In this document: positions 1-64,000 of the stretch, piece by piece
Layout of the letters: each line of letters starts with the position of its first letter
Numbering within the stretch: position 1 is the first letter of the stretch
Sequence record: NC_041936.1
DNA from: Escherichia phage ECD7
Length of the DNA: 64,000 nucleotides
Strand: one strand, 5' to 3'
Position numbers and translations under genes: made by a program
The notes under the pieces: model-generated
Databases searched by the model: none
What the model was told of the DNA's origin: nothing
What the model saw: the letters and a program-made list of their open reading frames with translations, nothing else

Positions 1-1434
1 TTAAAATTTAACATTCTTAACCAGTTTCATAAAGTCTTGTGCGCGTTTGTCGTTATGCAGAATACGATACCAGTTATCTACAATATCATACAGTAACGGG
101 CTATTCTCTTTAAACTTCGCACAAACTGCTTTAATTCGTTCGTTTGCTGCCGTGAATTTTTCGTCACAGATCTTTTTAGTTTCTTCGTCCATAATCCAAC
201 GAGTACGAAGGAGTAACTTGGAAACCTCTTTATTATAATGACGACCGTACAGTCTGTCAATAAATTCTGGAACACAGCGTTCTAGTTCATCGTCATGAAA
301 CAACATAGTGATCACACCCAGATATTCGCCATACCCCAGATGATTGGTCTTAACCTTCTTAGCCAGACCAGCCAGCTTACCGCGAACAAATTCTAGCGCA
401 CATTCCAATTGTTCGTCAACGAGATATTTTTGTGTCTCGTTTCGAGTAATAATATACTTTGTTACCCCGAAGTAGTCACGCGCCGTGTGTAATGTATTTT
501 CATTATAGATCGATTGACGGCTACGGCTTTCGAATGCATCACCTACGCGGAACATGTGCAAGCCTGATAACTCGCGAATCTCTGCCGCTTTCATGTGATG
601 GCTGGTTTTATGCCAACTGTCACCAATCTTTTCCATGATATACACGTTAGGCAGCTTGGGAGTAGCTTCACGTTGTGTACGCTCGGTCTTCTCCGGCTTA
701 ACTGCTTTAGCACGCAGATCATCGGCCTCTGATACCTTAATCACGGTCATTTCAGAATCATCATAATACTGTTTGATGTACTCGAAAGTCTCCATATGTT
801 TTTCGTTTTTCTGACGGAACACCAGTACCTTTTTATTGATGCCGTATTCCTGGACCATGCCGTTAAGAGTCAGTGCACGCAGTTTCGGTTTATCGGTGTC
901 ATCAATAAGACACGTAATATCTTCTTTATGCATCCATACAAAATGCGTAATGTTATATTGACTGCTAACGAAAGCAGGGCGCAATTTACTGATTGTGTGA
1001 CGAGTACGATACAGAGTATACACCTGACCTTCTACGTCATTTGGCGAATCTTTACCCGCATTCACAAACTTATTATAGATTGCTACCGGATCATCCCACT
1101 GTCCGATCTTACCCATCTTGCTAATAATATTGCGTTGCGTCGATGAATACTCGCTCATAAATTGCGCAAGTTTACGCTCTGTTTTAATGTTGGCGATCTT
1201 TTCTTTAACCTTTTCCAACATCATTTCATTGATTTCTGCAATGCGTTTTTCGATGTTCGCTTTAGTCTCAATTGACAAGTGAACTTCTTCACGCGATGGC
1301 ATCAGGTCCAGATCACCCAACTCAAAATTAATGTAAATGGTCTGGTGCTGGCGGTTTACAGCTTCTAACCATGTTCCGCGAACATATTCATACGGGATCG
1401 GATACTGGATCTTACCCATGATTGCATATACCAC
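1..1434 (-). CDS. rIIA: rIIA, C-terminal portion (same reading frame as 1498..2109; stop TAA at 1-3)
   Basis: Translation resembles T4 RIIA central/C-terminal region; track start is GTG at 1434 but frame is open up to the TAA at 1498-1500. Confidence 0.8.
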   Translation of the reverse strand: MVYAIMGKIQYPIPYEYVRGTWLEAVNRQHQTIYINFELGDLDLMPSREEVHLSIETKANIEKRIAEINEMMLEKVKEKIANIKTERKLAQFMSEYSSTQRNIISKMGKIGQWDDPVAIYNKFVNAGKDSPNDVEGQVYTLYRTRHTISKLRPAFVSSQYNITHFVWMHKEDITCLIDDTDKPKLRALTLNGMVQEYGINKKVLVFRQKNEKHMETFEYIKQYYDDSEMTVIKVSEADDLRAKAVKPEKTERTQREATPKLPNVYIMEKIGDSWHKTSHHMKAAEIRELSGLHMFRVGDAFESRSRQSIYNENTLHTARDYFGVTKYIITRNETQKYLVDEQLECALEFVRGKLAGLAKKVKTNHLGYGEYLGVITMLFHDDELERCVPEFIDRLYGRHYNKEVSKLLLRTRWIMDEETKKICDEKFTAANERIKAVCAKFKENSPLLYDIVDNWYRILHNDKRAQDFMKLVKNVKF

Positions 1435-1497
1435 ATACGCATCATTATCGCGACCATTACAAACATAATAATTATCAAAGCTAGGGAAATAATTAAT

Positions 1498-2109
1498 TTA
1501 GATTGCGTTGATATTAGGCTTATGTTCCCCAAAATGACGCAGTACAAACTGTGCTTCTCGATGCCATGTCTGAATGTCTTTTTCTTTCACCGGAATAGTG
1601 ATTTTCAGACCATTGTCTTCATAGGTCGGATCGTCGAAAATCTGCACCATTTTCGGCATAGAGTTTTGCACAAATGCCGTAAAGCCATAAGCGCGACCAT
1701 TGTAGTAGTTTACGATTGTAAAGGTGTCGGTGTAACTATAAGCAGACTTCGCACCCAAACCAAAAGATCCGATATAATCATTAGTTTGGTCTTTTGTTGA
1801 TTCAAAGTAAACCGTAAACAATTGTTCTAATTCTTTCTTAGACGGAATACCAGTACCATAATCACGCACAGAAAAATACGGTTCGATTGCAGTTGGTAAA
1901 TGAATATCAAACGGACGATCTAAGGTTCCTGCTTCTTTGTGAGTGTCGGTAGCATTGCACGAATACTCACGGACGCAAGCACGTTCACAATATTGATAAG
2001 TGTTCTTAGAAAGCACCATAAAAGCCTTGCTACTTGCTTTCAGTGAAAAATCAACCGCACCGCTCAGGTCACTGCCAAATACTTCTTCATTATCGATATG
2101 CATTTTCAT
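1498..2109 (-). CDS. rIIA: rIIA N-terminal GHKL-ATPase-like portion, ended by in-frame TAA at 1498-1500
   Basis: 203 aa with GSFGLGAKSAYSYTDTF region resembling RIIA N-terminus; ATG at 2107-2109. Confidence 0.8.
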   Translation of the reverse strand: MKMHIDNEEVFGSDLSGAVDFSLKASSKAFMVLSKNTYQYCERACVREYSCNATDTHKEAGTLDRPFDIHLPTAIEPYFSVRDYGTGIPSKKELEQLFTVYFESTKDQTNDYIGSFGLGAKSAYSYTDTFTIVNYYNGRAYGFTAFVQNSMPKMVQIFDDPTYEDNGLKITIPVKEKDIQTWHREAQFVLRHFGEHKPNINAI

Positions 2110-2123
2110 AATATAATCCTCAC

Positions 2124-2381
2124 TTAATTAAAATCTTCTTTGTCCATCTCTGCGTAGATTACATCCCACGCCCATAAATCAATAAACGCATTATATGTCA
2201 CGGTGCAATCGTTGTCAATCACTTCTTTCGCATATTTCTTGATGTTTTCGTAGGAAACTTGCGGGTCAATTTTGTGTTTACGAAGGTGCGCATATTCATA
2301 CCTCAGACATTTCATAAACAGGTCCATCGATTTCTTTTCTCGATGACACTTGGCGATCATAAAATCAAAACTTCGACTCAT
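2124..2381 (-). CDS. hypothetical protein (rIIA.1 position)
   Basis: 85-aa minus-strand ORF between rIIA and gene 39; no recognised family. Confidence 0.45.
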   Translation of the reverse strand: MSRSFDFMIAKCHREKKSMDLFMKCLRYEYAHLRKHKIDPQVSYENIKKYAKEVIDNDCTVTYNAFIDLWAWDVIYAEMDKEDFN

Positions 2382-2391
2382 TTTCTACTCC

Positions 2392-2586
2392 TTATACATT
2401 TTCAATCACCCATTGCAGATGGGCTTCTGCGTCAACCAGTTCAGCGCGGCTTTTCTCTAAGCACTTGCTGTATTCTTTACGTTCCCAATCAGCTATTTCG
2501 TTTTTCAGGACTTCTTCATAGTAAGCAATTACGCCTTTCAGGTCTGAAACTTTACGGCTTGCCAGTTCGATGTAATGGTTACGCAT
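2392..2586 (-). CDS. hypothetical protein
   Basis: 64-aa minus-strand ORF, tightly packed. Confidence 0.4.
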   Translation of the reverse strand: MRNHYIELASRKVSDLKGVIAYYEEVLKNEIADWERKEYSKCLEKSRAELVDAEAHLQWVIENV

Positions 2587-2782
2587 TTTGATTCTCCTTT
2601 GTTACTAGATAACGAATTTGGTCTTGCATTGCGATCAGTTCCCAGCGTGCTACTTTCATCATGGAAACTGACTCTTTGAACATAATATTGGCTTTTTCCT
2701 TCTCCCCTGTCAAGTAGATTTCTGCAATTTTTTCACAAAATTTTTGAGTTTCTTCATTCTTAAATGGTTTCATATAAGTCAA
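2579..2782 (-). CDS. hypothetical protein
   Basis: 67-aa minus-strand ORF immediately downstream of an early promoter. Confidence 0.4.
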   Translation of the reverse strand: MTYMKPFKNEETQKFCEKIAEIYLTGEKEKANIMFKESVSMMKVARWELIAMQDQIRYLVTKENQNA

Positions 2783-2798
2783 CCTTTTGTTTTCGATG

Positions 2799-2836
2799 GG
2801 GATATTATGATATATCCCCTATCTGGTGTCAACAAC
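2799..2836 (-). promoter_or_regulatory. sigma70-type early promoter with GGGGATAT/ATATCCCC stem-loop around the -10
   Basis: Minus strand reads TTGACA-17nt-CATAAT; plus-strand tgtcaa at 2827-2832. Confidence 0.55.
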
Positions 2837-2839
2837 TTT

Positions 2840-3139
2840 TTAATCTTTTTTCAGTGCATCCATTACTCGCTCTGCGATCAGTTCTCGTAAGCACTGATAG
2901 CCATGATATTTGATGGCAATGTCACGCAGATCATTAACCAGTTCCCGTACTTCATGGTCTTTCAAATCGTCTCTGTATTTCGACTTAACCGTGTCTTTAG
3001 GTGGATTGCGAATAACCTGAAAACCTTGTTCTGCAATCACTGCGGCTTCTCGCTGGCGTTCATGCTGTACTGTATTTTTGATCAGGTCTACTTCCATGAA
3101 CTTTGTCATACTCATCATCATGTTATTCTTTTTGCTCAT
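2840..3139 (-). CDS. hypothetical protein
   Basis: Likely start ATG at 3137-3139 (MSKKNN...) downstream of promoter at 3170-3203; track ORF extends to 3220. Confidence 0.45.
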   Translation of the reverse strand: MSKKNNMMMSMTKFMEVDLIKNTVQHERQREAAVIAEQGFQVIRNPPKDTVKSKYRDDLKDHEVRELVNDLRDIAIKYHGYQCLRELIAERVMDALKKD

Positions 3140-3169
3140 TATTAAATCCTCATAAAAGAAAAGGGAGAC

Positions 3170-3203
3170 TCCCATTATAGAGAATCTCCCTTGTATGTCA
3201 AGT
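3170..3203 (-). promoter_or_regulatory. sigma70-type early promoter
   Basis: Minus strand TTGACA-16nt-TATAAT just after the gene 39 stop. Confidence 0.5.
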
Positions 3204-3204
3204 G

Positions 3205-5028
3205 TTATGATTGCATCCAAATTTTTCGGCGGTCTGAATCTTCGCTATAGAGCAAATCGAATAGCTCTTTATAGTTTTCCGGTAACGTGATGATTTCCAT
3301 TACAGGATCGTTGATCACGCGATGATAATCTGATTCTGTAAGAGATGCTAACCCTTTGATATATCGAATGCTATAACCTTTGATATTATCTCGGTCGTTC
3401 TCGAAATCTTCTAGGTCATAATACCATCGAACATCATCACCTTTCTTTGGTTCCGCAATGATAATAGGTGTTTTGATAAACCGGATTCGTCCATCTTCGA
3501 ACAATTCAGGCCAACGTGCAAAGAAAGAGATCAGACTAGGTTTAATAGACCCGATCCCGTCAGTATCAGCGTCGGTCATAATCGCAATATTTTTGTATTG
3601 CATAACTTCCAATGCATCAACACCAAATTGCAAGCCAGTGATCGCCATGATGTTAAAAATTTCGGCGTTCTTAACGATCTTTGCCTCCGGTTGTTCCCAC
3701 GTTGTAAGAGTTTTGCCTCGCAACGGGAAACCTCCATGTAAATCTGGATCACGTACAGAGACCAGATAGTTGATCGCGGAATCACCTTCCGTCAAAAACA
3801 GGGTAGTTTCTGCGTCAGTTCCAATAAGGTTAGCTTTAACGTGTTTTGCTACCTTAGCCCGTTTCGCTGCTTTTGCTGCCTTAGTCGCTGCCGCTTTATC
3901 TGCTGCCTCTTTGCGTGCCAGGACTACAGCAATAATAGGCATGATAATGTTTTCTTTCTTCGCAATGACTTTAGCCAGCTTTTTAAAATCAAGATCAATA
4001 TGACGCTTGATATCACCAGTTGGATTAGTCAATCGTTCTTTTGTCTGTGAATCAAAACGGAGGTTTGGCAATTCACGAACAATAAGAATACAGGTCAATC
4101 CAGACTTAACCGCCGCTTTAGTAACATCAACCTTATGTTCTTTCTTGATTCGTTTTACAATCTCTTCACAAAGATCATCTATCACGTAGTCTACGTGTGT
4201 TCCCCCGTTTTTGGTAAACAGACCATTAGCAAAGGATACTGATTTAAAACCTTCTCCCTCGACCGCAGGAACTAGGGCAAGTGAAAAGTTTTTATCTTCA
4301 ATGACAAACGGATCATCATTGTATAGTTTAGCATAATCCTTGAACTTACTAACAATACGTTTACCATTAAACTTAAACGTGATCTTAGGAAAGATTACGC
4401 TCAATGATTGCAGACGGTCATGAACAATATCTAAAACAGAGTTGTCCATCATATAACCTTCGAAGTGGTCAAAGTCTGGACAAAATGTAACCTTCGTTCC
4501 CTTCAATTTTGATGGTTTTGATGACCATGTGATATTTTCAGCACCATTTGTGCATTGAACGGTCATTTCTGTTTCACCGTCACAAGTTACACCAGTAAAC
4601 CAATCGCTAAAGAAATTTGACAACGACGACCCCACACCGTTCATCCCTTGCGTTAATCGATTTGTATCATCAAAGTTAGATCCGGCCTTTGTTCGTGTCC
4701 ATGCGGCTACAGGTTGCGGAATCTGCGTACCCTCTGGAGTAGTAACCATATGTTGAGGAATACCGCGACCATTGTCTGTTACCGTAACAATATTGTTTTG
4801 GATATCTACGCTAATCACATTGGCAAATTCAAAATTAGTGCGGATCGCCTCGTCTACAGAGTTGTCGATGATCTCATCAATGATTTTAACCAGCCCAGGA
4901 ACATATGAAATTTTTGTCCATTTACCGAACAGGAAACGTTGATGTTCTTCGTAAGTTGTTGATCCTATATACATTCCTGCACGCTTAAGGACATGTTCAC
5001 GATCAGATAAAATGCGAAACTCACTCAT
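3205..5028 (-). CDS. 39: DNA topoisomerase II large subunit, fused gp39/gp60 form (GyrB-like ATPase)
   Basis: 607 aa; strong resemblance to T4 gp39 N-terminus (ILSDxEH, GMYIGS, VPGLVK, DNGRGIP) continuing through the region that is gp60 in T4. Confidence 0.93.
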   Translation of the reverse strand: MSEFRILSDREHVLKRAGMYIGSTTYEEHQRFLFGKWTKISYVPGLVKIIDEIIDNSVDEAIRTNFEFANVISVDIQNNIVTVTDNGRGIPQHMVTTPEGTQIPQPVAAWTRTKAGSNFDDTNRLTQGMNGVGSSLSNFFSDWFTGVTCDGETEMTVQCTNGAENITWSSKPSKLKGTKVTFCPDFDHFEGYMMDNSVLDIVHDRLQSLSVIFPKITFKFNGKRIVSKFKDYAKLYNDDPFVIEDKNFSLALVPAVEGEGFKSVSFANGLFTKNGGTHVDYVIDDLCEEIVKRIKKEHKVDVTKAAVKSGLTCILIVRELPNLRFDSQTKERLTNPTGDIKRHIDLDFKKLAKVIAKKENIIMPIIAVVLARKEAADKAAATKAAKAAKRAKVAKHVKANLIGTDAETTLFLTEGDSAINYLVSVRDPDLHGGFPLRGKTLTTWEQPEAKIVKNAEIFNIMAITGLQFGVDALEVMQYKNIAIMTDADTDGIGSIKPSLISFFARWPELFEDGRIRFIKTPIIIAEPKKGDDVRWYYDLEDFENDRDNIKGYSIRYIKGLASLTESDYHRVINDPVMEIITLPENYKELFDLLYSEDSDRRKIWMQS

Positions 5029-5127
5029 TATTAAACCTCTTCATAACATAACCATAACTTACTGCAACCGCCACAAAGACGGCTGCAACAATCATATTAA
5101 AAATTGAGTGATTGTCAAGTATATGAC

Positions 5128-5301
5128 TCATGACACGCGCACATTTTTATCGTAATACCCGCCATTAATCCCGCGCGGGGCAGTTAATCCCTGTTTGCAT
5201 TCTTTACCACATTCAGGGCATTCTGCCTTTTCACGCTCGGAAATTTTGCGGATTTTCTGAAATTGACCGTGTTCTTCACAAGAATAATCATATAATGGCA
5301 T
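5128..5301 (-). CDS. FmdB-like zinc-ribbon protein
   Basis: Internal start MPLYDYSCEEHG...; CxxC...CPECG pattern; track ORF 5128..5382 overlaps dexA. Confidence 0.5.
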   Translation of the reverse strand: MPLYDYSCEEHGQFQKIRKISEREKAECPECGKECKQGLTAPRGINGGYYDKNVRVS

Positions 5302-5302
5302 A

Positions 5303-5971
5303 TTATCCCCTTTGTTTCTTAACTGAATTTGGATCTGGATTTTCTGGCAAGTCTTCCAGACCCATAGCATAACGTTGTGCATAGATTAGCATAAGAATAT
5401 CGCGAGCGCAATCATGAATTGCATCATGCGCGATAAATCCGTCTAGCGTACCCATTGGTAACGGGCATTCACACATACCACGATGCATCAATGTACGCTC
5501 AATGGCGGTGCGAACGTCTCGGATGTTCCAGAATCGCACAGGTTCAAGATTGAACGTCTCTCGTGTATTGTATGCACGGCGGATCATATCAACTAGTAAC
5601 GGAATATCAAACGCATTACCGCGTGACCACATTACGGATTTAACCGGATCTACCCCTACGGATTCACAGAATGCGTTAAAACGCGCTAAACCTTCTTTAG
5701 TTGATACTTCCGTACCATTTGTGATTAATTGCTTTCTCATGCCTTCTGAGGCGGTATTCTTCCACCATTCAACCACACCATGATCAAACACCCTTACACC
5801 TTTCTGGGAAGGAATATCAAATTTTACCAGAAAGGAATTGTCAACCAGTTCTTTAAATGTAGGTGGGTTGTGCGGATCTTCTTTAAATCCGATTGCCGCC
5901 ATATTGATCACCGCCCCATCAGGCGGATAACCTAAACTTTCAAAGTCAATCATTAAATCCACTGGAAGCAT
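5303..5971 (-). CDS. dexA: exonuclease A (DEDDh 3'-5' exonuclease)
   Basis: Start ATG 5969-5971 preceded by GGAGG; MLPVDLMIDFESLG... resembles T4 DexA; synteny. Confidence 0.85.
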   Translation of the reverse strand: MLPVDLMIDFESLGYPPDGAVINMAAIGFKEDPHNPPTFKELVDNSFLVKFDIPSQKGVRVFDHGVVEWWKNTASEGMRKQLITNGTEVSTKEGLARFNAFCESVGVDPVKSVMWSRGNAFDIPLLVDMIRRAYNTRETFNLEPVRFWNIRDVRTAIERTLMHRGMCECPLPMGTLDGFIAHDAIHDCARDILMLIYAQRYAMGLEDLPENPDPNSVKKQRG

Positions 5972-5972
5972 T

Positions 5973-6278
5973 TTAAATATCCTCCGCGATATGACGGAAC
6001 AACTCCAGATCGTTTTTATCCAGAATGAAACCGCTACAATCAATAATCCCGTTACCGTAATTATCGGTTAACAGTCGGTCCGTTGCCATGTATGCGCGTA
6101 CTTTGTTGTTAAAATTCATTACGTGTTGTGCATAGTCACAATGAATCTTTTGACGGTTCCACGCGACAATTGATTGTAGATGTATGACATTAGCCATATC
6201 ATTAATAACAACCATATCAAAAACCTCGCTTAGTGAAATGTTCTGGCATTTTATTGATACATACAGCTTGGTAGTCAC
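5973..6278 (-). CDS. hypothetical protein (dexA.1 position)
   Basis: 101-aa ORF; its 5' region is part of a local direct repeat. Confidence 0.4.
   Translation of the reverse strand: MTTKLYVSIKCQNISLSEVFDMVVINDMANVIHLQSIVAWNRQKIHCDYAQHVMNFNNKVRAYMATDRLLTDNYGNGIIDCSGFILDKNDLELFRHIAEDI
6190..6269. repeat. direct repeat copy 1 (gene end/start junction module)
   Basis: ccatatcaaaaacctcgcttagtgaaatgttctggcattttattgatacatacagctt, repeated imperfectly at 6387-6447. Confidence 0.7.
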
Positions 6279-6386
6279 GAGATTTTTTTTGACGAATTAA
6301 GAGCTACAGCCAAAAAATCCTGTAACTGTTTGTTTGTCATTTTTGGCTTACACCGCGTATCTAAACTCTTCGTTCTTCTGGCTTCA

Positions 6387-6447
6387 TTAGCCATATCAAA
6401 ACCCTCGCTTAGTGAAATATTCGATCATTTTATTGATACATTCAGCT
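6387..6447. repeat. direct repeat copy 2
   Basis: ccatatcaaaaccctcgcttagtgaaatattcgatcattttattgatacattcagctt. Confidence 0.7.
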
Positions 6448-6573
6448 TCACTGTCGCCGGATACGTTCCATCCATAATGACCCCAACTAAAACACATGGT
6501 AACAGTTCCATTGTGACGGCGTACCGTCACATCATCAAATTCTGGGATACTTCGCATAATCATAATAATTTCC

Positions 6574-7965
6574 TCAAATATAGTCTACTCGATACCGCGC
6601 ACGGGTAACACCCACATATAATAACTGCATTGCCAATTCAAAGTCAACATTGTCTGTACACATGCAAGGAGTATACAGGAACACGCGGTCTACGCTGATC
6701 CCTTGTGACTTATGAATGGTGCAAGCTGGTAATGCTTTTACATTCAAGAACATACGCTTCATCGTCCAGAATGAATCCCAATCTGGTTTAAATTTTGGAT
6801 TCTCTTTCTTCATTTCGCGATATTGTCCGGCGACCGTATTCAGATAGATAGAGAAAATGTTCTTCTGACGTTGTTCTGTCAGAATGTTGATTTCTACTAA
6901 ATCTGGTTTATCTGTAGTGATTCCGACTGCATCTAAACCTACTTTCTGATTTAGGATTTCTTTGTCTTCGTCATCATCGACGCTTTCCACTTTCAGAGTA
7001 TATCCTAAAACTGGTTGCGGATCTACCCCCGTGCAACGTAATGTAAATTCACGCGGGATGACCTCTTTAACTCGGATCATCTCACCATTGTTAAAAATAA
7101 CATTGGGAATCTTCTTCCCGCGTTCATCTCGCAGATATTCGATCAATGGTTCCTGAGTAACCAGAATTTCATCTACAATCACTGGTTCATCGGTGTTATA
7201 AACGCGCTTACGTACAATTTCATTGAGTTTTTCGACGCTCTTGTTAGTGTAGGCCAGAATACGGTTTTCTAGAAGGTCTTCCGGCGTTTTAACGGTTTCG
7301 AAATAATGCTTCATAAACTCCGGCAGAGTTGAGCTATGGAATACACCCTCGTTACCGCACTGCTTTTCGAATACCCATTTACCGTTACGGACAGCGGTCG
7401 CCACATCAATTATTGGTGCATTGGACCGTTTAATCTCTGTGAGTTCTACATTCTGGAATCTTTCATCGGTGAAGAAAGGAGAGATCGACGTTGCACCGCT
7501 CGGATCAACTGGTCGTAACTGGTACAGATCACCAACGGCAATAATAACAATTCGACCGTTGATACTCTTCATGAGAATATCAAATAGTTTCTTATCGACC
7601 ATACTCGCTTCATCAACAATGATGATCTGAACATCATCTAGCTTAGGAGTATCTTTTTGCTCAAATACTTGAGTATCTTCATAGTTGGTCGGGTTTAGTC
7701 GCAGTAGTGCATGTAAAGTAAATGCTTGACGACCTACCGCTTTACTCAAAACTTTTTTAGCCTGGTGGGTGGGCGTTGCCAAAACCACACCAGTTACACC
7801 ACGGCGGACCATTTCCTGAACAATGAATTTCATCATTGCGGTTTTACCAGTACCCGCCGCACCCCGGACAGTTGTATGCTTCTTTTGTTCAATGCGTTTC
7901 ATTAGAACATCAAAAGCATGTTTTTGCCCGTCTGTTAACATATCGAAAGTTAATACTCTGCTCAT
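6574..7965 (-). CDS. dda: Dda DNA helicase (SF1)
   Basis: 463 aa; GAAGTGKT Walker A; LTDGQKHAFD and C-terminal LLYVGVTRARY resemble T4 Dda. Confidence 0.93.
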   Translation of the reverse strand: MSRVLTFDMLTDGQKHAFDVLMKRIEQKKHTTVRGAAGTGKTAMMKFIVQEMVRRGVTGVVLATPTHQAKKVLSKAVGRQAFTLHALLRLNPTNYEDTQVFEQKDTPKLDDVQIIIVDEASMVDKKLFDILMKSINGRIVIIAVGDLYQLRPVDPSGATSISPFFTDERFQNVELTEIKRSNAPIIDVATAVRNGKWVFEKQCGNEGVFHSSTLPEFMKHYFETVKTPEDLLENRILAYTNKSVEKLNEIVRKRVYNTDEPVIVDEILVTQEPLIEYLRDERGKKIPNVIFNNGEMIRVKEVIPREFTLRCTGVDPQPVLGYTLKVESVDDDEDKEILNQKVGLDAVGITTDKPDLVEINILTEQRQKNIFSIYLNTVAGQYREMKKENPKFKPDWDSFWTMKRMFLNVKALPACTIHKSQGISVDRVFLYTPCMCTDNVDFELAMQLLYVGVTRARYRVDYI

Positions 7966-8279
7966 TATCCTAAAATCCTCACCTTGCGAACACAGATAGT
8001 ATTGAGTTCTCGCCGTACCCGTTCTTTCTCATATTCAGGAATTTTGTATTCTATACCATCCCGAACAATTTCAGAAGACCGGATTATACCAAATTTTCTT
8101 TTAGGCACAACCTTGTATTTCGGTTCACCTGCCAATAGACTCTCACAATAATCTATCTGATCACACATTGACGCTAACGCAGCATCATGGGTTTCGCAAG
8201 TTAGGACGCGACCCTTCGCGTCCACTGAGTATTGAAAGAATCCGTCTTTATCACGATAACATACAGCAAATACATGCAT
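7965..8279 (-). CDS. hypothetical protein (dda.1 position)
   Basis: 104-aa ORF, start overlaps dda stop. Confidence 0.45.
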   Translation of the reverse strand: MHVFAVCYRDKDGFFQYSVDAKGRVLTCETHDAALASMCDQIDYCESLLAGEPKYKVVPKRKFGIIRSSEIVRDGIEYKIPEYEKERVRRELNTICVRKVRILG

Positions 8280-9034
8280 TATAAACCTACCTTAGCTTTC
8301 ATCAATTCAATCCACGACGCATCAATCGGAAGCCCGTATTTCACGCGTTCTTTTTGTGCTGGCGTTAAGTTCTCATACTTAGAAAGAGATTCAATCAAAA
8401 CGCTGGTATATTTTAGCACGATTTCGGTATTGTTTGCAATAGCCTTAAGTTTTTCTTCTTTCTTGTTGATTTCGCTAAGTGCTTGCTTGAGGTCTGCAAT
8501 TTTCTGATAACGTTCTTCCATACGGAAGAGAGTATTTTTAATCGCTCGCTCGGCTGCCTCTGCTTTTTCCGGTTCGTTGTGCTTTTTGTGGCGCTCGATT
8601 GCTAATTTCTTTTCTTCGATTGCCATTTCCTGATTTTTGATGCGATTCTCGTTAAGTTCGATCCACTCGATGTACTTCGCACGTAGGGCAATTTCATCAT
8701 CAGAAAGTTTACCGTTAGTTCCTAGTTCCTGGATCTCTTTAAGAGATTCGATAGTGTGATTGCCACGGAAAGAATTATATTTCAGTTTAACCGGAATTAC
8801 ATTGCCATCAACATATCCCAGATTGCAATCAATGCGCTCTAATGAGAGTCCGTCATCACCTTCACCGAAAGCCTCACCTGAATAGGCGCAATGAGTCTGA
8901 CGGTAAATGTTACGCACAGTGACTAAGCTCATAGAGAAGTCTTTGTTGCGACGTGAAGCGCCAGCCATGATAGAGTTCAGACGGAAAACAACCAGCGCCA
9001 ATTCTTCGTTAGATTTAAAAGCAAACAGTTTCAT
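8279..9034 (-). CDS. hypothetical protein with C-terminal coiled coil (Srd-like by position only)
   Basis: 251 aa; position matches T4 srd; sequence similarity not verified. Confidence 0.4.
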   Translation of the reverse strand: MKLFAFKSNEELALVVFRLNSIMAGASRRNKDFSMSLVTVRNIYRQTHCAYSGEAFGEGDDGLSLERIDCNLGYVDGNVIPVKLKYNSFRGNHTIESLKEIQELGTNGKLSDDEIALRAKYIEWIELNENRIKNQEMAIEEKKLAIERHKKHNEPEKAEAAERAIKNTLFRMEERYQKIADLKQALSEINKKEEKLKAIANNTEIVLKYTSVLIESLSKYENLTPAQKERVKYGLPIDASWIELMKAKVGL

Positions 9035-9057
9035 AATTGATTCTCCTTAGTTGGTAT

Positions 9058-9094
9058 GTGTGTATTATTGTCTATCTGGTTTGTGCTGTCAACA
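9058..9094 (-). promoter_or_regulatory. sigma70-type early promoter
   Basis: Minus strand TTGACA then about 17 nt then AATAAT/TAATAC; followed by RBS and ATG at 9034. Confidence 0.45.
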
Positions 9095-9095
9095 C

Positions 9096-9599
9096 TTAAA
9101 TTAAAGAAAATTTGTAAATCTCTATCAGATCGCCGTTACACGCGTAAACTTCCTCGATCTCATCAAGGATCATGGTCGTCCCTGTCTTGTATATGCACTC
9201 TCGCTCATCTGCCAACATAGCATACAAAGACAGTCGAGTAGTCGGATTGTCATACTCTTTAGACACCACTCGGTCAATAGCATGTTCGTAATAATTCATG
9301 CAAGGCTTGGTAGGTTTTATTGCAATAATCTTTCCTGTTGCATAAACATCGGTTGCAAAGTCCTCTGCTGTTGATTGCAGTGGCGTAAAGCTCATAGGAC
9401 GCTCTACAACGAAAGAATCACCTACAATTAAGGTATCCAGCTTACGGCCTTCTCTTTTGCTCACACCGCGATACAAGGCTTCATGATGCACTAACCGTTC
9501 AGTCTTTTCGATCAATCCATTAAGGATCGACATATCGATATTTTCTTTAGAGTTCATCACTTCATCAATGATGTTAAGTTCTTCTGGTGTAAATTGCAT
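9096..9599 (-). CDS. ADP-ribosyltransferase (ModA/ModB-like)
   Basis: 167 aa; R (LYRG), S-T-x (QSTAE) and E-x-E (ERE) motifs in the order expected for R-S-E ARTs; T4 modA/modB position. Confidence 0.55.
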   Translation of the reverse strand: MQFTPEELNIIDEVMNSKENIDMSILNGLIEKTERLVHHEALYRGVSKREGRKLDTLIVGDSFVVERPMSFTPLQSTAEDFATDVYATGKIIAIKPTKPCMNYYEHAIDRVVSKEYDNPTTRLSLYAMLADERECIYKTGTTMILDEIEEVYACNGDLIEIYKFSLI

Positions 9600-9600
9600 A

Positions 9601-9663
9601 ATAAAAAAGCCTCCAATCTTTCGACGGGAGGCATAATAAAACCATTATAGAGTAGTGTCAACT
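9601..9663 (-). promoter_or_regulatory. early promoter plus terminator-like hairpin that sequesters the ART gene Shine-Dalgarno
   Basis: Minus: TTGACA-17-TATTAT, then GCCTCC-12nt-GGAGGC hairpin, U6, ATG at 9599. Confidence 0.5.
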
Positions 9664-9668
9664 AATTT

Positions 9669-10187
9669 TTAGTAGCCGCGTTCTTGACGGGCGAAGTTTT
9701 CAGCATTTTTCAGATAGTACAGAATAAAGAGTTCTTGAGCGTCAATACCCAGCGGGATCATCTTGGACAGAATGAAGTGGATCGCGTCCACAAATTCAAA
9801 TTTCACTTCAAGCTGATCTTCTGGTGACAGTTCAGAGAATTTACGCGCTCGCGCTTCCCCGTGGTTCTTTTTCCACATTTTCCAGATTGCGCTTGCATCT
9901 TTACCATTGGACATTCCACCCAGCGATGTGTAAAGCTCTCGTGTTTCGTCTGCGATAGCGTCATCCATCCGTTGCATCCAATCCAGCATTTCACCGCAAG
10001 TCTCTAGCTTAGTTGGGTTTGGGACCCAATCAAATTTTTCGGATAATGCAACCTGCAAACCAGTTTGCATTTCGAGCATCACCTGAAACGGATCTTTACC
10101 TTCTGCAATCGCGTGATGATATGCGGCGATAGCCGCGTTAATATCTTTTTCGTTAACCAGACCAGCACAAGAATTAAATTCTGACAT
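9669..10187 (-). CDS. 56: dCTP/dUTP pyrophosphatase gp56 (MazG-like)
   Basis: ATG at 10185-10187 with GAGGTG SD (track start is GTG at 10193); position between mod and 61. Confidence 0.65.
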   Translation of the reverse strand: MSEFNSCAGLVNEKDINAAIAAYHHAIAEGKDPFQVMLEMQTGLQVALSEKFDWVPNPTKLETCGEMLDWMQRMDDAIADETRELYTSLGGMSNGKDASAIWKMWKKNHGEARARKFSELSPEDQLEVKFEFVDAIHFILSKMIPLGIDAQELFILYYLKNAENFARQERGY

Positions 10188-10201
10188 ATTCACCTCATTA
10201 A

Positions 10202-11230
10202 TTAAAATTTACAATATTTCATAAACCGCATTTTAGCCATCAGACCTTGTACGGTGTTCTCTTTGATATATTCCATGATCTGGTCGCGTGTAGCGCCCTC
10301 GTCCTGAATCATGGCGTTAACGTCTTTAGAATGCCACGGGCAACGATCCCACAATACAATCTTTTCCCCTGCATTGATAAACTTTTCCAGTCGGTGCATT
10401 GTATCGGCTGACCGTGGTTCCGCATCAAGTACAAACACTCGCTGGTCTGGGAAAGGGATTTCATCTAATCCCAAAGTACCGCCAGTAATTGCACACCCGT
10501 TATCAATAAACAATGAATCGATCGGACCTTCTAAGAAATACACTGGCTTACTCGGATCGGCGCGTTCAAGACCATAGACCTTACTCGCCAACTCGTGAGT
10601 TTTAATCGTCATATATTTGGTCTTTCCGTAATCCTTTCTCAATGCTCGCCCCTGAATGGATTCTATCTTGTTCTCGCGGTTAAAGATAGGAATAACTAAA
10701 CGCGGTTCAGGTTGTGGATTCTTGAAAGTATCAGCCTTAATGTGATTTGCTACCTTTTGCCATTCTCTCGTGAAATAAAGAAGATCCCATTTATCGTGGG
10801 GAATGCAACGATCACTGACATACTTTATTATAGGATGATTAGCCGGAAGAGTATCTAATCTCTCGCAGAAAGGCAATGTTTGCACTTTCTTAATCTCCGG
10901 CTTTTCTACCTTTTTCAGTGGCTTGAACGTGGTGTTCTTGTGGTCGCCTTGTTCCTTCCGTCGTTCCATAAGCCATTCCCTGAATAGATCCGGCTTATAT
11001 TGTTTAAGAAATTCACCTAACGGCTGATTGTAGTTACAGTTGAAACATCCGGCTCGCAAACTATCTTTATAGGTATAGATACGGAATCGCGCCATTGTGC
11101 TATTCTTTTTGGAATCTCCGCAGATCGGACAACTTGCTACTAACGTAAATGAGTTAGTATGTAACCGCTTGAAATTTCGTTCGCCGTATAATGCTTTTTC
11201 GGCTATTTCATAATCTGCGTAGTAAATCAT
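10202..11230 (-). CDS. 61: DNA primase gp61
   Basis: 342 aa, same length as T4 gp61; N-terminal CPICGDS...CFNCNY zinc ribbon. Confidence 0.9.
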   Translation of the reverse strand: MIYYADYEIAEKALYGERNFKRLHTNSFTLVASCPICGDSKKNSTMARFRIYTYKDSLRAGCFNCNYNQPLGEFLKQYKPDLFREWLMERRKEQGDHKNTTFKPLKKVEKPEIKKVQTLPFCERLDTLPANHPIIKYVSDRCIPHDKWDLLYFTREWQKVANHIKADTFKNPQPEPRLVIPIFNRENKIESIQGRALRKDYGKTKYMTIKTHELASKVYGLERADPSKPVYFLEGPIDSLFIDNGCAITGGTLGLDEIPFPDQRVFVLDAEPRSADTMHRLEKFINAGEKIVLWDRCPWHSKDVNAMIQDEGATRDQIMEYIKENTVQGLMAKMRFMKYCKF

Positions 11231-11237
11231 AAGATCC

Positions 11238-11801
11238 TCACTGTATATTTTTACTTCTCTGCTTTCCTATCCAGATCCGTCTAACTGTTTCCGCATTAAC
11301 ATCATATATTTTTGCGATCTTTGCCGCAGATCCGGTTCCTTTTAGAGTTTTGATTTCTTCAATCTGATCTTTGGTTAATTTAGCCCAATGGTGTGCATCA
11401 CCATAACACGAACTCAGACCGTGTGTCAATGCATGAATCTGATTTTCTGATTGTGTAACCCATTCAAGATTATATAGGTCATGGTTTCTTTTGTTTCCAT
11501 CGATATGATTAACAAACGGCAAATTGTTTACGTTTGGTATAAACGCTTCTGCTTTTGCTCTGTGTATGTATATCGATAGAGATTTAACCCTAGACCCTGA
11601 ACTAGTTTTATTACCGTAAGGATCTCTGATTCTTGCTACGGCGTATCCACCGCTTCTTCCGGCTACAGATTCTCTATAAATCTTTCCTGTTTTCTTGTTT
11701 CTAATGCGTCCATATGAGCTAACCTCGTAGCCTGGCATTTCGACGCCCATATAAACAAGGTCTTTCCATTCTTCTGGATGTTCATCACAATACCGTTTCA
11801 T
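11238..11801 (-). CDS. free-standing HNH homing endonuclease (AP2/NUMOD-like N-terminus, C-terminal HTH)
   Basis: HIDGNKRNHDLYNLEWVTQSEN HNH motif; inserted between 61 and 56. Confidence 0.8.
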   Translation of the reverse strand: MKRYCDEHPEEWKDLVYMGVEMPGYEVSSYGRIRNKKTGKIYRESVAGRSGGYAVARIRDPYGNKTSSGSRVKSLSIYIHRAKAEAFIPNVNNLPFVNHIDGNKRNHDLYNLEWVTQSENQIHALTHGLSSCYGDAHHWAKLTKDQIEEIKTLKGTGSAAKIAKIYDVNAETVRRIWIGKQRSKNIQ

Positions 11802-11816
11802 GATGTTATTAACCTC

Positions 11817-12020
11817 TTATAGCTCAAATTTCATGAAAGTTCCTACACTTTCATTTTCATTCTCTCCGTTCTCATCTAAGCCAAATTTGTAGACACTACC
11901 ATCTGGCGATGTGTAAGAGAATACACGAAAACGGCCTACCGGGTCAAGTTCTGTAAATTCATATTCTTTTCCGGCTTCAAAAAGTGCATATGTGCTTTTA
12001 AGACATTTCATCGTAATCAT
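11817..12020 (-). CDS. hypothetical protein
   Basis: 67-aa ORF, ATG at 12018-12020. Confidence 0.4.
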   Translation of the reverse strand: MITMKCLKSTYALFEAGKEYEFTELDPVGRFRVFSYTSPDGSVYKFGLDENGENENESVGTFMKFEL

Positions 12021-12340
12021 TTAAGCGCCACCGATAACAGAATGAGAACTACACCAACATACATTGTGATCTCGGATAACTTTTCTGTTTTTGTTTTGTG
12101 TCCAGATAATCCGAAAACAACAACACCGATAATAGCGGACAGCAAGCCAACGATAAACATGATGATACTAAGCACCGTCTTTCTCCTTTTTGCGTTTTTC
12201 TTTACCCGCTACACTAGGTCCACGATTGGTAATAGATCCGCTCGTTTCACCTGCTGCAATCTTCTCAGGATTGCCGCCAGCATCGCCAGCGGTCATATCT
12301 TCTTTGAGTTTATTTTCTTCAACAAACTGTTTAAAGCCAA

Positions 12341-12718
12341 TCATAGAATAATCTCTTTCAGTAAGTCAACAATCTGGTCTTTTGTCAGTTTATCCTGATT
12401 CTCTACAATCTTGATAACACAAGCGTTAACATCTTTTCGAGTCACGCGGGAGATCGTTTTAATACGATGAAACGGTTCGTAGAAATATACTGCTTCATTA
12501 TAGAGAGCGGATACTTTACGACGCATTTGATCTTTATCTGACAAGAAAACAAGTGCTGTTTTATGACCTTCTACACCCGCCACGTTATATAGTTCAGCAA
12601 CACCCCAGCGACCTTCCGGTTCAATCATTCCGGCGTGTTTACCGTCGATAAAAATAAGAATATCTCCGTTGAATGCGGTTTTGAATGCTACATCTTCCGG
12701 CGTAATCATATTTTTCAT
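12341..12718 (-). CDS. hypothetical protein (61.x region)
   Basis: 125-aa ORF. Confidence 0.45.
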   Translation of the reverse strand: MKNMITPEDVAFKTAFNGDILIFIDGKHAGMIEPEGRWGVAELYNVAGVEGHKTALVFLSDKDQMRRKVSALYNEAVYFYEPFHRIKTISRVTRKDVNACVIKIVENQDKLTKDQIVDLLKEIIL

Positions 12719-12748
12719 AATATAGTCTCCTTAGAGTTTCATTATAGA

Positions 12749-13384
12749 TTAATCGAATGTAGAAAGCAAATGTTTTGTTTCTTTCAGTTGTCGTTCAAGA
12801 TTTTTGCGTTTCTCTTTAAGTTGCATTTTAGCATTATTTCTCTCTCTTGTAACCTCTTTATCAATGCTCTTATTCCAGTTATCAATATCAGAATAAGTTG
12901 GCATACCCAATTCTAGACCTAATGCGGTTGGATGCAGGGTAACAGTCCATAAACCGCTAATCTTCTTAAATAGGTCGGGGTGTAGTGTACTATCTACATC
13001 TTCCGGTGTCAACTCTTTTTCTTCTTTCAGTGGTGGGATCTCGTCATATGGTTCCAGTGCATTTACTTTAATATCAGATACCTCATCAAAGAATCCGCGT
13101 ACATCCGCAGGAAATACACAAGCAATTTCCCAACCGTGATCACGAAGAGAAGTAATATTTTTCACTCCCCCGCCATGTGTGATGATTGATGTGACATTGC
13201 CATCAAGGTCCACCGAATTTACGAGAAATGGCTTATCGTCTGTCAGATCATTATAAAACTGTGCTTCGGCTGTAGTCATCTCCAGAAACAGATCTCGGAT
13301 CGGACGACCATCAGGTGCGTTACCTTCCTTGAGAGTATAAAAGCGACTTACGATCCATTTTGGCGGTAAAGTATTAGCGATCAT
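12749..13384 (-). CDS. hypothetical protein (61.x region)
   Basis: 211-aa ORF. Confidence 0.45.
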   Translation of the reverse strand: MIANTLPPKWIVSRFYTLKEGNAPDGRPIRDLFLEMTTAEAQFYNDLTDDKPFLVNSVDLDGNVTSIITHGGGVKNITSLRDHGWEIACVFPADVRGFFDEVSDIKVNALEPYDEIPPLKEEKELTPEDVDSTLHPDLFKKISGLWTVTLHPTALGLELGMPTYSDIDNWNKSIDKEVTRERNNAKMQLKEKRKNLERQLKETKHLLSTFD

Positions 13385-13434
13385 GTTATATCTCCTATCA
13401 AATCATTCACCAGCGCCCCGCAGGGCGCATTTTA

Positions 13435-14847
13435 TTAGAAAGTCATGTTATTTGCTAGCTCGTCGAGTTTTTCTCGTTTCTCGGCTTGCTGTGCGCTTTG
13501 TGGTTTAACTTGTGCATTCTCCTGATCTGCGATCTGGTTTGGTACTTCATACCAACGCTGATTGCCTTTTTTTACACCAACGTTAAATCGTGAATAATAG
13601 TTCTTGTCACCGTAACGAGACTTGATCTGCTTCATGAGTTGAACGCCCATTTTAGCCAGGTCTTCGGTTTCGATAACACCCAACATAAAATCGGCTGTAG
13701 CCGGAAGACCTGCTGATTCAGCGGTATCACTCATGTTAAGGTCGGAAGCATCCCAACCCGCGCGGGTAGTCTGTGCCGCAGTCCAACCAACAACATCCCA
13801 CTTAACAAAAAATCCTCGCAGTTCTTCCGCAATCGCCTTAACTAGTGTGTAACTATTTTCAGAGTATACACGCAAGCGAGACGATGCGCAAATCCCCAGA
13901 TAGTCAACAATCACAACATCAGGTTTAAACTGTTTCTTGAGTCGCAATTCATTCATTAACGCCTCAAAGTGATTGGAGTTCGCGCCACCAGTCGGATACT
14001 GCTTGATCATCAATTTTCCAACCGGACGATCTCCGATCTTCTTATTCTTAACACGCTTCATACGTGCGGAATATTCCGCAAAAGAAACATTACCATTATC
14101 CAATTCATCTAATGTAATGTCAAGCAAGTTTGCGTCGATACGTTTGGCTACGACATGCTCTGCCATCTCCATTGAGATATACAATACATCATAACCGCAT
14201 TCCATATAATCCGCAGCAAGAGAACACAATCCAAGCGATTTACCAACATTTACACCAGCAAGCAACACATTTAGCGTTTTTCTTTCCGCCCCTCCTTTCG
14301 TGATTTTATTCAACATCGGCAGCTTAAACGGGATCTTATTCGCTTTAGTCTGATATAGCAAGAATCGTTTTTCAAAGTCATTAAACCAGTCATGACCTAC
14401 ATCAGAATCAAACGTAATGGATAGTGCTTCCTGCATGATCTCAGGAATAGCTCCCTCACTCGGCAATTTCTTATTCTGTTTCTCTTTTGGTAGTTGTGCG
14501 TTCGCCTGAATCTCTAGCGCCCGTGACATTGCATTATACATGGCACGGTCACGAATAAATTTTTCGGTTTCCTTCATTAACCAATCAAGGTCTTCCGGTG
14601 TATTCTCCAGCGAATCGAGAAGAGTTTTAGCCCCTTCATATGTTGTCTGATTGCCTCTCTCCTTGTCCAAAGCAATCTGTAATGCAGTTGGCGTAGGAAT
14701 ATTGGAATATTCGTCTACGTGCTTTTTAATCAGCTTATAAATCAGTTTTTCTTCGTCTTCGGTGAAGTAGTCCGCTTTAAGGTGAGGCCATACATTCGTA
14801 AAGAATGCGCCATTGTAAATCAACTGTGAAAAGATAGTTTTAATCAT
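13435..14847 (-). CDS. 41: replicative DNA helicase gp41 (DnaB-like)
   Basis: 470 aa; long stretches resemble T4 gp41 (NVLLAGVNVGKSLGLCSLAADY, YISMEMAE, KQIKSRYGDKN). Confidence 0.95.
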   Translation of the reverse strand: MIKTIFSQLIYNGAFFTNVWPHLKADYFTEDEEKLIYKLIKKHVDEYSNIPTPTALQIALDKERGNQTTYEGAKTLLDSLENTPEDLDWLMKETEKFIRDRAMYNAMSRALEIQANAQLPKEKQNKKLPSEGAIPEIMQEALSITFDSDVGHDWFNDFEKRFLLYQTKANKIPFKLPMLNKITKGGAERKTLNVLLAGVNVGKSLGLCSLAADYMECGYDVLYISMEMAEHVVAKRIDANLLDITLDELDNGNVSFAEYSARMKRVKNKKIGDRPVGKLMIKQYPTGGANSNHFEALMNELRLKKQFKPDVVIVDYLGICASSRLRVYSENSYTLVKAIAEELRGFFVKWDVVGWTAAQTTRAGWDASDLNMSDTAESAGLPATADFMLGVIETEDLAKMGVQLMKQIKSRYGDKNYYSRFNVGVKKGNQRWYEVPNQIADQENAQVKPQSAQQAEKREKLDELANNMTF

Positions 14848-15161
14848 ACATAGCCCCCAACTACACGCATAACAAAGGTCTTGAGTTTATACCAGAAAGT
14901 TTCTTTTTTCAACTTTTCTTCTGCTTCTTTGATCTGCGCGGTTAACGCCTTAATGACGTGTGGATATACCACATCACGATCTGACGGCGTGGAGTAGTCG
15001 ACCACAATACCTTTAGTGTCTGGATCGTATTCAACATTATGAATATAGACAATATGATGTTCTCCCTCTTCATCAACAATTATCAGTTCCTGGATAACTG
15101 TCTTCATTGCTTCTTGAATCAAGCTGTGTGCTTCTTCTAAACTTGTTGGTTTCTTATCCAT
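14844..15161 (-). CDS. gp40-like protein (assigned by position)
   Basis: 105-aa ORF between uvsX and 41 with hydrophobic C-terminus. Confidence 0.4.
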   Translation of the reverse strand: MDKKPTSLEEAHSLIQEAMKTVIQELIIVDEEGEHHIVYIHNVEYDPDTKGIVVDYSTPSDRDVVYPHVIKALTAQIKEAEEKLKKETFWYKLKTFVMRVVGGYV

Positions 15162-15182
15162 AATATAATCCTCTCTAGATAT

Positions 15183-15206
15183 GAAAAAGGGGCACGTAGC
15201 CCCTTT
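15183..15206 (-). terminator. intrinsic terminator-like hairpin after uvsX
   Basis: Minus: AGGGGC-uacgu-GCCCCU followed by UUUUU. Confidence 0.5.
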
Positions 15207-15216
15207 ACTACCATTG

Positions 15217-16287
15217 TTATGCTAACATATCTTCGATTTCTTTGTCAACTGCTTCGTCGCTGATCACTTGCCCCAGCTTATAATGATCGTTGATTGCTTC
15301 GTTAAACTTATCGTTTGTCAGAAGTGGTTTCCAGAACTCAATGCTATTGGTTTCTTTAGCACGGAACTTGCGTTCTTCGGTTTCCATCTCTCCGGTCTCA
15401 GTATTCAGGATTGAACGAGAATACCAGCCGTTTGACGGTTTCACTACCCAACCTAACTCTACAGCCAACTCCAGCAAACCGGAATAAGGATCGATGCCAC
15501 CGCTAAATGTTACGCTAATCGGGAACTTAGATTTTTCTTTAACGGTTCGTGATTTTTCCGCATTCAGGATAAAATCATAACCAGTAATTTCGGTTCCTTC
15601 TTTCTGCTGACGACGACCAATAATGAAAACTTCATTGGCTGAATACATCGCGCCCGTACCGCCGGACATAACGGTCTTACTAAACATTTCTTGCGTTTCG
15701 TAAGTGTGGTTAATAGCGATGCACGGGATATCATTCATAGTCAGATACGGTGTAACCATACGGAACAAGCCTTTAAGTGCTTTAGCTCGCGTCATATCCT
15801 GTGCGGATTTCTCATTAATCGCGTCTTCAACTTCTTTTTTACTTGCTAAGTTACCGATTGAGTCAATAAAGATGATCACTTTATCTTCACGGGTAATTTG
15901 CTCAAGCTGGTTCATGATTTCAAATTTAAGTTCTTCGATGTTCTTGATTGGAACATGCACCACGCGATCAGGATCTACACCCATAGATTCAAGATAAGCG
16001 GGTGTAATACCGAACTCAGAATCAAAGAACAAACACGCCGCATCAGGATTCTGTTTCATGTATGCACTAACACAAGTTAATCCCATGTTTGATTTAAAGT
16101 GCTTAGACGGACCAGCAAAGAAAATCAGACCAGATTGAAAGCCCTTTTTAAGATCACCTGAAAACGCAATATTCAGCATCGGGATCTTAGTGCGAGTATT
16201 TGTTTTTTCGTTAAAGAAGCTGGATTTAGACAGTACCGCAGTAGTTTTCAGGGTAGAGTTCTTTTTCAGTTTTTCCAGTACAGACAT
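15217..16287 (-). CDS. uvsX: UvsX recombinase (RecA-like)
   Basis: 356 aa; TKIPMLNIAFSG, GPSKHFKSN, CIAINHTYETQEMFSKTVM resemble T4 UvsX. Confidence 0.95.
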   Translation of the reverse strand: MSVLEKLKKNSTLKTTAVLSKSSFFNEKTNTRTKIPMLNIAFSGDLKKGFQSGLIFFAGPSKHFKSNMGLTCVSAYMKQNPDAACLFFDSEFGITPAYLESMGVDPDRVVHVPIKNIEELKFEIMNQLEQITREDKVIIFIDSIGNLASKKEVEDAINEKSAQDMTRAKALKGLFRMVTPYLTMNDIPCIAINHTYETQEMFSKTVMSGGTGAMYSANEVFIIGRRQQKEGTEITGYDFILNAEKSRTVKEKSKFPISVTFSGGIDPYSGLLELAVELGWVVKPSNGWYSRSILNTETGEMETEERKFRAKETNSIEFWKPLLTNDKFNEAINDHYKLGQVISDEAVDKEIEDMLA

Positions 16288-16298
16288 TATTAATACCT

Positions 16299-16526
16299 CT
16301 ATTCAGTTAATCCGTAATACTTTAATTGCTTCATTGTTATTCGATCTTTGTAGTGCTCTTGAATTAACTTTTTCATCGCATCAACATCGATCGTCACAAA
16401 TACTTCGTTGCTGTGATTTCCGTGAACTTTCTTGAAATGCTCTATGCCTTCCTCACGTTCGCGTTTAATCTTTTCAATGTCTCTCATAGTATATTTCTCA
16501 CGTTGGCGGGTATCGTCACCCAACAC
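16299..16526 (-). CDS. hypothetical protein
   Basis: 75-aa ORF occupying the slot where T4 has beta-gt/42/imm. Confidence 0.4.
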   Translation of the reverse strand: MLGDDTRQREKYTMRDIEKIKREREEGIEHFKKVHGNHSNEVFVTIDVDAMKKLIQEHYKDRITMKQLKYYGLTE

Positions 16527-16548
16527 CCGCCATTATACACACTCGATC

Positions 16549-18025
16549 TTAAATGTCAAACAGGTCCGTAAGCGATGCCACCTTTTCATATTGCAGCTTT
16601 GCAGCCGTGGTAATGTTCTCCAGTGGTTTGACGAAAGTCTTATTAAACAACAAAGGCCAGTCTAACCACTTCAACACTTCTGATTCAATTTCTGGCGGAA
16701 TACGAGTACCAGACAACCAACCAAAACAGATTTCTCCAAACGGATTTCGATCTTTAAGCGGTACAATCATAACCTTCTCGCCTTCACGAATCGGATCTAG
16801 TCCGAATTTTCGAGCATTACGATTATAACACAATACACTCTTAACCGCATACGGACAACCCTTAATCGGATACCCGTTTGAATCGCTGTATTTCTGTAGG
16901 TTGTTTGCAGATGATACCGCAGCAACCTCAAGATAATCAAGTTTTCTAAACTCTTGCTCAAAAATACCGTAGTATTCCTGTAGCGATTCTTCCCCTTCCT
17001 GCAACATACGGCGAATACATTCTTTCAGTGATTTCTGACATGCTTTAGGGGTGGAGCTACGTTGCGTTTCCAAGCCCATGATTTTTAGCTTAGGTTCAGC
17101 AAAGCGCGTTCCTTCCATATCCCAAACATTAAGAGCATAACGCTTTTTACCAGTCCAGAATCCACCGATACCCGCAGATTTCAACGGAGGACCAGCAATT
17201 GCCTCACGGTCCATAAACATCAAGTGCTCATAGTTATTCATGTACTCGCATAACTCGCGATATCCCTTGTCGATAATAGGTTCCATTCGATGTTTACCGA
17301 AATTATCAAGGAAGTCAACAAGTTTTTCGGTATCGTCGAAACGGTCTTCCCCGCCAACCTTATCAACAACATTGTTAACCAGCACATAAACGGAGTCAGT
17401 ATCACAATAACGAACATATGCAAAATCAGTTGTTCCGCAAAGCTCGTTTAAGTATTCGTTAATCTTACGCTCAATCCACTGAATTGCAAGCTGACCAAAC
17501 AGTGTGATCGCACTAGCGTTACGGAGATCATAAAAACGGAATTTAGGATTCCCCAACGCACCATAAAGGGAGTTGATCAAAACTTTACGAGAAAGCTGGT
17601 TTGTATTGCACAAGATCGACTCGTCTTTACATTCTTCCAGCAATTTCTCTAAGGCATCTTTACTTAATTCAGAAAGCATCGATTTAAACGCTTCGTCAAA
17701 GTCGTGACGCACTTCAACGCTATAGCTAATGGTTCCCCCATAAACATGATTTTCATCGTGTAGAATCGCTTTACATAGTTCAGCATTGCGATCACATGCC
17801 AGCATCATATTTTTGTACTGCTTACGCTGATCAAATACCTTTTTAATCTCAATAGGTACGATACCATGAATATCTTTTCGATACATCCACCCGTTAGGCG
17901 AGCAAGAATACTCATCACTCGGACGTGGTGCAGTTTTATTGATATATTCGTGCATCGGTGCAGCATCAAAAGATCCAGCGATTGTTTCAGGCGAAATATT
18001 AACCTGACGGATGATTGATGGATAC
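16549..18025 (-). CDS. 43: DNA polymerase gp43, exon 2 (motif A YPS onward; palm/thumb)
   Basis: Frame open from 18025 (YPSIIRQVNISPET...); LINSLYGALGN, YCDTDS, KKRY motifs; stop at 16549-16551. Confidence 0.9.
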
Positions 18026-18165
18026 CATTATGTTCAGCGCGGTTCGCTACTCCCGCGCCCGTTCTCTTGCGAACTGCTACATGTCACCATGTAGATCAGA
18101 CTATATCACATTCTCATAGAGAATCCTGCCATTTCGAATCGCTTGATTCTACTCTACTCGGTTCG

Positions 18166-18990
18166 TTACCCTTTCGATAGTCGTTGAACAACTGCATCTT
18201 TAAGCTCATTTTGATCAAACGGTGTTCTCTTACAGTACCCGCTATAATTCTTGGCAAAAGGTTTCTTCTTACCAAAGATCTCTTTTCCTGAATTATGTGC
18301 TTCAACAAGAAAATTCACCATTTCATCAAATGTGAAACTTGTAAATTTAGCATAAGTTTCATTACGTTTTGACATTATTTTACTCATAACTTCCGGTCGT
18401 TTAGACGCTGAATTTTCGCGCTTCTCGCCAGCATTAAATGATACTAACTCACCGGAAACATATCTAGGATCATCACAACTAACTCTAAACCGATTTCCTT
18501 CCTTATCCTTAACGATAACAGTATTCTTTAGCTTTTCTGCCATAGAATCAAGACCTTTTCGTATAGTGTCCTCATCAGCCCCGAAATATTTCTTTCCGCT
18601 CATATCGGTTCTGGCTTTTCCGGTCTTGTTTTCGGATATTTTCAGTCTAACTTCCTCTCGCTTGGCTGGGTTATTGTCTCCAGCGAATGCATCTTTGGTT
18701 AACGCCTTCACTTTATCGTCATAAGATCCTCTAGAGATGAAAGCATATGCTCTCTTGCATTCACCGTTATTGAATATTAAGCACAATAACCGATGCGCCT
18801 CGACGTGGTCTTCAAACTTAAGCCTAACAAGATTCCATTTATCTAACCGATATTCAGGGAACATTGACTTCGGGCATATATGATGCACCTCGGAATATTC
18901 TTCACCCTGATACGGATTAGACACCAGTTTAATGTAGTCGTTTAATGCTTCCTCGTTATGTATTTCGTACTTTCTTAAAATGTCTTTCAT
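18166..18990 (-). CDS. intron-encoded HNH homing endonuclease
   Basis: HNH motif EVHHICPKSMFPEYRLDKWNLVRL...HVEAH; ATG at 18988-18990 preceded by GGAGG. Confidence 0.8.
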   Translation of the reverse strand: MKDILRKYEIHNEEALNDYIKLVSNPYQGEEYSEVHHICPKSMFPEYRLDKWNLVRLKFEDHVEAHRLLCLIFNNGECKRAYAFISRGSYDDKVKALTKDAFAGDNNPAKREEVRLKISENKTGKARTDMSGKKYFGADEDTIRKGLDSMAEKLKNTVIVKDKEGNRFRVSCDDPRYVSGELVSFNAGEKRENSASKRPEVMSKIMSKRNETYAKFTSFTFDEMVNFLVEAHNSGKEIFGKKKPFAKNYSGYCKRTPFDQNELKDAVVQRLSKG

Positions 18991-19035
18991 CTCGCGCCTC
19001 CAATGTATATCAATATTTATATACATTATAAGACA
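18991..19035 (-). promoter_or_regulatory. T4-type late promoter (TATAAATA) and RBS for the intron endonuclease
   Basis: Minus strand TATAAATA (plus 19024-19031) about 33 nt upstream of the HEG ATG. Confidence 0.5.
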
Positions 19036-19139
19036 CGTTAGCTCAAAATGCAACTGCTGCTGATTGTCTCCTTAGAGATTTCCCAGCAATTAAGCAGGTT
19101 ATTCGATCACTGTCACCAGTGAAAGCCCCATATCAGTTT

Positions 19140-20341
19140 AGGGAAGTAAGGTCAAAGCTCATCATCCAACGATAAGCATTAGGTACTGGCTCTTTTACGA
19201 ATGCGCCAGGATAAGTCTGCTTAGGCTGTATCTTGTTCTCTGGTACTACTTTACCCTCAGCTTTCAGAGATCCGAAGATAATAGCATCCCATACTTTCAT
19301 CGGGTTATAAACATGGTTAAATTTAATCTTTGCATAGAAACATAGACTATACACCAGATCGATAAATCCACGCTTTTTATCAATCGCCAGCACACGATCA
19401 ACGTCGCCGATGTTATAATCGATGTAAAGTTGATGATTGTCATCACGCAATTTCTTTAACGGACCATCATAATCAACCTTACCGATTCCTGTCTCATATT
19501 CAGCAACATAATCTAACGCATATGTTGGTTGAGTCGTAAAGCTAAATTTCTTGTACAGGTCAATATAATCAAGGCTTTCGATCCCCATGATCGTAAATGC
19601 TTCACGCTCGTTGCCAAAATCATCCTGTGAGATTCTGGATTTAATCTTACCGCACGGGCTTAGACGGTTAGCGGTTCTACTTCCGAACTTATTACTGATA
19701 CGTTTAATGATATATGGAATATCGAATGTTTCTGTGTTCCAGCCAGTGAAACCAACGGGTCGGTTTTCCTCAAAGAATCGGATGTATTCTAACAGCAATT
19801 CATCTTCTGTGTCATAGACGTTATAAACAACGCGCTCTACAATATCAGGTCGAAGAATAGACTTGCTTGCTTCCCAGATTTCACCGTTTTTTCCTTTCAA
19901 ATCAAATACAAAGAAACGATCATGTACGGAATCATAATGCGTAATTGCATCTATAGGATATTTCGCTTCTTCTGGTTTAGGAAATTCTGGGGCAGTGACC
20001 TCAATATCAACCCATGCTACACGGATTTTATTTCGGTCATATCGAATCTCTCCTTTATACGTATCGGACAGATAGGAGATGATAAAATCATCCATCCCTA
20101 GTGCCTCTTGCCCCATCTCCCCCATCTTTTTACGCCATTTGTTGGCCTCGTTCATAGATGGGAATTTTTTAGCAATGCAAGGCTTGCCGTAGATATCTTT
20201 ATAATTCGTAACCATACCAGGCGCGGCATGATGAAATAAAGTTGGCGTATATTCAACGTAACGCTCTTGTTCTTGTCCAGCATCATCAATATAACGCTCG
20301 TAGATCTTATCACCCACTCGCTCACATGACAGAAAATACAT
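19140..20341 (-). CDS. 43: DNA polymerase gp43, exon 1 (N-terminal and 3'-5' exonuclease domains to motif A)
   Basis: ATG 20339-20341 with AAGGAG SD; ERYIDDAGQ, FDIPYI, ends FDLTSL at splice site. Confidence 0.9.
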
Positions 20342-20364
20342 AATATAAACTCCTTCACTTACGA

Positions 20365-20405
20365 AAGACACTCATTATAGGGGAATCGACTTAGTTTGTC
20401 AATAC
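20365..20405 (-). promoter_or_regulatory. sigma70-type early promoter upstream of gene 43
   Basis: Minus: TTGACA-17nt-TATAAT, with GGGG/CCCC inverted repeat flanking the -35. Confidence 0.5.
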
Positions 20406-20423
20406 CCCTATCCCATCAGTATC

Positions 20424-20786
20424 TTAGCGTCCGATCTGATATTTCTCGATCAGCGTCCACTCTTCTTTCTGTTTGAAAGACAGTACACGGAAATTATTAA
20501 CTTCGGTAGTTTCAAAATCATTATCAATCAGGGTACACAGATTCCACTGCGCCAGAAGTTTTGCAATGTTATTACGGCGTAATTCATCTTCCCACGTCAT
20601 TTTAACACTACGACCATCTAATTTCAACAACTCCTTGAAATGAACGATGTAATAGCGCCCTTTCTTCTGGAGAATATGACAAGACTGATACAGTGTCTTG
20701 TCTCGATTGTTGGCAATGCCGCAGCGGGTTAAAGTTTCCTTAATTTTAAGGAAGTTTTCAGGACTAATCAAATTAATTTCAATCAT
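20424..20786 (-). CDS. regA: translational repressor RegA
   Basis: 120 aa; LYQSCHILQKKG.YYIVHFKE nearly identical to T4 RegA. Confidence 0.93.
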   Translation of the reverse strand: MIEINLISPENFLKIKETLTRCGIANNRDKTLYQSCHILQKKGRYYIVHFKELLKLDGRSVKMTWEDELRRNNIAKLLAQWNLCTLIDNDFETTEVNNFRVLSFKQKEEWTLIEKYQIGR

Positions 20787-20787
20787 T

Positions 20788-21366
20788 TTACCACCTTTCT
20801 ATAATCTTTTTAAGTCGTTTCCTTTCTGTCTGATTCTTAGTAACACCCGCCAAAAGTTCATCGGTCGCATACGGTTTAATGTGCTTCAATAACTTGTCCA
20901 TATATCCCTTTTCATTAGCCAAATCGAGATAAAACCGGGCGTCATCCATATTTACACAATATGCTTTCGCCACTGCCATTAAAACCAATTTTTGGTCCAA
21001 TTCTTCTGTTAGTTTAGCCCATTTACCGTATCGTTTCCCCTTAGAAATACTCTGTAAGAGATAATCAAAATGCATTTGATCTGGGAGGCCATGACCGATT
21101 AAATTCATCACATACGCGCTATATAGGCAATCTGCGTGCTGGGAAAGAGCGGTGTTAATCCATCTCTGGTTATATGCAGAATTGTTTCCCACATTAACGC
21201 GCTGTTTATCTAAGGTGATATGATCCATCAGAGCAAATAATGCATTGTCGGTTTTCTCGGTGAATGTGTCAGCTAATTCAGACACCTTTTCCCAATCACG
21301 AGAGCGCCATGCAATTTCATGCTCGTTTAATTGTGTATCATCTTCACCGAAAAATTGACCTAACAT
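20788..21366 (-). CDS. 62: clamp loader small subunit gp62
   Basis: 192 aa; QLNEH.VAW, KRYGKWAKL resemble T4 gp62. Confidence 0.85.
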   Translation of the reverse strand: MLGQFFGEDDTQLNEHEIAWRSRDWEKVSELADTFTEKTDNALFALMDHITLDKQRVNVGNNSAYNQRWINTALSQHADCLYSAYVMNLIGHGLPDQMHFDYLLQSISKGKRYGKWAKLTEELDQKLVLMAVAKAYCVNMDDARFYLDLANEKGYMDKLLKHIKPYATDELLAGVTKNQTERKRLKKIIERW

Positions 21367-22340
21367 TATACGAACTCCAATTCAACCATTAATTGCATTA
21401 ACAAAAAGACAATGTGAATCTCTTTATCAGCCGCGTGCGCAAACATCTGATTATTTTCACCGATAATCTCAGTGAGACGAATAATAGAAGCTGGCTTAAC
21501 TTGAGTATACAACTCATTATAAAGTTTCTTGACAAATTGAGCGTATGTATTGGTATAGCGTGGCGCGAGTTTACGCACATTAGCAAACTGTTTAGTTTTA
21601 AGTGCTTCCACCACATCGGTTACTTCGGTATTGCTACTTTCGATAACCATGCTCAATACGCCAGCATCAATTTTACCATGTTTAGCGTAGCGGTCCAAAA
21701 GTTTCATTACGCGTCGGAAGTCTGGGAAGTTCTGCTTAACCAATTCCGCTAATACGCGCATTTCTTCTACTGGTACACCTTCTTTATCAAGAATTGCTTT
21801 ACACCGGACGATCATTTCTTTCATCATGCGAAGCTGATCATCTTTAGTCGGAGATCCAAACGTGATGGGGTCAAAACGAGATCGTAACGCTGGGATAATA
21901 CCTTCTAGATCGTTTGCTGTGATAATGAATGTTACATTGTTTGAGTATGCCTCAGAGAAACTACGCAAGTGTCTTTGAGCATCAGCTAGCCCCGCTCGGT
22001 CATACTCATCGATAATAACAACTTTGCCTTTTTCTCGTTTTTCTTCATCGAGTGATACACTCTGCGCAAAGCGTGTAATCTCATCTCGGATAAAATCAAT
22101 CTTACAATCTGCACCGTTAACAAACAGATAATCAACACCCACATCTTCGCAAAGCGCCTTAGCAACGGTTGTTTTACCAGTACCCGGCGATGGGCTATGC
22201 AGAATCATTGAAGGGATTCGGCCTTGCTTAACAATCTGCGCGAAGATCTTTTTATCTGCTTCCGGCAGAATACATTCAGAAATTGATTTCGGACGGTATT
22301 TCTGTTCCCACTGAAACTCATTTTCATTAACACTCAGCAT
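21366..22340 (-). CDS. 44: clamp loader large subunit gp44 (AAA+)
   Basis: ATG at 22338-22340; EQKYRP, SPGTGKTT Walker A; synteny. Confidence 0.92.
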   Translation of the reverse strand: MLSVNENEFQWEQKYRPKSISECILPEADKKIFAQIVKQGRIPSMILHSPSPGTGKTTVAKALCEDVGVDYLFVNGADCKIDFIRDEITRFAQSVSLDEEKREKGKVVIIDEYDRAGLADAQRHLRSFSEAYSNNVTFIITANDLEGIIPALRSRFDPITFGSPTKDDQLRMMKEMIVRCKAILDKEGVPVEEMRVLAELVKQNFPDFRRVMKLLDRYAKHGKIDAGVLSMVIESSNTEVTDVVEALKTKQFANVRKLAPRYTNTYAQFVKKLYNELYTQVKPASIIRLTEIIGENNQMFAHAADKEIHIVFLLMQLMVELEFV

Positions 22341-22365
22341 ATAATCACCTCTCACAAATTACATC

Positions 22366-22393
22366 ATTAAAACGGGGAGTATTTATACTCCCC
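22366..22393 (-). promoter_or_regulatory. stem-loop with TATAAATA in the loop between genes 45 and 44
   Basis: GGGGAGTA-TAAA-TACTCCCC perfect inverted repeat; possible late promoter or attenuator. Confidence 0.35.
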
Positions 22394-22405
22394 ACAAACA
22401 TTATA

Positions 22406-23092
22406 TTAGTCGGTGTAGCTGGAGTCAAGGTCACACGCGATCATATAAGATACGGTTTCACTTGCCAGCCATACAGCCTTACGGCGAGTGAAGCTCAGTT
22501 TGTAATCGCCGAAGTCAGTAGCAACCAGTTTCATGTTATCTTTACGAATAAAGAAATGGAAGTCTGCGGTTCCGGTATATTCGCCCATATCAAGACAAAA
22601 CATCTCATTAGGATTATTTTTGTCAATCTCTTCCCAACCTTTGATCATCAGACGACCATCAATCGGAAGAAATTCAAGGCGATCCACTTTAAGCTGATTG
22701 CTCATTTTCATAAGCTGTTTCAGATCGTCGTTGCTCAGTTCGTAATCTACATCGCTTGCAGGTGGAGTAACTCGGCCTTTCGGTGATACGATAGCAGCAG
22801 CACTAGCACCAGGGTAATTAATTTTCAGACGATCATTAGACACACGAATGTTACCAGTGCGGTCATCAACCGTAATATCTGCTTCATCGCCTACCAGATT
22901 CAGAATACCCAGGAAAGAGTTAAGATCATAGATCCCGATTTCGTGTTCCAGTTCTTGATTCAGAGTCGCTTCACCATATACAACGTTTGTCATGTTTTTG
23001 GTGATTAGGACGTTTCCTTTTTTCAGGATGATACCTGGGTTAATAGCGGAAAAGTTTTTCAGGGTAGCAATGGTTTCTTTAGTCAGTTTCAT
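22406..23092 (-). CDS. 45: sliding clamp gp45
   Basis: ATG 23090-23092; MKLTKETIATLKNFSAINPGI resembles T4 gp45 N-terminus. Confidence 0.9.
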   Translation of the reverse strand: MKLTKETIATLKNFSAINPGIILKKGNVLITKNMTNVVYGEATLNQELEHEIGIYDLNSFLGILNLVGDEADITVDDRTGNIRVSNDRLKINYPGASAAAIVSPKGRVTPPASDVDYELSNDDLKQLMKMSNQLKVDRLEFLPIDGRLMIKGWEEIDKNNPNEMFCLDMGEYTGTADFHFFIRKDNMKLVATDFGDYKLSFTRRKAVWLASETVSYMIACDLDSSYTD

Positions 23093-23122
23093 CAAATCAC
23101 CTTTATCATGTTAATCAATTAA

Positions 23123-23521
23123 TTACGGGTTTACTGCGTGTTCGTTACGAATCTTGAGCATTTTGTTTTGGAAGTTTTCCGCAGCTTGCTCATCAATAGC
23201 ATGAGTATACTTAAATCCAATGTATGCTGTCAAGTATTGTTGCAGAGCATAGACAGTAACAGGATTCTTTGCGGTCTTCTTGCCTTCGAGATATATCAGA
23301 TCACCACGAACATCAAACGCAAGTTTACGACGAATCACATTATCAACAAACTCATCAACAACAAAATGCCAAATGTTGCTATCGGTTCCAATATCAAAAT
23401 TAATCACACAGCCTTGTTTGACATAATCAAACGGTATCGGGAATAGTTTATAGTCAAGTTCGATAAACATTAATTGTTCTTTTAAGCTCATACGTTTCAT
23501 TCTATCACTTCCCATCAGCAA
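23123..23521 (-). CDS. hypothetical protein (rpbA position)
   Basis: 132-aa ORF immediately upstream of 45; assignment by position only. Confidence 0.35.
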   Translation of the reverse strand: MLMGSDRMKRMSLKEQLMFIELDYKLFPIPFDYVKQGCVINFDIGTDSNIWHFVVDEFVDNVIRRKLAFDVRGDLIYLEGKKTAKNPVTVYALQQYLTAYIGFKYTHAIDEQAAENFQNKMLKIRNEHAVNP

Positions 23522-23897
23522 TTGCGATCAGACGAGTTACTACTACGCTAGCGGCTTCAATCAGCAGTTCATCAGTGTCAATCTGATAACCCTTTTCGAG
23601 AATATCTTTACCTCGAATAGTTTTAGCGCCTTTAGCAATTGAATCATCGTAATACTTGCGCATTGCAGCGATCCATTCTTTTTGCACCATATCATCAATA
23701 TGCGCGTACAGTTCAAAGCGTGCTTGCTGCGGGATAACCTTCATTTTAGCTTTCTCGCTTTCTGGCATTTGTAGTACCCACGCTTTACGGATCTTGTTCA
23801 TTGCTCGGTCAAATTCGAGACTGGTTTTCTTGTTCTGAATGTCTGCTACAGTAATTTTAGCCAGGTTTGCGGAAGTAGTCATAATATTAATCTCCAA
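23505..23897 (-). CDS. hypothetical protein
   Basis: 130-aa ORF. Confidence 0.4.
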   Translation of the reverse strand: MEINIMTTSANLAKITVADIQNKKTSLEFDRAMNKIRKAWVLQMPESEKAKMKVIPQQARFELYAHIDDMVQKEWIAAMRKYYDDSIAKGAKTIRGKDILEKGYQIDTDELLIEAASVVVTRLIAIADGK

Positions 23898-23912
23898 AAT
23901 AAAATCAGTATA

Positions 23913-24143
23913 TCACGTTCTAAAGTTTGTTGCAACCCCAGCATCAGGGTAATCAAGTTTATCAAAGTTTGGGACCAGCATAAACTCATGATGACGACAA
24001 GACAACATTTTTGTTATGTCTTCATCGCTGTATATGCTGTTTTTCATATCCCCCATACTAACTACATATTCTTCACCGGAATATAGATTGATTAAGGTAT
24101 ACAATTCTAACTCCGGCTGCGTTACTCTGTCAAATGTTAACAT
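23913..24143 (-). CDS. hypothetical protein
   Basis: 76-aa ORF. Confidence 0.4.
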   Translation of the reverse strand: MLTFDRVTQPELELYTLINLYSGEEYVVSMGDMKNSIYSDEDITKMLSCRHHEFMLVPNFDKLDYPDAGVATNFRT

Positions 24144-25812
24144 TCATTTCAGTGAATCGCCCACGTTTAACCATCTTGAGATGACGGCTAAAATCATCAG
24201 GGTTATGGTCACGATGGCTGATAATATACACGTTATCATCTAACTTGTCAATGATGGAATCAAGTGCTTTTACGCCTTGAACGTCCGTAGCCCCATCATA
24301 AATTTCGTCGAGTACCAACAAAGAAATGTTAGTATCAGATACTTTACCAGCAACATCACGCCATGTAAAGAGCATCGCAAGGTCAATACGTGCTTTTTCG
24401 CCTTGACTGAATGATGTATACGAAAACGATTCACGCCCCCGTGATTTGATTGTTTCGTTAAACTCTTCATCTAGCGTAAAGATATAATCCGCTTCCATGA
24501 TATCAAGATAATATGCAATCCGATCATTGAAATATGGAATATATTTCTTGACGATAGACGCCTTAACACCGGAATCCTTCAACATTTCTGTTACAAATCC
24601 ACGGTGATATTTTTCAAGAACTAGCTTTGATTTTTCATTAGTAATCTCTACCAGTTCGTGTTCCAGTTTAGCAAGTTCTTCGGAATTGTCAACCCTTTCT
24701 TTTTGTAATTCCTGAATTGCTTTCTGGATCTGTTTAGCACGACCTACAGATGCCGTTAAATTCGCTCGCTGCGACTCTATAGCGCGTTTAATTTCCAAGA
24801 CCTTAGTTTGTGCTGCCTGGAAAGAATTGGCTTTCTCTGCGTATTCTACGCGTTTCTCGTCAATCAGAGACAGTTTATGTTCTGCTTGTGCTTTTTGTTC
24901 GCGTACAGCCTGATCATTACCCTGAATGATCGGTTGTGTGCACGTAGGACAGATCCCGCCTTTCTCGTGCATATGGATAACACGGTCAAAGTTCTGGATC
25001 TGCGCACCAATCTGTGCGATAGCAGTATTAATTTTAGCCAATGCTGCGCTAGGATCTTCCGGCATAACAACAGCCAATAGCTCATCGGTCAAGCGCGTTT
25101 CTTCGGCTTTAAACGCTTTAGCTGATTCTACTTCTTTCTCGTACATATTCTGCAAACGCTGTAGATTCTCGGCACTCGCCTTGCTAGCGTCTTCTATGTA
25201 CTTTTTATGAGTGTTGATTTGTTGCTGAACGTGATTAGCTTTCATTTCCTGCATTTGGATATTCTGGGTAATCTCGCGCACATACGCTTTATTCAGTTTA
25301 TCCATTTCGCCTAGCGTAGCAATATCAAGCAAATCCTCGACCAGTTTACGGCGACCCGCTGCCGGAAGACTCATAAACGGAACATAACCAGCCGTGCCTA
25401 AAACAACGATCTGTTTGAAGCTGGCTAGATTCATGCCTATGATACCTTCAAAATATTCCTGAAAGTCTTTGGTGCTTGCGCTCTCGTCGATCTTTTGACC
25501 GTCGCGATGCACTTCGAATACTTCCGGCTTTTGACCACGTTTGATATAAAACTCTTTCCCGTCCAGTTCAAACCAGACTTCGACTAACAGTTTCTTTTTG
25601 TTTACGCTGTTAATCAATTGGCCTTTCTTGATACTACGAAACGGTTTACCGAACAACACAAAGCAAAGCGCCTCAATCATGGTCGATTTACCAGCACCGT
25701 TAACACCAGTGATTAGTGTCTTTTTGAATCCGTCTAGCTGAATCTCAACAGGTTCAGCACCCACGCTCATTATATTTTGATAGCGCAAGGTTTTAAAATT
25801 TAACTTTGCCAT
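24130..25812 (-). CDS. 46: recombination endonuclease subunit gp46 (SbcC/Rad50-like ATPase)
   Basis: ATG 25810-25812; LITGVNGAGKST Walker A, long coiled coil, C-terminal signature region. Confidence 0.93.
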   Translation of the reverse strand: MAKLNFKTLRYQNIMSVGAEPVEIQLDGFKKTLITGVNGAGKSTMIEALCFVLFGKPFRSIKKGQLINSVNKKKLLVEVWFELDGKEFYIKRGQKPEVFEVHRDGQKIDESASTKDFQEYFEGIIGMNLASFKQIVVLGTAGYVPFMSLPAAGRRKLVEDLLDIATLGEMDKLNKAYVREITQNIQMQEMKANHVQQQINTHKKYIEDASKASAENLQRLQNMYEKEVESAKAFKAEETRLTDELLAVVMPEDPSAALAKINTAIAQIGAQIQNFDRVIHMHEKGGICPTCTQPIIQGNDQAVREQKAQAEHKLSLIDEKRVEYAEKANSFQAAQTKVLEIKRAIESQRANLTASVGRAKQIQKAIQELQKERVDNSEELAKLEHELVEITNEKSKLVLEKYHRGFVTEMLKDSGVKASIVKKYIPYFNDRIAYYLDIMEADYIFTLDEEFNETIKSRGRESFSYTSFSQGEKARIDLAMLFTWRDVAGKVSDTNISLLVLDEIYDGATDVQGVKALDSIIDKLDDNVYIISHRDHNPDDFSRHLKMVKRGRFTEMNVNI

Positions 25813-26056
25813 TAATCCACTCCGCAATCACACATTCCATAATATTAAATGCTAACACATCTTCATCAATGTTGTAAACACTTGCCGCCTTCACTTTAAC
25901 TAGTGTGTCTCTGCGATCTGGCAACATGATCACATAATCCAGTGTCGCCGGATCATATGTCATAAAGGGGTCAATATAAACCCCTTTATTCAATGCCAGA
26001 TATTCGCGAAGACCTTCTATAACCCTGTGTCTAAGGTAGGTCATCGATAGAATCAT
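25793..26056 (-). CDS. hypothetical protein
   Basis: 87-aa ORF between 46 and 47. Confidence 0.4.
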   Translation of the reverse strand: MILSMTYLRHRVIEGLREYLALNKGVYIDPFMTYDPATLDYVIMLPDRRDTLVKVKAASVYNIDEDVLAFNIMECVIAEWINGKVKF

Positions 26057-26649
26057 TTTAGTTTATGTTCCTCTAAAAATTCTTCAATTTCACCTTGCAG
26101 GTCTTCCGCTTGTTGTTCCAGAATATCACGAAATTCACCTACAGTCAAGCGGTAATCACACTTCACCAGTCGATGTGGGAGAATATACCCTTTATACATC
26201 GTCTCTGACGCTTCCAGGAATACCCCACTATGCATGACAGAGATCCAACCTGTTAACGTCAATGGAGTATTCGGAAAATAATACTTGCTGGATTGTTTCC
26301 ACTGTACGAAAGCACCATATACAATCGGATTATATTCACCAACCACACTCTTAATAATGGATTCTACTTTGTCTTTTACAAAGTCGCCAATGTCCATAGT
26401 TACCATCAAATCCTGTGGGTGAATCACTTTAAGGTAACGACGATAACCGTCATCATACCACATCTTAACCACTGGCTGACCCCACATTTTAGCAATACTC
26501 GCTTTCAGATAGCCATAGATCGGATTCTTGCAATGTGATTGTTTTAGTGTGTATGTGTGCACCAATTTAATAAAATGTTCCATTACCAACAAATCAGAAT
26601 CAGCCGCGACCATAGTCGTATTCATAATATGTTCCTCGTTCAATCTCAT
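26053..26649 (-). CDS. hypothetical protein
   Basis: 198-aa ORF between 46 and 47. Confidence 0.45.
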   Translation of the reverse strand: MRLNEEHIMNTTMVAADSDLLVMEHFIKLVHTYTLKQSHCKNPIYGYLKASIAKMWGQPVVKMWYDDGYRRYLKVIHPQDLMVTMDIGDFVKDKVESIIKSVVGEYNPIVYGAFVQWKQSSKYYFPNTPLTLTGWISVMHSGVFLEASETMYKGYILPHRLVKCDYRLTVGEFRDILEQQAEDLQGEIEEFLEEHKLK

Positions 26650-26917
26650 ATTGTTTCAGGTCTTCTAAAAGTTCATCCACTGCTTGTTTCAGTACATGAC
26701 GCAGCGTAAAGTAATAGCTTTCATCAAATTCTATTTCCGCGCGAGGAATAGAGCGAATCTTACACTTAACAGTAGTATCGGTGAGTCGCTTTTCGACCAT
26801 CATCCGAACTTCTTCATGCTCTTTGGAATACCATACATCAACGGAGATCCCCTTACGTCGAGCAAACATAGGCAATGCTGCATTAAATTCCATTACTTTT
26901 TGTGCAAGTGTTTTCAT
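26600..26917 (-). CDS. hypothetical protein
   Basis: 105-aa ORF. Confidence 0.4.
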   Translation of the reverse strand: MKTLAQKVMEFNAALPMFARRKGISVDVWYSKEHEEVRMMVEKRLTDTTVKCKIRSIPRAEIEFDESYYFTLRHVLKQAVDELLEDLKQYEIERGTYYEYDYGRG

Positions 26918-27165
26918 CGTACAGACTCCATAGATCCACGCGCAATAACATTCTGGGTAATATCAGCAACCTTACGGGATACGATGTTTGTTAGCCCCTC
27001 TTTGGTGATATTTTCACGATCAAATGGGATTTCGTCATGAGTCCACAAACCATAGTTAGACCGAAATGATAGCATATACTGACCATCTCGCACAACCTCA
27101 AATACATGGATCTTAGTGAATTTCGATAAACCTTCGTTGATTTCTTTCAGTGCATTAGTAATCAT
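26914..27165 (-). CDS. hypothetical protein
   Basis: ATG at 27163-27165 with GGAGG SD (track start is TTG at 27177). Confidence 0.4.
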   Translation of the reverse strand: MITNALKEINEGLSKFTKIHVFEVVRDGQYMLSFRSNYGLWTHDEIPFDRENITKEGLTNIVSRKVADITQNVIARGSMESVR

Positions 27166-27189
27166 AACAACCTCCAATCAATTTTTTTA

Positions 27190-27222
27190 GAGAGTATAAC
27201 GGGGATTTCTCCCCGCGTCAAC
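27190..27222 (-). promoter_or_regulatory. sigma70-type early promoter with CGGGGA/TCCCCG stem-loop in spacer
   Basis: Minus: TTGACG-17nt-TATACT. Confidence 0.5.
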
Positions 27223-28247
27223 TAACTTTTTGCGCTATTTACTTCGGCTAAAAGTTCATCAGAAATACGCTTGACCGCCGCAAGTTCTTCCGGTTCTAGG
27301 TTTTGTTCTTCCAGATATTCATAGACCATCTGAATAGTGCTTTTAACTTCAATAACACCTGTTTCCTGTGATGCGCTACTCTCCAGCTTATGGACCACTT
27401 TTAGCTTGTGTACAACGGCCTCTAACGCGCTTTCTAACTTAGTTAACCCATTATCAGCGACCGTTGCGATAAGACGCACACTAAGCCCTTTAAAGCGTTC
27501 TACATCGATTTTATCATCTGACGGGTAAGTGATACGCACATGATAAGTTTTGTCATTCTGGATAAACTCTTTTTTGTGTGTATCGGTATCGAATACCCAA
27601 AACCCACGCGGATCGTTTTCGTCACCCGCCGTTAGTGTGTATGGTGTACCGATATACGTTACATTACCGCCATCGCTGATAGTATGAAAGTGACCAGAAA
27701 ACACTTCACGGTATTTCTTGAGGAAGTCCGCGCTATAACCTTCGGATTTTAGCCCTTTATAGAAATAGTAACCAGACAGTTCCCAATGGCCTACACAATA
27801 TTCGCTGAATGAGTTTTGAATAAACTCTAAAATCTCTGATTTATTGTCATCACAAAACCACGGGAACAGATCAAATGATACACCATCAAAGGTGACTGTT
27901 TCCGGTTTATCAATAACCTTAATGCAATCATACTGGCTTAACACTTCACGCGGTGCGTTAGGCTGGATCTTGTTTCGTTTAAACATATCATGATTCCCGA
28001 CCGTGATATAACAAGTAATTCCAGCCTCTTCCAGTAATGGGATGACCTTAGTACGGTTAAATTTCATGGTTTCATGGGTAATTGCTTTTCGGCAATCAAA
28101 CCAATCCCCTGTTTGAATCCATGTCTTAATATTATGCTCTTTGGAGTATTCAACCGCTTTCTTGATGGTATCAAGAATATACTCATGCACCCACGGATCA
28201 TCGCCACCGATACCAGTATGCAGATCACCTAAAAGCAAAATTTTCAT
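27222..28247 (-). CDS. 47: recombination nuclease subunit gp47 (SbcD/Mre11-like phosphoesterase)
   Basis: MKILLLGDLH, GNHDM metallophosphatase motifs; 341 aa. Confidence 0.93.
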   Translation of the reverse strand: MKILLLGDLHTGIGGDDPWVHEYILDTIKKAVEYSKEHNIKTWIQTGDWFDCRKAITHETMKFNRTKVIPLLEEAGITCYITVGNHDMFKRNKIQPNAPREVLSQYDCIKVIDKPETVTFDGVSFDLFPWFCDDNKSEILEFIQNSFSEYCVGHWELSGYYFYKGLKSEGYSADFLKKYREVFSGHFHTISDGGNVTYIGTPYTLTAGDENDPRGFWVFDTDTHKKEFIQNDKTYHVRITYPSDDKIDVERFKGLSVRLIATVADNGLTKLESALEAVVHKLKVVHKLESSASQETGVIEVKSTIQMVYEYLEEQNLEPEELAAVKRISDELLAEVNSAKS

Positions 28248-28289
28248 AGTCTCTTCCTCTCTTCGTTTTCGATGCTCTCACTATATCAC

Positions 28290-28316
28290 AGAAAAATAAA
28301 AAGGGAAACCCCCTTT
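28290..28316 (-). terminator. weak intrinsic terminator-like hairpin upstream of gene 47
   Basis: Minus: AAAGGG-loop-CCCUUU followed by U-rich run. Confidence 0.35.
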
Positions 28317-28338
28317 CAGAGTCTCCCTTATAAAGCCA

Positions 28339-28626
28339 TTACAGCATACTTAATACCGTTTGCCGTGTACTAATCCACATAGCAGAAAGCAGTTCTGGCG
28401 TGTGTGGCTGTTTGTAGATATCACGTAACTTTCCGATAGCGTAGATATACGCATCACGATTATCATCGATGATAGCTTGTTCAGCCCACCGCTTAAGGCG
28501 TGCAATCTCTCGCGAGTTCTTACGCAAGATCTTTTCCGCTTTCTTAGCGGCTTTAGCCTCTAGTTCTGCTTGTACTTTGTCTACTTCATTCACTGCAATC
28601 TGGTCATGCTGTTCATTGCAAGTCAT
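28339..28626 (-). CDS. hypothetical protein
   Basis: 95-aa ORF in the slot where T4 has alpha-gt. Confidence 0.4.
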   Translation of the reverse strand: MTCNEQHDQIAVNEVDKVQAELEAKAAKKAEKILRKNSREIARLKRWAEQAIIDDNRDAYIYAIGKLRDIYKQPHTPELLSAMWISTRQTVLSML

Positions 28627-28627
28627 A

Positions 28628-28861
28628 TTATTTTACCTCTGGGATATAATCAATTATTAAAGAAAATTCATCTTCTGATACATTATAGCTATGTGAGATT
28701 GTACCCGTAAAGACCTCAAGATCCGGTGATTTGATATTGCACGGATCGATAATCACCGGAACGCCGCAATCTCTCAAAAATAATTTGGCGAAATACGGCA
28801 CAAGGTCAGTTTCAAACTCTGCTTCTTCCAGCAAACGGGAAATGTTAATTTTCAATCTCAT
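28628..28861 (-). CDS. hypothetical protein
   Basis: 77-aa ORF. Confidence 0.4.
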
Positions 28862-29378
28862 AAAATTGGTCCAGGCTAGGCAATTCCTCGGTCAATACAT
28901 CTTCAACCTTTGGCGCTTTCGGTTTATTGACCGATTCCTCGTAGTTGTTGATTTTATCGTAAATGTCCTGTATGAATGCCTCATCAGCAATCTGGCACAT
29001 ATCAGCGTCGCGTTCGTCATATACATGATGCACAAAATATTTGTATTTTGCGGCTGTCGCTGTTCTCTCTTTTTTAATGCGCTGTACAAAAGCATTAAAG
29101 CACGCTTGCGTGATGTAAGCATGAGGATTTTTATACTTTGTCTCGTCAAAATTAATCAAACCCTTGACCGCCGCTTCGATTCCGTCGTCGATCATTTCTT
29201 CGCGCCATGTTTGACTATAACCAGAAAAGTTAAAACGACGTGATAGATTTTTGGAGATTTGCATAATTGCTAGGCCGATTTGATCGCTCATTGGAACTTG
29301 CCGACCTTCTGCTGCAATTTGTTGTTTCCAACGGCAAATTTCTTCGTAAAGCTCTTTATTGTTTACATAATCAGACAC
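28845..29378 (-). CDS. 55: late-transcription sigma factor gp55
   Basis: [36 protein letters not shown] essentially identical to T4 gp55; GTG start with GAGGGT SD. Confidence 0.92.
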
Positions 29379-29418
29379 TTCGCACCCTCGCTATTATTTA
29401 GGAAATAACCCTTTCGGG

Positions 29419-30888
29419 CTATTCCCCATTGCCATTATACTTTCTTTGCTTAGTTATCCACACTCTAACCATCTCTACAGATTCGCCGTCAGACGGATCA
29501 AGAGTTTTTCCTTTTTTCTTCATGCGGTACTTAAATCCGTTAAATCTTGCATTCTCTTGCTCGTTAAAGTCGAACATCTTTTTAAATGATTTTCGCCCTT
29601 TACGCTCACCACATTCTAGCGGAATCATTCGGTCTGTTATTACATTGGCATTAGGTAGAAACGTTTTTAGATAATCAACCAACGCCCAATCAGGAACATA
29701 TAGATTAACATTCTCCTTGCTCTCGTTGTCTCTCAGGTTACAACGCAAACATAATTGAAATGCTGGTTCCAGATAATCAGACACATGACGCGCTTTCAAA
29801 AACTCGTTTGTCGGGAGATCACAACTATTAGCAAGACCTTTTAAAATATCAATCTCCCATCGTTGAGGGTTAAAGCTGAACATCACAGCAACATTTTTAT
29901 GATGAATGTAAGAGTTAAGACCATAAGATCCGTAAGGTATCCGCTCACCAATACCATTTGTGCACGATTCACGGTCCCGATTCACGGTATAAATGAAGTC
30001 ATCACCACATTCATTTTTAACCATATCAACAAGACGTTCAAAGGTATTGTTTGTTTCTGACTGGTGACGCGACCATCGTTCGGAGTCCGTCATAAGGATG
30101 ATGTTAACTCTATCTGTATTTTTATACTCTTTGAAATATAGTCTGGATTCTAGCGCACTCGGAACAAAATCGCAATTTGCATAGTATCGTAGATACTTCC
30201 CGCTATATGTATCAAAGAGATTTGCACATGCTATCGTAACCTTTTTAAAGTCTCCCCACGTACCGTGTTTGTTATCGTTCAAGAAAACAATTTTCGACCC
30301 ATTCTTCCGGTGTCCTTCGTTATGTTTTACCATAACGTTGATTTTCTTCTCTAATAACGCCTCATAAAGCCCTCTAAGAGAAGAATCGATCATATCAGTA
30401 CCATCCTTTGCACTTTCTATCTTTTCTTTGATAGCGGCCTTCTCAGAGTCTTTTAGAACTAAGTTCTGTAGGCATTCCGATTCGTCGGCGATTGGTTCGC
30501 AATGCTTCGTGATAAGTTCAAGATTAGACTTAAACGGATACTCATTAAATTCAACCAGTTGAGGAACTTCATCAATGTAAAGAGCATAATCACCAAACAT
30601 TTTTGAACGTTCCATATTAGATAACGCTGTATGTGTAATGAATATCACATCAGCACCATCTTTAACTGATTGCATTATCGACGCTTGCACTGTCTTAAGG
30701 CTTCTTAGTCTTGTGCTATCAATCAAGACAGCACGACCGCCCATTCTTTTAAACTTATTGTAAGATTGTTCACTTAAAACACGAGATGGCGAAGCAATAA
30801 CCGCTTTTTCTTTTGTCTCTAGGACGTGGGAAAGTATAGCATCAGTTTTCCCCGCCGCTGGCAATGCGATTAATGTTTCAATCTTCAT
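29419..30888 (-). CDS. P-loop NTPase with SF2 helicase-like N-terminal domain, unknown function
   Basis: 489 aa; Walker A LPAAGKT, motif Ia-like SPSRVLSEQ, Walker B YIDEV; no recognisable helicase domain 2. Confidence 0.55.
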   Translation of the reverse strand: MKIETLIALPAAGKTDAILSHVLETKEKAVIASPSRVLSEQSYNKFKRMGGRAVLIDSTRLRSLKTVQASIMQSVKDGADVIFITHTALSNMERSKMFGDYALYIDEVPQLVEFNEYPFKSNLELITKHCEPIADESECLQNLVLKDSEKAAIKEKIESAKDGTDMIDSSLRGLYEALLEKKINVMVKHNEGHRKNGSKIVFLNDNKHGTWGDFKKVTIACANLFDTYSGKYLRYYANCDFVPSALESRLYFKEYKNTDRVNIILMTDSERWSRHQSETNNTFERLVDMVKNECGDDFIYTVNRDRESCTNGIGERIPYGSYGLNSYIHHKNVAVMFSFNPQRWEIDILKGLANSCDLPTNEFLKARHVSDYLEPAFQLCLRCNLRDNESKENVNLYVPDWALVDYLKTFLPNANVITDRMIPLECGERKGRKSFKKMFDFNEQENARFNGFKYRMKKKGKTLDPSDGESVEMVRVWITKQRKYNGNGE

Positions 30889-31193
30889 TAGAAACCCTTA
30901 CGTCGTGCTTTCTGGCATTTCTTGATCATTTTATCAGAAATTTCGCGCTTAGGTGCAATCTCTTTCACACCGAAAGCACTAATGCCAAATTCAGAGAGAA
31001 TATATTCAACCAACAATTCACGCACACGCGCTTTACCGATATTCACGCCGTTATTTTTCAGATATGTCTGGCCTTCGACTTGCATCAGATCTAAATCTGC
31101 GTCGGTAATATTGATTTCTTCCATGCGCCCAAATCGAGAATAAACCATGTGTGCGATTGCATTGTGTACTAACATAATATATTCCTCACTCAA
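30888..31193 (-). CDS. hypothetical protein, translationally coupled to the P-loop NTPase
   Basis: 101 aa; stop overlaps the downstream ATG; basic C-terminus. Confidence 0.45.
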   Translation of the reverse strand: MSEEYIMLVHNAIAHMVYSRFGRMEEINITDADLDLMQVEGQTYLKNNGVNIGKARVRELLVEYILSEFGISAFGVKEIAPKREISDKMIKKCQKARRKGF

Positions 31194-31200
31194 GAATTAC

Positions 31201-31359
31201 TTAATGATACTTACTTTACCAGATCCATGACAATGAGCGCAACACCCATCACCACGCAATCCTGTTCCGTTACAGTGTTTACACTTCTTCAACGGTAAAG
31301 CCATTATAGCAAATAAAGCAATAATGAACACCGAAACTAAATTCTCAATAATCATAAAT
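31201..31359 (-). CDS. small membrane-anchored Cys-rich peptide (52 aa)
   Basis: MIIENLVSVFIIALF...CKHCNGTG...CCAHCHGSG; below the ORF-track length cutoff, hand-translated. Confidence 0.3.
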
Positions 31360-31614
31360 CGCCCTCAGTTCTTTATAGCCTCCAATGTGCTCGTTGTCAA
31401 TGAATATCTGGGGGTATACAAACCGGAGGCTCTTTGAGTTTAGCCTCCCCGCCAGTTCTTCAATCATATCACGGTCGGGAATAATGTCAACCCCGACCTG
31501 CTTGAATACTGGTTTAAGTGTATACGGAATACCCAGATCATCCAGTAGCTTCATTGCACTAATACAACCATAACAATGATAAGCCTCTTTCGGTATACCG
31601 TATATCTCGATCAT
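31345..31614 (-). CDS. nrdH: glutaredoxin-like protein NrdH
   Basis: 89 aa; CYGC redox motif; position near nrdG/nrdD. Confidence 0.7.
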   Translation of the reverse strand: MIEIYGIPKEAYHCYGCISAMKLLDDLGIPYTLKPVFKQVGVDIIPDRDMIEELAGRLNSKSLRFVYPQIFIDNEHIGGYKELRAIYDY

Positions 31615-32093
31615 TTCTCAGCCTTTAATCTTTCTAGTTCTTCTTCCAGTTCCTTAATGCGCTTCTCGCGTTCAATATCACGTTGGATCTTAGTGGCGAA
31701 TACTCGTTTAAACTGATTATAGTCATCAATTTTAAATACTTCCTCTTCACCGTATCGACGTACAGAAACTTCGTAGTTGTTGAAAAATTGTTCCAACATT
31801 GCATCAGTGGTCAGTTCTGCCGATACCACTTTAAAATGACGTTCTTCTGATTGCAAAAACCAGTTGTGCGCGTATTCCCGTACATCATCAACATTGCGGC
31901 AGGTGTATACCGTGCCATCAATTTCAATCGCAGAAACATAATCAACATCCGATGCATGGTGATCAAATGCGATAACTTTAAATGGACGGTCGCCTATAAA
32001 CTCTGCTATTGCATCATTTGCAACGCTAAAGTTTGCAAAATCTTCTCTCGTTTTCTTATCTTTCCACTGATAGGTCACGCCAGCAACAAACAT
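31611..32093 (-). CDS. paralog-family protein (one copy of ~90-aa repeated domain)
   Basis: ATG 32091-32093; GVTYQWKD...IEIDG...ERHFKVV domain pattern. Confidence 0.55.
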   Translation of the reverse strand: MFVAGVTYQWKDKKTREDFANFSVANDAIAEFIGDRPFKVIAFDHHASDVDYVSAIEIDGTVYTCRNVDDVREYAHNWFLQSEERHFKVVSAELTTDAMLEQFFNNYEVSVRRYGEEEVFKIDDYNQFKRVFATKIQRDIEREKRIKELEEELERLKAEK

Positions 32094-32094
32094 A

Positions 32095-32919
32095 TTACCA
32101 TCCTCGCTCTTTACCAATCAAAAATTCAACTTCACGACGTTTAATGTCTTCTTGAAGGTCTTTAATCTTCTGTCGATCTTGCATGATTTCATCCATCTTG
32201 TCAAGTGCCGCAATGAAATCATCGAAACGTTCAAAGGTTTTACCTTCATTTGCTTCGCCAAATTTAACCATTGTCAGGCCGTAACGACTACTAAACAGAC
32301 GTTTCAACTGTCCAACGATCTTAGAATCAGTGGTTATAACTTCCAATTCTTCTACTTCACGAAAGAATTTTCTATCAGAATCAATAAACCAGCTAGTTCC
32401 TTTATGGTCTCTATCTTCGGTTGCGCTCATTAGAGTATGGTCTTTACCATCAATTTCAATTACATCAATTTGCCCACATGGACTAACATTTTTAACAGTA
32501 AAAGGTCTATAATTTATTGCTCGTGCAATAACATAATTAAGGTTAGATACGTTTTCAGCATAATGGCAGAAGTCGGTCATAGCATTCGCATCTTTCCAAG
32601 TATAAGTTTTACCAACTTCCCATTTCTGGGGAACTTCTTCAACTTCACGAAAGAATTTTCTATCGAATGGACTAAAGAAATATGTTGCCGTCCAAATGTC
32701 TTTTCCTGTAGCAGTTTTCGCCGTATGATAAACACCGTCTAGCTCTATTGCATCAATCCAACCGTTACCCTCGATCTCGATGATGGTAAATGGCTTGTCA
32801 CCAATAGCTGCACTGATATCGCTGTTAAGTGGAGAAAGAACACCTTCTCCGTTAGTAATAAACTCAGTTTTAGCGTTTTCGTCTTTCCAGGTGTAAGTTT
32901 TACCAATTTCCCATTTCAT
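32095..32919 (-). CDS. paralog-family protein (two tandem copies of the domain)
   Basis: WEIGKTYTWKD...IELDGVYHT...DRKFFREVEE repeated twice within 274 aa. Confidence 0.6.
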   Translation of the reverse strand: MKWEIGKTYTWKDENAKTEFITNGEGVLSPLNSDISAAIGDKPFTIIEIEGNGWIDAIELDGVYHTAKTATGKDIWTATYFFSPFDRKFFREVEEVPQKWEVGKTYTWKDANAMTDFCHYAENVSNLNYVIARAINYRPFTVKNVSPCGQIDVIEIDGKDHTLMSATEDRDHKGTSWFIDSDRKFFREVEELEVITTDSKIVGQLKRLFSSRYGLTMVKFGEANEGKTFERFDDFIAALDKMDEIMQDRQKIKDLQEDIKRREVEFLIGKERGW

Positions 32920-32931
32920 AATATATTCCCC

Positions 32932-33417
32932 TTAACCGATTTTATCAAGTTCGTTTAATGCTTTCTCTGCTTCCTGTATAGCTTGCACCCTTTCCGGCAT
33001 TTTGTCAAGAAAATCTTTCAACTCTTCAAAACTGGAGATATGACGCAAGGCGTTAGCACCGATAGCCGCATGTGATTTACATTCAAAGCGGATTTTATAA
33101 TTATCCATCGCCAACTTGAGAAGATCTATTAGATCATATTCATGACCAGGCAATAAAACTTCTTTGAAGCACGCTCGGTCGCCATCGGAAAACCATATAT
33201 TATCACCAACATCGATAGAACTAATATAATCCCCTTCGTGATTATAGATTGAACGTACATTACCCCAACGGTCTACAGTAGCGACAGTAAATGGTTTATC
33301 TAGATATGTAAACACACCATCAATATTAGGTTTTTGTTTGTAACGCCAACAATCACGCAAAATGCGCTTTTCGTCCTCACCAACCAACTTATATGTCTTC
33401 CCTTCTTCCCATTTCAT
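32932..33417 (-). CDS. paralog-family protein
   Basis: MKWEEGKTYK...; probable ATG at 33415-33417. Confidence 0.55.
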   Translation of the reverse strand: MKWEEGKTYKLVGEDEKRILRDCWRYKQKPNIDGVFTYLDKPFTVATVDRWGNVRSIYNHEGDYISSIDVGDNIWFSDGDRACFKEVLLPGHEYDLIDLLKLAMDNYKIRFECKSHAAIGANALRHISSFEELKDFLDKMPERVQAIQEAEKALNELDKIG

Positions 33418-33456
33418 AATATCATCTCTCATTTTTGATACGTGATTCTAATTGGA

Positions 33457-33948
33457 TCATACGGTCGCGCGTTTGCTTGTATTCGCGGATAGCACCGATT
33501 CGGCTAGGCATACCATCCAGTACGCTCTTAATCCTTCTAGGGTAGTGATTTTAGCAATGCTATTATGTAACCCCATCTTATCGGTCAACTGAATGTCGTA
33601 GGCTTCCATAAGCAGACCCAGACGTTCTAAAGTTAGGTCTTCTTCTTTTTCTTCCGATTCTGGAATCTTAGGTTCAATAGTAACTTCGGTAAAGAAACGA
33701 CGCTCACCCGACCAAAACCACACGCCGGAACAACCAATAGGGGATTCTTTTAACGTCATAGAGTCGTAACCACTGCCGATAATAGTAATTTCTCTAACAT
33801 CACCATCATCGTCAAGGTCTTCTACCCTAAACGGGCGACCAGCCAACAAGTCAACAATACATCTGTTAATAGACGACGAAAATTTAGTCAGTTCGGCTTT
33901 CGACGCTTCGCATTCAATCTTGTAAGTTTTACCAACTTCCCATTCCAT
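33457..33948 (-). CDS. paralog-family protein
   Basis: MEWEVGKTYK... with GAGGTG SD; ATG 33946-33948. Confidence 0.55.
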   Translation of the reverse strand: MEWEVGKTYKIECEASKAELTKFSSSINRCIVDLLAGRPFRVEDLDDDGDVREITIIGSGYDSMTLKESPIGCSGVWFWSGERRFFTEVTIEPKIPESEEKEEDLTLERLGLLMEAYDIQLTDKMGLHNSIAKITTLEGLRAYWMVCLAESVLSANTSKRATV

Positions 33949-33958
33949 AATAATCACC

Positions 33959-34462
33959 TCAAATAATTTTCACTGGAATACTATTAACAATCTTGTATTG
34001 TACTTGATTGTCAGACCCCCGCCACGGCTTCTTCGTTGGCATATCTTTAATATAACGCCCATCGATGAACATGTCAACTGATTCTACAATTTTTCTTTGC
34101 TCATCATTCAATTGGTCAAGGGTATAACCGGACCATAGCCAAATATCTTTATTTGGCATCCATGATTTTACTTCATCGATGATCCGCTGTACACCCTTTA
34201 AATTGCGTTTATACAGTGGATCGCCACCTAAGAATGTTAGCCCCTGAATAAAATCAGGTCTAAGCAGATCCAGAATCAATCCCATTGTATCATCGGTGAA
34301 TGGTTCCCCGTTCTTAGGATTGAGTAGGCTAGCATTAAAGCAACCATCACATGCGTGTGAACATCCGGTAACGTAAAGGGAGACTCTCACTCCCTCACCG
34401 TTAACCATATCACAATCTTTAATATCGGCATAGCGTAGTTTGCCGTATGTATCAGAACTCAT
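33959..34462 (-). CDS. nrdG: anaerobic ribonucleotide reductase activating protein NrdG (radical SAM)
   Basis: CSHACDGC (CxxxCxxC) cluster; ATG at 34460-34462. Confidence 0.85.
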   Translation of the reverse strand: MSSDTYGKLRYADIKDCDMVNGEGVRVSLYVTGCSHACDGCFNASLLNPKNGEPFTDDTMGLILDLLRPDFIQGLTFLGGDPLYKRNLKGVQRIIDEVKSWMPNKDIWLWSGYTLDQLNDEQRKIVESVDMFIDGRYIKDMPTKKPWRGSDNQVQYKIVNSIPVKII

Positions 34463-34604
34463 ATTCAATTACCCCGAACTCGTTTACAATCTGCGCTTTA
34501 TAGTAACCACCGCGAGATGCTAATAGATAAGCTGGGCTTAGGTATTCGTATTCACGGATTTCTACTTGTGCGTTTTCAGTTTCCCAAATCAGTAAAGTCC
34601 ACAT
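34452..34604 (-). CDS. hypothetical small protein
   Basis: Internal ATG (MWTLLIWE...) after AGGAGA; track ORF 34452..34679 runs through the promoter. Confidence 0.3.
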   Translation of the reverse strand: MWTLLIWETENAQVEIREYEYLSPAYLLASRGGYYKAQIVNEFGVIEYEF

Positions 34605-34639
34605 ATTTGATTCTCCTGTAAAGTTGTATCTCGTCTTGA

Positions 34640-34676
34640 TGAATATAGTATAGGGGATCTCGCGATCCCCGTCAAG
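34640..34676 (-). promoter_or_regulatory. sigma70-type early promoter with 18-nt palindrome in spacer
   Basis: Minus: TTGACG-GGGATCGCGAGATCCCC-TATACT. Confidence 0.55.
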
Positions 34677-34679
34677 CAT

Positions 34680-35228
34680 TTATTTTAAATTTTTTCGAAT
34701 GTATTCAGACCATTCCTTCCCTGTCATTTCGGACCCGTTCTGGAAACTGAAATATTCATACGGCATCGAGTCAAGATAAAACAGGATCATACATCGCGCC
34801 ATATAATACCAATCACGATTAAAGTAAACTACGTTATCACCAGTACCATCAACCCCTTTATCATAACCATCGCGGGTACGGGCGACCCATTGAATAGTAT
34901 CATTTTTCTCGCGGATCGTAACAGGTTCCCAATATCCAGCACATCCAGCATGACCACACAAACAAGTCAGGAAATATTGACCTTTTGCTTTGTTGTCATC
35001 CCATTCACGATGGATTGGTTCGATCTCGTGAAACAGTGCTAAGCAATCATGATTATGCAACACTGGCTTACCATCAATCAATGCATGGAATGTATACAAA
35101 CGACCAGTAGACAAATAGCTATCCTCACGCTCAACCAGTTCAATAGCAATCTTTTTAGCTCGTTCTTTGTGTCGTTGTGCTTTACGCTTACGGTTTAATG
35201 ATTTCATATTCACCTCACACATTATCAA
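34680..35228 (-). CDS. hypothetical protein
   Basis: 182-aa ORF between nrdD and nrdG. Confidence 0.45.
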   Translation of the reverse strand: MIMCEVNMKSLNRKRKAQRHKERAKKIAIELVEREDSYLSTGRLYTFHALIDGKPVLHNHDCLALFHEIEPIHREWDDNKAKGQYFLTCLCGHAGCAGYWEPVTIREKNDTIQWVARTRDGYDKGVDGTGDNVVYFNRDWYYMARCMILFYLDSMPYEYFSFQNGSEMTGKEWSEYIRKNLK

Positions 35229-35770
35229 AGGTCGCGATATAGTACATTATGAAAATGAGAACTTGCATTACCAATATTGTAGATAATAAATTCTTCATCC
35301 GGCGCTTGCGCTACAAATTGAGTATGAGCAACCGCCACAACCTTAAAAATACGATCCGTGATCTTGTGTTTAATTTCGGCTCCTACTTCCATAGGAACAT
35401 ATTCATGTGTTTCTGTTTCAGTCGCAAAACAGCCATCTTCTTCATAAGCACGAACAAATCGATCGCAATCAGTACGCTTAACAAATTCAAGAGTATACAA
35501 TTCTCGTGAATTGTCGGTATAGACTAATACAGAATTATTCTGATAGCGAATCACATACAGGTTATTATCATCGTCAATTACGCAAAAGCTACGGATTTGT
35601 GTTCCTTCGCCTTTACTCCAGCAGATATTAACCACAGTTCCTCTAATAAAAAAACTTTCCTTTAAATTAAAACTAGCCAATGTGCTAGCGTGCATTTTAA
35701 CAACAACACCATCGCCAATTTCCAGTTTACGAAGTTTAACTTCTTTGCTCAGTACACAAAACATCATCAT
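35225..35770 (-). CDS. hypothetical protein
   Basis: 181-aa ORF. Confidence 0.45.
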   Translation of the reverse strand: MMMFCVLSKEVKLRKLEIGDGVVVKMHASTLASFNLKESFFIRGTVVNICWSKGEGTQIRSFCVIDDDNNLYVIRYQNNSVLVYTDNSRELYTLEFVKRTDCDRFVRAYEEDGCFATETETHEYVPMEVGAEIKHKITDRIFKVVAVAHTQFVAQAPDEEFIIYNIGNASSHFHNVLYRDL

Positions 35771-35789
35771 GTTGTCCTCTCGTTGTTTT

Positions 35790-35828
35790 CGATGTGAGCA
35801 TTATACATTAGCTAATCATGTTGTCAAC
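35790..35828 (-). promoter_or_regulatory. sigma70-type early promoter
   Basis: Minus: TTGACA-16nt-TATAAT directly after the nrdD terminator. Confidence 0.55.
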
Positions 35829-35835
35829 ACCCCAA

Positions 35836-35864
35836 AACGAAAAAGCCGACCCTTTCGGATCGGC
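35836..35864 (-). terminator. intrinsic terminator after nrdD
   Basis: Minus: GCCGAUCC-gaaag-GGUCGGC then UUUUUCGUUUU. Confidence 0.65.
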
Positions 35865-35870
35865 TGAAAT

Positions 35871-37733
35871 TTACATGTGCTTAACGCGGTTTACCATCTC
35901 GGAGTGTTTCCCGTGATTAAATGGACGCAGATCAACAGATCCAAGATATCCACTAACGCGACGGATAACATTCATCTTTTCCAGATTGTCATTGCCGCAA
36001 TCAGGACAAACAAAACCAGACTCGGTCGCTCTCATTTCCTTATTAGATCCGCATACATGACATACATCAGAAGGAGTATTAACACCGAAGTAGTGCAATT
36101 TATCCATTGCATAGTCTACTACAGTTTCAAGACCTTTCAGGTTGTTTTTCATGTCTGGGAACTCAACATAAGAGATCATGCCACCGGACGCCAGCCAGTG
36201 ATAATCTTTCTCAAAGTCGATTTTCTCAAATGGTGTGACTTTCCGGTCTACGTCAAGGTGGAATGAGTTGGTGTACCAGTCTTTATCGGTAGCACCCTTA
36301 ACAATACCAAATTGCTCTCTGTCCAGTCGATTAAATCGATAGCAAAGGCTCTCGGCTGGCGTACCGTAAAGACTAAACCCAAGTCCGGTTTCATCCTTCC
36401 ATTTTTCAGTATAATGACGCAAGATCTTAAGAATATGTTTACCGTATCGCTGCGCATCTTCCGAATCAAACGGATGAACACCAAACAGGACGCTCAATAC
36501 CTCATGTAAACCAATATATCCAAGAGAGATACTAGCGCGACCATCTTTCAGAACTTCCAAAATTTCATCGTTTTGATGAATACGGAAAAATGCACCTTCG
36601 GTATACAGCACCGGAGCAACATTGGCTTTAGCACCTTTTAAAGCGTCTACGCGACTCATGAGAGCATCAAAGCAAATAGGCAGACGATTAGCTAGCTCTT
36701 GTTCGAATAGCTCAATTCTGCGCATTACAGACGCTTTACCAGCACGACGCGCGGCAATAAGAGCAATACGCGGAAGATTCAGAGTCACAACACCCAAGTT
36801 ATTGCGTCCGTCTAATACTTCCTCGCCTTTCTCATTATGCCACACACCCAGGAAGCTACGACAACCCATCGGGCTAACCGGAACACTAGATCCAGTGATA
36901 CTACGGTTATTCTTCGCAGAGATATAATCAGGGTAAAGACGCTTACTAGAACATTCCAATGCAAGTTGCTTAATGTCGTAGTTCGGATCTTCCGGTTTAA
37001 GGTTTAATCCTTCTTCTAAGAACATCACCAGCTTAGGAAACACCGGAGTGATACCATCTTTACCTAAACCTTTAGTTCGAACGTTCAGGATCGCTTTCTG
37101 AATCAGTTTTTCTTCCCAGCTAGTACCCATACCAAAGGTTAAAGTCACAAAAGGCGTTTGACCGTTGGTGGAGAACAAAGTGTTGATTTCATATTCCAAC
37201 GCTTGATACCCGTCTAAAGTTTCTTTTTCTGTCTTCTCTTGTGCATAGAGAGTATCAGCTTTGATTCCGTAGGTTTCGGCATCAGCAAGGTGTTTATGAT
37301 ATGTTTTCTCAACATACGGTGCTAACACCTGATCGATGTTTGCGATTGTGGTCCCGCCATATTGATGACTTGCCACCTGTGCGATAATTTGAGCGGTTAC
37401 AGCACAAGCAACGCCGATCGATTTCGGACTTTCGATTTGTGCGCTACCCAATTTAAAACCATTCTCTAACATGTCTTTGAGATTAACAAGACAGCAGTTA
37501 GTAAACGGCATAGCGGGTGCATAATCCATATCATGATAATGAATATCACCGTCTACATGCGCTTTATAGATGTGCTCAGGTAACACGGTTTTAGCAATCT
37601 GTTTAGACACAGCACCAGCAATCAGATCTCGACGTGTCGGGAATGTTCGCGCGTCTTTGTTCGCGTTCTCTTTGCTTACTTCGTTTTCTTTACCCGTTGC
37701 GATCTCTGTAATGTCTTTGATTAGTTTTTCCAT
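35871..37733 (-). CDS. nrdD: anaerobic ribonucleoside-triphosphate reductase NrdD (glycyl radical enzyme), uninterrupted
   Basis: 620 aa; C-terminal Cys cluster CHVCG...CPDCG and glycyl-radical region; no intron. Confidence 0.93.
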   Translation of the reverse strand: MEKLIKDITEIATGKENEVSKENANKDARTFPTRRDLIAGAVSKQIAKTVLPEHIYKAHVDGDIHYHDMDYAPAMPFTNCCLVNLKDMLENGFKLGSAQIESPKSIGVACAVTAQIIAQVASHQYGGTTIANIDQVLAPYVEKTYHKHLADAETYGIKADTLYAQEKTEKETLDGYQALEYEINTLFSTNGQTPFVTLTFGMGTSWEEKLIQKAILNVRTKGLGKDGITPVFPKLVMFLEEGLNLKPEDPNYDIKQLALECSSKRLYPDYISAKNNRSITGSSVPVSPMGCRSFLGVWHNEKGEEVLDGRNNLGVVTLNLPRIALIAARRAGKASVMRRIELFEQELANRLPICFDALMSRVDALKGAKANVAPVLYTEGAFFRIHQNDEILEVLKDGRASISLGYIGLHEVLSVLFGVHPFDSEDAQRYGKHILKILRHYTEKWKDETGLGFSLYGTPAESLCYRFNRLDREQFGIVKGATDKDWYTNSFHLDVDRKVTPFEKIDFEKDYHWLASGGMISYVEFPDMKNNLKGLETVVDYAMDKLHYFGVNTPSDVCHVCGSNKEMRATESGFVCPDCGNDNLEKMNVIRRVSGYLGSVDLRPFNHGKHSEMVNRVKHM

Positions 37734-37777
37734 TGTATCACCTATGAAAAAGCGGGATTTCTCCCGCTCGTTGATAG

Positions 37778-38272
37778 TTATTTTACCAGTTCTGCTAATT
37801 CTTTTTCCGCCGCTTCCAGTTCAGCTTTCAGTTGTTTGATCTCTTGTCGCTTCTTATTAGCGGCTTCCTGCTTACTATTTCGGATAACCTGATCTAGATA
37901 CAACTCCCAATCCTGAATATTTTTGATAATGTAACCGTCAACATTAATTGGTCGGAGATTCAGTACAGCTTCCAGTTTAGTTGGAAAAACTTTAATTGCT
38001 GGGGTGAAGTATTCATATTCGTTATCTTCAAACCAATAACCTAGACTTGCATTATCAATACGAAGACGAAGTTCAAGATCAAGGTCTTTATCTTCGGTGT
38101 ATAGGTCTTTTACACACCCCATAGAATTAACAACAACTTTAAAACGAATTTTATCTACACCACCAAACACATCAGTAAGGATACCAGCAATTGAGCTATT
38201 AGCGCAAGATTGGTCGCTGAATGCGTCAAGGTTTTCTTTAGTTACAGTATACCAAACATCTTGTACCCACAT
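37778..38272 (-). CDS. hypothetical protein
   Basis: 164-aa ORF with C-terminal coiled coil. Confidence 0.45.
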   Translation of the reverse strand: MWVQDVWYTVTKENLDAFSDQSCANSSIAGILTDVFGGVDKIRFKVVVNSMGCVKDLYTEDKDLDLELRLRIDNASLGYWFEDNEYEYFTPAIKVFPTKLEAVLNLRPINVDGYIIKNIQDWELYLDQVIRNSKQEAANKKRQEIKQLKAELEAAEKELAELVK

Positions 38273-38294
38273 AATATAATCCTCTCGTTGTTAA

Positions 38295-38331
38295 GTGGGA
38301 GTATTATAGCATACTCCCTTTGCACGTCAAG
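38295..38331 (-). promoter_or_regulatory. sigma70-type early promoter with GGGAGTAT/ATACTCCC stem-loop over the -10
   Basis: Minus: TTGACG-about 16nt-TATAAT; -35 overlaps the stop of 38327..39505. Confidence 0.5.
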
Positions 38332-39505
38332 CACTAACTTTTTTCTTTACTGCTTTCACCTTCTGGCGAATTGCTCGAATCTCTTCGATCTCTTTTTCAG
38401 TATCTTTAACAATTTCTTTGCGATTCTGAATATCTTTATCGAGATTATCATCAAGTTTAGGCAGCATGTCAATCAAGAACTTTTTAAGGTCTTTCAGGTT
38501 TCGGATAACAGCACCTTCACCCATTACCGCCACACCAACACCATCCGGCAGATCACCAAACAGCTTAACCAGTTCAGACAGATGATCATGATCTTCTAGT
38601 GCTTCTTCCGGTTCAGATGGCAGTTCAACAAAGTTATAACGTTCATCATTGCTGATCAAGTGATACCACCAAACCCCGAAAGATTTCGGTGTATATTCTA
38701 CACCATCAATTTCAACCGCGTCAACACTTCCATAATCATCTACTTTAGTTACCTTAAATCCTTGTCCCAGCTTTTGAACAATTTCAACAACATTACTTGA
38801 TACAGTTTCAGCGGTAAACCAATATGGCAAATTATGCTGATTTGGCTTGTAGCGTTCACCTACTTTAAATCTCTGACCAGCCGCTTGCATAGAATGAAAT
38901 TGTTGTTTCGTGATTTCCGCGAAGTATTCAAATTCGCCATCATCAAACACACAAGCCCATTGATCACAAAAACGATCTGCCTTAACAGTTTCACCTTTCG
39001 CGGTGATCATGGTAGCTGATCCGTGCAATTCTTCTTCAACTAAAAAGCCATATTCGGCAAAATCAACAAGTTTCATGGCTTCTTTATGCTCTGGGTCATG
39101 CTCTCCCCAGAATCGCTTAAATTCTTGCAAACCTTCTGGGGTAAACGAATAACATTTACCTTTTTCAAAGTAAGTCGGCATTGCATCCTCTTTCTTGTTC
39201 ATCGCTTCGTATGCCTCTTTTGAGATGCGTTTAAAGTATTTACGCTCATTGTGCATAATCATAGTAGCCCAATAATCAACAATATCATTAGCGGAATAAA
39301 CTACATCTCCAGCTTCAATAGTAATAACATGACCGTGGTCATCTTTTTCTAATACTTTAAAGCCCTTTTCGACGATTTCAGCAACCCGAATATGACCACG
39401 GCGCGAAGCATCGGTCAGAATAATTGAATAGCGAGAAAAGTCTAGAAACTCATCTTTACCGCCTTCACGGAATGCATAGTAATGACCTTCAAAGAATTTA
39501 GCCAT
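38327..39505 (-). CDS. paralog-family protein (three tandem copies of the ~90-aa domain)
   Basis: FEGHYYAFREG...GFKVLEKD...ERKYFKRI, then two further repeats. Confidence 0.6.
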   Translation of the reverse strand: MAKFFEGHYYAFREGGKDEFLDFSRYSIILTDASRRGHIRVAEIVEKGFKVLEKDDHGHVITIEAGDVVYSANDIVDYWATMIMHNERKYFKRISKEAYEAMNKKEDAMPTYFEKGKCYSFTPEGLQEFKRFWGEHDPEHKEAMKLVDFAEYGFLVEEELHGSATMITAKGETVKADRFCDQWACVFDDGEFEYFAEITKQQFHSMQAAGQRFKVGERYKPNQHNLPYWFTAETVSSNVVEIVQKLGQGFKVTKVDDYGSVDAVEIDGVEYTPKSFGVWWYHLISNDERYNFVELPSEPEEALEDHDHLSELVKLFGDLPDGVGVAVMGEGAVIRNLKDLKKFLIDMLPKLDDNLDKDIQNRKEIVKDTEKEIEEIRAIRQKVKAVKKKVSA

Positions 39506-39524
39506 AATATAATCCTCTCGTTGT

Positions 39525-39566
39525 TTAGATTGTAGTATCTTACTACTCCCGTTTCATCATGTCAAG
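39525..39566 (-). promoter_or_regulatory. sigma70-type early promoter (PeSL-like)
   Basis: Minus: TTGACA-17nt-TAAGAT. Confidence 0.5.
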
Positions 39567-40146
39567 CGTTAAATGACTTTTGGATCTCTTTCAGTTCAGC
39601 TACTTTATCGGCGCTATATTTTGCTTGATGTTCCATGCGCTTAATCTCACCTTTGATATAGGTTTCTAGCTTAGGTTTATTCTCAATCAGAAAATCTTTC
39701 AAGTCATCGGCATTTTTAAAGTATAGCTGATTATCAAAGCTAAAATCTTCCAGCGTCAATGATACCAAAGAAGACTTCGCAAACAAGTTAATCAGATCTT
39801 CCAGCGATTCTTCTTTCTTAACTGGTTTCATTTCTTCAAACTGCTTTTTAGTGATGCGTTTAAAGTATTTGCGCTCGCTTGCATCAATCATGATTGACGC
39901 GCCCTCATAATCATGAGTTTCTACCAAATACACTTTACCCATAACATTAACCGTAAGAACTTTAAAGCCCCTGTGAAGCACACCATACAGGAACTTGTTA
40001 TGTTGTGGATAGCGTTTAACAAATTCCTCTACGGACTCAGCATTACGGAAAGTGTAATAACGACCTCGTTCAAAAACAGCATCATTTGAAGACTTAGCCG
40101 GATACAATTTATACGTTTTCTGTACCATAATATAATCCTCTATCAT
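39562..40146 (-). CDS. paralog-family protein
   Basis: ...GFKVLTVNVMGKVYLVE...ERKYFKRITKKQFEEM. Confidence 0.55.
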   Translation of the reverse strand: MIEDYIMVQKTYKLYPAKSSNDAVFERGRYYTFRNAESVEEFVKRYPQHNKFLYGVLHRGFKVLTVNVMGKVYLVETHDYEGASIMIDASERKYFKRITKKQFEEMKPVKKEESLEDLINLFAKSSLVSLTLEDFSFDNQLYFKNADDLKDFLIENKPKLETYIKGEIKRMEHQAKYSADKVAELKEIQKSFNA

Positions 40147-40415
40147 GTCACTAATTGAACAGCACGAAACAGAATGCGGTCACACGGAAGCAGCATAAAT
40201 TCCCAACGCGGATCAAAATCTTTAGCGGTGTATGTTTTCCCATCAACAGAGATTTCACTTACATAACCAATAGGTGACACTTTAAGAACAGTAAATCCAT
40301 TTTTGATTGCTTCGTAGGTATCTTTCAGACCTTCGTAGTCGTCCTCTAAGAAGTCTTTACGTGCTTGCTCAGATTTAAAAACATAGGCAACACCAGCTTT
40401 AAACATCTTACGCAT
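40143..40415 (-). CDS. paralog-family protein
   Basis: Internal ATG (MRKMFKAGVAY...) after AGGAGAATCAA; ...ISVDGKTYTAKDF...DRILFRAV. Confidence 0.5.
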   Translation of the reverse strand: MRKMFKAGVAYVFKSEQARKDFLEDDYEGLKDTYEAIKNGFTVLKVSPIGYVSEISVDGKTYTAKDFDPRWEFMLLPCDRILFRAVQLVT

Positions 40416-40439
40416 TGTTGATTCTCCTTCTTGATTAGA

Positions 40440-40476
40440 TGGGAGCATTTTACTACTCCCATTTCTTATTGTCAAC
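40440..40476 (-). promoter_or_regulatory. sigma70-type early promoter (PeSL-like)
   Basis: Minus: TTGACA-17nt-TAAAAT. Confidence 0.5.
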
Positions 40477-40478
40477 TA

Positions 40479-40952
40479 CTATCTTAATCTTTGTATGAAT
40501 TGTTTCTTATACTTCTTCGTGATCTCTTCTCGTGTATCAGCGTCGCAGTAATCGAAACCTTCTGCGTCCATAATATCAACCATCTCCGCGCGTGTCAAGC
40601 GTGAAAATCGTTTTACTTTATCAACAGCATATTGAGGATGTAAATGATTGTTGGTGTAGTCTCCTTTGATGTAATTAACATAGTTTGTAGCCCAAACAAC
40701 GAAATCAGCACCTAAAGCACCAACACCAAACCGTTTAAAGTCTCCGGTCAACGATCCTTCTAGGCGGTTGCAACACGAATGAAGCAATCCCCTTACGCGG
40801 CCTTGCCCTTTACCATCTAGATCGTGGTCGTGGTCAAGATGGTTTTTGCTCATATCCTCAAAAAGTGGCAATTGACAAAGGGGGCAAATGCCCCCCTGTT
40901 TTTCGAATAGTTCTTGTTTGTACTCTTTAGCACTCTTAGCAGTCAGTAACAT
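40479..40952 (-). CDS. 49: endonuclease VII gp49 (Holliday junction resolvase)
   Basis: CPLCQ...NHLDHDHDLDG...GRVRGLL resembles T4 endo VII. Confidence 0.88.
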   Translation of the reverse strand: MLLTAKSAKEYKQELFEKQGGICPLCQLPLFEDMSKNHLDHDHDLDGKGQGRVRGLLHSCCNRLEGSLTGDFKRFGVGALGADFVVWATNYVNYIKGDYTNNHLHPQYAVDKVKRFSRLTRAEMVDIMDAEGFDYCDADTREEITKKYKKQFIQRLR

Positions 40953-40976
40953 AAATTCACCCTCCAAAGAAGGTAT

Positions 40977-41258
40977 TTAACCATTAATCTTGTTTTTGAC
41001 TACAAAGGATCGGAACTCATCAAAGCCACCGATATAATCACCATCATAGAAAATCTGCGGCATGGTGGCAATAACTTCTACCCCTGCGCGATCCTGAATG
41101 TCGGCAATGATAGAATCAATCTTTACAGGGCGACCGTTTTCGTCCACACCATCATTGACAGGAATATAGATGTAAGGGATCTTACGCGATTCACAAAGGC
41201 GCTTTGCATTCTGGCAATACTTACAGTTGTAACCTTCAAAACCAAAAATTTCTACCAT
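40977..41258 (-). CDS. nrdC: thioredoxin/glutaredoxin NrdC
   Basis: ATG 41256-41258; CKYC redox motif; MPQIFYDGDYIGGFDEF resembles T4 NrdC. Confidence 0.8.
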   Translation of the reverse strand: MVEIFGFEGYNCKYCQNAKRLCESRKIPYIYIPVNDGVDENGRPVKIDSIIADIQDRAGVEVIATMPQIFYDGDYIGGFDEFRSFVVKNKING

Positions 41259-41266
41259 GTTGTACC

Positions 41267-42079
41267 TCAATCTACGTTAGTTACATAAACTTCTTGTGTA
41301 TCAGAAGACTTACCACCTGAACGATCTAGGCAATAGGTCTTATTCAACAGGACGCAGTTTAAATCATTCCGCTTGATAAAGTCAAGGAGATGATCATTTA
41401 CCTTTCCCTTATGATGTGTGACATTACTGATACCAAACCGAAAACCACGCTCCATAATAGATTCTACCCACTGATAGAATTTAATCTCTTCCTCGTCACT
41501 CCAGAACTTATTATATTCCGCAGAAGTGATAAGGTACGGCGGGTCCAAATAAACGAAATCACCTGGCAAGATCTCGATCTCGTCATAACGACCAGAAGTA
41601 AAACTGATTCGACCGTCTTTGTTTTCTTCCTTAAAATTCAGGACACGCTCTACCGCGTTTTCGTTAAAAGTCCGGCGACCAAAATTAGCATTAAATTCGC
41701 CCTTCCGGTTATGGCGGTTAATGTTGCTAAAACTGTGCTGAATCAGAACAAACAGAGATAGCGGATCTGGATTCTCATTATACTTCTTACGGAATGCCAT
41801 GTAAGCATCTTTATCATCACGAGACAAATCATTTTCGGCAATAATCCGCTTGATCGTAGAAACCGGATCAGGACACTCGTCAATCGCTTTGTACGCTTCA
41901 ATTAAGCGGTGATCATAGTCATTAGCCAGCACATCCCCTTCGACGTACAGAGACACGCTCAAGCCGCCACAAAAGGCATCAACAAAGCGGTTATAGTGCT
42001 TAGGGAAATACTTACTAACACCTGGCAATAGCTTTTCCTTATTGCCAGTATAGGGAATTAAACCTAATGCTTTCTTCAT
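41267..42079 (-). CDS. dam: DNA adenine methyltransferase Dam
   Basis: FCGGLSV (SAM-binding) and DPPY catalytic motif; 270 aa. Confidence 0.85.
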   Translation of the reverse strand: MKKALGLIPYTGNKEKLLPGVSKYFPKHYNRFVDAFCGGLSVSLYVEGDVLANDYDHRLIEAYKAIDECPDPVSTIKRIIAENDLSRDDKDAYMAFRKKYNENPDPLSLFVLIQHSFSNINRHNRKGEFNANFGRRTFNENAVERVLNFKEENKDGRISFTSGRYDEIEILPGDFVYLDPPYLITSAEYNKFWSDEEEIKFYQWVESIMERGFRFGISNVTHHKGKVNDHLLDFIKRNDLNCVLLNKTYCLDRSGGKSSDTQEVYVTNVD

Positions 42080-42510
42080 TATCCCTTCCTCAAATAAGTT
42101 CTCTCAAGCTCTACCAGTTCGAAAAATTCTTGCCAATCACACGGAAAATTGCAGTTTCCAAAATGGTCTTCGTTATAGAGTTCTTGACCGGATGGCAACT
42201 TAATATCTGTTACGCTGTAGTATCCGCAACAATCGCAATCACCCTCTGTATATTCTGTTTTGGTAGGAATATCCATCATTGCCAGATACAAAGGTACATC
42301 GTCTTGCTCAAAGTTCATGTAACCTTCATGGTCAAACGAGACAAAGTTATCATCACCACCGAAAGGGATATAATGGTCATAATCGGTTATAGGTTGACCG
42401 TGTAATTCCCATTCTACAATTTTAACATTACCACTAAACTTTATACCCATAATTTCAACAAGAAAATGAGTATCGTCAATGTAAATCTTACTAGGGGTTG
42501 GATAAACCAT
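42079..42510 (-). CDS. hypothetical protein
   Basis: 143-aa ORF. Confidence 0.4.
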   Translation of the reverse strand: MVYPTPSKIYIDDTHFLVEIMGIKFSGNVKIVEWELHGQPITDYDHYIPFGGDDNFVSFDHEGYMNFEQDDVPLYLAMMDIPTKTEYTEGDCDCCGYYSVTDIKLPSGQELYNEDHFGNCNFPCDWQEFFELVELERTYLRKG

Positions 42511-42520
42511 TATATAATCC

Positions 42521-42817
42521 TCATATCTCAGAGAATAGAATCTCTGTTAGCTTCACTGACTGCTCTCTGAATGTTAGCGTATACTCGAAAGGAAAGTCAA
42601 CACCCAACTTCAAAAGAGAATAGCCTACCGCCTCTTTATGCTTATCGGTTAGGGCGATCCTAACCAATTCCCGTTGAATCTCTTTAGGCGGTGAATGGAT
42701 AGTAACACGGGTATCATGTAATGTCCAGTCACCATTTCGAATTAAGATTAACGGTTTATCATCATTGAAGATCACCGACCCCTTTCCGGTCGGTGAATGT
42801 TTTATATTAATCATCAA
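42521..42817 (-). CDS. hypothetical protein
   Basis: 98-aa ORF. Confidence 0.4.
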   Translation of the reverse strand: MMINIKHSPTGKGSVIFNDDKPLILIRNGDWTLHDTRVTIHSPPKEIQRELVRIALTDKHKEAVGYSLLKLGVDFPFEYTLTFREQSVKLTEILFSEI

Positions 42818-43028
42818 ATTCTAAGAAATATTCTGGAACGATATAACCGTTAAAGTCATTGCACTTATAAAAATGTGGTGCATTTAATGCTGGATGAGCA
42901 TTAGTAAAGAGTTTACCCTCTAGAAACAGAATGTAATTAATCGGTCTAATACCGACAGAATCAGGGTCTAAACCTTTTTCTTTCAGTTCAGCCAGCGTTA
43001 AAACTCGTCCAGATCGTAACTTAGCCAT
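42807..43028 (-). CDS. hypothetical protein
   Basis: 73-aa ORF. Confidence 0.35.
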   Translation of the reverse strand: MAKLRSGRVLTLAELKEKGLDPDSVGIRPINYILFLEGKLFTNAHPALNAPHFYKCNDFNGYIVPEYFLEFDD

Positions 43029-43314
43029 GATTTACCCCCAATTCATCAAGATTATGTCGCAGCATTTCAGAGTATTTTTCTACTTCCTTAATCTTAGTGT
43101 GGATATCCACGATCTCATCCACACTATCAGAAATTTTAATGGCATTCGCGAGCGTGCTTTTACCCGCTTTCACAGTCTCTTTCATTTCAACCAACATGTC
43201 CGCGTGTTTCAATAGTAATTCTTCACGTCGAACATAAGCGACGGTCAAAGCCTCATCAGCGATTTCTAAAGCATTTTCAGCGACACCAACAACCATTTTA
43301 CGAGTAGACAGCAT
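43021..43314 (-). CDS. hypothetical protein
   Basis: 97-aa ORF. Confidence 0.4.
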   Translation of the reverse strand: MLSTRKMVVGVAENALEIADEALTVAYVRREELLLKHADMLVEMKETVKAGKSTLANAIKISDSVDEIVDIHTKIKEVEKYSEMLRHNLDELGVNHG

Positions 43315-43328
43315 AAATTCACCTCACA

Positions 43329-43673
43329 TTATTTCACATTAACGCCGTCATCAATCCAGCCGACGCTATTTGGTTTAACAGTTTTACCATAGGATGCATA
43401 CTTAATCAAGCATGGTTTAACATCATTATCAAATCTTCCTAAACGTACCCCAAGATCAGGAATATCCATGTAGGCGGCTTTATATCCCCATGTGCCATAT
43501 TCAGAATCAATCTCAACCGGACGGCCTTTAAAAGCATACACTACACCGTGACGGTCAACGATAACATAGCAATAACCAGCCGGAAGATACACAGTTTCGC
43601 CGTAAACTTTAACTGGAGTAGCAGAAGAGATAAACATAATATAATCCTCACATCGTTCATTTGATGCGGTCAT
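43329..43673 (-). CDS. hypothetical protein
   Basis: 114-aa ORF. Confidence 0.4.
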   Translation of the reverse strand: MTASNERCEDYIMFISSATPVKVYGETVYLPAGYCYVIVDRHGVVYAFKGRPVEIDSEYGTWGYKAAYMDIPDLGVRLGRFDNDVKPCLIKYASYGKTVKPNSVGWIDDGVNVK

Positions 43674-43701
43674 TATATGATAACCGCATTTTCATGTCAA
43701 C
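43666..43701 (-). promoter_or_regulatory. sigma70-type early promoter
   Basis: Minus: TTGACA-17nt-TATAAT with GCGGT/ACCGC inverted repeat. Confidence 0.5.
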
Positions 43702-43708
43702 AGTTTTT

Positions 43709-44083
43709 TTAAAAATCTTCGTCCGGTTTATATCGACCGTCATCGACTGGTTTTGGACTGAATCCTTTATGCGTGCGCGGCTTCGCTTCCGGTTTACCAG
43801 CAATCATCAAACCAAAACATTTCATCCCCTTATAACACATAACAATATCAACCACGGTCCACGTTATAGGCCATAAGATTGCAGCAATACAAAATGCTCC
43901 TGTATCGACCTCTTTGGTGTCCTTGTCGAATCTGGCATACAAGCAGAATACTAGATACGAGATCATTGCACCAGTAACCCAGATATAAAGTACATTAACA
44001 ATATCTTGTGTTGTCAAATTGTCCTCCTTACATGTCTTGCAGTGCATAAAAGCATTTTTCTTCGTAGTCATAGAAAATGTCAA
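43709..44083 (-). CDS. hypothetical membrane protein
   Basis: 124 aa with hydrophobic segments. Confidence 0.4.
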   Translation of the reverse strand: MTFSMTTKKNAFMHCKTCKEDNLTTQDIVNVLYIWVTGAMISYLVFCLYARFDKDTKEVDTGAFCIAAILWPITWTVVDIVMCYKGMKCFGLMIAGKPEAKPRTHKGFSPKPVDDGRYKPDEDF

Positions 44084-44306
44084 AGTATGCTTTTTCTACA
44101 TACTCGCCATTGATCCAAGCGGCAGTAACAATCAGAGTGGTCCAGTTAGATCCGCTCTCAACGGTAAAGGTTTTAATACCCAGCTTCGCTGCCAAGTCGA
44201 ACGCAAACCGGACGCAACCACGGCAGGAAGTGATATTGGAAGTTTTGATTTTAAAGCCACCGCGAGTTTTAGAAATTTCTACTTTAGCGAAAGACAGGTT
44301 GCTCAT
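44028..44306 (-). CDS. hypothetical protein
   Basis: 92-aa ORF. Confidence 0.4.
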   Translation of the reverse strand: MSNLSFAKVEISKTRGGFKIKTSNITSCRGCVRFAFDLAAKLGIKTFTVESGSNWTTLIVTAAWINGEYVEKAYFDIFYDYEEKCFYALQDM

Positions 44307-44347
44307 TTTGATTCTCCTTAAGAAAGTGTGTTTCGTTTTGATGTGTG

Positions 44348-44378
44348 TAGTATAGGGGATACGTGATCCCCTGTCAAC
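44348..44378 (-). promoter_or_regulatory. sigma70-type early promoter (PeSL-like)
   Basis: Minus: TTGACA-GGGGATCACGTATCCCC-TATACT. Confidence 0.55.
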
Positions 44379-44385
44379 AACTTTT

Positions 44386-44715
44386 TTATGATTTTAGTGA
44401 ATTAACCACTACATCAAAATGATGGACAGAGCACACCTTACGAAACACATATTCATCGTGTTTCGGGATCTCCCCTAACCTCTCTATTTCGCTCGCCATA
44501 ACGATAAACTGTTTATCTGGTGCATATGCCTTGTATGCTTCAACAACGCACGGAAAACGCGTTTTAGAGAGTTCTGGATAGTTTTCTGAATCCAGAAGGA
44601 CAATGAATACTCTGTTACATTGATTGTAGAATCCTGTTTTTGATTTCATCAAGTTTTCTTCTATGTTCAAGTCGCGCAATCTTCTTTTCATGATTTCGTT
44701 GGTTCTTGTCTTCAC
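44386..44715 (-). CDS. hypothetical protein
   Basis: 109-aa ORF. Confidence 0.4.
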   Translation of the reverse strand: MKTRTNEIMKRRLRDLNIEENLMKSKTGFYNQCNRVFIVLLDSENYPELSKTRFPCVVEAYKAYAPDKQFIVMASEIERLGEIPKHDEYVFRKVCSVHHFDVVVNSLKS

Positions 44716-44956
44716 AGTTTACCCACTCAACAAGATCTTTACCTAACTCGAAAGCCCATTCTCGGTCTTGCTTTACGTTTTGTAGGTATGGACTTTCTGA
44801 CACTCTACGAAGTGATGTTGTCGTAACAAGAATGATCCCAGAAATGGTCGGATGTTCCTTTCCATATACAATAGGACGCGAGTCACGTTCAATACCCTGT
44901 AAGAAGGTGTATCCTGAATCACTTAGGATCATATACATTTTCATTTCATCCATCAC
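44615..44956 (-). CDS. hypothetical protein
   Basis: 113-aa ORF. Confidence 0.4.
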   Translation of the reverse strand: MMDEMKMYMILSDSGYTFLQGIERDSRPIVYGKEHPTISGIILVTTTSLRRVSESPYLQNVKQDREWAFELGKDLVEWVNCEDKNQRNHEKKIARLEHRRKLDEIKNRILQSM

Positions 44957-45210
44957 AGTTTCCTCAACCAGTTATTAAAGCGAGTAAACCATGATGCTTT
45001 TCGTGCTTCTTTTACTTTATGTGCACGTAAACCACTGAAACACCATTCATAATCATCACTGAAACATGATTCAACAGGAACACCCGCATTTCGTAGTTCT
45101 CTGGTCTTTATCATGAATCCTTGACATAAGGGGCGACCTTCAACAATAATAGGAAGTTTAACTTTTTCCATGAAAGTATACCCAGCACGGTCAATAATTT
45201 CAATTTTCAT
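44953..45210 (-). CDS. hypothetical protein
   Basis: 85-aa ORF. Confidence 0.4.
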   Translation of the reverse strand: MKIEIIDRAGYTFMEKVKLPIIVEGRPLCQGFMIKTRELRNAGVPVESCFSDDYEWCFSGLRAHKVKEARKASWFTRFNNWLRKL

Positions 45211-45454
45211 TTACATTATCTCCATAGATCTTTCCAGCAATATCAATTTCACCAGCGCGAACATCTAGGATAAGATGCGGTAGGTGTATGCAGTTTTCCC
45301 ACCCTACGCGCTTCATTTCTTCTACGGTAACGTAAGCCCATCCGTTCGCTGTAATAAAGTCTACTTCAACCTTGAGAGGAAAGAAAGACTTTTCTATGTC
45401 TTCGAATCCGACAATATGTTTTGTTGTTGAATATGGAATATATCCGGTGATCAT
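45200..45454 (-). CDS. hypothetical protein
   Basis: 84-aa ORF. Confidence 0.4.
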   Translation of the reverse strand: MITGYIPYSTTKHIVGFEDIEKSFFPLKVEVDFITANGWAYVTVEEMKRVGWENCIHLPHLILDVRAGEIDIAGKIYGDNVNEN

Positions 45455-45885
45455 TTTGTGATCTCCTTATACTCAACACACCATAAGCGGGTAGCCCATG
45501 ATAAACGCTCATAACGCTGGCAGAAATCGGACCATAGATATTGTGCACCGTTCGGCATAGTTGAAATATGCGTTTTCTCTCCAACTTTCACGAAAGAAGT
45601 ATTCGATTTTGTGATCTCGACCGGAGTATACCCGAAAGCGGGTTCCAAGCCAACATCTGAACTAAATGCCAATTTAACAGAATTTGTTTTTCTGACCGCT
45701 GTCCGGTTTCCTTCTGGGTATAGCACAGCAGGTTTAGCGCCTAAGCGGATAAACTCAGTGTTTTTAATAAACAGAATATCATGATAACCGTCATATTCTG
45801 ACACTTCCATAGTAACAGGAAAATCGACATGTGCTAAACCCGGTAGATCTCGCATATCATGAAAGGTCGCCATCAACTTTTTCAT
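45451..45885 (-). CDS. hypothetical protein (shares ~55-aa domain with 45896..46141)
   Basis: VEITKSNTSFVKVGEKTHISTM...LSWATRLW vs IVITKSNMSFVEVGEHTHITTM...LSWAIDVW. Confidence 0.45.
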   Translation of the reverse strand: MKKLMATFHDMRDLPGLAHVDFPVTMEVSEYDGYHDILFIKNTEFIRLGAKPAVLYPEGNRTAVRKTNSVKLAFSSDVGLEPAFGYTPVEITKSNTSFVKVGEKTHISTMPNGAQYLWSDFCQRYERLSWATRLWCVEYKEITK

Positions 45886-45895
45886 TCTATATTCC

Positions 45896-46141
45896 TCACT
45901 CTTCTGTAATTACTTCATATTCAATTTTCCATACATCAATCGCCCAGCTTAAAAGCTCGTACGATTTACAGAAAGATGACCAAATATACTGTTTTCCGTA
46001 CATCGTTGTTATGTGTGTATGCTCGCCAACTTCAACGAAAGACATATTTGACTTTGTGATAACTATAGGAATGCAACCGAAAGGAGGCGGTATTACTGAT
46101 TCGTTGGTCTTCATTCTATATTCCTCACTCTTCGGTTTCAT
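45896..46141 (-). CDS. hypothetical protein (paralog of C-terminal domain of 45451..45885)
   Basis: See adjacent gene. Confidence 0.45.
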   Translation of the reverse strand: MKPKSEEYRMKTNESVIPPPFGCIPIVITKSNMSFVEVGEHTHITTMYGKQYIWSSFCKSYELLSWAIDVWKIEYEVITEE

Positions 46142-46361
46142 TTCTTTTATATGGTACTATAACCGGATTAATACAGCAAGCACCAATTACGTTATGAGCA
46201 CCACAATTTAAGCATTTATAATCATGGAACTTATTAAGGAATCGCCCGAACTCATAACCTACTAGCGCCGCGTGTACTTGAGTCTCGATCTCATCCATAT
46301 CAGCCAATGTTTTAACCTTCATAATATAATCCTCAAATACTGGTTTTGCGAAGATGGTCAT
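46125..46361 (-). CDS. hypothetical protein
   Basis: 78-aa ORF with Cys pairs. Confidence 0.4.
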   Translation of the reverse strand: MTIFAKPVFEDYIMKVKTLADMDEIETQVHAALVGYEFGRFLNKFHDYKCLNCGAHNVIGACCINPVIVPYKRNETEE

Positions 46362-46623
46362 TACATGCTTTTAATGCATCAGTTGCTGTGTCATAACGAG
46401 TATTATCATAGCACCAATAACCATCTGTCAACTGATAAATTAATCCATCCTTTTTAGCTTCGATGAAAGATAACTCTTTGAAAGTTTCTACTTTCTTTGC
46501 TGATACTCCACGGTCACGGCGCTTATAGAGTTTAGCTAAAATGCGTTCAGCTTGTTCCTCTTTATCACCAGACAGATCCCAAATAATGTTGCGGATATGT
46601 TTGATTAATTGTTCAGTGGTCAT
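46333..46623 (-). CDS. hypothetical protein
   Basis: 96-aa ORF. Confidence 0.4.
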   Translation of the reverse strand: MTTEQLIKHIRNIIWDLSGDKEEQAERILAKLYKRRDRGVSAKKVETFKELSFIEAKKDGLIYQLTDGYWCYDNTRYDTATDALKACNDHLRKTSI

Positions 46624-46649
46624 CTTTGATTCTCCTTAGTTGGTATGTG

Positions 46650-46681
46650 TGCATTATAGCATTGTGATTATCTTTGTCAAC
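46650..46681 (-). promoter_or_regulatory. sigma70-type early promoter (PeSL-like)
   Basis: Minus: TTGACA-17nt-TATAAT then conserved UTR and AAGGAG. Confidence 0.55.
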
Positions 46682-46684
46682 ACC

Positions 46685-46717
46685 CAAAAACAAAAAAGGC
46701 TATCCCGAAGGATAGCC
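46685..46717 (-). terminator. intrinsic terminator after the glycine-rich gene
   Basis: Minus: GGCUAUCC-uucg-GGAUAGCC then UUUUUUGUUUUU. Confidence 0.65.
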
Positions 46718-46724
46718 CATAAAA

Positions 46725-47501
46725 TTACACGCGAGCGCCGTAGATCGTGCCTACTTTATCCCAGCGAGGGGCATTACCAGTAACAGCCTTACCAGCAGCA
46801 CCACCGTTATATTCTGTACCGTTACCTTGAGTATTACATCTTCCTCCAGCAGCACCGACGTCACCACCAGCACCACCTGTATATGCACTAAGAGACCCCT
46901 CACCAACAGATCCTTTACCCGGAGCGGAAATAGTGCCGGCGGTTGCACCAGCACTCATATTAGAGGAAGACCCACCAGCACCAAATGGACGACCGCCGCC
47001 ACCGCCAAAGGATAGTTTACCCCTGTTACCACCGCCACCGCCACCGCCGCCACCAGCGATTGCACCGTTATTCGTAATTCGTAGACGTGTACCGATAGCG
47101 TTATTGATTGCGTTTCCACCAGCAGCGCCAGCAGCGTTACTACCACCATTACCCCCACGTCCGTAGACAGTCACACCGGCGTTAATGATCAATGTTACAT
47201 ATTCGTTTGTTAACGAGCTAGGGAAGTCAAGACAAGGAACGCCAGTAGATTGGGAAACAATATTACCAGTGATAGTAATTACTACAGGAGTAGATCCTTG
47301 TGCTTTCATCCAGTTAATAAGAGTGTCTTTATTGTAAGAGTTACTAGCACCAATGCTATAATGAATCTCTTTAGAGCGTCCGACCATTGCCGACATATAC
47401 GCCGGACGACCTAAGCGTACAGCTTGCATTGCGGCGCTCATCCACCGTTGACCAGTCTCGGACACCGCAGATGATCCTACCCATCCAGAAGATATTGCCA
47501 T
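46725..47501 (-). CDS. glycine-rich protein of unknown function
   Basis: 258 aa; structured N-terminus then GGNGG/GGGGGGGGG runs; unusually GC-rich for this genome. Confidence 0.55.
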   Translation of the reverse strand: MAISSGWVGSSAVSETGQRWMSAAMQAVRLGRPAYMSAMVGRSKEIHYSIGASNSYNKDTLINWMKAQGSTPVVITITGNIVSQSTGVPCLDFPSSLTNEYVTLIINAGVTVYGRGGNGGSNAAGAAGGNAINNAIGTRLRITNNGAIAGGGGGGGGGNRGKLSFGGGGGRPFGAGGSSSNMSAGATAGTISAPGKGSVGEGSLSAYTGGAGGDVGAAGGRCNTQGNGTEYNGGAAGKAVTGNAPRWDKVGTIYGARV

Positions 47502-47515
47502 AAAATTTCCTCACA

Positions 47516-47537
47516 AGAAAAGCCCCAATTAAGGGGC
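47516..47537 (-). terminator. terminator-like hairpin upstream of the glycine-rich gene
   Basis: Minus: GCCCC-uuaauu-GGGGC then UUUUC. Confidence 0.35.
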
Positions 47538-47555
47538 ATTGATTGATAATATTAC

Positions 47556-47777
47556 TTAGATGACCTCTGCTTCACCATCCAGGAAGAAAGACCATGTTTT
47601 GTTAGGATAGCGAAGCGCCCATGATTCAGCAGTTTTAACACCAGATTCGAACAATTGACGACTGGTTACTTTAGCCATACCATCTTCGATGGCAACGTTT
47701 TCAATAATCATCGGGTAATTAGCGCCACGCATGAAACCGAAACCAGCGGAAGATTTGATAATTTTAACAGTTGCCAT
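47556..47777 (-). CDS. hypothetical protein
   Basis: 73-aa ORF. Confidence 0.4.
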   Translation of the reverse strand: MATVKIIKSSAGFGFMRGANYPMIIENVAIEDGMAKVTSRQLFESGVKTAESWALRYPNKTWSFFLDGEAEVI

Positions 47778-47817
47778 TTTTTGATTCTCCTAGAAAGTGT
47801 ATCTCGTTTCGATGTGT

Positions 47818-47849
47818 GCATTATGCAATAACACCGGATCGCTGTCAAC
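47818..47849 (-). promoter_or_regulatory. sigma70-type early promoter (PeSL-like)
   Basis: Minus: TTGACA-17nt-CATAAT. Confidence 0.55.
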
Positions 47850-47866
47850 ACTTTCTAAGAAAAATT

Positions 47867-48151
47867 TTAAATTAATCGAATATAGCCCAGAATTTCAGCA
47901 CTTTTAGCCAGGTCTAAAACTTCCCATTCAAGGTCGCCGTAGTCATAATTTGCAACCATCAACTGACCATTTTTCATGCAGCAATCATGAGAGAAAATTT
48001 GCCCCGCATAAACTACGATAGTGATAAACTTTCCTGATTCTGGCGGTGTGGAAGACAAAGCGACCATATGACCATTCAGCTTAGTCACCAGTGATGGAAC
48101 AATAAAATTCGGGCTTACCTTAATACCGTTAAATTCGTTTGTGTCTTTCAT
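47867..48151 (-). CDS. hypothetical protein
   Basis: 94-aa ORF. Confidence 0.4.
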   Translation of the reverse strand: MKDTNEFNGIKVSPNFIVPSLVTKLNGHMVALSSTPPESGKFITIVVYAGQIFSHDCCMKNGQLMVANYDYGDLEWEVLDLAKSAEILGYIRLI

Positions 48152-48498
48152 GCCAGACCTCGCAAAACACTAATAGCATAATCATGCTGGTTATTCATAA
48201 TATCAATTGCATTGTGATAACGAGCTAAACCATCAAGGATAAATTCTTGTTTATCCTGTTTCAGTTTGGTATCACGCGCAGCCATAAGAGCATCGAGAAC
48301 AGGTCCAAAGTGATTATCTAATTCATCTTCGGTTGCAATGTTTCCTATTGCCTCGTCGATCCGTGATTCTAATGCTTGCTTTTCGTTGATCACTTGCTGG
48401 GTATATTCCAACACATCAAGAATATCGCGGGTAACGTCGCCATGATAAGGTATTCCCGCATGAAGGTGATCAATTAGTCGTTGAATGTCAATGTTCAT
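48148..48498 (-). CDS. hypothetical protein
   Basis: 116-aa ORF. Confidence 0.4.
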   Translation of the reverse strand: MNIDIQRLIDHLHAGIPYHGDVTRDILDVLEYTQQVINEKQALESRIDEAIGNIATEDELDNHFGPVLDALMAARDTKLKQDKQEFILDGLARYHNAIDIMNNQHDYAISVLRGLA

Positions 48499-48833
48499 TT
48501 GTAACCCTCCTCTGAAAGCACATCCCAGATCGTTGCGTCAAGATGCATTAAATTCCACATAATAGAATCATAACTACCGAAGCCAGAAGTAAAAATTACA
48601 TCACACTGGCGATAAGTCTTATGAAAATCGGTAGCGGTCTCTGCATCAATAGGCATATCGTCACCGGAAAGCACCAGACATTTAAGAATCATAACTCTGT
48701 TAGCCGTTGGCGCTTGCTTAGTCTTTTCAGCATATTTTTCGATGATCCGTTTTGCCTTTTCTTCTTTGATACGTCCAGACCAAATCCGGTTTCGGTATTG
48801 ATTCATAATAATTTCAATCACATCATTTTGCAT
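48495..48833 (-). CDS. hypothetical protein
   Basis: 112-aa ORF. Confidence 0.4.
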   Translation of the reverse strand: MQNDVIEIIMNQYRNRIWSGRIKEEKAKRIIEKYAEKTKQAPTANRVMILKCLVLSGDDMPIDAETATDFHKTYRQCDVIFTSGFGSYDSIMWNLMHLDATIWDVLSEEGYK

Positions 48834-49032
48834 TCTTCACGGTCTCCATAATTGTTTTGTAAGCCAGTTTAAGATGATCACCGAAAAACTTTGCGGTGTT
48901 ACCCTTCGGATCGCGGAGCATGGTTTCTACGATCTCATCGTCAGTAACAATTTCTCCCTTCTTTGCTGCATGTTCTACCATATACTTCAAAGTTTCTTCG
49001 GAGGCAAGTGCTGCGGCTACTGGATTAATCAT
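48823..49032 (-). CDS. hypothetical protein
   Basis: 69-aa ORF after AAGGAG. Confidence 0.4.
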   Translation of the reverse strand: MINPVAAALASEETLKYMVEHAAKKGEIVTDDEIVETMLRDPKGNTAKFFGDHLKLAYKTIMETVKNAK

Positions 49033-49059
49033 TTTGGTTCTCCTTTGTTGTCGATGTGT

Positions 49060-49091
49060 GCATTATGCTATACCCTATTCCGGTTGTCAAC
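49060..49091 (-). promoter_or_regulatory. sigma70-type early promoter (PeSL-like)
   Basis: Minus: TTGACA-17nt-CATAAT. Confidence 0.55.
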
Positions 49092-49099
49092 ACCTAAAA

Positions 49100-49125
49100 A
49101 CGAAAAAGCCACCCTTTCGGATGGC
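49100..49125 (-). terminator. intrinsic terminator
   Basis: Minus: GCCAUCC-gaaag-GGUGGC then UUUUUCGUUUUU. Confidence 0.65.
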
Positions 49126-49359
49126 TTTTGATTATATTTTATTCACGTCCATTTGTATAGTAGTGTTTGAATCGACCTTTGCTAAACTCGTTAAACATAG
49201 TAACCAATTTACCATCCCTTTCCAATGATAACCCTTCCTCGTCTTAGATGGGTCTTCCGATTCGGCAGTAATTGAACACGCGAAAGTATGAGGAAGCCAA
49301 ATGGTTGTGTTAATGCTAGTATTCTTTTACTTCTGGTATGTATCCCAATGTGACTAACA

Positions 49360-49758
49360 TTAAGCCAATCGAGTGAGTTTATAAATTGTTTTAAAGCATA
49401 GAGCTTTGATATCGTCTAAAACGCTCTGTAACGAGCTATCAACATCATTATAAATCTCACTAGCCATTTGCGTTAACTCTTGCAAATAGGCAATTTCGCT
49501 CATCTCCTTGCGGACGACCAACGTTGGCTGATAACGACCAGTGATCCCAATATTGGTTTCAGTGAAATCATCAACCAATTCTTGCATTTCAAGATAGAAC
49601 TCTTCTAGAGCCTTATGTTTTGCATAAGATCCAGGACCAGTTACCCCAAAATGCGCAGAATGCATATAAGTAACACTCATCAGACATTCACCGATAAAGC
49701 GGTCAACTTTATTAGCTTTCCCCTCTTCGGACGTCTTTCGAAAATCACTGAATTTCAT
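49360..49758 (-). CDS. hypothetical protein
   Basis: Internal ATG 49756-49758 (MKFSDFRK...) with GGAGAA SD. Confidence 0.45.
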   Translation of the reverse strand: MKFSDFRKTSEEGKANKVDRFIGECLMSVTYMHSAHFGVTGPGSYAKHKALEEFYLEMQELVDDFTETNIGITGRYQPTLVVRKEMSEIAYLQELTQMASEIYNDVDSSLQSVLDDIKALCFKTIYKLTRLA

Positions 49759-50047
49759 GTTCTCGATTCTCCATATTATGCAACATAACAAACTGTTGTG
49801 CGGCATATTCCCCCATAATAAAACACTGCTTAGAATCCATACATTTACTACGAGCATACATCTTCATAATATGGGCATGAAATTTCTGGCTGGTTTCAAT
49901 GGAAGGAGATATTTTGTTTACATATACTATCATTGCACCGTCGAAATAATCAGTAAAGTCACCAGTTGGATCATATTGATCAGCACTGACACTTCCGACC
50001 GCAGTCAAGCATATTGCCGCTGTTAGAGTTTTACGAATAAATGACAT
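49745..50047 (-). CDS. secreted protein with N-terminal signal peptide
   Basis: MSFIRKTLTAAICLTAVGSVSA signal-like N-terminus; late promoter and SD-sequestering hairpin upstream. Confidence 0.5.
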   Translation of the reverse strand: MSFIRKTLTAAICLTAVGSVSADQYDPTGDFTDYFDGAMIVYVNKISPSIETSQKFHAHIMKMYARSKCMDSKQCFIMGEYAAQQFVMLHNMENREHEIQ

Positions 50048-50051
50048 AAGT

Positions 50052-50095
50052 CATTCCCCCAGATTAAAAATATTCAGTTATATTTATAATCTGGG
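50052..50095 (-). promoter_or_regulatory. late promoter TATAAATA within a 10-bp stem hairpin that pairs with the SD
   Basis: Minus: CCCCAGATTATAAATA...TAATCTGGGGG then ATG; arrangement resembles the T4 soc/e regulatory logic. Confidence 0.55.
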
Positions 50096-50115
50096 GCTTT
50101 ATTTATGATTAACTC

Positions 50116-50712
50116 TTATTTGGTAGTACCGTCAATAAAATGTTTACGGCACACAGAGACATATTTATCCTCTGCACCAACTTCTATTTGAGCACCATCG
50201 CGAATAACATTACCCTCTTTATCTACACGAAGGACCATTGTTGCTTTCTTGCCACAATGACAAATACCCTTCATTTCGACCAGTTTATCAGCAAATGCCA
50301 TTAATGCCGCAGATCCTTCAAATAGATTGCCCTGAAAGTCGGTGCGAAGGCCATAGCACAGTACAGGGATATTTGCATCATCGACAAGCGCACACAAGCC
50401 TAAAACATGCTCTTTAGTCATAAATTGGGCTTCATCTACAAATACAGCATCAGGACGCCATCGATCCGGTCTACGCTTACCTAACGATTCACGATAAACC
50501 AAATCGAAAAGATCATCCGATTTAGTGAAGGTGATCGCTGGAGCACTTAGACCAATTCGGGAAACAACTTCACTTTCTGAATCTCGATTATCAATCGCTG
50601 GCTTAAGAATTAATACTCGCATATCACGTTCGGTATAGTTATAAGCACTTTGTAACAGAGAAGTTGATTTGCCAGCGTTCATAGATGCATAGTAGAAATA
50701 TAGTTGCGCCAT
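50116..50712 (-). CDS. tk: thymidine kinase
   Basis: YFYYASMNAGKST Walker A, Zn-ribbon CxxC...CxxH at C-terminus; 198 aa. Confidence 0.9.
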   Translation of the reverse strand: MAQLYFYYASMNAGKSTSLLQSAYNYTERDMRVLILKPAIDNRDSESEVVSRIGLSAPAITFTKSDDLFDLVYRESLGKRRPDRWRPDAVFVDEAQFMTKEHVLGLCALVDDANIPVLCYGLRTDFQGNLFEGSAALMAFADKLVEMKGICHCGKKATMVLRVDKEGNVIRDGAQIEVGAEDKYVSVCRKHFIDGTTK

Positions 50713-51005
50713 TAATTAATCTCCAAAAATCCAGCAAGACCTAAACCGATATAAGTCCAGATACAAAGGAAAAAGAAGCAAACACCCATAGCAAAGATAA
50801 ATCCGCGTAGTGTCTTTGGATAACCTACCCAATATTCCCGACCATCTTCTAACCGGATCAACTTATTGCCTTGCGAGTCCATATCAACTACAACATGTTT
50901 ATTTCGAGATTGCAATAGATATTGTTTTACAATCTCTACACCCGCCATAATAACAATAACGAAAATAAAAGTCCACACAACAAGATTAATGATAGTCTCA
51001 AGCAT
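50712..51005 (-). CDS. hypothetical membrane protein (two predicted TM helices)
   Basis: 97 aa, hydrophobic N- and C-terminal segments. Confidence 0.45.
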   Translation of the reverse strand: MLETIINLVVWTFIFVIVIMAGVEIVKQYLLQSRNKHVVVDMDSQGNKLIRLEDGREYWVGYPKTLRGFIFAMGVCFFFLCIWTYIGLGLAGFLEIN

Positions 51006-51240
51006 TTTCTATCACCTCCACCCAATCAGGTGTTTCCTGAAAGACTCCTTCACCTTCATGATGGTCGCAACCTTTATTGCTGCAATACATCCACCAATCC
51101 CACATTCCCCACGGTAAACGCTGCATATCGTCGTTACAGCAAGTGAAGATGATAGGCCAACCACATCTACCACAACGGCAGTTTTCCTTCATGTGTGCGG
51201 TATTAGGCTTCTTCATAGATGACTCCAATATAATCGACAT
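50998..51240 (-). CDS. Cys-rich small protein
   Basis: CRCGRCGW...CCND...CSNKGCDHHEGEG. Confidence 0.4.
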   Translation of the reverse strand: MSIILESSMKKPNTAHMKENCRCGRCGWPIIFTCCNDDMQRLPWGMWDWWMYCSNKGCDHHEGEGVFQETPDWVEVIENA

Positions 51241-51407
51241 TTACATTTAGGGCAATGCGGTTCTTTAATATAATACCCGTCTGTCTTTGGAACACTAACA
51301 GGAGCGGTTTTTATATTGTATTCAGTGAAACAACGAAAACAAGTTACGTTTTCTACAGACTGACGTTTCACCCAATCACCGGAATATAGATCATTTTTAT
51401 TTGTCAT
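51213..51407 (-). CDS. zinc-ribbon-like small protein
   Basis: CFRCF...CPKCKC; probable internal ATG at 51405-51407. Confidence 0.4.
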   Translation of the reverse strand: MTNKNDLYSGDWVKRQSVENVTCFRCFTEYNIKTAPVSVPKTDGYYIKEPHCPKCKCRLYWSHL

Positions 51408-51852
51408 ATTCAACCACCACAATGTTAATGTCTGGAGTAGCAATATTAATGATCTCTTCTACACATTCCCACTCAAGGCCACCGATACCGCAACCGATTT
51501 TAGGAATATAGAAAGGCTGTATAGCACCCTCAAAAACATCATTGAGAGACTCAAATCCTTTCAGGATAGCACCATATTCAGCATTTGGACCCGGTCGGAA
51601 TTTGGTATAGAGATTCACCCCGCACCAGTTATAACCATTAACTTGATGCGTCCAGACACTAAACCCACCCAGCTTTTCGACCTTACCGCGAGAAGTTTGC
51701 TTGTCAATCTCTAACGCTTGCGGGAACTCTTTCGCGATCTTCGCAGCAATACCAGCGCCCATAGTATGAAAACAATTACAACCATGAATTAAATGACCGT
51801 TTCCTTGTTTAAACAGGGCGATGAGATCGCCCTTTACAGTATCAATAATCAT
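51397..51852 (-). CDS. macro-domain protein (ADP-ribose binding/processing)
   Basis: GDLIAL...LIHGCNCFHTMGAGIAAKIAKEFP and later IGCGIGGL resemble the macro-domain ligand-binding loops. Confidence 0.65.
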   Translation of the reverse strand: MIIDTVKGDLIALFKQGNGHLIHGCNCFHTMGAGIAAKIAKEFPQALEIDKQTSRGKVEKLGGFSVWTHQVNGYNWCGVNLYTKFRPGPNAEYGAILKGFESLNDVFEGAIQPFYIPKIGCGIGGLEWECVEEIINIATPDINIVVVEYDK

Positions 51853-51867
51853 AATATAAACCTCTCA

Positions 51868-52227
51868 TTAGTCACGGGAAGACAACCCAGCCATAAAACG
51901 GCTTAACAGTGTGTCGCGATAAGCAAAGCATAATTGCTTATCAGGAGCAGTATCACACAAGTTGCGTTTTGTTTTAGCAAAGCTGGCAATACTCAGATCC
52001 CATGCTCGATTTTTTCGTTTTTCGTCTCGACCTTGTTTGTATGCTTCATCAAGTTCGAGCGCGATAAAATCACTACACATGTTATCATCATCACAGAAAG
52101 TTTTAATGATCTTTTTGTTGATCTCAAATCCTTTGTATTCAAACTTTGGATAAGGGCGCTCATTACTAGCAAGCGCACCAGCAGAGAACATCATAGCAAT
52201 CATAGCAATTATTGTCAACTTTTTCAT
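51868..52227 (-). CDS. secreted/periplasmic Cys-containing protein
   Basis: Signal peptide MKKLTIIAMIAMMFSAGALA; four Cys in mature part. Confidence 0.5.
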   Translation of the reverse strand: MKKLTIIAMIAMMFSAGALASNERPYPKFEYKGFEINKKIIKTFCDDDNMCSDFIALELDEAYKQGRDEKRKNRAWDLSIASFAKTKRNLCDTAPDKQLCFAYRDTLLSRFMAGLSSRD

Positions 52228-52234
52228 ATATTCC

Positions 52235-52825
52235 TCAATAGCGTTTAGTCTTAAGAATGCCTTTACTCTTTAGATGGTTAGCCTTTTTTAGTACGTCATC
52301 AGCATAACCTAATCCGGCTTTATAGTTCCATCCAGCATTGTAAGAAGCTAGCGCGAGTCTGATATTACCGTTTCGAATATCCAGCCAGTATGCTAACTCA
52401 TCCATCGCGTAGAATGCAGAAACCTCGCGATTCATGATAAAGTTGATAGTCTGGCGATCACTCATTTTAACACCGCGCTTTGCATTTTTCGCTTTCACCG
52501 TTTTAAGGTAATTTTGAAATAATCCATAAGCATGATGATTTTTCTTTGGTGCTAAGTTTGCACCCGCGCTTGATTCTTGCCATGCGATACCCGCCAGGAT
52601 GTGACCTAAACCCTTTCCGTTATAGCGAATATTCGGATGGTACTTTTTCAACTTACCGCTTTTCTCAAATTGCTCGCCGTATTGATAGGCGAAATGTAAA
52701 TTATCTAGTTGGTGTGCTGTAAAGTTGTCTATCGGCGCTTTTTTGATCGGTGCGCTAGTCGATGCGTGTGTAGCACCAACGGCTAGTGACAGACTCAATA
52801 CTATCGCTTTTAGAACTTTTAACAT
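52235..52825 (-). CDS. lytic transglycosylase (SLT domain) with Sec signal peptide
   Basis: Signal peptide MLKVLKAIVLSLSLAVGATHA; SLT motifs AWQESS, YGLFQ, ASYNAGW. Confidence 0.75.
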   Translation of the reverse strand: MLKVLKAIVLSLSLAVGATHASTSAPIKKAPIDNFTAHQLDNLHFAYQYGEQFEKSGKLKKYHPNIRYNGKGLGHILAGIAWQESSAGANLAPKKNHHAYGLFQNYLKTVKAKNAKRGVKMSDRQTINFIMNREVSAFYAMDELAYWLDIRNGNIRLALASYNAGWNYKAGLGYADDVLKKANHLKSKGILKTKRY

Positions 52826-52859
52826 TAATTTCTCCTGTTTGGCTTAACTTTCTGATTTC

Positions 52860-52890
52860 ATAATATAGCCCTATCACCAGAAAGTCAAGC
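52860..52890 (-). promoter_or_regulatory. sigma70-type early promoter driving the SLT operon
   Basis: Minus: TTGACT-17nt-TATTAT then CAGGAGAAATTA-ATG. Confidence 0.55.
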
Positions 52891-52911
52891 ATTATTTTTA
52901 ACCAATTTCCA

Positions 52912-53334
52912 TTATTGGTCTACCTTCAAAACAACCGCCGACATTTTACCCGCCAGTCGTTTTGGATTCTCTATAATCATTCGGCAGCATAGACCGTGAT
53001 ATGGCTTACCCTCTTCGATTAGATCTACTGTCATCCCGATCCACATGTTACCATCAGTAATTTCTAATCGATTAGGTCGGTTTTCCATTTTCAGGAAGTC
53101 GAAGATCTCCGGCAAACGAGTTTCTATCTTATTGAATAGTTCCATTGTCTTATGTTCATCGATATGACGATCGGTTAGACGGTCGATCATATGCGGACTA
53201 AAGCGAATGAAAATATACTCGCCGTAACCATCATTCAAGCACTTTTCTTTGATCTGCGCATTGGTTTTGCGCATTTCGGTTTCGAAGAATCTACGCAGCT
53301 TACTACGGCGAACATGTACGTTAATTGTTTCCAT
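52912..53334 (-). CDS. regB: RegB site-specific endoribonuclease
   Basis: VHVRRSKLRRFFE, RLEITDGNMWIGMTV, CRMIIENPKRLAGK resemble T4 RegB; ATG 53332-53334. Confidence 0.85.
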   Translation of the reverse strand: METINVHVRRSKLRRFFETEMRKTNAQIKEKCLNDGYGEYIFIRFSPHMIDRLTDRHIDEHKTMELFNKIETRLPEIFDFLKMENRPNRLEITDGNMWIGMTVDLIEEGKPYHGLCCRMIIENPKRLAGKMSAVVLKVDQ

Positions 53335-53338
53335 TTTA

Positions 53339-53674
53339 TTATCCTTTCTTAAACAAATTGCGAATCCAGTATACAAACGGGATCTCTTTAAACTTGAATT
53401 TCTCTATAGTTAATTCTTTAGTAGCAAGATGAATACCATAAGCATCATGTGTCACGATATGCCATTTTCTATAGTCCAAATGTGAACAACCGTCTGGATC
53501 TAGGTTAATAAGAGTTTCTCGCTCACTAGGATTATTTTTCCACAATTTTGTAATAGGATCGCACATAATTCGACCTAGCGTACCATGAATAATCTCACAA
53601 CGGTAAAGTTTTCCAGCAGTGAGATAGGCGCACCCGTCATAGTCGGTATAAACAAACACTTCTTTAACACTCAT
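53339..53674 (-). CDS. small paralog-family protein (GC[SA]HL..W motif)
   Basis: Internal ATG with GGAGTA SD; ...DPDGCSHLDYRKWHIV. Confidence 0.45.
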   Translation of the reverse strand: MSVKEVFVYTDYDGCAYLTAGKLYRCEIIHGTLGRIMCDPITKLWKNNPSERETLINLDPDGCSHLDYRKWHIVTHDAYGIHLATKELTIEKFKFKEIPFVYWIRNLFKKG

Positions 53675-53696
53675 TTTAATACTCCTTTGTTTCGAT

Positions 53697-53732
53697 GGGG
53701 GTATATTACTACCCCCGTTTTGTTGTGTCAAC
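53697..53732 (-). promoter_or_regulatory. sigma70-type early promoter (PeSL-like, GGGGGTA stem-loop)
   Basis: Minus: TTGACA-17nt-TAATAT. Confidence 0.55.
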
Positions 53733-53992
53733 TACTTTTTCAAGATTTTTTTAATTGCGTTCCAAAGACCTTTATTCTCAGGTTGTTTTGGTTCTTCGAT
53801 CAGTGTCCATGTTCGACCGTCTAAGTGTGCACAATTTTTAAGACAAATAAAAATCTGGTGTCCATTATCATCACGGATATAACCACTATTCGCAAATCTT
53901 TCATGTGGTGTATATTCATACAGTGTATTTGGTGTAATATACTTGCGGTTACTATAAGGTGTCATTACATATTTCATGGTACTAACTCCCAT
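53732..53992 (-). CDS. small paralog-family protein
   Basis: ...CLKNCAHLDGRTWTLIEEP. Confidence 0.45.
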   Translation of the reverse strand: MGVSTMKYVMTPYSNRKYITPNTLYEYTPHERFANSGYIRDDNGHQIFICLKNCAHLDGRTWTLIEEPKQPENKGLWNAIKKILKK

Positions 53993-54168
53993 TTATCACC
54001 GCGAAGATGAGAACATCCACCATCAAGAAGGATCGTAATACGAAACCCCGCATCATCTTCAATATACCCGATTGTCGGTGGATTTTCGTCGTCTCGTGCC
54101 GGGGTAAAATCATACATCTTTCCCGGTGTGATATCATTGCCTTTATTGCTATTGGTATAAACTTGCAT
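53974..54168 (-). CDS. small paralog-family protein
   Basis: ...LLDGGCSHLRGDKWELVP. Confidence 0.45.
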   Translation of the reverse strand: MQVYTNSNKGNDITPGKMYDFTPARDDENPPTIGYIEDDAGFRITILLDGGCSHLRGDKWELVP

Positions 54169-54189
54169 TTTCTTAATCTCCTATATTAA

Positions 54190-54888
54190 CTAACCACGGG
54201 TATAGTGTTCCAGAACAACTGTCAGATGAATATATTCTAATAGATCTTTCCAAAAGTCAACATCTGGTTCTTCCGGCATACCGTTTTTCTTTGCCTCTTC
54301 ACGCGCGAGTTTAACACGCTCGTAGAGGTCTTTCAATTCTTCCCGCACATTATCAAATGTTCTTTCTCCTAACTTACACGCTAAAATCGAAGAACGTCGT
54401 GCGAGCGGGAATTGTAGATCACCTGTCTGGTAGATTTCAAGTAGCTGATAACCAACACGCAGAGCATGAGAAAGATCTTTCCAGTTACTGAAATACTTTT
54501 CCGATTTGGCTACCTGTTTCTTGAGATAACCAGACAAACCCCACATACCAACATGATAGAATTTATCGCGATGTGTTCGGATGTATTCCCATTCTCTGGA
54601 GGATTCGATCAACATGTTACTAGGCGCGTGCACCATGTCAATAGCGCCGATATCGCCTTTACATGCCAGATTGATAAACCGTTTTAGACTGAACATATTA
54701 ACGTCAATATCGTCTTTGGTGTTCTTGATCCCTTGACCGCTAGTGCTTTGATCATAGTGTTCTTTCATCGATCCTAAGATAATTTCTTTCGCAGTCGGAA
54801 CAAAGATACCACGATAATCTTTATCTGAATTTTCAGTATCAAGGCCGTATAAGTGAGATCCGAAGACCATTTTAACCATTGTATGCAT
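54190..54888 (-). CDS. Pol-beta superfamily nucleotidyltransferase, unknown substrate
   Basis: FGSHLYGLDTENSDKDY fits the G[GS]x9-13DxD NTase motif; 232 aa. Confidence 0.6.
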   Translation of the reverse strand: MHTMVKMVFGSHLYGLDTENSDKDYRGIFVPTAKEIILGSMKEHYDQSTSGQGIKNTKDDIDVNMFSLKRFINLACKGDIGAIDMVHAPSNMLIESSREWEYIRTHRDKFYHVGMWGLSGYLKKQVAKSEKYFSNWKDLSHALRVGYQLLEIYQTGDLQFPLARRSSILACKLGERTFDNVREELKDLYERVKLAREEAKKNGMPEEPDVDFWKDLLEYIHLTVVLEHYTRG

Positions 54889-54933
54889 AATTAAACCCTC
54901 AGTTGATTAAGAGATTGCATCATATCATCATAA

Positions 54934-54963
54934 AACGAAAAAGCCAACCCTTTTCGGATTGGC
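54934..54963 (-). terminator. intrinsic terminator after the GrcA-like gene
   Basis: Minus: GCCAAUCC-gaaaag-GGUUGGC then UUUUUCGUUUU. Confidence 0.6.
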
Positions 54964-54974
54964 TTGATGAAAAA

Positions 54975-55391
54975 TTAGAGAGATTCGGTAAAGGTACGCG
55001 CGATAACGTCACGCTGCTGGTCTGGAGTCAGACTATTGAAGCGCACTGCGTAACCAGAAACGCGAATTGTAAGCTGCGGGTACTTCTCAGGATGTTCAAC
55101 AGCGTCCAGCAACATTTCTCGTAACAATACGTTAACATTCAAATGCTGACCACCTTCGACAACCGGAGCACCATTATCTACAATGACAGGACGGAAGCTA
55201 GTTGTGTGCAGTGCCAGCGAATCGACGTCTTCTGCGGTGATCACATGGTCTTCTGCGAAAGTTTTACTAACAATTACTTTAGCGCCGATCAGTGCTTTCG
55301 GTTCGGATACCAGAATCATAGGCGCGAAGTGTCCACCAATAATAGTACCTTTATGCTCACCTTTCATGATTTGAATTGCTTTAAATTCCAT
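54975..55391 (-). CDS. autonomous glycyl radical cofactor (GrcA/YfiD-like)
   Basis: C-terminal [12 protein letters not shown]...[34 protein letters not shown] nearly identical to enterobacterial GrcA. Confidence 0.85.
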
Positions 55392-55526
55392 AATTCACCT
55401 CTTATAGATCAGGACGTTCGTCATTAATTTTACCAACCAAAACACCATAGAGTTTATCAGGTTGGATTTTACGATTCTTTTTAATTGTAGCACGAAATCG
55501 ACGAGCTACGCTATCTTTATTTTTCA

Positions 55527-56012
55527 TTAGTTGATACCTAAGCCAATGAAAATAGGTTGGTCTTCTACACTACCCCTTCCAACACTAAATCGATTTACTT
55601 CTAAAAACTGCAATACGCTGTCAGTAAATCCGCGCATGGTAGTATCTAGGATAAAAATTGTTTTGTCAAGACTACGACCTCGCCAAGTGATCGGATTCAG
55701 GAAAGTTCGGATAGACGTACAATCTACATTTGAAATATTTACATTTTCACCGCGACCGCGATCTCGGATCGTTTTGGCATGTTCCCGCGTCGTTGAAACG
55801 ATAAAGACACTATAGCCTTTTCTAGTATAATGGTCATATAACTTGATTGTAGCGTCTGTATGCCCTGTCTGACGTCCTAAATTGATTGAGACGATGGAAT
55901 CTAGGTCATCAGCAAAATTGCGTCGCTTACGGCGTTCTATGATGCCATTTACGGCAGAAATACACGCAGCATAAATCAAATCTTTACTTTCTAATTTTAC
56001 ATCAATATTCAT
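55527..56012 (-). CDS. hypothetical protein
   Basis: 161-aa ORF preceded by a 9-bp stem 5'UTR hairpin (56030-56060). Confidence 0.45.
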   Translation of the reverse strand: MNIDVKLESKDLIYAACISAVNGIIERRKRRNFADDLDSIVSINLGRQTGHTDATIKLYDHYTRKGYSVFIVSTTREHAKTIRDRGRGENVNISNVDCTSIRTFLNPITWRGRSLDKTIFILDTTMRGFTDSVLQFLEVNRFSVGRGSVEDQPIFIGLGIN

Positions 56013-56074
56013 GGTAAAGTCTCCAGTGAACGGGGAGAGATCCTTAGATTGTCTCCCCGTTGATGGTTAATATT

Positions 56075-56464
56075 TTATTTTGGATCTGGGTATTTGCTGT
56101 GTGGTAGCTGAAAATGAACACCGTCTTTAAACGATACCCAATCCCCACCCCATTCAACAGAAACACCCAATTCTCGACCAGCTTGTTTAAATGCATCCGC
56201 GATCATGCGGTAGTATTTCATGTTCCATGTATCCTTATCTTTCGGATACGCTACAACGTCAACCGCTAAACCGTGAAGATGACGAGATTTCATAGTCTTA
56301 GATTTACCTTCCGCAACATATTTCTTTTGCGTTTCTAGACTACGTACACCTTCCGTAATACCAAAATCGACCGGAGTCAGTTCTAATGCACGATGAACGA
56401 CTTTTACCAGATCAGGATGCACACCAACAAGCCGATCTTTGCTTCTTTGAGATAATTTAAACAT
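56075..56464 (-). CDS. endolysin, L-alanyl-D-glutamate peptidase (peptidase M15-like)
   Basis: SRHLHGLAVDV and DGVHFQL zinc-ligand motifs; 129 aa; occupies the T4 e (lysozyme) neighbourhood. Confidence 0.8.
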   Translation of the reverse strand: MFKLSQRSKDRLVGVHPDLVKVVHRALELTPVDFGITEGVRSLETQKKYVAEGKSKTMKSRHLHGLAVDVVAYPKDKDTWNMKYYRMIADAFKQAGRELGVSVEWGGDWVSFKDGVHFQLPHSKYPDPK

Positions 56465-56493
56465 TATTCACCCCCCTTTGTGAGTGATAATAT

Positions 56494-56685
56494 TTAGATT
56501 CCGGCGATCCTGCATATAGTTCTTGTATTAGCACCAATCAGGATCGCATTAACGACAACCATTCCCCAATCAACCCACTGATTATTATAAATGCTAAACC
56601 CGTTTGCAAGACCAAATACAAGCATTCCGGTACACATACTCAGAGCAATAATCAACATCACGGTAAAACCAAATGCAAATCTCAT
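56494..56685 (-). CDS. small hydrophobic membrane protein
   Basis: 63 aa, mostly hydrophobic. Confidence 0.4.
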   Translation of the reverse strand: MRFAFGFTVMLIIALSMCTGMLVFGLANGFSIYNNQWVDWGMVVVNAILIGANTRTICRIAGI

Positions 56686-56686
56686 A

Positions 56687-56953
56687 TTATTTTCCTTTTC
56701 TCTGTTTACGTTTATAAAAGTAATACATTACCTCATCGCGTCCGGTGATCCAACATGCTAGGGCGGTAAACAGGTTTACAATTCCCAACACACCTACGGA
56801 TGCGGCGCTGTCAACAGACATAGGAACAGTAAAGGCCATAGCTAACATAGCAACGCCACAAATGACATTAAGCACCATTATAATAAGACCGAAGAAAACC
56901 ATTGTCAATCCTCCCAAATAAGAAAACCAACAATCACGCCAGTGATAAGACAT
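56687..56953 (-). CDS. small hydrophobic membrane protein
   Basis: 88 aa, two hydrophobic helices. Confidence 0.4.
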   Translation of the reverse strand: MSYHWRDCWFSYLGGLTMVFFGLIIMVLNVICGVAMLAMAFTVPMSVDSAASVGVLGIVNLFTALACWITGRDEVMYYFYKRKQRKGK

Positions 56954-57096
56954 GATGCGCCGCTAATAAGACAACCCGCGCCAAGTGATTCCCACCAGAT
57001 CAGAGAAGCGACAATAACACAGAATCCCCATACTACCGCAATCACAACATAGGCAAGGGTCGCCCAAAACATATATTTGTTCATAATAAATCCCAT
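56905..57096 (-). CDS. small hydrophobic membrane protein
   Basis: 63 aa. Confidence 0.35.
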   Translation of the reverse strand: MGFIMNKYMFWATLAYVVIAVVWGFCVIVASLIWWESLGAGCLISGASCLITGVIVGFLIWED

Positions 57097-57476
57097 TCAC
57101 CAAACAAATAAGAAAAAAGCCATATCAACAGAAACGAGGCAATTGATCCGGCAAGCAAAATGATATTAGAGAATCCGCCGTCTATCCAGCGACAAAACAG
57201 AATACGCCAGTATAGAAGCATAAACCCAGTACAAAGCATACTATAAGCAACCATAGAAAGCCCTCCAGTGAGCTAATTTAGTGCGGGTAGTACATTACCC
57301 TACCCGTATTGTTAATCATCGCAGAGCTTCTTCTAGCGCGATCCCAAACCATCCACAAACAACGCCCATACAGACAGCTACAAGAAGATTCATTCTCTCT
57401 TTAGGAATCATTGCAATCATAACAACAACCATACAGAAAGCCATTACCATTGAAGTTAACATTTGTTCAACCATTA

Positions 57477-57815
57477 TCACACCTTTAAAGTCATAGACGC
57501 ATAAACATTAATGCCAGTCCAGTTAGGATCGCAATTATACTCAACATCCCACAAATAAAGCGGTTTAGATGTATCAGCCAAGTTTTTAAAATCTTCTACC
57601 CACATTTCAAGGCTATATGATGGATAAACTAGGCTATCATATCCGCCGTAACGTTGGCCTACTGGTCGGTCAGTAAAAACTACCTCAAGATCCGGTAATT
57701 CTTTTTCAAGGATAACCGCCAGCGCATAAATCAGACGGTCTTCCTTGTTACGCTGCCGAAGGACCGTTGTCAGTTGGGTTTTCTGGTTCACTAGCAAGCA
57801 CCTCCACATTTTCAC
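57477..57815 (-). CDS. hypothetical protein
   Basis: 112-aa ORF. Confidence 0.4.
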   Translation of the reverse strand: MKMWRCLLVNQKTQLTTVLRQRNKEDRLIYALAVILEKELPDLEVVFTDRPVGQRYGGYDSLVYPSYSLEMWVEDFKNLADTSKPLYLWDVEYNCDPNWTGINVYASMTLKV

Positions 57816-58068
57816 AGAATGAAATTTTCACAGACACAATTTTACCATAAGTGAAGAATGAATATACATTATCGAGATATTCAACGTCACCTACAATCAC
57901 ATCAAACTGCGGATCAGCAACTGCCGCAACATATTCTACCAGTTCATCAAGAGAATGCAACTTAATTTCATCAATTCGGCTGTATTTGGTTGCATCTTTA
58001 ATTTTAAAACCACGTTCTTTCAGCTTGTCAATCAGAATTTCACGCGGAGTTTCAAACAGTTTGCTCAT
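57748..58068 (-). CDS. hypothetical protein
   Basis: 106-aa ORF. Confidence 0.4.
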   Translation of the reverse strand: MSKLFETPREILIDKLKERGFKIKDATKYSRIDEIKLHSLDELVEYVAAVADPQFDVIVGDVEYLDNVYSFFTYGKIVSVKISFCENVEVLASEPENPTDNGPSAA

Positions 58069-58089
58069 AATATAATCCTCACATTAAAT

Positions 58090-58290
58090 CTAAAATTTGT
58101 TAACGACGAATTGCATAATTAGACTAATCACAAACATTGCAAACCAAGTATAAATGCAACAGATAAAAGCTACATACAATTCAATCTGGTCAGAGAATAC
58201 ACCGGGTAAAAGCATTAGCAAAATAACAACAGTAAAGACGCTAGCGATACCCGCAACAAAACCAATATCATTTTTACTAATCGTCATCAA
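58090..58290 (-). CDS. small hydrophobic membrane protein
   Basis: 66 aa. Confidence 0.4.
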   Translation of the reverse strand: MMTISKNDIGFVAGIASVFTVVILLMLLPGVFSDQIELYVAFICCIYTWFAMFVISLIMQFVVNKF

Positions 58291-58496
58291 GTCACCGTTT
58301 TGTAAAGAAACACAATAAAATCCAAGACAAGAAAGACAGTGTAAATGATCATCGTCAAGACAGTAAACACTGTCAAATTTTCATCGTTAGTTAATTCATA
58401 GTCGCCCATCCATACAATAACAAGATATAGCATTGAAAGAATGGAAGCACCTACGAAGTTAAAAAACATATTCTTGAGCGTCATATTAACAACCAT
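58287..58496 (-). CDS. small hydrophobic membrane protein
   Basis: 69 aa. Confidence 0.4.
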   Translation of the reverse strand: MVVNMTLKNMFFNFVGASILSMLYLVIVWMGDYELTNDENLTVFTVLTMIIYTVFLVLDFIVFLYKTVT

Positions 58497-58668
58497 CGCG
58501 GCTTAAGTCAACAACAATTGCATACAGCATAATGAATATGCTAGCAGATCCGAGAATCAATGCACCCTCACATTTTGAAACTCGCTCATCAAAATGTAAC
58601 ATTATCCATCCGAGGATGTTAAAGGCGCAGACCGCGCCTATGTTCGCTAACCAATTAATCTTTTTCAT
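58486..58668 (-). CDS. small hydrophobic membrane protein
   Basis: 60 aa. Confidence 0.35.
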   Translation of the reverse strand: MKKINWLANIGAVCAFNILGWIMLHFDERVSKCEGALILGSASIFIMLYAIVVDLSRDGC

Positions 58669-58676
58669 AATATACC

Positions 58677-59003
58677 TTAGAAAGAAACAGTTTTCAAGAA
58701 ATCCAGATTTTTAGTACCGAAAACAGAAAAGTAGTGTTTTCCTTTTTCGGTTTTAGAGAAAGCGATTGTCTTCTCTACATGGTGACGGAAGCCAGACAGA
58801 CGATCACCCAGGTCAAGGCGGCAAGCGTAAGTAGTGCCGTTTTCGAAAGTAACCTCGATTTGAGTTTTGTCATATTCGCTTTCATAGGCTTTTGCTGCCG
58901 CGTCCTGTGCTTTACGCTCGAAGTCTTCGAAGTGGAATACTTCGTTTGCGTTAGCGAATACAGAAGATTCAGAGAAGATAACTTTAACAGATACTGGTTT
59001 CAT
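58677..59003 (-). CDS. hypothetical protein
   Basis: 108-aa ORF after AAGGAG. Confidence 0.45.
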   Translation of the reverse strand: MKPVSVKVIFSESSVFANANEVFHFEDFERKAQDAAAKAYESEYDKTQIEVTFENGTTYACRLDLGDRLSGFRHHVEKTIAFSKTEKGKHYFSVFGTKNLDFLKTVSF

Positions 59004-59044
59004 TTTGATACTCCTTAGTAGTTCGTGTTTCGTTTCGATGGGTG

Positions 59045-59076
59045 TATTATGCTATACACCCTCTCTCGTGTCAACA
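59045..59076 (-). promoter_or_regulatory. sigma70-type early promoter (PeSL-like)
   Basis: Minus: TTGACA-17nt-CATAAT then conserved CATCGAAACGAAACAC UTR. Confidence 0.55.
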
Positions 59077-59083
59077 ACTTTTT

Positions 59084-59272
59084 TTAGTCTTTTTTCAAAA
59101 TTTTTAAGGCAGTTTCTACAGCACCTTTCCAACCCTCCCACATAATGGACATAGTAATGAAGTTAAAGCACCCGCAGGAATCAACCTTTTTAGAGATAAA
59201 CCATTCAACAAATCCTTCGCTCATACCATGCTCTTTAGCGGATTCGCGTAATTGTTCAATTTGGTCTTCCAT
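59084..59272 (-). CDS. hypothetical protein
   Basis: 62-aa ORF. Confidence 0.35.
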   Translation of the reverse strand: MEDQIEQLRESAKEHGMSEGFVEWFISKKVDSCGCFNFITMSIMWEGWKGAVETALKILKKD

Positions 59273-59281
59273 AGTATCACC

Positions 59282-59482
59282 TCAACACTTAACGTTATTC
59301 AAACGATTTTGAAAGTACATATAGCAAGCATAATTTTGCTTTGGTTGTACCGTATCAGATAGACACGCTTTTGCAGCCTCGCGGTCCGATGGATCTACAC
59401 CCTCAGCTTTAAGTAATGCTAAAATCTGGTTATAGCGTACTCTTAGCTGTACTAATGGTTTCTCTCCCACAAAACCCTCCAA
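59282..59482 (-). CDS. hypothetical protein
   Basis: 66-aa ORF. Confidence 0.35.
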   Translation of the reverse strand: MEGFVGEKPLVQLRVRYNQILALLKAEGVDPSDREAAKACLSDTVQPKQNYACYMYFQNRLNNVKC

Positions 59483-59710
59483 TTAAAGTTGTTCTGCAAT
59501 GTATGCGGTGCATTTGCGGAGTTTAGCCATAGCACCACCTTTCATGTCGCTTGCGCCTACAATGTTCATGATCTCTAAGCGATCAGCCGGATTCAGTCTA
59601 GTAGCCCAGATCTGGTTAGCCAGTTCCATTTTACCCATCTGCGGTTCCATCTCAAACATTTCACGCTCAAAGTCGATAATTTCTTTTGCTGCGTCTTTAA
59701 AGTTAATCAT
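59483..59710 (-). CDS. hypothetical protein
   Basis: 75-aa ORF. Confidence 0.4.
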   Translation of the reverse strand: MINFKDAAKEIIDFEREMFEMEPQMGKMELANQIWATRLNPADRLEIMNIVGASDMKGGAMAKLRKCTAYIAEQL

Positions 59711-59737
59711 TTTGGTCCTCCCGTTTCGTTGATGGTT

Positions 59738-59769
59738 GTATTGTAGGGGAGTTATCCTCCCCTGTCAAC
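59738..59769 (-). promoter_or_regulatory. sigma70-type early promoter (PeSL-like)
   Basis: Minus: TTGACA-GGGGAGGATAACTCCCC-TACAAT. Confidence 0.5.
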
Positions 59770-59776
59770 ACTTTTA

Positions 59777-59962
59777 TCAGAAATATGCAATATAGTTTGC
59801 CAGTCCTACAGAGTCATCATTCGGCATTGCTTTTACCGCCAGTTCAAACCCTGCTTCAACTTTCTGTTTAGCGGATTCTTCGTTATAACCCCAGATGACC
59901 AGAATAGCTACTACGTTTTCTTTGCTTACTGCTTTCAGTGCTTTAGTGATGCGACGTGCCAT
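59777..59962 (-). CDS. hypothetical protein
   Basis: 61-aa ORF. Confidence 0.35.
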   Translation of the reverse strand: MARRITKALKAVSKENVVAILVIWGYNEESAKQKVEAGFELAVKAMPNDDSVGLANYIAYF

Positions 59963-60006
59963 AATTTGATTCTCCGTTTAAGAAAGTGTGTTTCGTTTCG
60001 ATGGGT

Positions 60007-60038
60007 GTATTATGCTATAGGCGTGATCTGGTGTCAAC
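60007..60038 (-). promoter_or_regulatory. sigma70-type early promoter (PeSL-like)
   Basis: Minus: TTGACA-17nt-CATAAT. Confidence 0.55.
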
Positions 60039-60060
60039 AACTTTTTTAAAAATTTTAGGC

Positions 60061-60087
60061 AATAAAAAAGCCACTCCGAAGAGTGGC
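60061..60087 (-). terminator. intrinsic terminator
   Basis: Minus: GCCACUC-uucg-GAGUGGC then UUUUUUAUU. Confidence 0.7.
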
Positions 60088-60237
60088 TTATAGGGAAGGT
60101 AGCGAATCTTCCTTGTCTCCAACCTGCTAGCGGCCTAGCAAGTGAATGCTTTAGCGTACCGGATCACCCCATACGCTGTAATAAATGCGGCTAGGTGACG
60201 TCCAAATCATTCTAACCGCGCTGTCTTTAGTTCACTA
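60088..60237 (-). ncRNA. candidate small structured RNA (late promoter to terminator, no ORF)
   Basis: TATAAATA at plus 60239-60246 (minus strand), about 150 nt with several 6-bp hairpins, longest ORF 14 codons, ends at terminator 60061-60087. Confidence 0.4.
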
Positions 60238-60456
60238 TTATTTATATCGCTTTCTCTCGCGACGTTTTTGATCTTCTTCCTTGATAGAGTTAAACGCATC
60301 AAAAAGACACATGACACTGATAATGAACATAACCGTATTTTCTACGATATCCCACGGCTTCGCATCAGTACAGATCCCCCAAACGGTAAGAAATGCAAAT
60401 AGTGCAGAAGAGATCACAAGCATGATACTTGCTAAGATATAAAAAGTCATTTTCAT
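60238..60456 (-). CDS. small hydrophobic membrane protein
   Basis: 72 aa. Confidence 0.4.
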   Translation of the reverse strand: MKMTFYILASIMLVISSALFAFLTVWGICTDAKPWDIVENTVMFIISVMCLFDAFNSIKEEDQKRRERKRYK

Positions 60457-60647
60457 GGTTTTACCTCAATTCTTCGATATTCATCACACATCCACGCAGT
60501 AAGCAAGAATCCCAGCACATAAGCAACAAAATACGTTAATGCTTCTTCTGGTTTCGTGCTATGTATCATCAGTAAACCAGCGAGAACGGTCTTAACAATT
60601 ACATTTAAAATAATTAGCCACGCAAATAATTTCATCGTTTGCCCCAT
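60453..60647 (-). CDS. small hydrophobic membrane protein
   Basis: 64 aa. Confidence 0.4.
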   Translation of the reverse strand: MGQTMKLFAWLIILNVIVKTVLAGLLMIHSTKPEEALTYFVAYVLGFLLTAWMCDEYRRIEVKP

Positions 60648-60871
60648 TTCGGTCGAGTCTTTTCAAACTTATACATTACGTAACAATCTCGAATCATCCA
60701 CGTAACAAGAGCACCAGTCAACACAGACAACACACAGAAGAAGTAAAACGGTCCGGTTGCATTATCAACATGAGCAAGCCATGTAAAGAAAACACATGCT
60801 AAGAATGTAAAGAACATCATAAAACACAAGAAAGCAAAATATTTTATGCTACTCATAGCGCCACCATACAA
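60632..60871 (-). CDS. small hydrophobic membrane protein
   Basis: 79 aa. Confidence 0.4.
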   Translation of the reverse strand: MYGGAMSSIKYFAFLCFMMFFTFLACVFFTWLAHVDNATGPFYFFCVLSVLTGALVTWMIRDCYVMYKFEKTRPKWGKR

Positions 60872-60959
60872 CAGATCATAAGAAAACCCAACGCAATAAG
60901 AATTGCATCAAATTTAGTGAACTCCGGTCCACCTATCAACATCATTCGTTCCTGTTCAT

Positions 60960-61202
60960 TCATAGATCACAGAGCCATCTGAAAGCACCACATAAAGCGA
61001 GCAGAATACTAGGTATAAACGAGACTAAAACAAGTTGGCAAAAATCATCTAAGGTAACACCGGAATAGCTACCTACTGTAACAACACCGATCATCAGACA
61101 CAGAAAGAAAACAAATGCAATCAGAAACAAAGTATTGCTAAACAGTTTAGTGATCATTAGACACCCCACGACGATCAATTTCAAAAACTTTTTTATCATC
61201 AA
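60960..61202 (-). CDS. small hydrophobic membrane protein
   Basis: 80 aa. Confidence 0.4.
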   Translation of the reverse strand: MMIKKFLKLIVVGCLMITKLFSNTLFLIAFVFFLCLMIGVVTVGSYSGVTLDDFCQLVLVSFIPSILLALCGAFRWLCDL

Positions 61203-61350
61203 CGAAGCATGTCACAACTGCCTCGTTGACTTCCGCAAATTGTTGTGTTACCCACTTAAGGTCAGAGCGAAACAATGTTCTATTAATAACAAATGTTTTA
61301 CCGCTCTTATCCTTACCCATAAATTTTGCTTTAACCATATCCAATTCCAT
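61147..61350 (-). CDS. hypothetical protein
   Basis: 67-aa ORF. Confidence 0.35.
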   Translation of the reverse strand: MELDMVKAKFMGKDKSGKTFVINRTLFRSDLKWVTQQFAEVNEAVVTCFVDDKKVFEIDRRGVSNDH

Positions 61351-61368
61351 ATTATCACCTTATTTGCT

Positions 61369-61527
61369 AATCGCTAAACCCAATCCGAAGAGAGCACCCG
61401 ATGCTACAGTATACACGAAAGTTTCAAAGGCAGTAAAGATATCTAAGCCACCAGCTAACAGAGTTGCAGTAAACAGAGTACCAGCTACGAACATAAAAGT
61501 TTTACCGATAAATTTCATCTTGATTCT
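61369..61527 (-). CDS. small hydrophobic membrane protein (52 aa)
   Basis: Hand-translated MKFIGKTFMFVAGTLFTATLLAGGLDIF...; below track cutoff. Confidence 0.3.
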
Positions 61528-61543
61528 CCTTTCGTTTGTTTGT

Positions 61544-61579
61544 GGGGGTATCTTACTACCCCCGTTTCATGTTGTCAAC
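61544..61579 (-). promoter_or_regulatory. sigma70-type early promoter (PeSL-like, GGGGGTA stem-loop)
   Basis: Minus: TTGACA-17nt-TAAGAT. Confidence 0.55.
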
Positions 61580-61584
61580 TGTTT

Positions 61585-62028
61585 TTAAGAAAATTTTACT
61601 TCGTCTACAATGTCTTTCATGACATTGATTTCCATTCCGGTCAGAACACGTTGGAACATGTGCTGAACATACGCTTTCAGGTATTCATTTGACGGCTTGC
61701 TATCAAAAGTCTTTTTAGTGTAGTAGTCATCACCGAAAGCTACTGTAATTACATTTTCGTCGTCATTCCAAGCGATATAAGCAAATTTGCCGTTATCCCA
61801 GAAGCGAGCACTAATTGCTACTTTTGTTGAATCGAATCCTAATTCGCTGTGAGATTCAAGAACTACTTGCGTGCCAGTTTCTTTATGAATGTAGTAGCGG
61901 GATACTAAGTCAAAGTTACGGGTGTAGTGACATTCGAATTTATCTTTAAACATCATCATTTTGATTCTCCTAAGTGTGTTTCGTTTCGATATGTGTATTA
62001 TTCTATAGTCGTTTATGGTTGTCAACAC
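61585..62028 (-). CDS. hypothetical protein
   Basis: 147-aa ORF upstream of the Acb1-like gene. Confidence 0.45.
   Translation of the reverse strand: MLTTINDYRIIHISKRNTLRRIKMMMFKDKFECHYTRNFDLVSRYYIHKETGTQVVLESHSELGFDSTKVAISARFWDNGKFAYIAWNDDENVITVAFGDDYYTKKTFDSKPSNEYLKAYVQHMFQRVLTGMEINVMKDIVDEVKFS
61995..62026 (-). promoter_or_regulatory. sigma70-type early promoter (PeSL-like)
   Basis: Minus: TTGACA-17nt-AATAAT. Confidence 0.5.
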
Positions 62029-62029
62029 C

Positions 62030-62061
62030 TAAAAACAAAAAACCCCGAAAAATTTTCGGGG
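62030..62061 (-). terminator. intrinsic terminator
   Basis: Minus: CCCCGAAAA-u-UUUUCGGGG then UUUUUUGUUUUU. Confidence 0.7.
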
Positions 62062-62068
62062 TATAAAA

Positions 62069-62533
62069 TTACAGTTTGGTCGTCCACTCCAGGTCTAGAT
62101 CTTCGACATACTCATGAGATCGGACAATCTCTAAATCGAACTCTAGGTCAGTGCCAAATTTACGCGCACCAACATCATAAGAAAGCGTGATATGCGGTAC
62201 ATATTCAGGATAATCCCACGTCGCACCTAAAGCAGTGCCGATATCGTGTCTGAATTGCATGTAGTCGCTTTCAAATGCCAACACAAGCGCATTAGTACCG
62301 GATTGAGTTTCAAACACTTTCAGATGACACAGAGAGCCTAAAAACTTTTCACCCTCTTCCGGGATAAACGGAACATAGACACGAGAATATAAGATAGTGC
62401 TATGCAGTTTATCACGAGGAACAGCATTAGGCAGATCGTAGAACTCCTGCAATTTTTCAATGCGGTCTAGTGTATCCTCAGTGAATTTAACCGCAGCATA
62501 TGTACCTTTAACGGATTCTCGAAACGGGGTCAT
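62069..62533 (-). CDS. 2H phosphoesterase-family protein, Acb1 (gene 57B)-like candidate
   Basis: Two H-x-T-x motifs (KLHSTILY, VPHITLSY); sits next to 57A and gene 1 as T4 57B does; ATG 62531-62533. Confidence 0.55.
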   Translation of the reverse strand: MTPFRESVKGTYAAVKFTEDTLDRIEKLQEFYDLPNAVPRDKLHSTILYSRVYVPFIPEEGEKFLGSLCHLKVFETQSGTNALVLAFESDYMQFRHDIGTALGATWDYPEYVPHITLSYDVGARKFGTDLEFDLEIVRSHEYVEDLDLEWTTKL

Positions 62534-62535
62534 AA

Positions 62536-62802
62536 TCAAGCCTCCGTGATCAGTTCTACTTCCTCTTTATCGTCTTCCGCTGCTTCGTCTTTAGGGAGAA
62601 GTGCTTTCACTTCTTCGACAATCGCATCAAGGGAAACAGTGCCGTTTTCGTCTGGCTGAATACCCAGAATGCGTACCAGTTCCATCAATACACGCTCACG
62701 ATCTTTCAGTTGGCCTTCTAAGAATGCGGCCTTTTCTTGAGTGTCAAACAGACGTACTTTCAGGACATTAATCATTTGTTCATGCTGATTGGACATATTC
62801 AC
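62536..62802 (-). CDS. 57A: tail fiber assembly chaperone gp57A-like
   Basis: 88 aa coiled-coil, LKVRLFDTQEKAAFLEGQL resembles T4 gp57A; synteny. Confidence 0.6.
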   Translation of the reverse strand: MNMSNQHEQMINVLKVRLFDTQEKAAFLEGQLKDRERVLMELVRILGIQPDENGTVSLDAIVEEVKALLPKDEAAEDDKEEVELITEA

Positions 62803-62829
62803 ATCTCCTACTTGTTGATAACTTTTTTA

Positions 62830-63486
62830 TTAAATGTTCGCGAGAATCGCGCTTTCAAATTCTTCTAATGTACCATTATTTATGATAATGGTTTCACCGT
62901 CAATAGGCAAAATTCCTTTTTCGGTGGAGTGAGTCGATACAATACCAGTATCACGATGAATATGCAACACCTTAGCACCCATAGAACGCATGAGAGCAAT
63001 TTCAATAGGCTGACGCACATCAACCACTACAAAATACCCTTCTTCATTTTTGCGCTTCATAAACTCATTCACGAAGAGATTACACCAATAAAGCGGATTG
63101 ATCAAGTTAACCATTATATCAGTACCGAGAGTGGTTAACATGAGACGAATAGACCAGACGTTATTATGTTTTTCGCCAATCTCATTAACGACCTTGTAAA
63201 TCTCAGCCAGACGATCACAAGTAAAGGAACTACCGCCATACTTCGAATCTAACATAAGCAGACACTGAATAAACCACTTATGCGCGGTATAGGTATCAAT
63301 ACCTAGATCGGCTTCTCTGTCACGCCCTAACCCGTCAAAGTCAAGATAAGTCAGACCTAAGTCTGGTTGACATTCGCATAAGATTTCTTTGATCGGTGCT
63401 GCCAGTTGATAACTGTGTCCATCAATGATTAACGCGGCAGTGTCTTTTCCTACTCGCTTTTTACCACAAAGTGCAATCAATTTCAT
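62830..63486 (-). CDS. 1: deoxynucleoside monophosphate kinase gp1
   Basis: MKLIALCGKKRVGKDT P-loop, LGTD, VVDVRQ resemble T4 gp1. Confidence 0.88.
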   Translation of the reverse strand: MKLIALCGKKRVGKDTAALIIDGHSYQLAAPIKEILCECQPDLGLTYLDFDGLGRDREADLGIDTYTAHKWFIQCLLMLDSKYGGSSFTCDRLAEIYKVVNEIGEKHNNVWSIRLMLTTLGTDIMVNLINPLYWCNLFVNEFMKRKNEEGYFVVVDVRQPIEIALMRSMGAKVLHIHRDTGIVSTHSTEKGILPIDGETIIINNGTLEEFESAILANI

Positions 63487-63501
63487 TATATAAGCCTCTT
63501 A

Positions 63502-64000
63502 TTACTTTCTAAAAGCAGGGTGCATAGCTTTAATACCTTCCACCCGCTGACGATCCGCCGCCTGAATTGCTGGGCGAGGAACGATCAGTTGACCATCACG
63601 TTCAATGCTCATTGTTTTAAATGGAAGAATTGCAGTACACACCAGAGATTCATGCATATCATCAGTGTATGTTAACTCAAGTTCCCCCAATTGTGAACAC
63701 CAACAACCATAAAAGTTAAAGGTGCAAACAATGTTACGGCGTTCATTGTCCATCATGTGAACTTGAACGGCTTCCGGCATTGAATCCTTCCACGCTGTGG
63801 AGTTACCGTTATTGTAGTCTACTATAGAAAGCATCCATGTGTAAAGGTTTAGATAGCTTTCCAAATGCTCATCAACGATAAACCGGACTACCAACGGGTC
63901 AAACTCCACATGACTAGACGGATAATCAGCAACCGCCAAACCATATTGACCAGCAACTTGCTTAGTCGGTGGAATGGTTATAGCAGGAAGTGTAACACAT
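63502..64000 (-). CDS. gp3-like protein (by position), 5' end beyond window
   Basis: Frame stays open to position 64000; track start at 63939 is a TTG, so the true start lies outside the window. Confidence 0.4.
   Translation of the reverse strand, partial: CVTLPAITIPPTKQVAGQYGLAVADYPSSHVEFDPLVVRFIVDEHLESYLNLYTWMLSIVDYNNGNSTAWKDSMPEAVQVHMMDNERRNIVCTFNFYGCWCSQLGELELTYTDDMHESLVCTAILPFKTMSIERDGQLIVPRPAIQAADRQRVEGIKAMHPAFRK

Follow-up and report, generated by a model that had tools for sequence, protein, structure and literature searches.

A putative group I intron with a truncated endonuclease gene was reported in gene 43 of phage JSE by Petrov et al. in 2010 (Virol J 7:292; PMC2993671), in one sentence that gives no site, structure, or splicing data. 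A similar element, the I-LimII intron of phage LIMEstone1, was described in 2012 (PMC3296691). The intron analyzed here lies in a 64,000-nucleotide stretch of Escherichia phage ECD7 (NC_041936.1), which we call the window. Positions are those of the window, and all of the features discussed are on the minus strand. The original prediction had asked whether this intron is described in relatives, and these two reports show that it is. The JSE intron is this very element, inserted at an identical site in a phage of the same genus, and its sequence is 99.4% identical across the shared parts. However, it has a 650-bp internal deletion that reduces it to 464 nt, whereas the window has an intact 274-amino-acid ORF. 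I-LimII occupies the same insertion point (...NSL/YPH..., with the slash marking the junction) and has the same CCCU exon end and GGGG guide. Its core is homologous (approximately 75 to 79% identity in aligned pieces), its ORF is at the equivalent P6 position, and its endonuclease is 37% identical, with the same C-terminal VQRLSK overlapping the core. It differs in belonging to another virus family and in having a longer 3' tail (1183 nt in total), an ORF that extends into P7.1, and a weaker P10. I-LimII was tabulated as GIY-YIG (PMC3296691), but its sequence has an HNH-type motif.

Three other systems are more distantly comparable. The T4-type nrdB intron (I-TevIII; intact in RB3 and truncated in T4) is also a group I intron of the phage IA type. 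Its ORF lies in the P6 region, its enzyme belongs to the HNH class, and a truncated form of the homing endonuclease gene (HEG) occurs naturally. It is 80 to 82% identical over a 95-nt P7.2-P3'-P8-P7' core. However, its host gene (nrdB) and insertion site are different, and comparison of the T4 I-TevIII remnant with the 274-amino-acid ORF revealed no convincing similarity. The Aeromonas phage 25/Aes-type gene 43 is another T4-related PolB gene with a group I intron, the core of which is 70% identical over approximately 120 nt. Unlike that in the window, this gene 43 is truly split into two cistrons, 43A and 43B, and its intron is at another site, in 43B, has no ORF, and is thought to be mobilized by a free-standing HEG. 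SPO1, SP82, and Bastille are lytic phages, and their I-HmuI, I-HmuII, and I-BasI enzymes are HNH nicking enzymes. These phages likewise combine a group I intron and an HNH-type enzyme in conserved DNA polymerase coding sequence (references in PMC2988022), although their polymerases are family A and the phages infect Gram-positive hosts.

We conclude from the sequence that positions 19139 to 18026 (1114 nt) are very probably a mobile, self-splicing phage intron of the IA type, in gene 43 of a Krischvirus (an RB49-like T4 relative). As the original prediction proposed, the gene 43 frame ends at FDLTSL(N-stop) and reopens in frame at YPSIIRQ 1114 nt further on; the coordinates were verified. Exon 1 (19140 to 20341; 1202 nt) encodes the N-terminal/exonuclease part of PolB through the FDLTS of motif A plus the CT of the Leu codon. 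It reads ...ATG AGC TTT GAC CTT ACT TCC CT/A AAC TGA, with the TGA at 19135 to 19133. Its start, ATG 20341, is placed by length from the JSE and MIZ4 exon-1 CDSs and the RB49 gene 43 CDS. Exon 2 (16549 to 18025; 1477 nt) supplies the G of the Leu codon and then YPSIIRQVNISPET... to the stop. It begins G/TAT CCA TCA ATC ATC CGT CAG, or (L)YPSIIRQVNISPET, with the TAT at 18024 to 18022. The intervening sequence ends in ...GAACATAATG with a terminal G (G18026), as predicted. The TAA that was said to precede exon 2 is present in frame at 18030 to 18028, but it is not adjacent to the TAT; between them is a TGG codon (18027 to 18025), to which the intron contributes its last two bases and exon 2 its first. 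The DxxSLYPS motif is indeed split, by an insertion that interrupts the Leu codon in motif A of PolB (D-x-x-S-L/Y-P-S). We take this codon to correspond to Leu412 of T4 gp43, beside the steric-gate Tyr.

The exons sum to 2679 nt, the same as RB49 gene 43, and removing 19139 to 18026 (CCCU/...G/GUAUC) leaves a single ORF of that length with a predicted ligated junction of ACUUCCCU/GUAUCCAUC (...UCCCU/GUAUCC...). Over the 160 amino acids compared, the protein encoded by the conceptually joined exons shows 100% identity with gp43 of RB49, Sf20, GEC-3S, and MIZ6, all of which have intron-less genes, and the nucleotide differences from these four alleles are nearly all synonymous. Therefore, the split of gene 43 is not a chance feature. 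Alignment with intron-less RB49 and HEG-deleted JSE fixes the insertion point exactly.

A guide sequence, GAUAU-GGGG (19126 to 19134), was read from the sequence. In P1, the exon bases CCCU (19143 to 19140), the only four exon bases in this helix, pair with GGGG (19129 to 19126), with a U.G wobble at the 5' splice site. The same CCCU/GGGG pairing is found in Pectobacterium phage POP12, the Ackermannviridae copies, and sequence L140. In P10, the exon-2 bases GUAUC (18025 to 18021) pair with GAUAU (19134 to 19130) over 5 bp. A U-A pair of P10 becomes C-G in POP12, which is compensatory, and the Ackermannviridae copies have a weak P10 (3 bp, offset). P2 is a hairpin, UCACUG-GUGA-CAGUGA (19107 to 19122), that appears in the MFE fold and has four of six pairs changed on both sides among the same-site introns.

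The remaining helices could also be assigned. P3 joins CCUGCU (19098 to 19093) to GGCAGG (18130 to 18125, placed by the family alignment); it is 99.1% paired, and five of its six pairs show compensatory changes. After J3/4 comes P4, UGCUGG (19088 to 19083) with UCAGCA (19063 to 19058), which is invariant in 37 sequences and encloses the P5 hairpin (19078 to 19067; three of four pairs compensatory). The 5' strand of P6 (19040 to 19057) pairs with 18206 to 18188 across the looped-out ORF, and this stem is retained with other sequence in POP12 and the Ackermannviridae copies. The segment from 18206 to 18177 comprises the 3' strand of P6, then J6/7, then the 5' strand of P7 (GACUAU, 18182 to 18177). 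It contains the conserved R element, UUCAACGACUAUCGAAAG, which falls in invariant alignment columns and recurs as an exact 18-mer in more than 120 IMG/VR stretches. Next are P7.1 (18171 to 18160; 100% paired, through a series of G-C, C-G, U-A, and A-U pairs) and the P7.2 hairpin, GAAUC-AAGC-GAUUC (18149 to 18136; 64% paired in a noisy part of the alignment). The presence of P7.1 and P7.2 places the intron in the IA subgroup. The P8 hairpin (18124 to 18110) is 97.6% paired with all six pairs compensatory, and it is followed by J8/7 and the P7 3' strand (AUAGUC, 18104 to 18099); P7 is invariant in the 37 sequences. The P9 hairpin (18094 to 18077), with a GUGA loop, is 94.5% paired with six of seven pairs compensatory. 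The MFE fold and the alignment then give P9.1 (18074 to 18061), P9.2 (18058 to 18037), and a 3' tail to the terminal G at 18026 (18026 to 18074 overall). Two strings singled out earlier as core-like both fall in this structure: GAUAUAGUCUGA is J8/7 plus the P7 3' strand (18099 to 18104), and CUCUAAGGAGACAAUC covers the P5 hairpin, J5/4, and the first part of the P4 3' strand (19067 to 19058).

In the 37-sequence alignment, 85.1% of cells were paired, compared with 33 to 45% when the partners were slid, and 49 of 80 pairs changed on both sides. None of 500 shuffles matched the observed values. Compensatory changes were seen in P2, P3, P5, P8, and P9. With the ORF deleted, the MFE fold of the intron contained P1, P2, P3, P6, P7.2, P8, P9, P9.1, and P9.2 (z = -3.6). 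The MAFFT family alignment misaligns the Ackermannviridae P1/P10, and P6 past its first 3 bp, so these helices were assessed manually in the introns that share the site.

An Rfam scan of the whole window at gathering thresholds reported nothing. The group I covariance-model match that had been suggested as a check was obtained in E-value mode (RF00028, 32.8 bits, E=2.8e-6), but it did not reach the gathering score of 50 bits. RF00028 scored 42.9 for the endonuclease-deleted JSE intron, 63.4 for the same-site HEG-deleted intron of Ackermannviridae phage PC3, and 59 to 91 for ORF-less family members. The longer the insert separating the two strands of P6 (PC3, 170 nt; JSE, 218 nt; window, 868 nt), the lower the score. 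Therefore, a naive reading of the silent gathering-threshold scan as no covariance-model hit would falsely refute a group I intron. We also considered an HDV-like ribozyme, but a 2026 paper on HDV-like ribozymes in Ackermannviridae is unrelated to the intron, and Rfam gives no such ribozyme in the window.

The predicted looped-out ORF was found in the P6 loop. It encodes a putative HNH-type homing endonuclease of 274 amino acids (ATG 18990 to TAA 18166), with GGAGG 6 nt upstream. Its layout is an HNH-type N-terminal domain, NUMOD3-like repeats, and a helical C-terminal domain, and its last eight codons (VVQRLSKG, then the stop) share sequence with the 3' strand of P6, with J6/7, and with the 5' strand of P7. 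The motif and a match to PHROG 12434, "HNH endonuclease" (E=6e-131), support the HNH label, but Pfam and NCBIfam are silent: scans of the ORF found no family in Pfam (E<=0.1) or NCBIfam (E<=1), and none of 43 homologues has a precomputed Pfam domain. A PDB sequence search gave chance matches only. The motif is E34-x-H36-H37...N53...H62-x3-H66. Among 41 to 43 homologues, down to 30% identity, E34, H36, H37, P40, H62, and H66 are invariant and N53 is nearly so, and an AF2 model puts the conserved residues on a putative beta-beta-alpha unit.

Upstream of the ORF is a putative regulatory hairpin (18993 to 19037; -18.6 kcal/mol, z = -5.7). In the predicted fold it sequesters the Shine-Dalgarno sequence GGAGG (19001 to 18997), and it contains a TATAAATA box (19021 to 19014) that matches the T4-type late-promoter consensus. 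RNA beginning downstream of this box is predicted to be unstructured. The TATAAATA motif is not over-represented in the window (4 observed versus 5.4 expected), so the case for a late promoter is built on position and recurrence in POP12, not on the motif alone. POP12 and LIMEstone1 have analogous hairpins.

Every sequence-level expectation for a mobile group I intron is supported, and a pathway can be proposed. Its guide pairings and core fold come from sequence and covariation, and its splicing, silencing, and homing steps are modeled on group I and T4 homing biology. In the pre-mRNA, the guide GAUAUGGGG would pair with the exon-1 end CCCU (P1) and the exon-2 start GUAUC (P10), with the P3-P9 core folding around these pairings and P6 carrying the endonuclease ORF as a loop. 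Exogenous guanosine would attack after U19140, and the freed 3'-OH of exon 1 would then attack after G18026. Ligation (...UCC CU/G UAU CCA...) would produce an 892-codon gp43 with the same junction as RB49 gp43. By analogy with T4 I-TevI and mobE, the endonuclease would be silent on early/middle read-through transcripts, in which the 18-bp hairpin would bury its Shine-Dalgarno sequence, and would be translated from a late transcript starting just 3' of the TATAAATA box within the hairpin. In a mixed infection, the enzyme might cut or nick an intron-less gene 43 near the insertion site (TTTGACTTAACAAGTCTGTATCCATC in RB49). Recombinational repair would copy the intron and adjoining exon into the cut allele, and this could leave a block of six synonymous changes. 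Such a block (CTT ACT TCC versus TTA ACA AGT) is fixed in every intron-bearing allele, and it also provides the CCCU required by P1.

The signatures of mobility are at the population level: a patchy distribution, one site used across families, and the fixed synonymous block beside the insertion. Within Krischvirus, the full intron is in 10 records, JSE has it with the HEG deleted, and approximately 45 records are intron-less. This phage and its ten sister isolates are viable, which, together with the gp43 sequence restored by conceptual ligation, indirectly supports splicing. Outside the genus, a homologous intron with its endonuclease is found at this SL/YP site in POP12, in metagenomic T4-like contigs, and in Ackermannviridae, where it is the "putative intron I-LimII."

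One alternative is an intron that still splices but has lost its mobility in this lineage, its endonuclease being inactive, decaying, or kept for some other function, for example to help the RNA fold. Its persistence would then be due only to the rarity of exact loss from an essential gene. The HEG was lost in two independent events, in JSE (464 nt) and in PC3 (465 nt), and the copy in Vibrio phage 1.244.A is frameshifted, as a homing-degeneration cycle predicts, and no curated HNH model matches the enzyme. However, the ORF is intact and 98 to 100% identical in ten independent isolates, its catalytic-type residues are invariant across distant homologues, and intron-less targets are common within the genus, which makes selection for homing plausible. 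We consider an immobile intron improbable.

A second alternative is that gene 43 is genuinely split, with 43A (...FDLTSLN) and 43B assembling in trans, a free-standing endonuclease gene in the spacer, and no splicing. Two "DNA polymerase" CDSs are annotated in GenBank for all 10 intron-bearing Krischvirus records, and a distant relative of the endonuclease (32% identity) is free-standing in the gene 43 of sequence L141, which is split elsewhere and has no intron core. There is also a precedent, as split gp43 enzymes are known in T4 relatives such as the Aeromonas phages 44RR and 25 (Petrov et al. 2010 JMB, summarized in PMC2988022). Even so, the two-polypeptide outcome that the original prediction had set against splicing is very unlikely. 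The exon-2 frame has no ATG, GTG, or TTG between the stop at 18030 and ATG 17955, and the sole ATG at the junction (18028 to 18026) opens a 9-codon out-of-frame ORF. The 43B protein would lack YPSIIRQVNISPETIAGSFDAAP, although those 23 codons vary only synonymously, and the break would sit within the motif A strand. Moreover, the spacer holds a full, covariation-backed ribozyme core and a guide complementary to both exon ends.

Inteins and translational bypassing (as in T4 gene 60) both occur in phage or PolB genes, and nothing specific favors either here. It is scarcely credible that one of them bridges the interruption, because the exon-1 frame meets the TGA two codons into the insert and many further stops follow in frame, the endonuclease is read from a separate start with a Shine-Dalgarno sequence of its own, the 1114-nt gap far exceeds known bypasses, and the RNA core already accounts for the data. 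Stop codons, the missing start codon, and the RNA core thus led us to reject the intein, bypass, and split-gene readings.

The intron is real, well formed, and essentially already known, and its presence in gene 43 leaves the understanding of group I introns unchanged. The current annotation of gene 43 in this phage and in at least 10 sister genomes, with two "DNA polymerase" genes and a third labeled "hypothetical protein" or "HNH endonuclease," should be replaced by a single joined CDS and an intron feature. The putative mobile intron is also a clean, testable addition to the classical phage intron-homing systems, with several allele types within one genus. Sequenced phages provide an intact endonuclease, two natural deletions (JSE, and PC3 in Ackermannviridae), many intron-less targets, and same-codon homologues in another family. 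The insertion is in a Leu codon beside the steric-gate Tyr, so the recognition sequence is likely among the most constrained PolB stretches. In all lineages, the C-terminal VQRLSK of the ORF is encoded by the ribozyme R element. It is possible, although we would put it slightly short of an even chance, that the intron and endonuclease are a long-associated unit that may home on the DNA for the universally conserved PolB motif A (DxxSL/YP) and may thereby have crossed between phage families. Such homing may span Straboviridae genera, Ackermannviridae, and uncultured T4-like phages, and it may be carried by an HNH-like endonuclease family outside curated profiles. If true, this would be a natural example of intron homing between families, and it would supply a nuclease that targets the coding sequence of a polymerase active site.

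Gene 43, which encodes the family B DNA polymerase of ECD7, lies on the minus strand. The region comes from a Krischvirus (an RB49-like "pseudo-T-even" coliphage), and the 1.6 kb around the element is 99.0% identical to MIZ4 and MIZ5 and 98-99% identical to Cognac, G5211, kvi, JEP8, and others. As originally predicted, the reading frame stops within motif A, after ...MSFDLTSL N * (TGA, 19135-19133), and reopens in frame after a TAA (18030-18028) as W-YPSIIRQVNISPET (TAT, 18024-18022). Exon 1 (20341..19140) and exon 2 (18025..16549) total 2679 nt, the same as the single uninterrupted CDS of RB49 gene 43. The predicted intervening sequence (19139..18026, 1114 nt) is exactly the stretch missing from RB49. 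Joining ...UCC CU to G UAU CCA... gave a protein that matched gp43 of the intron-less relatives RB49, Sf20, GEC-3S, and MIZ6 with 100% identity across the 160 residues examined. All nucleotide differences among the eight alleles compared were synonymous, with the sole exception of one V-to-A change in JK32.

A rival named in the original prediction is a split gene expressed as two polypeptides, 43A and 43B. However, the first in-frame start (ATG 17955) comes 23 conserved codons after the 3' splice site, and ribosomes could not reach these codons without splicing. The lone ATG at the junction (18028-18026) lies in another frame and meets a stop after 9 codons. This rules out the split gene. Stops in the exon-1 frame exclude both an intein and translational bypass.

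A complete group I intron structure can be drawn for the intervening sequence. P1 pairs exonic CCCU with GGGG, placing a U.G at the splice site, and P10 pairs GUAUC of exon 2 with GAUAU. Therefore, a single 9-nt guide, GAUAUGGGG, aligns both exons. The drawing continues with P2 (UCACUG-GUGA-CAGUGA), P3 (CCUGCU/GGCAGG), P4 (UGCUGG/UCAGCA), P5 (UCUC-UAAG-GAGA), and P6, a long stem (13 bp, a bulge, and 5 bp) that closes around an open reading frame (ORF). These are followed by P7 (GACUAU/AUAGUC), P7.1 and P7.2 (a subgroup IA hallmark), P8 (AUUCUC-UAUG-GAGAAU), P9 (CUACAUG-GUGA-CAUGUAG), P9.1, P9.2, and a terminal G. All non-pseudoknotted helices were recovered in the minimum free energy fold of the ORF-deleted RNA (-91.9 kcal/mol, z = -3.6).

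We tested this structure for covariation in a 37-sequence MAFFT alignment. Homologues were the same-site introns of POP12, LIMEstone1, KE30, CRW-SP2, ZQ1, and allotria, and 29 ORF-less relatives in IMG/VR contigs, retrieved via the invariant 18-mer UUCAACGACUAUCGAAAG. Controls were 3' partners slid by 1-3 columns and 500 shuffles. The structure paired 85.1% of alignment cells, compared with 33-45% in the slid controls. Both sides had changed in 49/80 pairs, and none of the 500 shuffles attained any observed measure. P3 was 99% paired, and compensatory pairs were found in P3 (5/6), P8 (6/6), and P9 (6/7), with covariation also in P2, P5, P7.1, P9.1, and P9.2. P4 and P7 were invariant. MAFFT misaligned P6 beyond 3 bp and P1/P10 of the Ackermannviridae, and these helices were judged by hand from raw sequences. 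In Pectobacterium phage POP12, P6 retains 10 bp with four pairs changed, and a U-A pair of P10 has become C-G.

An Rfam scan, proposed with the original prediction, found no match in the window at gathering thresholds. In E-value mode, RF00028 matched 18337-18077 (32.8 bits, E=2.8e-6; gathering score, 50), with the 5' half of the model aligned inside the ORF. This low score tracks the length of the insert between the P6 strands (868 nt) rather than a core defect. The endonuclease-deleted copies of JSE (218 nt) and, at the same site, PC3 of the Ackermannviridae (170 nt) scored 42.9 (full model) and 63.4 bits, respectively, and relatives with no insert scored 59-91 bits. The core is 80-82% identical to the T4-type nrdB intron over 95 nt and 68-70% identical to the phiKZ and Aeromonas 43B introns. 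In Acinetobacter phage YMC13/03/R2096, an unannotated stretch (L007 2001-2451) directly upstream of the terminase large-subunit CDS has 71% identity to 78% of the ORF-deleted core and is probably a group I intron in the terminase gene. Several IMG/VR contigs have 3-4 copies of the core 18-mer with matching P4/P7 anchors within 1.5-2.2 kb (L073 6840-8981, L058 2770-4348, L118 about 9095-11205, and L092 548-2239). In these contigs, ORF-less group I introns appear to be clustered within one or a few adjacent genes.

The ORF (ATG 18990 to TAA 18166, 274 aa) has GGAGG 6 nt upstream. The original prediction of an HNH endonuclease in a looped-out ORF was supported by PHROG 12434, "HNH endonuclease" (E=6e-131), and by an HNH-type motif, but Pfam and NCBIfam models and PDB sequences gave no match. 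In a search across 5.8 billion proteins, the ORF product had 43 homologues (78-25% identity), and none of these carries a Pfam domain. E34, H36, H37, P40, H62, and H66 are invariant among them, N53 is nearly so, and a NUMOD3-like NPAKR..VR.KIS follows the motif. AlphaFold models were locally confident (pLDDT 89 and 92) and place the motif on a strand-strand-helix (33-37/54-58/59-73). Because of the motif and the PHROG match, we call it a putative HNH-type, Mob-like homing endonuclease. The last eight codons of the gene, VVQRLSKG*, double as the P6 3' strand, J6/7, and the P7 5' strand. Across the protein family, QRLSK hardly varies, so ORF and ribozyme have long shared these bases.

The 45 nt leading up to the ATG form an 18-bp hairpin (-18.6 kcal/mol, z = -5.7) in which GGAGG is sequestered. 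Its 5' arm and loop contain a TATAAATA box (19021-19014), the T4-type late-promoter consensus, although such boxes are not above chance in the window. RNA starting past the box is unstructured. POP12 also has TATAAATA, with a hairpin covering AGGA, and in LIMEstone1, a late-promoter box is annotated and AAGGAG is covered by a hairpin. The same arrangement of late promoter and hidden ribosome-binding site has been described for T4 I-TevI and mobE (cited in PMC2993671 and PMC2988022). By this analogy, the hairpin and box likely regulate the endonuclease gene.

Of the roughly 55 genomes of Krischvirus in the phage collection, the full intron is present in ten and absent from all others except JSE, which has it with a 650-bp deletion within the ORF. 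All intron-bearing alleles end exon 1 with CTT ACT TCC CT, which provides the CCCU required by P1, and all intron-less alleles have TTA/TTG ACA AGT CT. These six synonymous changes in 11 nt fit a co-conversion tract. At the 3' flank, intron-less RB49 shares TCA ATC ATC CGT with intron-bearing alleles (window 18016-18005 versus L003 and L137-L139), whereas Sf20, GEC-3S, and MIZ6 have TCT ATT ATT CGA. Past loss of the intron, or co-conversion of exon sequence, may have left this pattern in the RB49 lineage.

A homologous intron and endonuclease (protein 56% identical) occupy the same SL/YP site in POP12. Same-site introns with endonucleases also occur in Ackermannviridae of Dickeya, Salmonella, E. 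coli, and Vibrio (34-39% identical; the Vibrio copy is frameshifted) and in metagenomic T4-like contigs L140, L142, and L143. The ORF has been lost independently in two virus families, and the introns that remain in JSE (L001 2769-3232, 464 nt) and PC3 (L133 about 301-765, 465 nt) are almost equal in length and retain the P6 stem.

Two metagenomic loci have other gene 43 interruptions. L140 (ENA ERZ27260095 k141_49174, about 5290-8125) has a second one besides the motif-A intron. Its exon 2 ends ...ERNTELLKSLI*, and the remainder of DNA_pol_B follows after about 3 kb. This stretch contains five small ORFs and, on the opposite strand, one ORF with a faint NUMOD3 match. In L141 (Logan SRR33696486_8791), a distant endonuclease relative (2467-3238, 32% identity) stands free between two gene 43 cistrons. 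The break is at another site, after ...KEEKTKRNLL*, group I core motifs are absent from the locus, and a sequence upstream is similar to the hairpin region of LIMEstone1 (CCTAAATACTC...). The polymerase here appears to be truly split.

The original prediction asked if the intron had been described in relatives, and it has. Petrov et al. 2010 (PMC2993671) mentioned an intron in JSE gene 43 and inferred an intact endonuclease allele, and the Ackermannviridae counterpart appears as "putative intron I-LimII" in Adriaenssens et al. 2012 (PMC3296691). A table in the latter classes I-LimII of LIMEstone1 as GIY-YIG. This label appears wrong because the protein (L004 2630-3508) has an HNH-type motif (EYSERHHILP...WNIVNL...HVEAHRLL) and aligns with the ECD7 ORF. 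In the non-subscription literature searched, we found no paper that gives the intron's structure or exact site, describes the intact allele of Krischvirus, or reports a splicing or cleavage experiment.

The observation is confirmed and its interpretation supported. Judged from sequence, the insert is very probably a splicing-competent group I intron; that it is currently mobile is less certain. In essence, the element was already known, and it belongs to a classical kind. What is new is its covariation-tested structure, the recognition of ECD7 as a carrier of the intact endonuclease allele inferred in 2010, and the distribution of the intron at the same codon across virus families.

Follow-up and report, generated by a model that had tools for sequence, protein, structure and literature searches.

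In Escherichia phage ECD7, the gene of a putative homing endonuclease lies in a covariation-supported group I intron of gene 43, which encodes the DNA polymerase, and is very probably under two-level control like that of the T4 introns (probability of about 0.85). The two levels are a T4-type late promoter and an RNA hairpin at the ribosome-binding site (RBS). From the sequence we infer the late timing, the gp55 dependence, the start point and the effect on splicing. All positions refer to the window, the whole stretch of 64,000 nucleotides that was analysed.

The gene 43 intron and its endonuclease gene

By its sequence, the window is assigned to the RB49-like genus Krischvirus. The 1.3 kb round the promoter box showed 97–99.5% identity to ten RB49-like coliphages of this genus, including Cognac, MIZ4, MIZ5, JK32 and kvi. 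JSE matched half of this region only, and the matches of the intron-less phages RB49, Phi1 and GEC-3S were confined to its flanks. On the minus strand, the gene order was regA, gene 43 exon 1, an ORF of 274 aa and gene 43 exon 2. The following features were located:

19140..20341, minus strand: gene 43 (PolB DNA polymerase) exon 1, ending D-L-T-S-L, last base T19140
18026..19139, minus strand: group I intron of 1114 nt with a P3/P7 pseudoknot, ending in G18026
19055-19047, minus strand: 5' strand of intron helix P6, AGTTGCATT, pairing with GATGCAGTT at 18198-18190
18166..18990, minus strand: endonuclease ORF, HNH-type, 274 aa plus stop, ATG at 18990-18988
18177..18198, minus strand: P6 3' strand, J6/7 and P7 5' strand (GATGCAGTT GTTCAAC GACTAT)
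16549..18025, minus strand: gene 43 exon 2, beginning with G18025, then TAT CCA TCA (Y-P-S)

In tblastn, residues 1-401 and 402-892 of RB49 gp43 aligned to 20341-19139 and 18024-16552 with 99.8% and 100% identity, respectively. Comparison with intron-less RB49 placed the splice junction between T19140 and G18025. Removal of the intron restores the host ORF as D-L-T-S-L-Y-P-S, which is PolB motif A.

The Rfam model RF00028 matched the 3' half of the intron in the window with 32.8 bits (E 4e-6) and the shorter JSE copy with 42.9 bits, both below the gathering score of 50. The P6 loop with its long ORF, together with the additional elements P7.1/P7.2, plausibly lowers the score. Eight homologous introns were aligned after removal of the ORF, and a hand-derived structure, P1–P9.2 with the P3/P7 pseudoknot, was applied to the alignment. 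In the 12 helices, 92% of the cells were paired, compared with 76% in shuffles and 37–42% when the partners were slid. Both sides had changed in 35 pairs, and 0 of 500 shuffles reached such support. The final U of exon 1 pairs with the GGGG guide, and the T19140/G19122 pair was invariant in all eight sequences. The covariation thus identifies the insert in gene 43 as a group I intron, which is predicted to be self-splicing. For JSE, mention has been made of a putative intron in which the endonuclease gene is truncated (PMC2993671).

Both sides were altered among homologues in 5 of the 9 pairs of P6. The P7 5' strand pairs with ATAGTC at 18104-18099. The endonuclease ORF extends with its final codons into P6', J6/7 and the P7 5' strand (18198-18177). 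The promoter box, the hairpin and the ORF are all located within the P6 loop.

The final 15 nt of exon 1 (19140-19154, minus strand) carried five synonymous changes, reading gaccttacttccct in the window versus gacttaacaagtct in intron-less RB49. The last bases of exon 1 in the eight intron-bearing sequences of the alignment are TCCCT (CCCTT in maane) and pair with the GGGG guide. These changes are consistent with constraints on P1, co-conversion and/or immunity to the endonuclease.

The first-pass annotation had taken the ATG at 18990-18988 as the endonuclease start and regarded the ORF-track start at 19053 as too far upstream, and four lines of evidence bore this out. First, the same 825-nt CDS is annotated in the records of MIZ4, JK32, ELT4, JEP8 and Cognac. 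Second, a protein search returned 41 endonuclease homologues of 32–99% identity, with lengths of 238–293 aa, and 37 of the 41 were 273–289 aa long. Third, the PHROG profile alignment begins at residue 1 of the ATG-started protein. Fourth, the TTG at 19053 lies inside the covarying helix P6 and is therefore part of the ribozyme, not a start codon; it was rejected as a start. The annotation of the endonuclease start is corrected to ATG 18990 in place of TTG 19053.

The protein matched phrog_12434, 'HNH endonuclease', with an E of 6e-131. In 24 homologues, H36, H37, P40, H62 and H66 were invariant and N53 was at least 90% conserved, and the HH...N...H catalytic motif was present in the endonuclease. 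No Pfam or NCBIfam family matched the protein, and no Pfam family matched any of the 24 homologues. The PDB gave no sequence match, profile search included, and Foldseek of the whole chain against the PDB returned noise only. A scan of viral contigs for endonuclease relatives found none. From these sequence features we assign the enzyme, with moderate confidence, to the HNH-type homing endonucleases, and cleavage is predicted.

The probable late promoter and the hairpin at the ribosome-binding site

The region upstream of the ATG and the late-transcription genes of the window contain the following features:

19037-18993, minus strand: RNA hairpin of 18 bp, with 5' arm 19037-19019 (one bulge), loop 19018-19011 and 3' arm 19010-18993
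19021-19014, minus strand: TATAAATA, T4-type late promoter box (-13 to -6), exact 8/8 match
19008, minus strand: predicted late start A19008, 6 nt past the box, giving an 18-nt leader, AUACAUUGGAGGCGCGAG
19001-18997, minus strand: Shine-Dalgarno (SD) sequence GGAGG, with a 6-nt spacer, cgcgag, to the ATG
28848..29378, minus strand: gene 55, late sigma factor needed to read TATAAATA, 99.4% identity to RB49 gp55
22409..23092, minus strand: gene 45, sliding clamp and late-transcription activator, 99.6% identity to RB49 gp45

The box and the GGAGG RBS were both read on the minus strand at these positions, as the first-pass annotation had claimed. Its distance of about 33 nt between box and ATG was right as to the upstream placement and wrong as to the figure: counted from the first T of the box to the A of the ATG, the distance is 31 nt, which leaves a gap of 23 nt after the box. 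The T4 late promoter consists of a box at -13 to -6 and requires no -35 element (PMC1524935). By this T4 rule, transcription would start at 19008. The check for late machinery in the window covered gp55 and gp45; gp33 is outside the window.

Four copies of TATAAATA were found in the window, all on the minus strand, which is the coding strand here, compared with 5.4 expected on both strands, and the raw count thus shows no enrichment over chance. This count was set aside as a test of significance because the signal lies in where the boxes stand with respect to start codons. Of the four, three were located 23–39 nt before a start codon, namely those of the endonuclease gene, gene 44 and rI. In the late genes of RB49 (50 kb), eight boxes were found, all on the late-gene strand and none on the opposite strand. 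Seven of these eight were located 20–37 nt before genes 9, 18, 22, 23, 24, uvsW and 51, and the 23-nt gap of the endonuclease gene falls inside this range.

The other three boxes of the window showed features of their own. The gene 44 box, with a 39-nt gap to the gene 44 ATG (22340), forms the loop of a hairpin, GGGGAG-TATAAATA-CTCCCC (22374-22394, minus strand), which is located between genes 45 and 44 and is followed by GTTTT. At this site, a late promoter seems to be combined with a stem of the terminator-like kind. The RB49 record has TGTAAATA there, labelled 'hypothetical late promoter'. The rI box, TATAAATA at 50088-50081 (minus strand), has a 33-nt gap to the ATG at 50047 and lies within a hairpin of -27 kcal/mol (z -6.3; region 50040-50100): the box is part of the 5' arm, and the 3' arm covers the purine-rich SD of rI. 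The rI gene may remain untranslated on tk read-through RNA and be translated from a late transcript. The fourth TATAAATA (60239-60246, minus strand) overlaps the stop of the ORF at 60238-60456 (cga tat aaa taa), and no ORF of at least 50 aa starts within about 270 nt downstream of it. This box probably either arose by chance or serves a small gene that is not annotated.

The hairpin at 19037-18993, which had gone unnoticed in the first-pass annotation, pairs all five bases of the SD. Its minimum free energy (MFE) was -19.3 kcal/mol in an 86-nt context, with a z of -3.7 and 1 of 200 shuffles equally good; z ranged from -2.8 to -4.1 with the context. The hairpin was kept in both the MFE and the centroid structure of a 251-nt fold. 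TATAAATA spans the boundary between 5' arm and loop, with three bases at the end of the arm and five at the start of the loop, and the predicted +1 at 19008 falls inside the 3' arm. Late RNA from about 19008 would not contain the 5' arm, and the RBS would therefore be exposed: in RNA starting at 19008 or 19018, the SD was unpaired and the MFE was -2.1.

A T4-like delay of endonuclease expression by a late promoter had also been proposed for this site. The arrangement expected for such a delay is present in silico. The promoter alone is insufficient, because the ORF is already carried on the early gene 43 pre-mRNA, and the delay requires sequestration of the RBS by the hairpin. A perfect TTGACA-17-TATAAT promoter is located at 20402-20374 (minus strand), just 5' of gene 43, and is the likely source of early read-through RNA with a silent endonuclease ORF.

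In the proposed mechanism, early gene 43 transcripts would start at the 20402-20374 promoter and read through the intron. On this read-through RNA, the hairpin at 19037-18993 would pair the whole GGAGG and keep ribosomes off. Exclusion of ribosomes would prevent the unfolding of P6/P7, which the ORF overlaps with its 3' end, and splicing would proceed. After the onset of replication, gp55-RNA polymerase, activated by gp45 and gp33, would initiate at TATAAATA. The RNA would start near A19008 in the 3' arm and be without the 5' arm, the RBS would be free, and the enzyme would be made late.

Conservation of box and hairpin, and alternative readings

Among close relatives, the 76-nt region was identical in 7 of 12 records (11 close relatives). 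TATAGATA replaced TATAAATA in 3 of the 12 (JSE, ELT4 and JEP8; window position 19017). The endonuclease gene of JSE (L002) carries an out-of-frame deletion of 650 nt, and ELT4 (L020) and JEP8 (L021) have an intact endonuclease ORF despite TATAGATA. The occurrence of TATAGATA in three relatives means that the box is not strictly maintained. The variant may be an early step in the decay of the endonuclease, with part of the lineage in the decay phase of the homing cycle. ELT4 and JEP8, as natural TATAGATA variants, offer a ready-made test of the box. Conservation within the genus is uninformative on the promoter, because the 5' part of the intron is invariant among close relatives.

The diverged set consisted of nine contigs from T4-like phages, with endonucleases 41–65% identical to that of the window. 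The endonuclease gene was located inside the PolB gene in all nine contigs, the intron site D-(L/V)-T-S-L was readable in seven, and regA was upstream wherever the contig reached that far. Six of the nine (endonuclease identities of 65, 65, 57, 51, 53 and 49%) had an exact TATAAATA at 17–35 nt before the ATG. These six, all within 56 nt before the endonuclease ATG, were the sole copies of TATAAATA in 63.5 kb of homologous loci with both strands counted. The chance of a box in at least six of eight such zones was about 6e-11, given the zones' own A/T content. Two further homologues had boxes with one mismatch, TGTAAATA or TCTAAATA, and L019 was the one homologue of the nine with no recognisable box.

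An SD-pairing hairpin was present in all eight boxed loci (that of L016 was judged by eye), with the box abutting or overlapping the 5' arm, and in all eight the predicted late RNA was without the 5' arm. The arm sequences differed between phages and TATAAATA was unchanged. A box that stays constant while the pairing partners vary fits a DNA signal within a structurally conserved RNA element.

At 1400-1500, the L016 contig (P0032) has the box TCTAAATA, the SD AAGGAG and a stem that pairs the SD. No in-frame ATG, GTG or TTG followed the SD, and the called GTG start lies about 20 codons too far downstream. L016 may use a non-canonical start or may be decaying.

Of the alternative readings, a host-type early promoter within the intron survives best, and we still regard it as unlikely. 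The candidate site is as follows:

19025..19053, minus strand: sigma-70-like TTGCAT (19053-19048), 17 nt and TATAAT (19030-19025), 9/12 match

Such a promoter would start RNA near 19018 and free the RBS, and the endonuclease would be expressed early, or both early and late. The site combines a perfect -10 hexamer with ideal spacing, and its -35 includes the TTG. RNA from 19018 would begin past the 5' arm and have a free SD, and the nrdB intron ORF of T4 does have a second, non-late promoter (PMC2988022). However, the -35 hexamer had only 3 of 6 matches and the site was not reported by the promoter scan. The six early promoters annotated in the RB49 record all have TTGAC at -35. The TTGCAT sequence is explained by the ribozyme, because it belongs to a covarying strand of P6. 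In Cognac, the substitution A19027G, its sole change here, turns TATAAT into TATGAT at -10 and an A-U pair of the hairpin into G-U, which keeps the stem. In the diverged homologues no equivalent hexamer pair was found, whereas TATAAATA recurs.

The same homologues bear on whether TATAAATA is a chance string in an AT-rich hairpin of the P6 loop, with the enzyme, if made at all, coming from leaky translation of the pre-mRNA. The box count at chance level in the window, the A/T-rich region and the TATAGATA boxes of relatives with an intact ORF would all agree with this. It is nevertheless highly improbable, since the exact box recurred in six diverged homologues without a further copy in the homologous loci, stayed constant while its pairing partners changed and lies at a distance from the ATG like that of RB49 late genes. 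Leaky translation is further opposed by the complete pairing of the SD on read-through RNA.

The next relatives, with 34–39% identity, came from Ackermannviridae, where a homologous intron interrupts the DNA polymerase gene at the same codon (D-L-N-S-L). The carriers (L005-L009) were LIMEstone1/Kamild, maane, ZQ1 and Vibrio phage 1.244.A. These copies had a CTAAATA box followed by an SD-pairing hairpin, and this combination was present in three Ackermannviridae lineages with different arm sequences. The LIMEstone1 record (HE600015) has a 'putative late promoter' annotated 30 nt upstream of I-LimII. In a 32-kb stretch of LIMEstone1, CTAAATA occurred 7 times, compared with 2.2 expected. All seven were located 26–40 nt before starts on the same strand, five of them before virion-confirmed proteins. 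Judging from these positions, CTAAATA is apparently the late motif of Ackermannviridae. ViI-like phages have homologues of gp55, gp33 and gp45, and a late consensus of the ViI family had not been identified as of 2011, according to the CBA120 paper (PMC3184105). Searched for in the literature, CTAAATA was found described as a late motif for Aeh1 alone.

The evidence is evenly balanced on whether one intron-endonuclease pair has spread across Straboviridae and Ackermannviridae, in each with the family's own late box and RBS hairpin. If true, the promoter must be retuned to the resident gp55 at each family crossing, and a promoter mismatch would be a barrier to intron spread. The introns would then also serve as natural reporters of the late-promoter consensus in uncharacterised gp55-bearing phages.

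A role of the late promoter chiefly for the genes downstream of gene 43 (uvsX, 40 and 41), which would recall the host-gene promoters sometimes embedded in mobile endonuclease genes of T4 (PMC2988022) and agree with the finding of no terminator-like site on the minus strand from the box to the end of gene 43, is the least credible reading, because intron-less RB49, Phi1 and others do without a box at gene 43 and the box always accompanies the endonuclease ORF and the SD hairpin, even in a second phage family, where the gene order differs.

Comparison with known systems

The late-promoter and hairpin mechanism of T4 was established in 1988 and reviewed in 2010. The combination of a late promoter and an RBS hairpin has been reviewed for I-TevI, I-TevII, I-TevIII, segB and Aeh1 mobE; in these, early or middle read-through RNA has its RBS hidden, and transcripts from the late promoter expose it (PMC2988022). 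The rationale given is a disruption of the intron core and of splicing by ribosomes in the ORF (PMC2988022). The conservation of box and hairpin at 41–65% identity, and in a second family, supports selection for a ribosome-free ribozyme core.

The endonuclease gene of ECD7 is like I-TevI (T4 td), I-TevII (nrdD) and I-TevIII (nrdB) in that a phage group I intron, inserted in an early or middle gene, carries the ORF as a looped-out segment. As in these three, TATAAATA lies directly upstream and the late start, here a predicted one, falls inside the hairpin that buries the SD (PMC2988022). As in I-TevI/td, the ORF runs with its 3' end into the ribozyme core (PMC2988022). Unlike in the T4 introns, the host gene is gene 43, with the insertion in PolB motif A. 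The enzyme is of the HNH type with NUMOD3-like repeats, whereas I-TevI is a GIY-YIG enzyme, and unlike T4, the Krischvirus phage is without the MotA middle mode.

In T4 td, an I-TevI operator that resembles the homing site (15/20) overlaps the promoter. In a search for an I-TevI-like operator over 19050-18985, the best ungapped match to the intron-less site of RB49 was 13/20, which 148 of 300 shuffles reached. An autorepression operator of the I-TevI type was dropped, with the match at chance level.

Aeh1 mobE and T4 segB follow the same late-promoter and RBS-hairpin logic, and mobE is also of the HNH type (PMC2988022). Both are free-standing between host genes and not intronic, so splicing is not at stake there. 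The inferred late box of Aeh1 is CTAAATA, as before the Ackermannviridae endonuclease copies.

No paper on the regulation of the gene 43 intron endonuclease was found in the literature. The gene 43 intron of JSE is the same intron, with a dead ORF and the box TATAGATA. I-LimII of LIMEstone1, an endonuclease of 34–35% identity, belongs to a homologous intron inserted at the same codon and has the box CTAAATA. The sources for JSE and LIMEstone1 neither describe an RBS hairpin nor compare promoters. The two-level control proposed here predicts late intron homing in RB49-like phages. It would bring a fourth intron under the T4 rule, one that interrupts the essential gene of the DNA polymerase and encodes an unrelated enzyme. 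It is thus a further instance of a scheme known from T4, and the family-specific promoter dialect on a shared intron is its newest angle.

Follow-up and report, generated by a model that had tools for sequence, protein, structure and literature searches.

Gene content of the locus

The window analyzed here is a 64,000-nt stretch of the Escherichia phage ECD7 genome (NC_041936.1). Its nucleotide identity of 99.3–99.6% to phages W115, RB49, and JSE identifies it as part of an RB49-like phage (Krischvirus), and from rIIA onward RB49 and the window are collinear. Two ORFs of the sizes given in the initial annotation lie on the minus strand, one of 489 codons (29419..30888) and one of 101 codons (30888..31193), and the ATG of the former overlaps the stop codon of the latter by one base (Table 1). 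Both are real genes, because they are conserved at 35–99% identity across hundreds of phage records.

The promoter-like site inside nrdH matches the consensus at 11 of 12 positions and is a candidate early promoter for a 52-aa ORF, the small gene, and the 489-codon gene; we treat it as a candidate because the total number of such sites found was not above the shuffled expectation. No late-promoter motif (TATAAATA) was found within 26–34 kb. The hairpin that follows the stop codon of the long gene, ahead of gene 55, is weak and not among the sites that the terminator scan picked out. Genes nearby upstream were assigned to PHROGs labeled as goF mRNA-metabolism modulator.

Table 1. Coordinates of the genes, predicted protein segments, and candidate signals in the window
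Feature	Position	Strand	Basis
489-aa predicted SF2 helicase gene (phrog_2467)	29419..30888	-	ORF
Motif I/Walker A, residues 8–15, ALPAAGKT	30844..30867	-	translation; G13 and K14 invariant
Motif Ia-like segment, residues 31–42, IASPSRVLSEQS	30763..30798	-	alignment A1
Motif II/Walker B, residues 103–109, LYIDEVP	30562..30582	-	conservation in alignments
Insertion of ~105 aa within lobe 1, residues ~110–215	30244..30561	-	model; between motif II and motif III-like segment
Putative motif III-like segment, residues 218–224, TIACANL (family consensus IAxAN)	30217..30237	-	position
Predicted second RecA-like lobe, residues ~255–420	29629..30126	-	includes FIYTxN, HGLN, and FSFNP motifs and VPD strand
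Motif VI-like segment, residues 374–386, EPAFQLCLRCNLR, candidate arginine fingers	29731..29769	-	conservation
Basic C-terminal three-helix domain, residues 430–489, pI 10.1	29422..29601	-	model and charge
TAATG, overlap of 55.2 stop and helicase start, one base shared	30886..30890	-	sequence
95-aa homolog of T4 gp55.2 (DUF7570)	30888..31175	-	ORF, RBS, Pfam, BLASTP, AF2 model
Sigma-70-type promoter-like site, extended -10, TTGACA-16-TATGAT	31463..31490	-	consensus scan
Short hairpin CCCGAAAGGG, then TTATTT	29403..29418	-	sequence; right after helicase stop, before gene 55

The small gene encodes a homolog of T4 gp55.2

The 101-codon ORF is the maximal frame and begins at a TTG (31193). The most likely start is the ATG at 31175, which gives 95 rather than 101 residues, because a ribosome-binding site (GAGGAA) stands just ahead of this ATG, because RB49p045, annotated as "gp55.2," spans 288 nt (95 aa), and because similarity to Pfam DUF7570 and to T4 gp55.2 sets in only past it. 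The protein is mildly basic at either length, as had been described (pI 8.7 for 101 aa and 9.4 for 95 aa).

The match to DUF7570 covers positions 1–94 of the 94-position profile (99.2 bits against a gathering cut-off of 27, E = 1.4e-28), and BLASTP against T4 ORF 55.2 gave a full-length alignment of 96 columns with 42% identity (E = 7e-20). A tblastn search with the small protein likewise found "ORF 55.2" in the T4 record Y00122. The gene lies between nrdH (upstream) and gene 55 (downstream) on the same strand, as T4 55.2 does, and its AlphaFold (AF2) model (pLDDT 86.5) is a helical bundle with a basic C-terminal helix. NCBIfam returned no match for the 95-aa or the 489-aa protein. Judged by this homology, the small gene is the counterpart of T4 gp55.2. 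The two proteins share a similar size, a basic C-terminal tail, and the same host species, whereas T4 gp55.2 has 108 residues, of which the last ~8 are missing from the window protein, and is followed in T4 by gene 55.1 where the window has the 489-codon gene. The initial annotation had named a confident match to a characterized T4 protein as the result that would count against it, and for the small gene this is the result we obtained.

The T4 protein is known to bind DNA, whether double- or single-stranded, and to inhibit Escherichia coli topoisomerase I (Mattenberger et al. 2015, PMC4396842). Carried over from the T4 protein at 42% identity, the same inhibition may be expected of the window homolog. 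The small basic helical protein would coat DNA and block relaxation of negative supercoils by the host topoisomerase I, which would tune DNA topology for phage growth.

Conserved motifs of the 489-aa protein

The segments LPAAGKT (residues 9–15), SPSRVLSEQ (residues 33–41), and YIDEV (residues 104–108), which the initial annotation had reported, are present in the translation and conserved in homologs. P10, G13, K14, T15, D106, and E107 were invariant in 39 sequences, as were S33, L38, and S42 of the motif Ia-like segment in alignment A1; in motif II, D106 and E107 were invariant and P109 nearly so in both A1 and 50 distant relatives. The protein thus has a Walker A (AAGKT, residues 11–15) and a DExx-type Walker B (DEVP, residues 106–109), as required of an SF2 enzyme. 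By its position, TIACANL would represent motif III; T218 and N223 are nearly invariant in A1, and A222 is nearly invariant in the distant relatives. In the second half of the protein, Q378, R382, and R386 are invariant in alignments A1, A4, and A5 and in the long forms described below (A6), providing the conserved glutamine and candidate arginine fingers of SF2 motif VI. The consensus of this segment, FQLCxRxNxR, places the second arginine one residue further than QxxGRxxR does. Among 50 relatives with 17–42% identity, G13 and K14 did not vary, and at 17–27% identity G13, K14, D106, E107, Q378, R382, and R386 were all still invariant. The only invariant cysteines in A1 are C130 and C380.

Database searches by sequence assigned residues 11–130 only. 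Pfam DEAD was the sole family above its gathering cut-off, and marginally so (27.3 against 26 bits); neither DEAD_2 nor Helicase_C_2 matched at E ≤ 1. The protein alone found no match in the PDB, and the family profile found only a chance match to IclR (E = 0.49). When this profile was aligned with hhalign, E. coli DinG gave 44 columns around Walker A only, with a probability of 7%, whereas RhlE, a generic E. coli DEAD-box protein, aligned over motifs I–II with a probability of 81%.

Predicted structure and classification

The AF2 model of the 489-aa protein (pLDDT 88) contains two tandem β-α RecA-like lobes, and both align to SF2 helicases. The SF2-like P-loop NTPase proposed earlier is thereby borne out by the structural matches as well as by the DEAD score; its supposed lack of a recognizable helicase domain 2 is contradicted by the second lobe. 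That the protein is a single-domain P-loop NTPase with a C-terminal half of non-helicase nature would fit the restriction of the sequence matches to residues 11–130 and the empty PDB search. With a confidently modeled second RecA-like lobe and an invariant motif VI-like Q/R/R set, we consider this extremely improbable.

The insertion in lobe 1 comprises a strand (112–119), two long helices (147–162 and 166–179), and strands spanning 186–205 in the model. It occupies the position of the Arch domain of XPD/DinG and may be its equivalent. At the other end of the protein, the basic C-terminal domain (model helices 435–438, 443–458, and 468–486), in which E445 and W477 are invariant in A1, is a candidate nucleic acid-binding domain that could contact DNA.

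XPD/DinG ranked first in two fold searches. The top Foldseek ranks were CasDinG, XPD, and DinG (E from 8e-10 to 1e-8), with TM-scores to XPD/DinG of only 0.42–0.50. UvsW ranked below XPD/DinG in the other structural search. Like XPD, Rad3, DinG, and CasDinG, the window protein is predicted to have two RecA-like lobes and an accessory domain in lobe 1 after motif II; unlike them, it is short (489 against 550–900 aa), lacks an Fe-S domain, and carries the extra basic C-terminal helical domain. We found no 4Fe-4S domain between motifs Ia and II, where residues 43–102 form ordinary lobe-1 elements in the model, and no conserved cysteine quartet. CasDinG and Staphylococcus aureus DinG are also without a functional Fe-S cluster (supported in part by PMC3270479). 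Because the DinG profile comparison was weak and RhlE aligned better, the XPD-like label comes solely from the predicted fold. Translocation in the 5'-3' direction on single-stranded DNA is a property of the XPD/Rad3/DinG family (PMC6300356). Since the Fe-S cysteines are missing and the profile comparison with DinG was negative, we rejected true membership in DinG/XPD, and with no DinG-specific sequence signal, the protein is filed as a complete two-lobed SF2 helicase, as predicted from the model, that is unclassified within the superfamily.

The T4 helicases gp41, Dda, and UvsW are textbook enzymes. The window helicase is a copy of none of them, and gp41 (DnaB-like) and Dda (SF1B) belong to superfamilies other than SF2. 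RB49 encodes dda, 41, and 61 besides this helicase gene.

Distribution of the helicase family

At E ≤ 1e-3, the family comprises 1,328 representatives (~1,300 clusters). Homologs occur in 242 phage records, all but one of which label the protein hypothetical, and none of the 242 is a Tequatrovirus. Krischvirus, Pseudotevenvirus, Aeromonas phages, and others conserve the gene at a single locus. Its distribution across Straboviridae genera is patchy, and its position is stable among them. We considered whether T4 gene 55.1 or its surroundings hold a remnant of the helicase and rejected this, as the profile had no match in the T4 55.x region with filters off. Of the earlier statement that neither gene resembles a T4 gene at this position, the part concerning the helicase thus holds, whereas the part concerning the small gene does not. 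The "DprA-like" name of a neighbor in Aeromonas phages was taken from a PHROG and was not confirmed by Pfam, and it is not used as evidence here.

The 5,426 complete E. coli genomes contained no match to the helicase, and by this comparison the gene is not host-derived. The plasmid collection contained no match either, and a single-protein scan of bacterial genomes returned the source contig as the sole match. We found no study of the helicase in the literature on RB49 or Krischvirus.

Patchiness among Straboviridae genera would suit a host-takeover or counter-defense factor, a helicase by which non-T4 lineages remove or evade a defense or nucleoid protein of their hosts. The gene belongs to a variable early region bounded by the nrd genes and gene 55, which in T4 holds the host-modulating ORFans 55.1 and 55.2 (PMC4396842), and the T4 life style does not require the helicase. 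The locus, however, is stable across genera rather than shuffled, PADLOC gave no significant match (best E = 0.0076, to an unrelated model), and the primase fusions and integrative-element context of the relatives described next point to replication. We therefore regard such a role as quite unlikely.

Longer relatives carry a primase-like extension

Relatives of ~800 aa, from metagenomes and from Agrobacterium phage Atu_ph07 (phrog_31024), share homology with the window protein throughout the helicase portion, keep its invariant motif residues, and continue into a conserved C-terminal extension of ~330 aa with an invariant DxD...R...D pattern. The extension matches several PHROGs named "DNA primase": phrog_9765 (7 of 12 members, best E = 1.2e-12), phrog_2135 (7.6e-12), phrog_17236, and phrog_3228. 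Apart from Pfam PriCT_2 at the end of one long relative (E = 4.9e-7), Pfam and PDB profile searches with the extension gave nothing significant. One bacterial relative is encoded in a small integrated element, flanked by an integrase gene and a resolvase gene. The window protein, unlike these long forms, stops at residue 489 after its short basic helical domain, and no primase domain was found in its polypeptide, the primase-like extension being confined to the ~800-aa relatives. The extension suggests a role in DNA replication; the connection is indirect, because the T4-like form does not have it.

These fusions also bear on whether the protein instead works on RNA, as a DEAD-box-like helicase or chaperone that targets transcripts of the phage or the host. 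DEAD is the only Pfam family above cut-off, RhlE aligns at motifs I–II, and the goF assignments of the nearby upstream genes would suit an RNA target. Motif II, however, reads DEVP rather than DEAD, and a Q motif would not fit in the mere 7 residues that precede the P-loop segment. The full-length structural matches are led by the DNA helicases XPD and DinG, the lobe 2 matches to DEAD-box domains are generic to SF2, and in the longer relatives the helicase part is joined to a DNA-primase-like domain. An RNA-directed enzyme is, in our judgment, improbable.

Linkage of the two genes

The initial annotation had grouped the two genes as a module. Of the 32 T4-like loci with the helicase gene, 31 have a 55.2 homolog upstream of it on the same strand, and in 23 the two genes directly adjoin or overlap. 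In RB43-type genomes, the pair and nrdH are still together where gene 55 is no longer downstream. In 8 of the 32 loci, by contrast, other genes (0.8–2 kb) stand between the pair, and the T4-like contig L027 carries the helicase gene but no 55.2. Homologs of gp55.2 occur in 1,091 phage records, compared with 242 for the helicase, and the helicase relatives outside Straboviridae, in Atu_ph07, PH357, and a Neptuniibacter island, have no 55.2-like ORF nearby. These counts indicate that the pair is a case of conserved synteny rather than an obligate unit, each gene being widespread without the other. The overlap itself is not distinctive, because overlaps occur in 10 of the 23 pairs of neighboring genes in the homologous stretch of RB49, and the nrdH-55-47 region is collinear as a whole across the T4-like genomes compared, so adjacency would be expected anyway. 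The one-base overlap may couple translation of two genes that are not interdependent.

In a true functional module, the helicase would have gp55.2 as its partner or regulator, which might, for instance, load it onto DNA or tie its unwinding to the control of supercoiling, and the overlap would enforce co-expression. Such a module is consistent with the upstream placement of 55.2, the RB43-type arrangement, the TAATG junction, and the plausible action of both proteins on DNA (PMC4396842 for gp55.2). Set against this, T4 gp55.2 works alone in a phage that has no such helicase (PMC4396842), and the unequal record counts, the separated loci, the relatives with no 55.2-like ORF, and the collinearity of the region all speak for independence. 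We rate a module as rather unlikely.

Proposed roles of the two genes

We favor, with moderate confidence, the explanation that these are two separate early-region genes, a gp55.2 counterpart and a complete SF2 accessory helicase, which would be neighbors because the genome region is collinear across the family. The 489-aa protein would be an SF2 helicase or translocase with intact ATP-binding and arginine-finger motifs, using ATP to travel along and open DNA while its basic C-terminal helical domain probably holds the nucleic acid. It would be a non-essential accessory in phage DNA replication, recombination, or repair, beside gp41 and Dda. The helicase fold and motifs come from prediction and conservation; DNA as the substrate and the link to replication are suggested chiefly by the primase-like fusions.

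A more far-reaching and rather unlikely interpretation is that the family is an undescribed lineage of SF2 replication helicases. Its full form would be an initiator with an N-terminal helicase and a C-terminal primase, found in phages and small integrative elements, and the T4-like phages would keep a primase-less version as an extra route of replication start or restart that is absent in T4 and might work with gp55.2. If this is true, inhibition of topoisomerase I by gp55.2 would leave the DNA negatively supercoiled and easier to open, aiding that route.

Under our preferred explanation of two separate genes, many T4-like phages carry a fourth, unstudied helicase that is missing from T4 itself, the reference phage of the family. 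Its conservation outside T4 implies that much of the family conducts its DNA metabolism with a component that work on the model phage would miss. The wider family counts ~1,300 clusters, many with a fused primase-like domain, and it lacks both a characterized member and a curated model of the C-terminal half, so that biochemical work on one protein would supply annotation for many genes of phages and mobile elements. The small gene simply gains its correct name, gp55.2, a known inhibitor of the host topoisomerase I in T4. RB49-like phages feature in phage therapy collections, which makes the naming of both genes of practical use.

Genomic setting and expression

The segment at 29350–31420 is 99.3–99.6% identical to Escherichia phages W115, RB49, JSE, and ~50 more Krischvirus genomes, and RB49 is collinear with the first 24 kb of the window from rIIA onward. 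This places the locus in the early/replication arm of a T4-type phage that is RB49-like ("pseudo-T-even"). The minus-strand gene order is nrdH, a 52-aa ORF, the small gene, the large gene, gene 55, a-gt.5, a-gt.4, and gene 47. ORF calls on the window recovered both ORFs reported by the initial annotation, including their overlap, which amounts to one shared base within TAATG.

The late-promoter motif TATAAATA was found on neither strand between 26 and 34 kb. nrdH contains a strong sigma-70-type site whose −10 is extended. Expression of the two genes with their neighbors is likely, from these sequence signals, to be early or pre-replicative.

Features of the ECD7 locus and of the 489-aa protein (residues; AlphaFold model)
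Feature	Position	Strand	Remarks
Insertion relative to RB49	~6270–6390		~180 bp, near dexA–dda
Insertion relative to RB49	~11232–11806		~575 bp, near gene 61
Gene 43, both ORFs	16549–20371	−	DNA polymerase
Gene 43, second ORF	16549–17955	−	468 aa
HNH homing-endonuclease ORF	18166–19053		295 aa
Gene 43, first ORF	19133–20371	−	412 aa
a-gt.4 to gene 47 gap	28248–28338		91 bases only
Large gene	29419–30888	−	489 aa
Small gene	30888–31175	−	95 aa
52-aa ORF	31197–31355	−	between nrdH and 55.2
Sigma-70-type site	31463–31490	coding	consensus match only
Four adjoining paralogs	31611–33957	−	168, 274, 166, and 166 aa
Lobe 1	1 to ~110 and ~215–250
Insertion	~110–215		~105 aa, directly after Walker B
Second β-α lobe	~255–420
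Three C-terminal helices	430–489		basic, pI 10.1 (charge)

The small gene matches T4 gp55.2

The 101 aa originally assigned to the small protein presume that translation begins at a TTG. The ATG at 31175, which follows a GAGGAA ribosome-binding site, gives instead the length annotated in RB49, and all homology starts from this codon. The protein covers the whole Pfam DUF7570 profile (E = 1.4e-28, 99 bits, cut-off 27) and aligns over its full length with T4 ORF 55.2 (42% identity, E = 7e-20); its counterparts in RB49, RB43, and PX29 are annotated as gp55.2. Judged by these alignments, it is almost certainly the counterpart of gp55.2, which in T4 is a DNA-binding inhibitor of E. coli topoisomerase I whose over-expression is toxic, a toxicity that extra topA suppresses (PMC4396842). 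The initial annotation could name no T4 relative for it; the confident match to a characterized T4 protein overturns that reading, for the small gene only.

The large gene is predicted to encode a complete SF2 helicase

Sequence methods assigned only the N terminus of the 489-aa protein, to Pfam DEAD (E = 3.4e-6, residues 11–130). The protein falls in phrog_2467 (function unknown), and PDB sequence searches, NCBIfam, and PADLOC returned nothing useful. The motifs quoted in the initial annotation are all present and conserved among homologs, and family alignments revealed a motif III-like IAxAN and a motif VI-like FQLCxRxNxR. Residues G13, K14, D106, E107, G323, N325, Q378, R382, and R386 are invariant down to relatives of 17–27% identity, on the alignments, the pattern expected of an active ATPase motor.

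We modeled the protein with AlphaFold from 39 homologs (pLDDT 88.1, pTM 0.77). A Foldseek search with the model independently placed CasDinG, XPD, and S. aureus DinG at the top (E 8e-10 to 1e-8, TM 0.42–0.50), and these SF2 matches, with the DEAD match, bear out the earlier SF2-like reading. Helicase domain 2, reported as missing, appears as the second β-α lobe of the confident model and includes the motif VI-like segment. A complete SF2 helicase is thus predicted with near certainty; a single-domain NTPase, with which the N-terminal assignment alone would be compatible, is highly improbable given the second lobe.

The insertion is located where the Arch domain of XPD/DinG sits. Membership in that family was unsupported: the defining Fe-S domain is absent, with no insertion between motifs Ia and II in the model and C130 and C380 as the sole invariant cysteines in the alignment, and Pfam DEAD_2 and Helicase_C_2 gave no signal. 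The family profile aligned with E. coli DinG in the Walker A region alone (probability 7%), and with the generic DEAD-box protein RhlE over motifs I–II (81%). We therefore filed the protein as an unclassified SF2 helicase whose modeled layout is XPD/DinG-like; its mode of action may resemble that of those enzymes.

The two genes are not an obligate pair

Homologs of the 489-aa protein occur in 242 phage records, from Aeromonas phages, Krischvirus, RB43-like phages of Cronobacter, Enterobacter, Citrobacter, and Klebsiella, and phages of Proteus, Morganella, Serratia, and Erwinia. None of these records is a Tequatrovirus, and the T4 55.x region holds no helicase remnant, the slot being filled by the unrelated gene 55.1, so the claimed lack of a T4 counterpart stands for the large gene. 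Complete E. coli genomes and plasmids gave no match to the helicase gene. Homologs of gp55.2 were found in 1,091 records.

Of 32 helicase-bearing T4-like loci, 31 have a 55.2 homolog upstream in the same orientation and one has none; the two genes touch or overlap in 23 loci and are separated by 0.8–2 kb of other genes in eight. Outside Straboviridae, no 55.2-like ORF was found near the helicase relatives of Agrobacterium phage Atu_ph07, Pseudoalteromonas phage PH357, or a Neptuniibacter contig. Collinearity extends all the way from nrdH to gene 47, and of the 23 pairs of neighboring genes in the RB49 stretch 10 overlap, indicating that adjacency and overlap are the default of this genome architecture. 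The two genes are probably co-transcribed; a true functional pairing of gp55.2 with the helicase, for which their frequent contact might speak, is unlikely in view of the separated loci. What the initial annotation observed largely held. Its interpretation stands as to SF2-like character and absence from T4, and fails for the small gene left without a T4 name, the incomplete helicase, and the pair as a fixed module.

Aeromonas phages of the 25/31/44RR/Aes508 type (loci L004 2109–3004, which is Aes508, L017–L019, and L035) have two extra genes separating 55.2 from the helicase. Of these, the gene that overlaps the start of the helicase is labeled "DprA-like DNA recombination-mediator" (phrog_768), which Pfam does not confirm.

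Relatives point to DNA replication

An exhaustive profile search returned 1,328 cluster representatives, of which 762 reach E ≤ 1e-10. Many, including metagenomic relatives (P0063–P0189) and that of Atu_ph07 (locus L007, 3908–6196), are ~800 aa long, with an N-terminal helicase and a C-terminal primase-like domain, opposite to the usual arrangement of primase before helicase; they are covered by no curated family. The ~330 residues added at their C terminus form a conserved extension in which a DxD, an R, and a D are invariant. Neither Pfam nor PDB sequence searches recognized it. Among PHROGs, it matches families named DNA primase: phrog_9765 (seven of 12 members, with a best E of 1.2e-12), phrog_2135 (7.6e-12), and also phrog_17236 and phrog_3228, "replicative helicase-primase." One long relative, P0129, has PriCT_2 as its last domain (E = 4.9e-7). 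From the DxD/D pattern, we infer a primase domain of archaeo-eukaryotic type.

In a Neptuniibacter sp. MAG contig (NZ_JAAEQH010000199.1; locus L037, 7828–13274), a 546-aa relative is flanked by a tyrosine integrase (DUF6538 + Phage_integrase) on one side and a serine resolvase on the other, next to chromosomal genes of ordinary kind. The arrangement resembles a very small integrated mobile element with the helicase as main cargo. Such contexts and the primase-like extensions suggest a role in DNA replication. As dda, gene 41, and gene 61 are present in RB49 too, the 489-aa protein is an additional, accessory helicase in T4-like phages.

Both proteins are identified with near certainty, and our overall explanation is reasonably probable. 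For a DNA-helicase role in replication, recombination, or repair, the odds against its rivals combined are roughly even. Beside the replication-linked relatives, an RNA helicase, to which the RhlE alignment could be read as pointing, seems improbable; we give similarly little weight to a counter-defence role, which the gene's patchy spread among Straboviridae genera might favor and for which PADLOC gave no significant hit.

Other features of the region

The 52-aa ORF encodes a hydrophobic N-terminal helix followed by two CxxCxGxG repeats (CKHCNGTG and CAHCHGSG) resembling a DnaJ-type zinc finger. Its PHROG match is phrog_3931 (function unknown), and in W115 it is annotated as a membrane protein. 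RB49 carries an HNH endonuclease gene (RB49p040, 555 nt) between a-gt.4 and gene 47 that is missing from ECD7. The endonuclease ORF between the ECD7 gene 43 halves matches phrog_12434 (E = 1e-131); RB49 gene 43 is unbroken, without this ~1.1-kb insertion. The four paralogs share the repeat W-E/K-x-GKTY-x-W-KD ... FF-x-EV, with two copies in the 274-aa protein, and match phrog_5347; their matches to PHROGs named "goF mRNA metabolism modulator" are weaker.

Follow-up and report, generated by a model that had tools for sequence, protein, structure and literature searches.

The three introns of bacteriophage T4 are variably present in its close T-even relatives, which is where the suspicion of their mobility arose (PMC2988022). 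They vary among the T-even phages and are confined to that cluster (PMC2988022, PMC2993671), and no transfer of T4 introns between phage clusters has been seen (PMC2993671). The T4 nrdD (sunY) intron is a selfish mobile element, rare even among the close T-even phages through which it spreads by I-TevII-driven homing; this requires that I-TevII cleaves and that co-infecting genomes then undergo homologous recombination. Petrov et al. (2010; PMC2993671) described in gene 43 of phage JSE a putative group I intron that holds the truncated relic of an endonuclease, and nrdD of phage RB49 is annotated as a single CDS. A literature search on introns under the genus name Krischvirus found nothing. 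The present study concerns a window of 64,000 nt, the whole stretch of DNA that was analysed, from Escherichia phage ECD7 (NC_041936.1), with the features of interest collected in Table 1. We hold it to be nearly certain that ECD7 has an intact, intron-free nrdD, that the T4 sunY intron never entered Krischvirus, and that the intron in gene 43 is a separate one; no sequence evidence contradicts this joint reading.

Table 1 Features of the nrdD and gene 43 loci in the ECD7 window
Feature	Position	Strand	Remarks
nrdD, class III anaerobic ribonucleoside-triphosphate reductase large subunit	35871..37733	-	ATG start, single 620-aa ORF
Counterpart of the T4 nrdD (sunY) intron site, in codon Tyr181	37192..37193	-	codon-level alignment; T4 junction GAGT/ATGAAG; no insertion
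Homolog of the 30-bp T4 exon junction	37173..37202	-	22/30 identical (GCGTTGGAATATGAAATCAACACTTTGTTC)
Glycyl-radical motif RRVSGYLG, residues 591-598, Gly595	35940..35963	-	aligned to T4 RRTCGYLG
nrdG, radical-SAM activase of NrdD	33959..34468	-	Fer4_12, E 2.4e-43; RB49 ortholog annotated nrdG
Gene 43 (PolB DNA polymerase) exon 1	19140..20341	-	ends ...GAC CTT ACT TCC CT
Gene 43 group I intron (predicted), 1,114 nt	18026..19139	-	RB49 alignment; excision restores gp43
Gene 43 exon 2	16549..18025	-	starts G TAT CCA TCA
Intron-encoded HNH homing endonuclease ORF, 274 aa	18166..18990	-	ATG after GGAGG; P6 region

The length and score of the ECD7 nrdD ORF are far beyond chance. Residues 22-619 match the NRDD Pfam model from end to end (positions 1-562 of 562) in one stretch, with an E-value of 5.4e-175 and 583.7 bits (cut-off 26.2), and further Pfam matches were obtained to Gly_radical (residues 496-598, E 5e-23) and to the A2L zinc ribbon. 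The nearest solved structure is that of T4 NrdD (1h78, E 2.5e-253, residues 15-619). Cys80 and Cys291 align to two T4 NrdD cysteines, Asn312 is also conserved, and four zinc-ribbon cysteines are found in CHVCGS at 558 and CPDCG at 576; the T4 residue aligned to Gly595 is presumably the radical Gly580. The catalytic cysteine, asparagine, radical glycine and zinc-ribbon roles of these residues are assumed here from the T4 NrdD literature. On this basis ECD7 nrdD is predicted to encode NrdD (PF13597), a class III ribonucleotide reductase, in complete form. The nrdG gene follows 1.4 kb downstream in the same orientation, and nrdD would be an ordinary intact glycyl-radical enzyme gene, expressed together with that of its activase. 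The interval between the two (34452..35770, minus strand) holds three small ORFs, namely a DUF7170 protein, phrog_8242 and phrog_14838, in the place taken in T4 by mobC, a homing endonuclease gene. Readings of nrdD as an intein-bearing gene, a pseudogene or a frameshifted gene were ruled out by the full-length single-frame NRDD match.

In T4 (NC_000866) nrdD is a two-piece CDS across 2851 nt with I-TevII encoded inside. The 1033-nt intron interrupts codon Tyr180, with the junction GCTTATGAGT/ATGAAGTG; GCTTATGAGT/ATGAAGTGAACACG is the sole T4 nrdD junction that is both in frame and in keeping with the group I rules applied to it (exon end U, intron end G). At the site, spliced T4 reads GAG TAT GAA GTG AAC ACG TTA TTC (EYEVNTLF), and ECD7 reads straight through in frame as GAA TAT GAA ATC AAC ACT TTG TTC (EYEINTLF). 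The protein target EYE(V/I)NTLFS is conserved, being EYEINTLFS in ECD7 and EYEVNTLFS in T4. When ECD7 NrdD was compared with T4 DNA by tblastn, residues 22-180 matched T4 nt 61-537 (exon 1) and residues 182-619 matched T4 nt 1574-2845 (exon 2) in a different frame; the split falls in the T4 gene and not in that of ECD7, with T4 exon 2 displaced by 1033 nt. A global alignment with the spliced T4 protein runs end to end with 379 identities (61% over 605 aa). The claim of an earlier note that the 620-aa ORF is continuous and free of introns is borne out by this colinearity with spliced T4 NrdD and by a permissive Rfam scan without an RF00028 match, and the alignment with the T4 exons around the intron site, which the note had suggested as a check, has ECD7 continuous across 37193/37192.

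ECD7 is an RB49-like coliphage belonging to Krischvirus, and the same arrangement is found in the closest relatives. The 2.8 kb around nrdD are 97.6-98.4% identical to the corresponding region of RB49, Delraymugoa, kvi, JEP8, GEC-3S and other Krischvirus phages, the region is colinear as one stretch in 56 of 57 matching related records and, among the matches listed, 25 records span the same length as ECD7. An intron-free nrdD has been on record for RB49 since its genome was published; the observation in ECD7 is correct, ordinary and already known.

Beyond the genus, NrdD homologs were detected by tblastn in 2,911 of 50,697 phage records, 2,821 of them colinear with ECD7 NrdD in one place. The T4 nrdD intron sequence is present in 25 phage records, including T4 isolates, T4T, RB55, RB59, PST, fPS-2, G8, U5 and a few others. 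A second intron lineage occupies the identical T4 site in SYGD1, JK45, F2, IME537 and others, with introns ~55-70% identical to that of T4 and flanking exons mostly 90-99% identical; it was recovered by blastn in 'distant' mode, as megablast with the T4 intron undercounts. The SYGD1 intron spans 1027..2071 of the SYGD1 locus and its core scores 74 bits against RF00028. Together the two lineages account for ~69 of the 2,911 NrdD-encoding records (~2%), all of T-even types. An intron-free nrdD is the normal phage state (~98% of NrdD-encoding records) and T4 is the rare exception; the surprise that the earlier note implied at finding nrdD uninterrupted is not warranted. Two further observations concern other phages: in UAB_Phi87 (Felixounavirus) nrdD is split at ~1347..2088 of its locus by a gap that holds a 'homing endonuclease' ORF, at a position equivalent to ECD7 residues 290/291, beside the catalytic Cys291 and different from the T4 site, and an HNH endonuclease gene lies beside nrdD in some Vibrio phage records. 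Because of this split and these neighbours, nrdD looks like a recurrent target of mobile elements.

Gene 43 of RB49 is one 2679-nt CDS; no ORF of this length exists in the ECD7 window, where gene 43 consists of an N-terminal piece, the 274-aa ORF and a C-terminal piece. Excision of 18026..19139 restores the PolB motif A DLTSLYPS and yields a spliced gp43 identical to that of RB49 at 891 of 892 residues. The limits were set by eye and confirmed by translating the spliced sequence, a MAFFT global alignment having misplaced the upstream exon. The 5' exon ends in ...CCCU (U) and the insert in ...AAUG (G). Intron nt 6-14, GAUAUGGGG (guide GAUAU-GGGG), can pair contiguously with both exon ends, forming P10 with GUAUC of exon 2 and P1 with CCCU of exon 1, with a U-G wobble at the splice site. 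The RF00028 model matches the 3' half of the ECD7 insert at 32.8 bits (E 3.4e-6; gathering score 50), a match that takes in GUUCAACGACUA and GAUAUAGUC, and aligns end to end with the ORF-deleted JSE allele at 42.9 bits (E 1.9e-9; gathering score 50), with the helices of JSE in the correct order (P1, P2, P3, P4, P5, P6 with the ORF remnant, P7, P3', P8, P7', P9). In ECD7 the RF00028 core is interrupted by the ORF, which lies in P6, and the match is visible in permissive mode only. From the combined evidence the insert is by a wide margin best read as a putative group I intron. The earlier note had placed an intron in gene 43 of this genome and held that the distribution of introns differs from that in T4; excision, the U/G ends, P1/P10 pairing and the RF00028 match agree with the predicted intron, and nrdD is without one. 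Such a pattern, unlike that of T4, would be expected for independently acquired selfish elements.

Two alternatives to the account of nrdD were weighed. ECD7 NrdD is 15 aa longer than the T4 protein, through in-frame extras of 1, 1, 4 and 9 aa and one N-terminal residue, and these small additions would be the place for an in-frame cryptic small intron or intein, which we judge vanishingly improbable. The end-to-end alignment contains no insert of more than 9 aa (27 nt) without a T4 counterpart. A group I intron takes up at least ~200 nt and an intein at least ~130 aa. The small hidden intron that, according to the earlier note, an alignment might reveal is excluded, because none of the extra segments exceeds 9 aa and the longest one is in frame, and 27 nt are far too short for a self-splicing intron, or for an intein; moreover, the NRDD model is matched over 1-562 of 562 in a single stretch and RB49 nrdD is equally long. 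The permissive scan of 35700..37900 returned no RF00028 match at E<=1, with the T4 and SYGD1 nrdD introns as positive controls at 105 and 74 bits, respectively. I-TevII (GIY-YIG) is absent from ECD7 nrdD, and the gene holds NrdD coding sequence alone. At gathering thresholds Rfam gave no match over the whole window, despite the gene 43 intron, which is seen in permissive mode only. Such nulls are unreliable for ORF-bearing phage introns (the SYGD1 nrdD intron, at 74 bits in permissive mode, was missed) and are no evidence against introns, because fast filters and an ORF-split core hide real ones; the negative result for nrdD therefore rests on the colinearity of the ORF and the permissive scan. 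The second alternative, that a T4-type nrdD intron was once present in the Krischvirus lineage and then precisely lost, appears highly unlikely. In its favour, mobile group I introns are known to be lost precisely, the protein is conserved in sequence around the site, and 22 of 30 nt of the sequence that we take to be the I-TevII homing site, the 30-bp T4 spliced junction, are kept. Against a loss stand the 56 of 57 colinear Krischvirus records, with the 25 listed matching ECD7 in length, and the restriction of both nrdD intron lineages to T-even-type phages. A comparison with RB49 found no cluster of substitutions at the nrdD intron site of the kind that would suggest past intron traffic; the site has 4 substitutions per 100 nt where the background is 0-5, unlike gene 43. 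The literature, moreover, records no transfer between clusters (PMC2993671). Absence of the intron from the sequenced relatives suggests instead that the Krischvirus lineage never acquired it. Around the site ECD7 shares with T4 22 of 30 nt of the junction and 48 of 75 nt of flanking exon, and because so little is shared, I-TevII cleavage and recombination would be expected to be inefficient in Krischvirus.

For gene 43, the interruption could be non-splicing, with a free-standing HNH gene dividing the polymerase into two subunits in the manner of nrdA/mobE of Aeh1 or 43A/43B of Aeromonas phages 25 and 44RR. This would fit RF00028 scores of 32.8 and 42.9 bits, both under the gathering score of 50, and the two 'DNA polymerase' CDSs in GenBank records, and a split gp43 has precedent (PMC2988022). 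We nevertheless regard it as quite unlikely, given that the break falls inside motif A (DLTSL/YPS) and that the first 23 codons of exon 2 contain no start codon. Further points against it are the U at the end of exon 1 and the G at the end of the insert, the guide GAUAU-GGGG that pairs with both exon ends, and the correctly ordered core elements GUUCAACGACUA and GAUAUAGUC. The JSE allele, too, was taken by Petrov et al. for a putative group I intron (PMC2993671).

The ORF within the predicted gene 43 intron was identified by PHROGs as an HNH endonuclease (phrog_12434, full length, E 6e-131) and a homing endonuclease (phrog_655, E 2.5e-19); Pfam gave only a weak NUMOD3 hint for this ORF. The full-length intron occurs in 10 of 57 related records, with 100% identity in MIZ4 and MIZ5, and is absent from RB49, Phi1 and GEC-3S, making it polymorphic within the genus. 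RB49 gene 43 reads GACTTAACAAGTCTGTATCC at the insertion region. Over the 100 nt of exon 1 upstream of the intron (19140..19240, minus strand) ECD7 differs from RB49 by 17 substitutions, while the rest of the gene has ~1.8 per 100 nt. The 17 are silent without exception, the sole amino-acid difference between the two gp43 proteins being at residue 158, and the tract looks like co-conversion of donor exon sequence. These exon 1 substitutions create the CCCU that pairs with the GGGG guide of the intron. They are predicted to protect the homing site from cleavage and to allow P1 pairing there, the latter because AAGUCU of RB49 could not pair with the guide. We give even chances to a combined scenario in which the JSE relic would derive from the ECD7 intron, still intact and mobile today, the HNH enzyme of the latter would cut gene 43 of intron-less Krischvirus at motif A and spread through homing, the silent tract would be a trace of homing, and the T-even nrdD intron would be barred by divergence of the homing site and exons and not by lack of contact. 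The intact intron with its endonuclease is the sole item of modest interest here, and the nrdD result matters little: the ORF is a candidate new intron-encoded homing enzyme aimed at a polymerase active-site motif, and the presence/absence polymorphism is usable for studying homing in non-T-even phages.

As regards annotation, ECD7 nrdD should be given as one CDS and gene 43 as a joined CDS, its intron and the HNH endonuclease encoded there being marked; GenBank records usually list intron-bearing gene 43 as two 'DNA polymerase' CDSs and a hypothetical protein. Elsewhere in the window, a 187-aa free-standing HNH endonuclease ORF (11238..11801, minus strand; phrog_59, E 1e-37) is situated between gene 61 and dc2, a place taken in RB49 by small hypothetical ORFs only, and it accounts for most of a 577-nt difference in size from RB49. 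Conversely, the RB49 HNH-AP2 endonuclease gene (RB49p040, 555 nt) is apparently missing from ECD7 at ~28250..28840, between genes 47 and 55, the interval over which the coordinate offset between the two genomes falls from 1883 to 1314. Homing endonuclease content therefore appears to differ between close relatives.

Set beside the described systems, T4 nrdD has a 1033-nt group I intron with I-TevII, mobC alongside and nrdG nearby, whereas ECD7 is without the intron, I-TevII or mobC. The two proteins (T4 NrdD, PDB 1H78/1H79/1HK8) have 61% full-length identity and share the catalytic cysteines, the asparagine, the radical glycine and the zinc ribbon. RB49 nrdD (NP_891627, NC_005066 34525..36387) has 1863 nt like that of ECD7 and 98.3% nucleotide identity to it; 32 point substitutions are the only difference, and the flanking genes and unbroken structure are held in common. 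The gene 43 intron of JSE has the same insertion site as that of ECD7, shares the flanking exon sequence CCTTACTTCCCT and is 99% identical in the parts retained, but it carries an internal deletion and a truncated endonuclease relic where ECD7 has a complete 274-aa HNH ORF. Judged by these sequences, the predicted ECD7 intron represents, at full length, the intron of which JSE keeps a relic.
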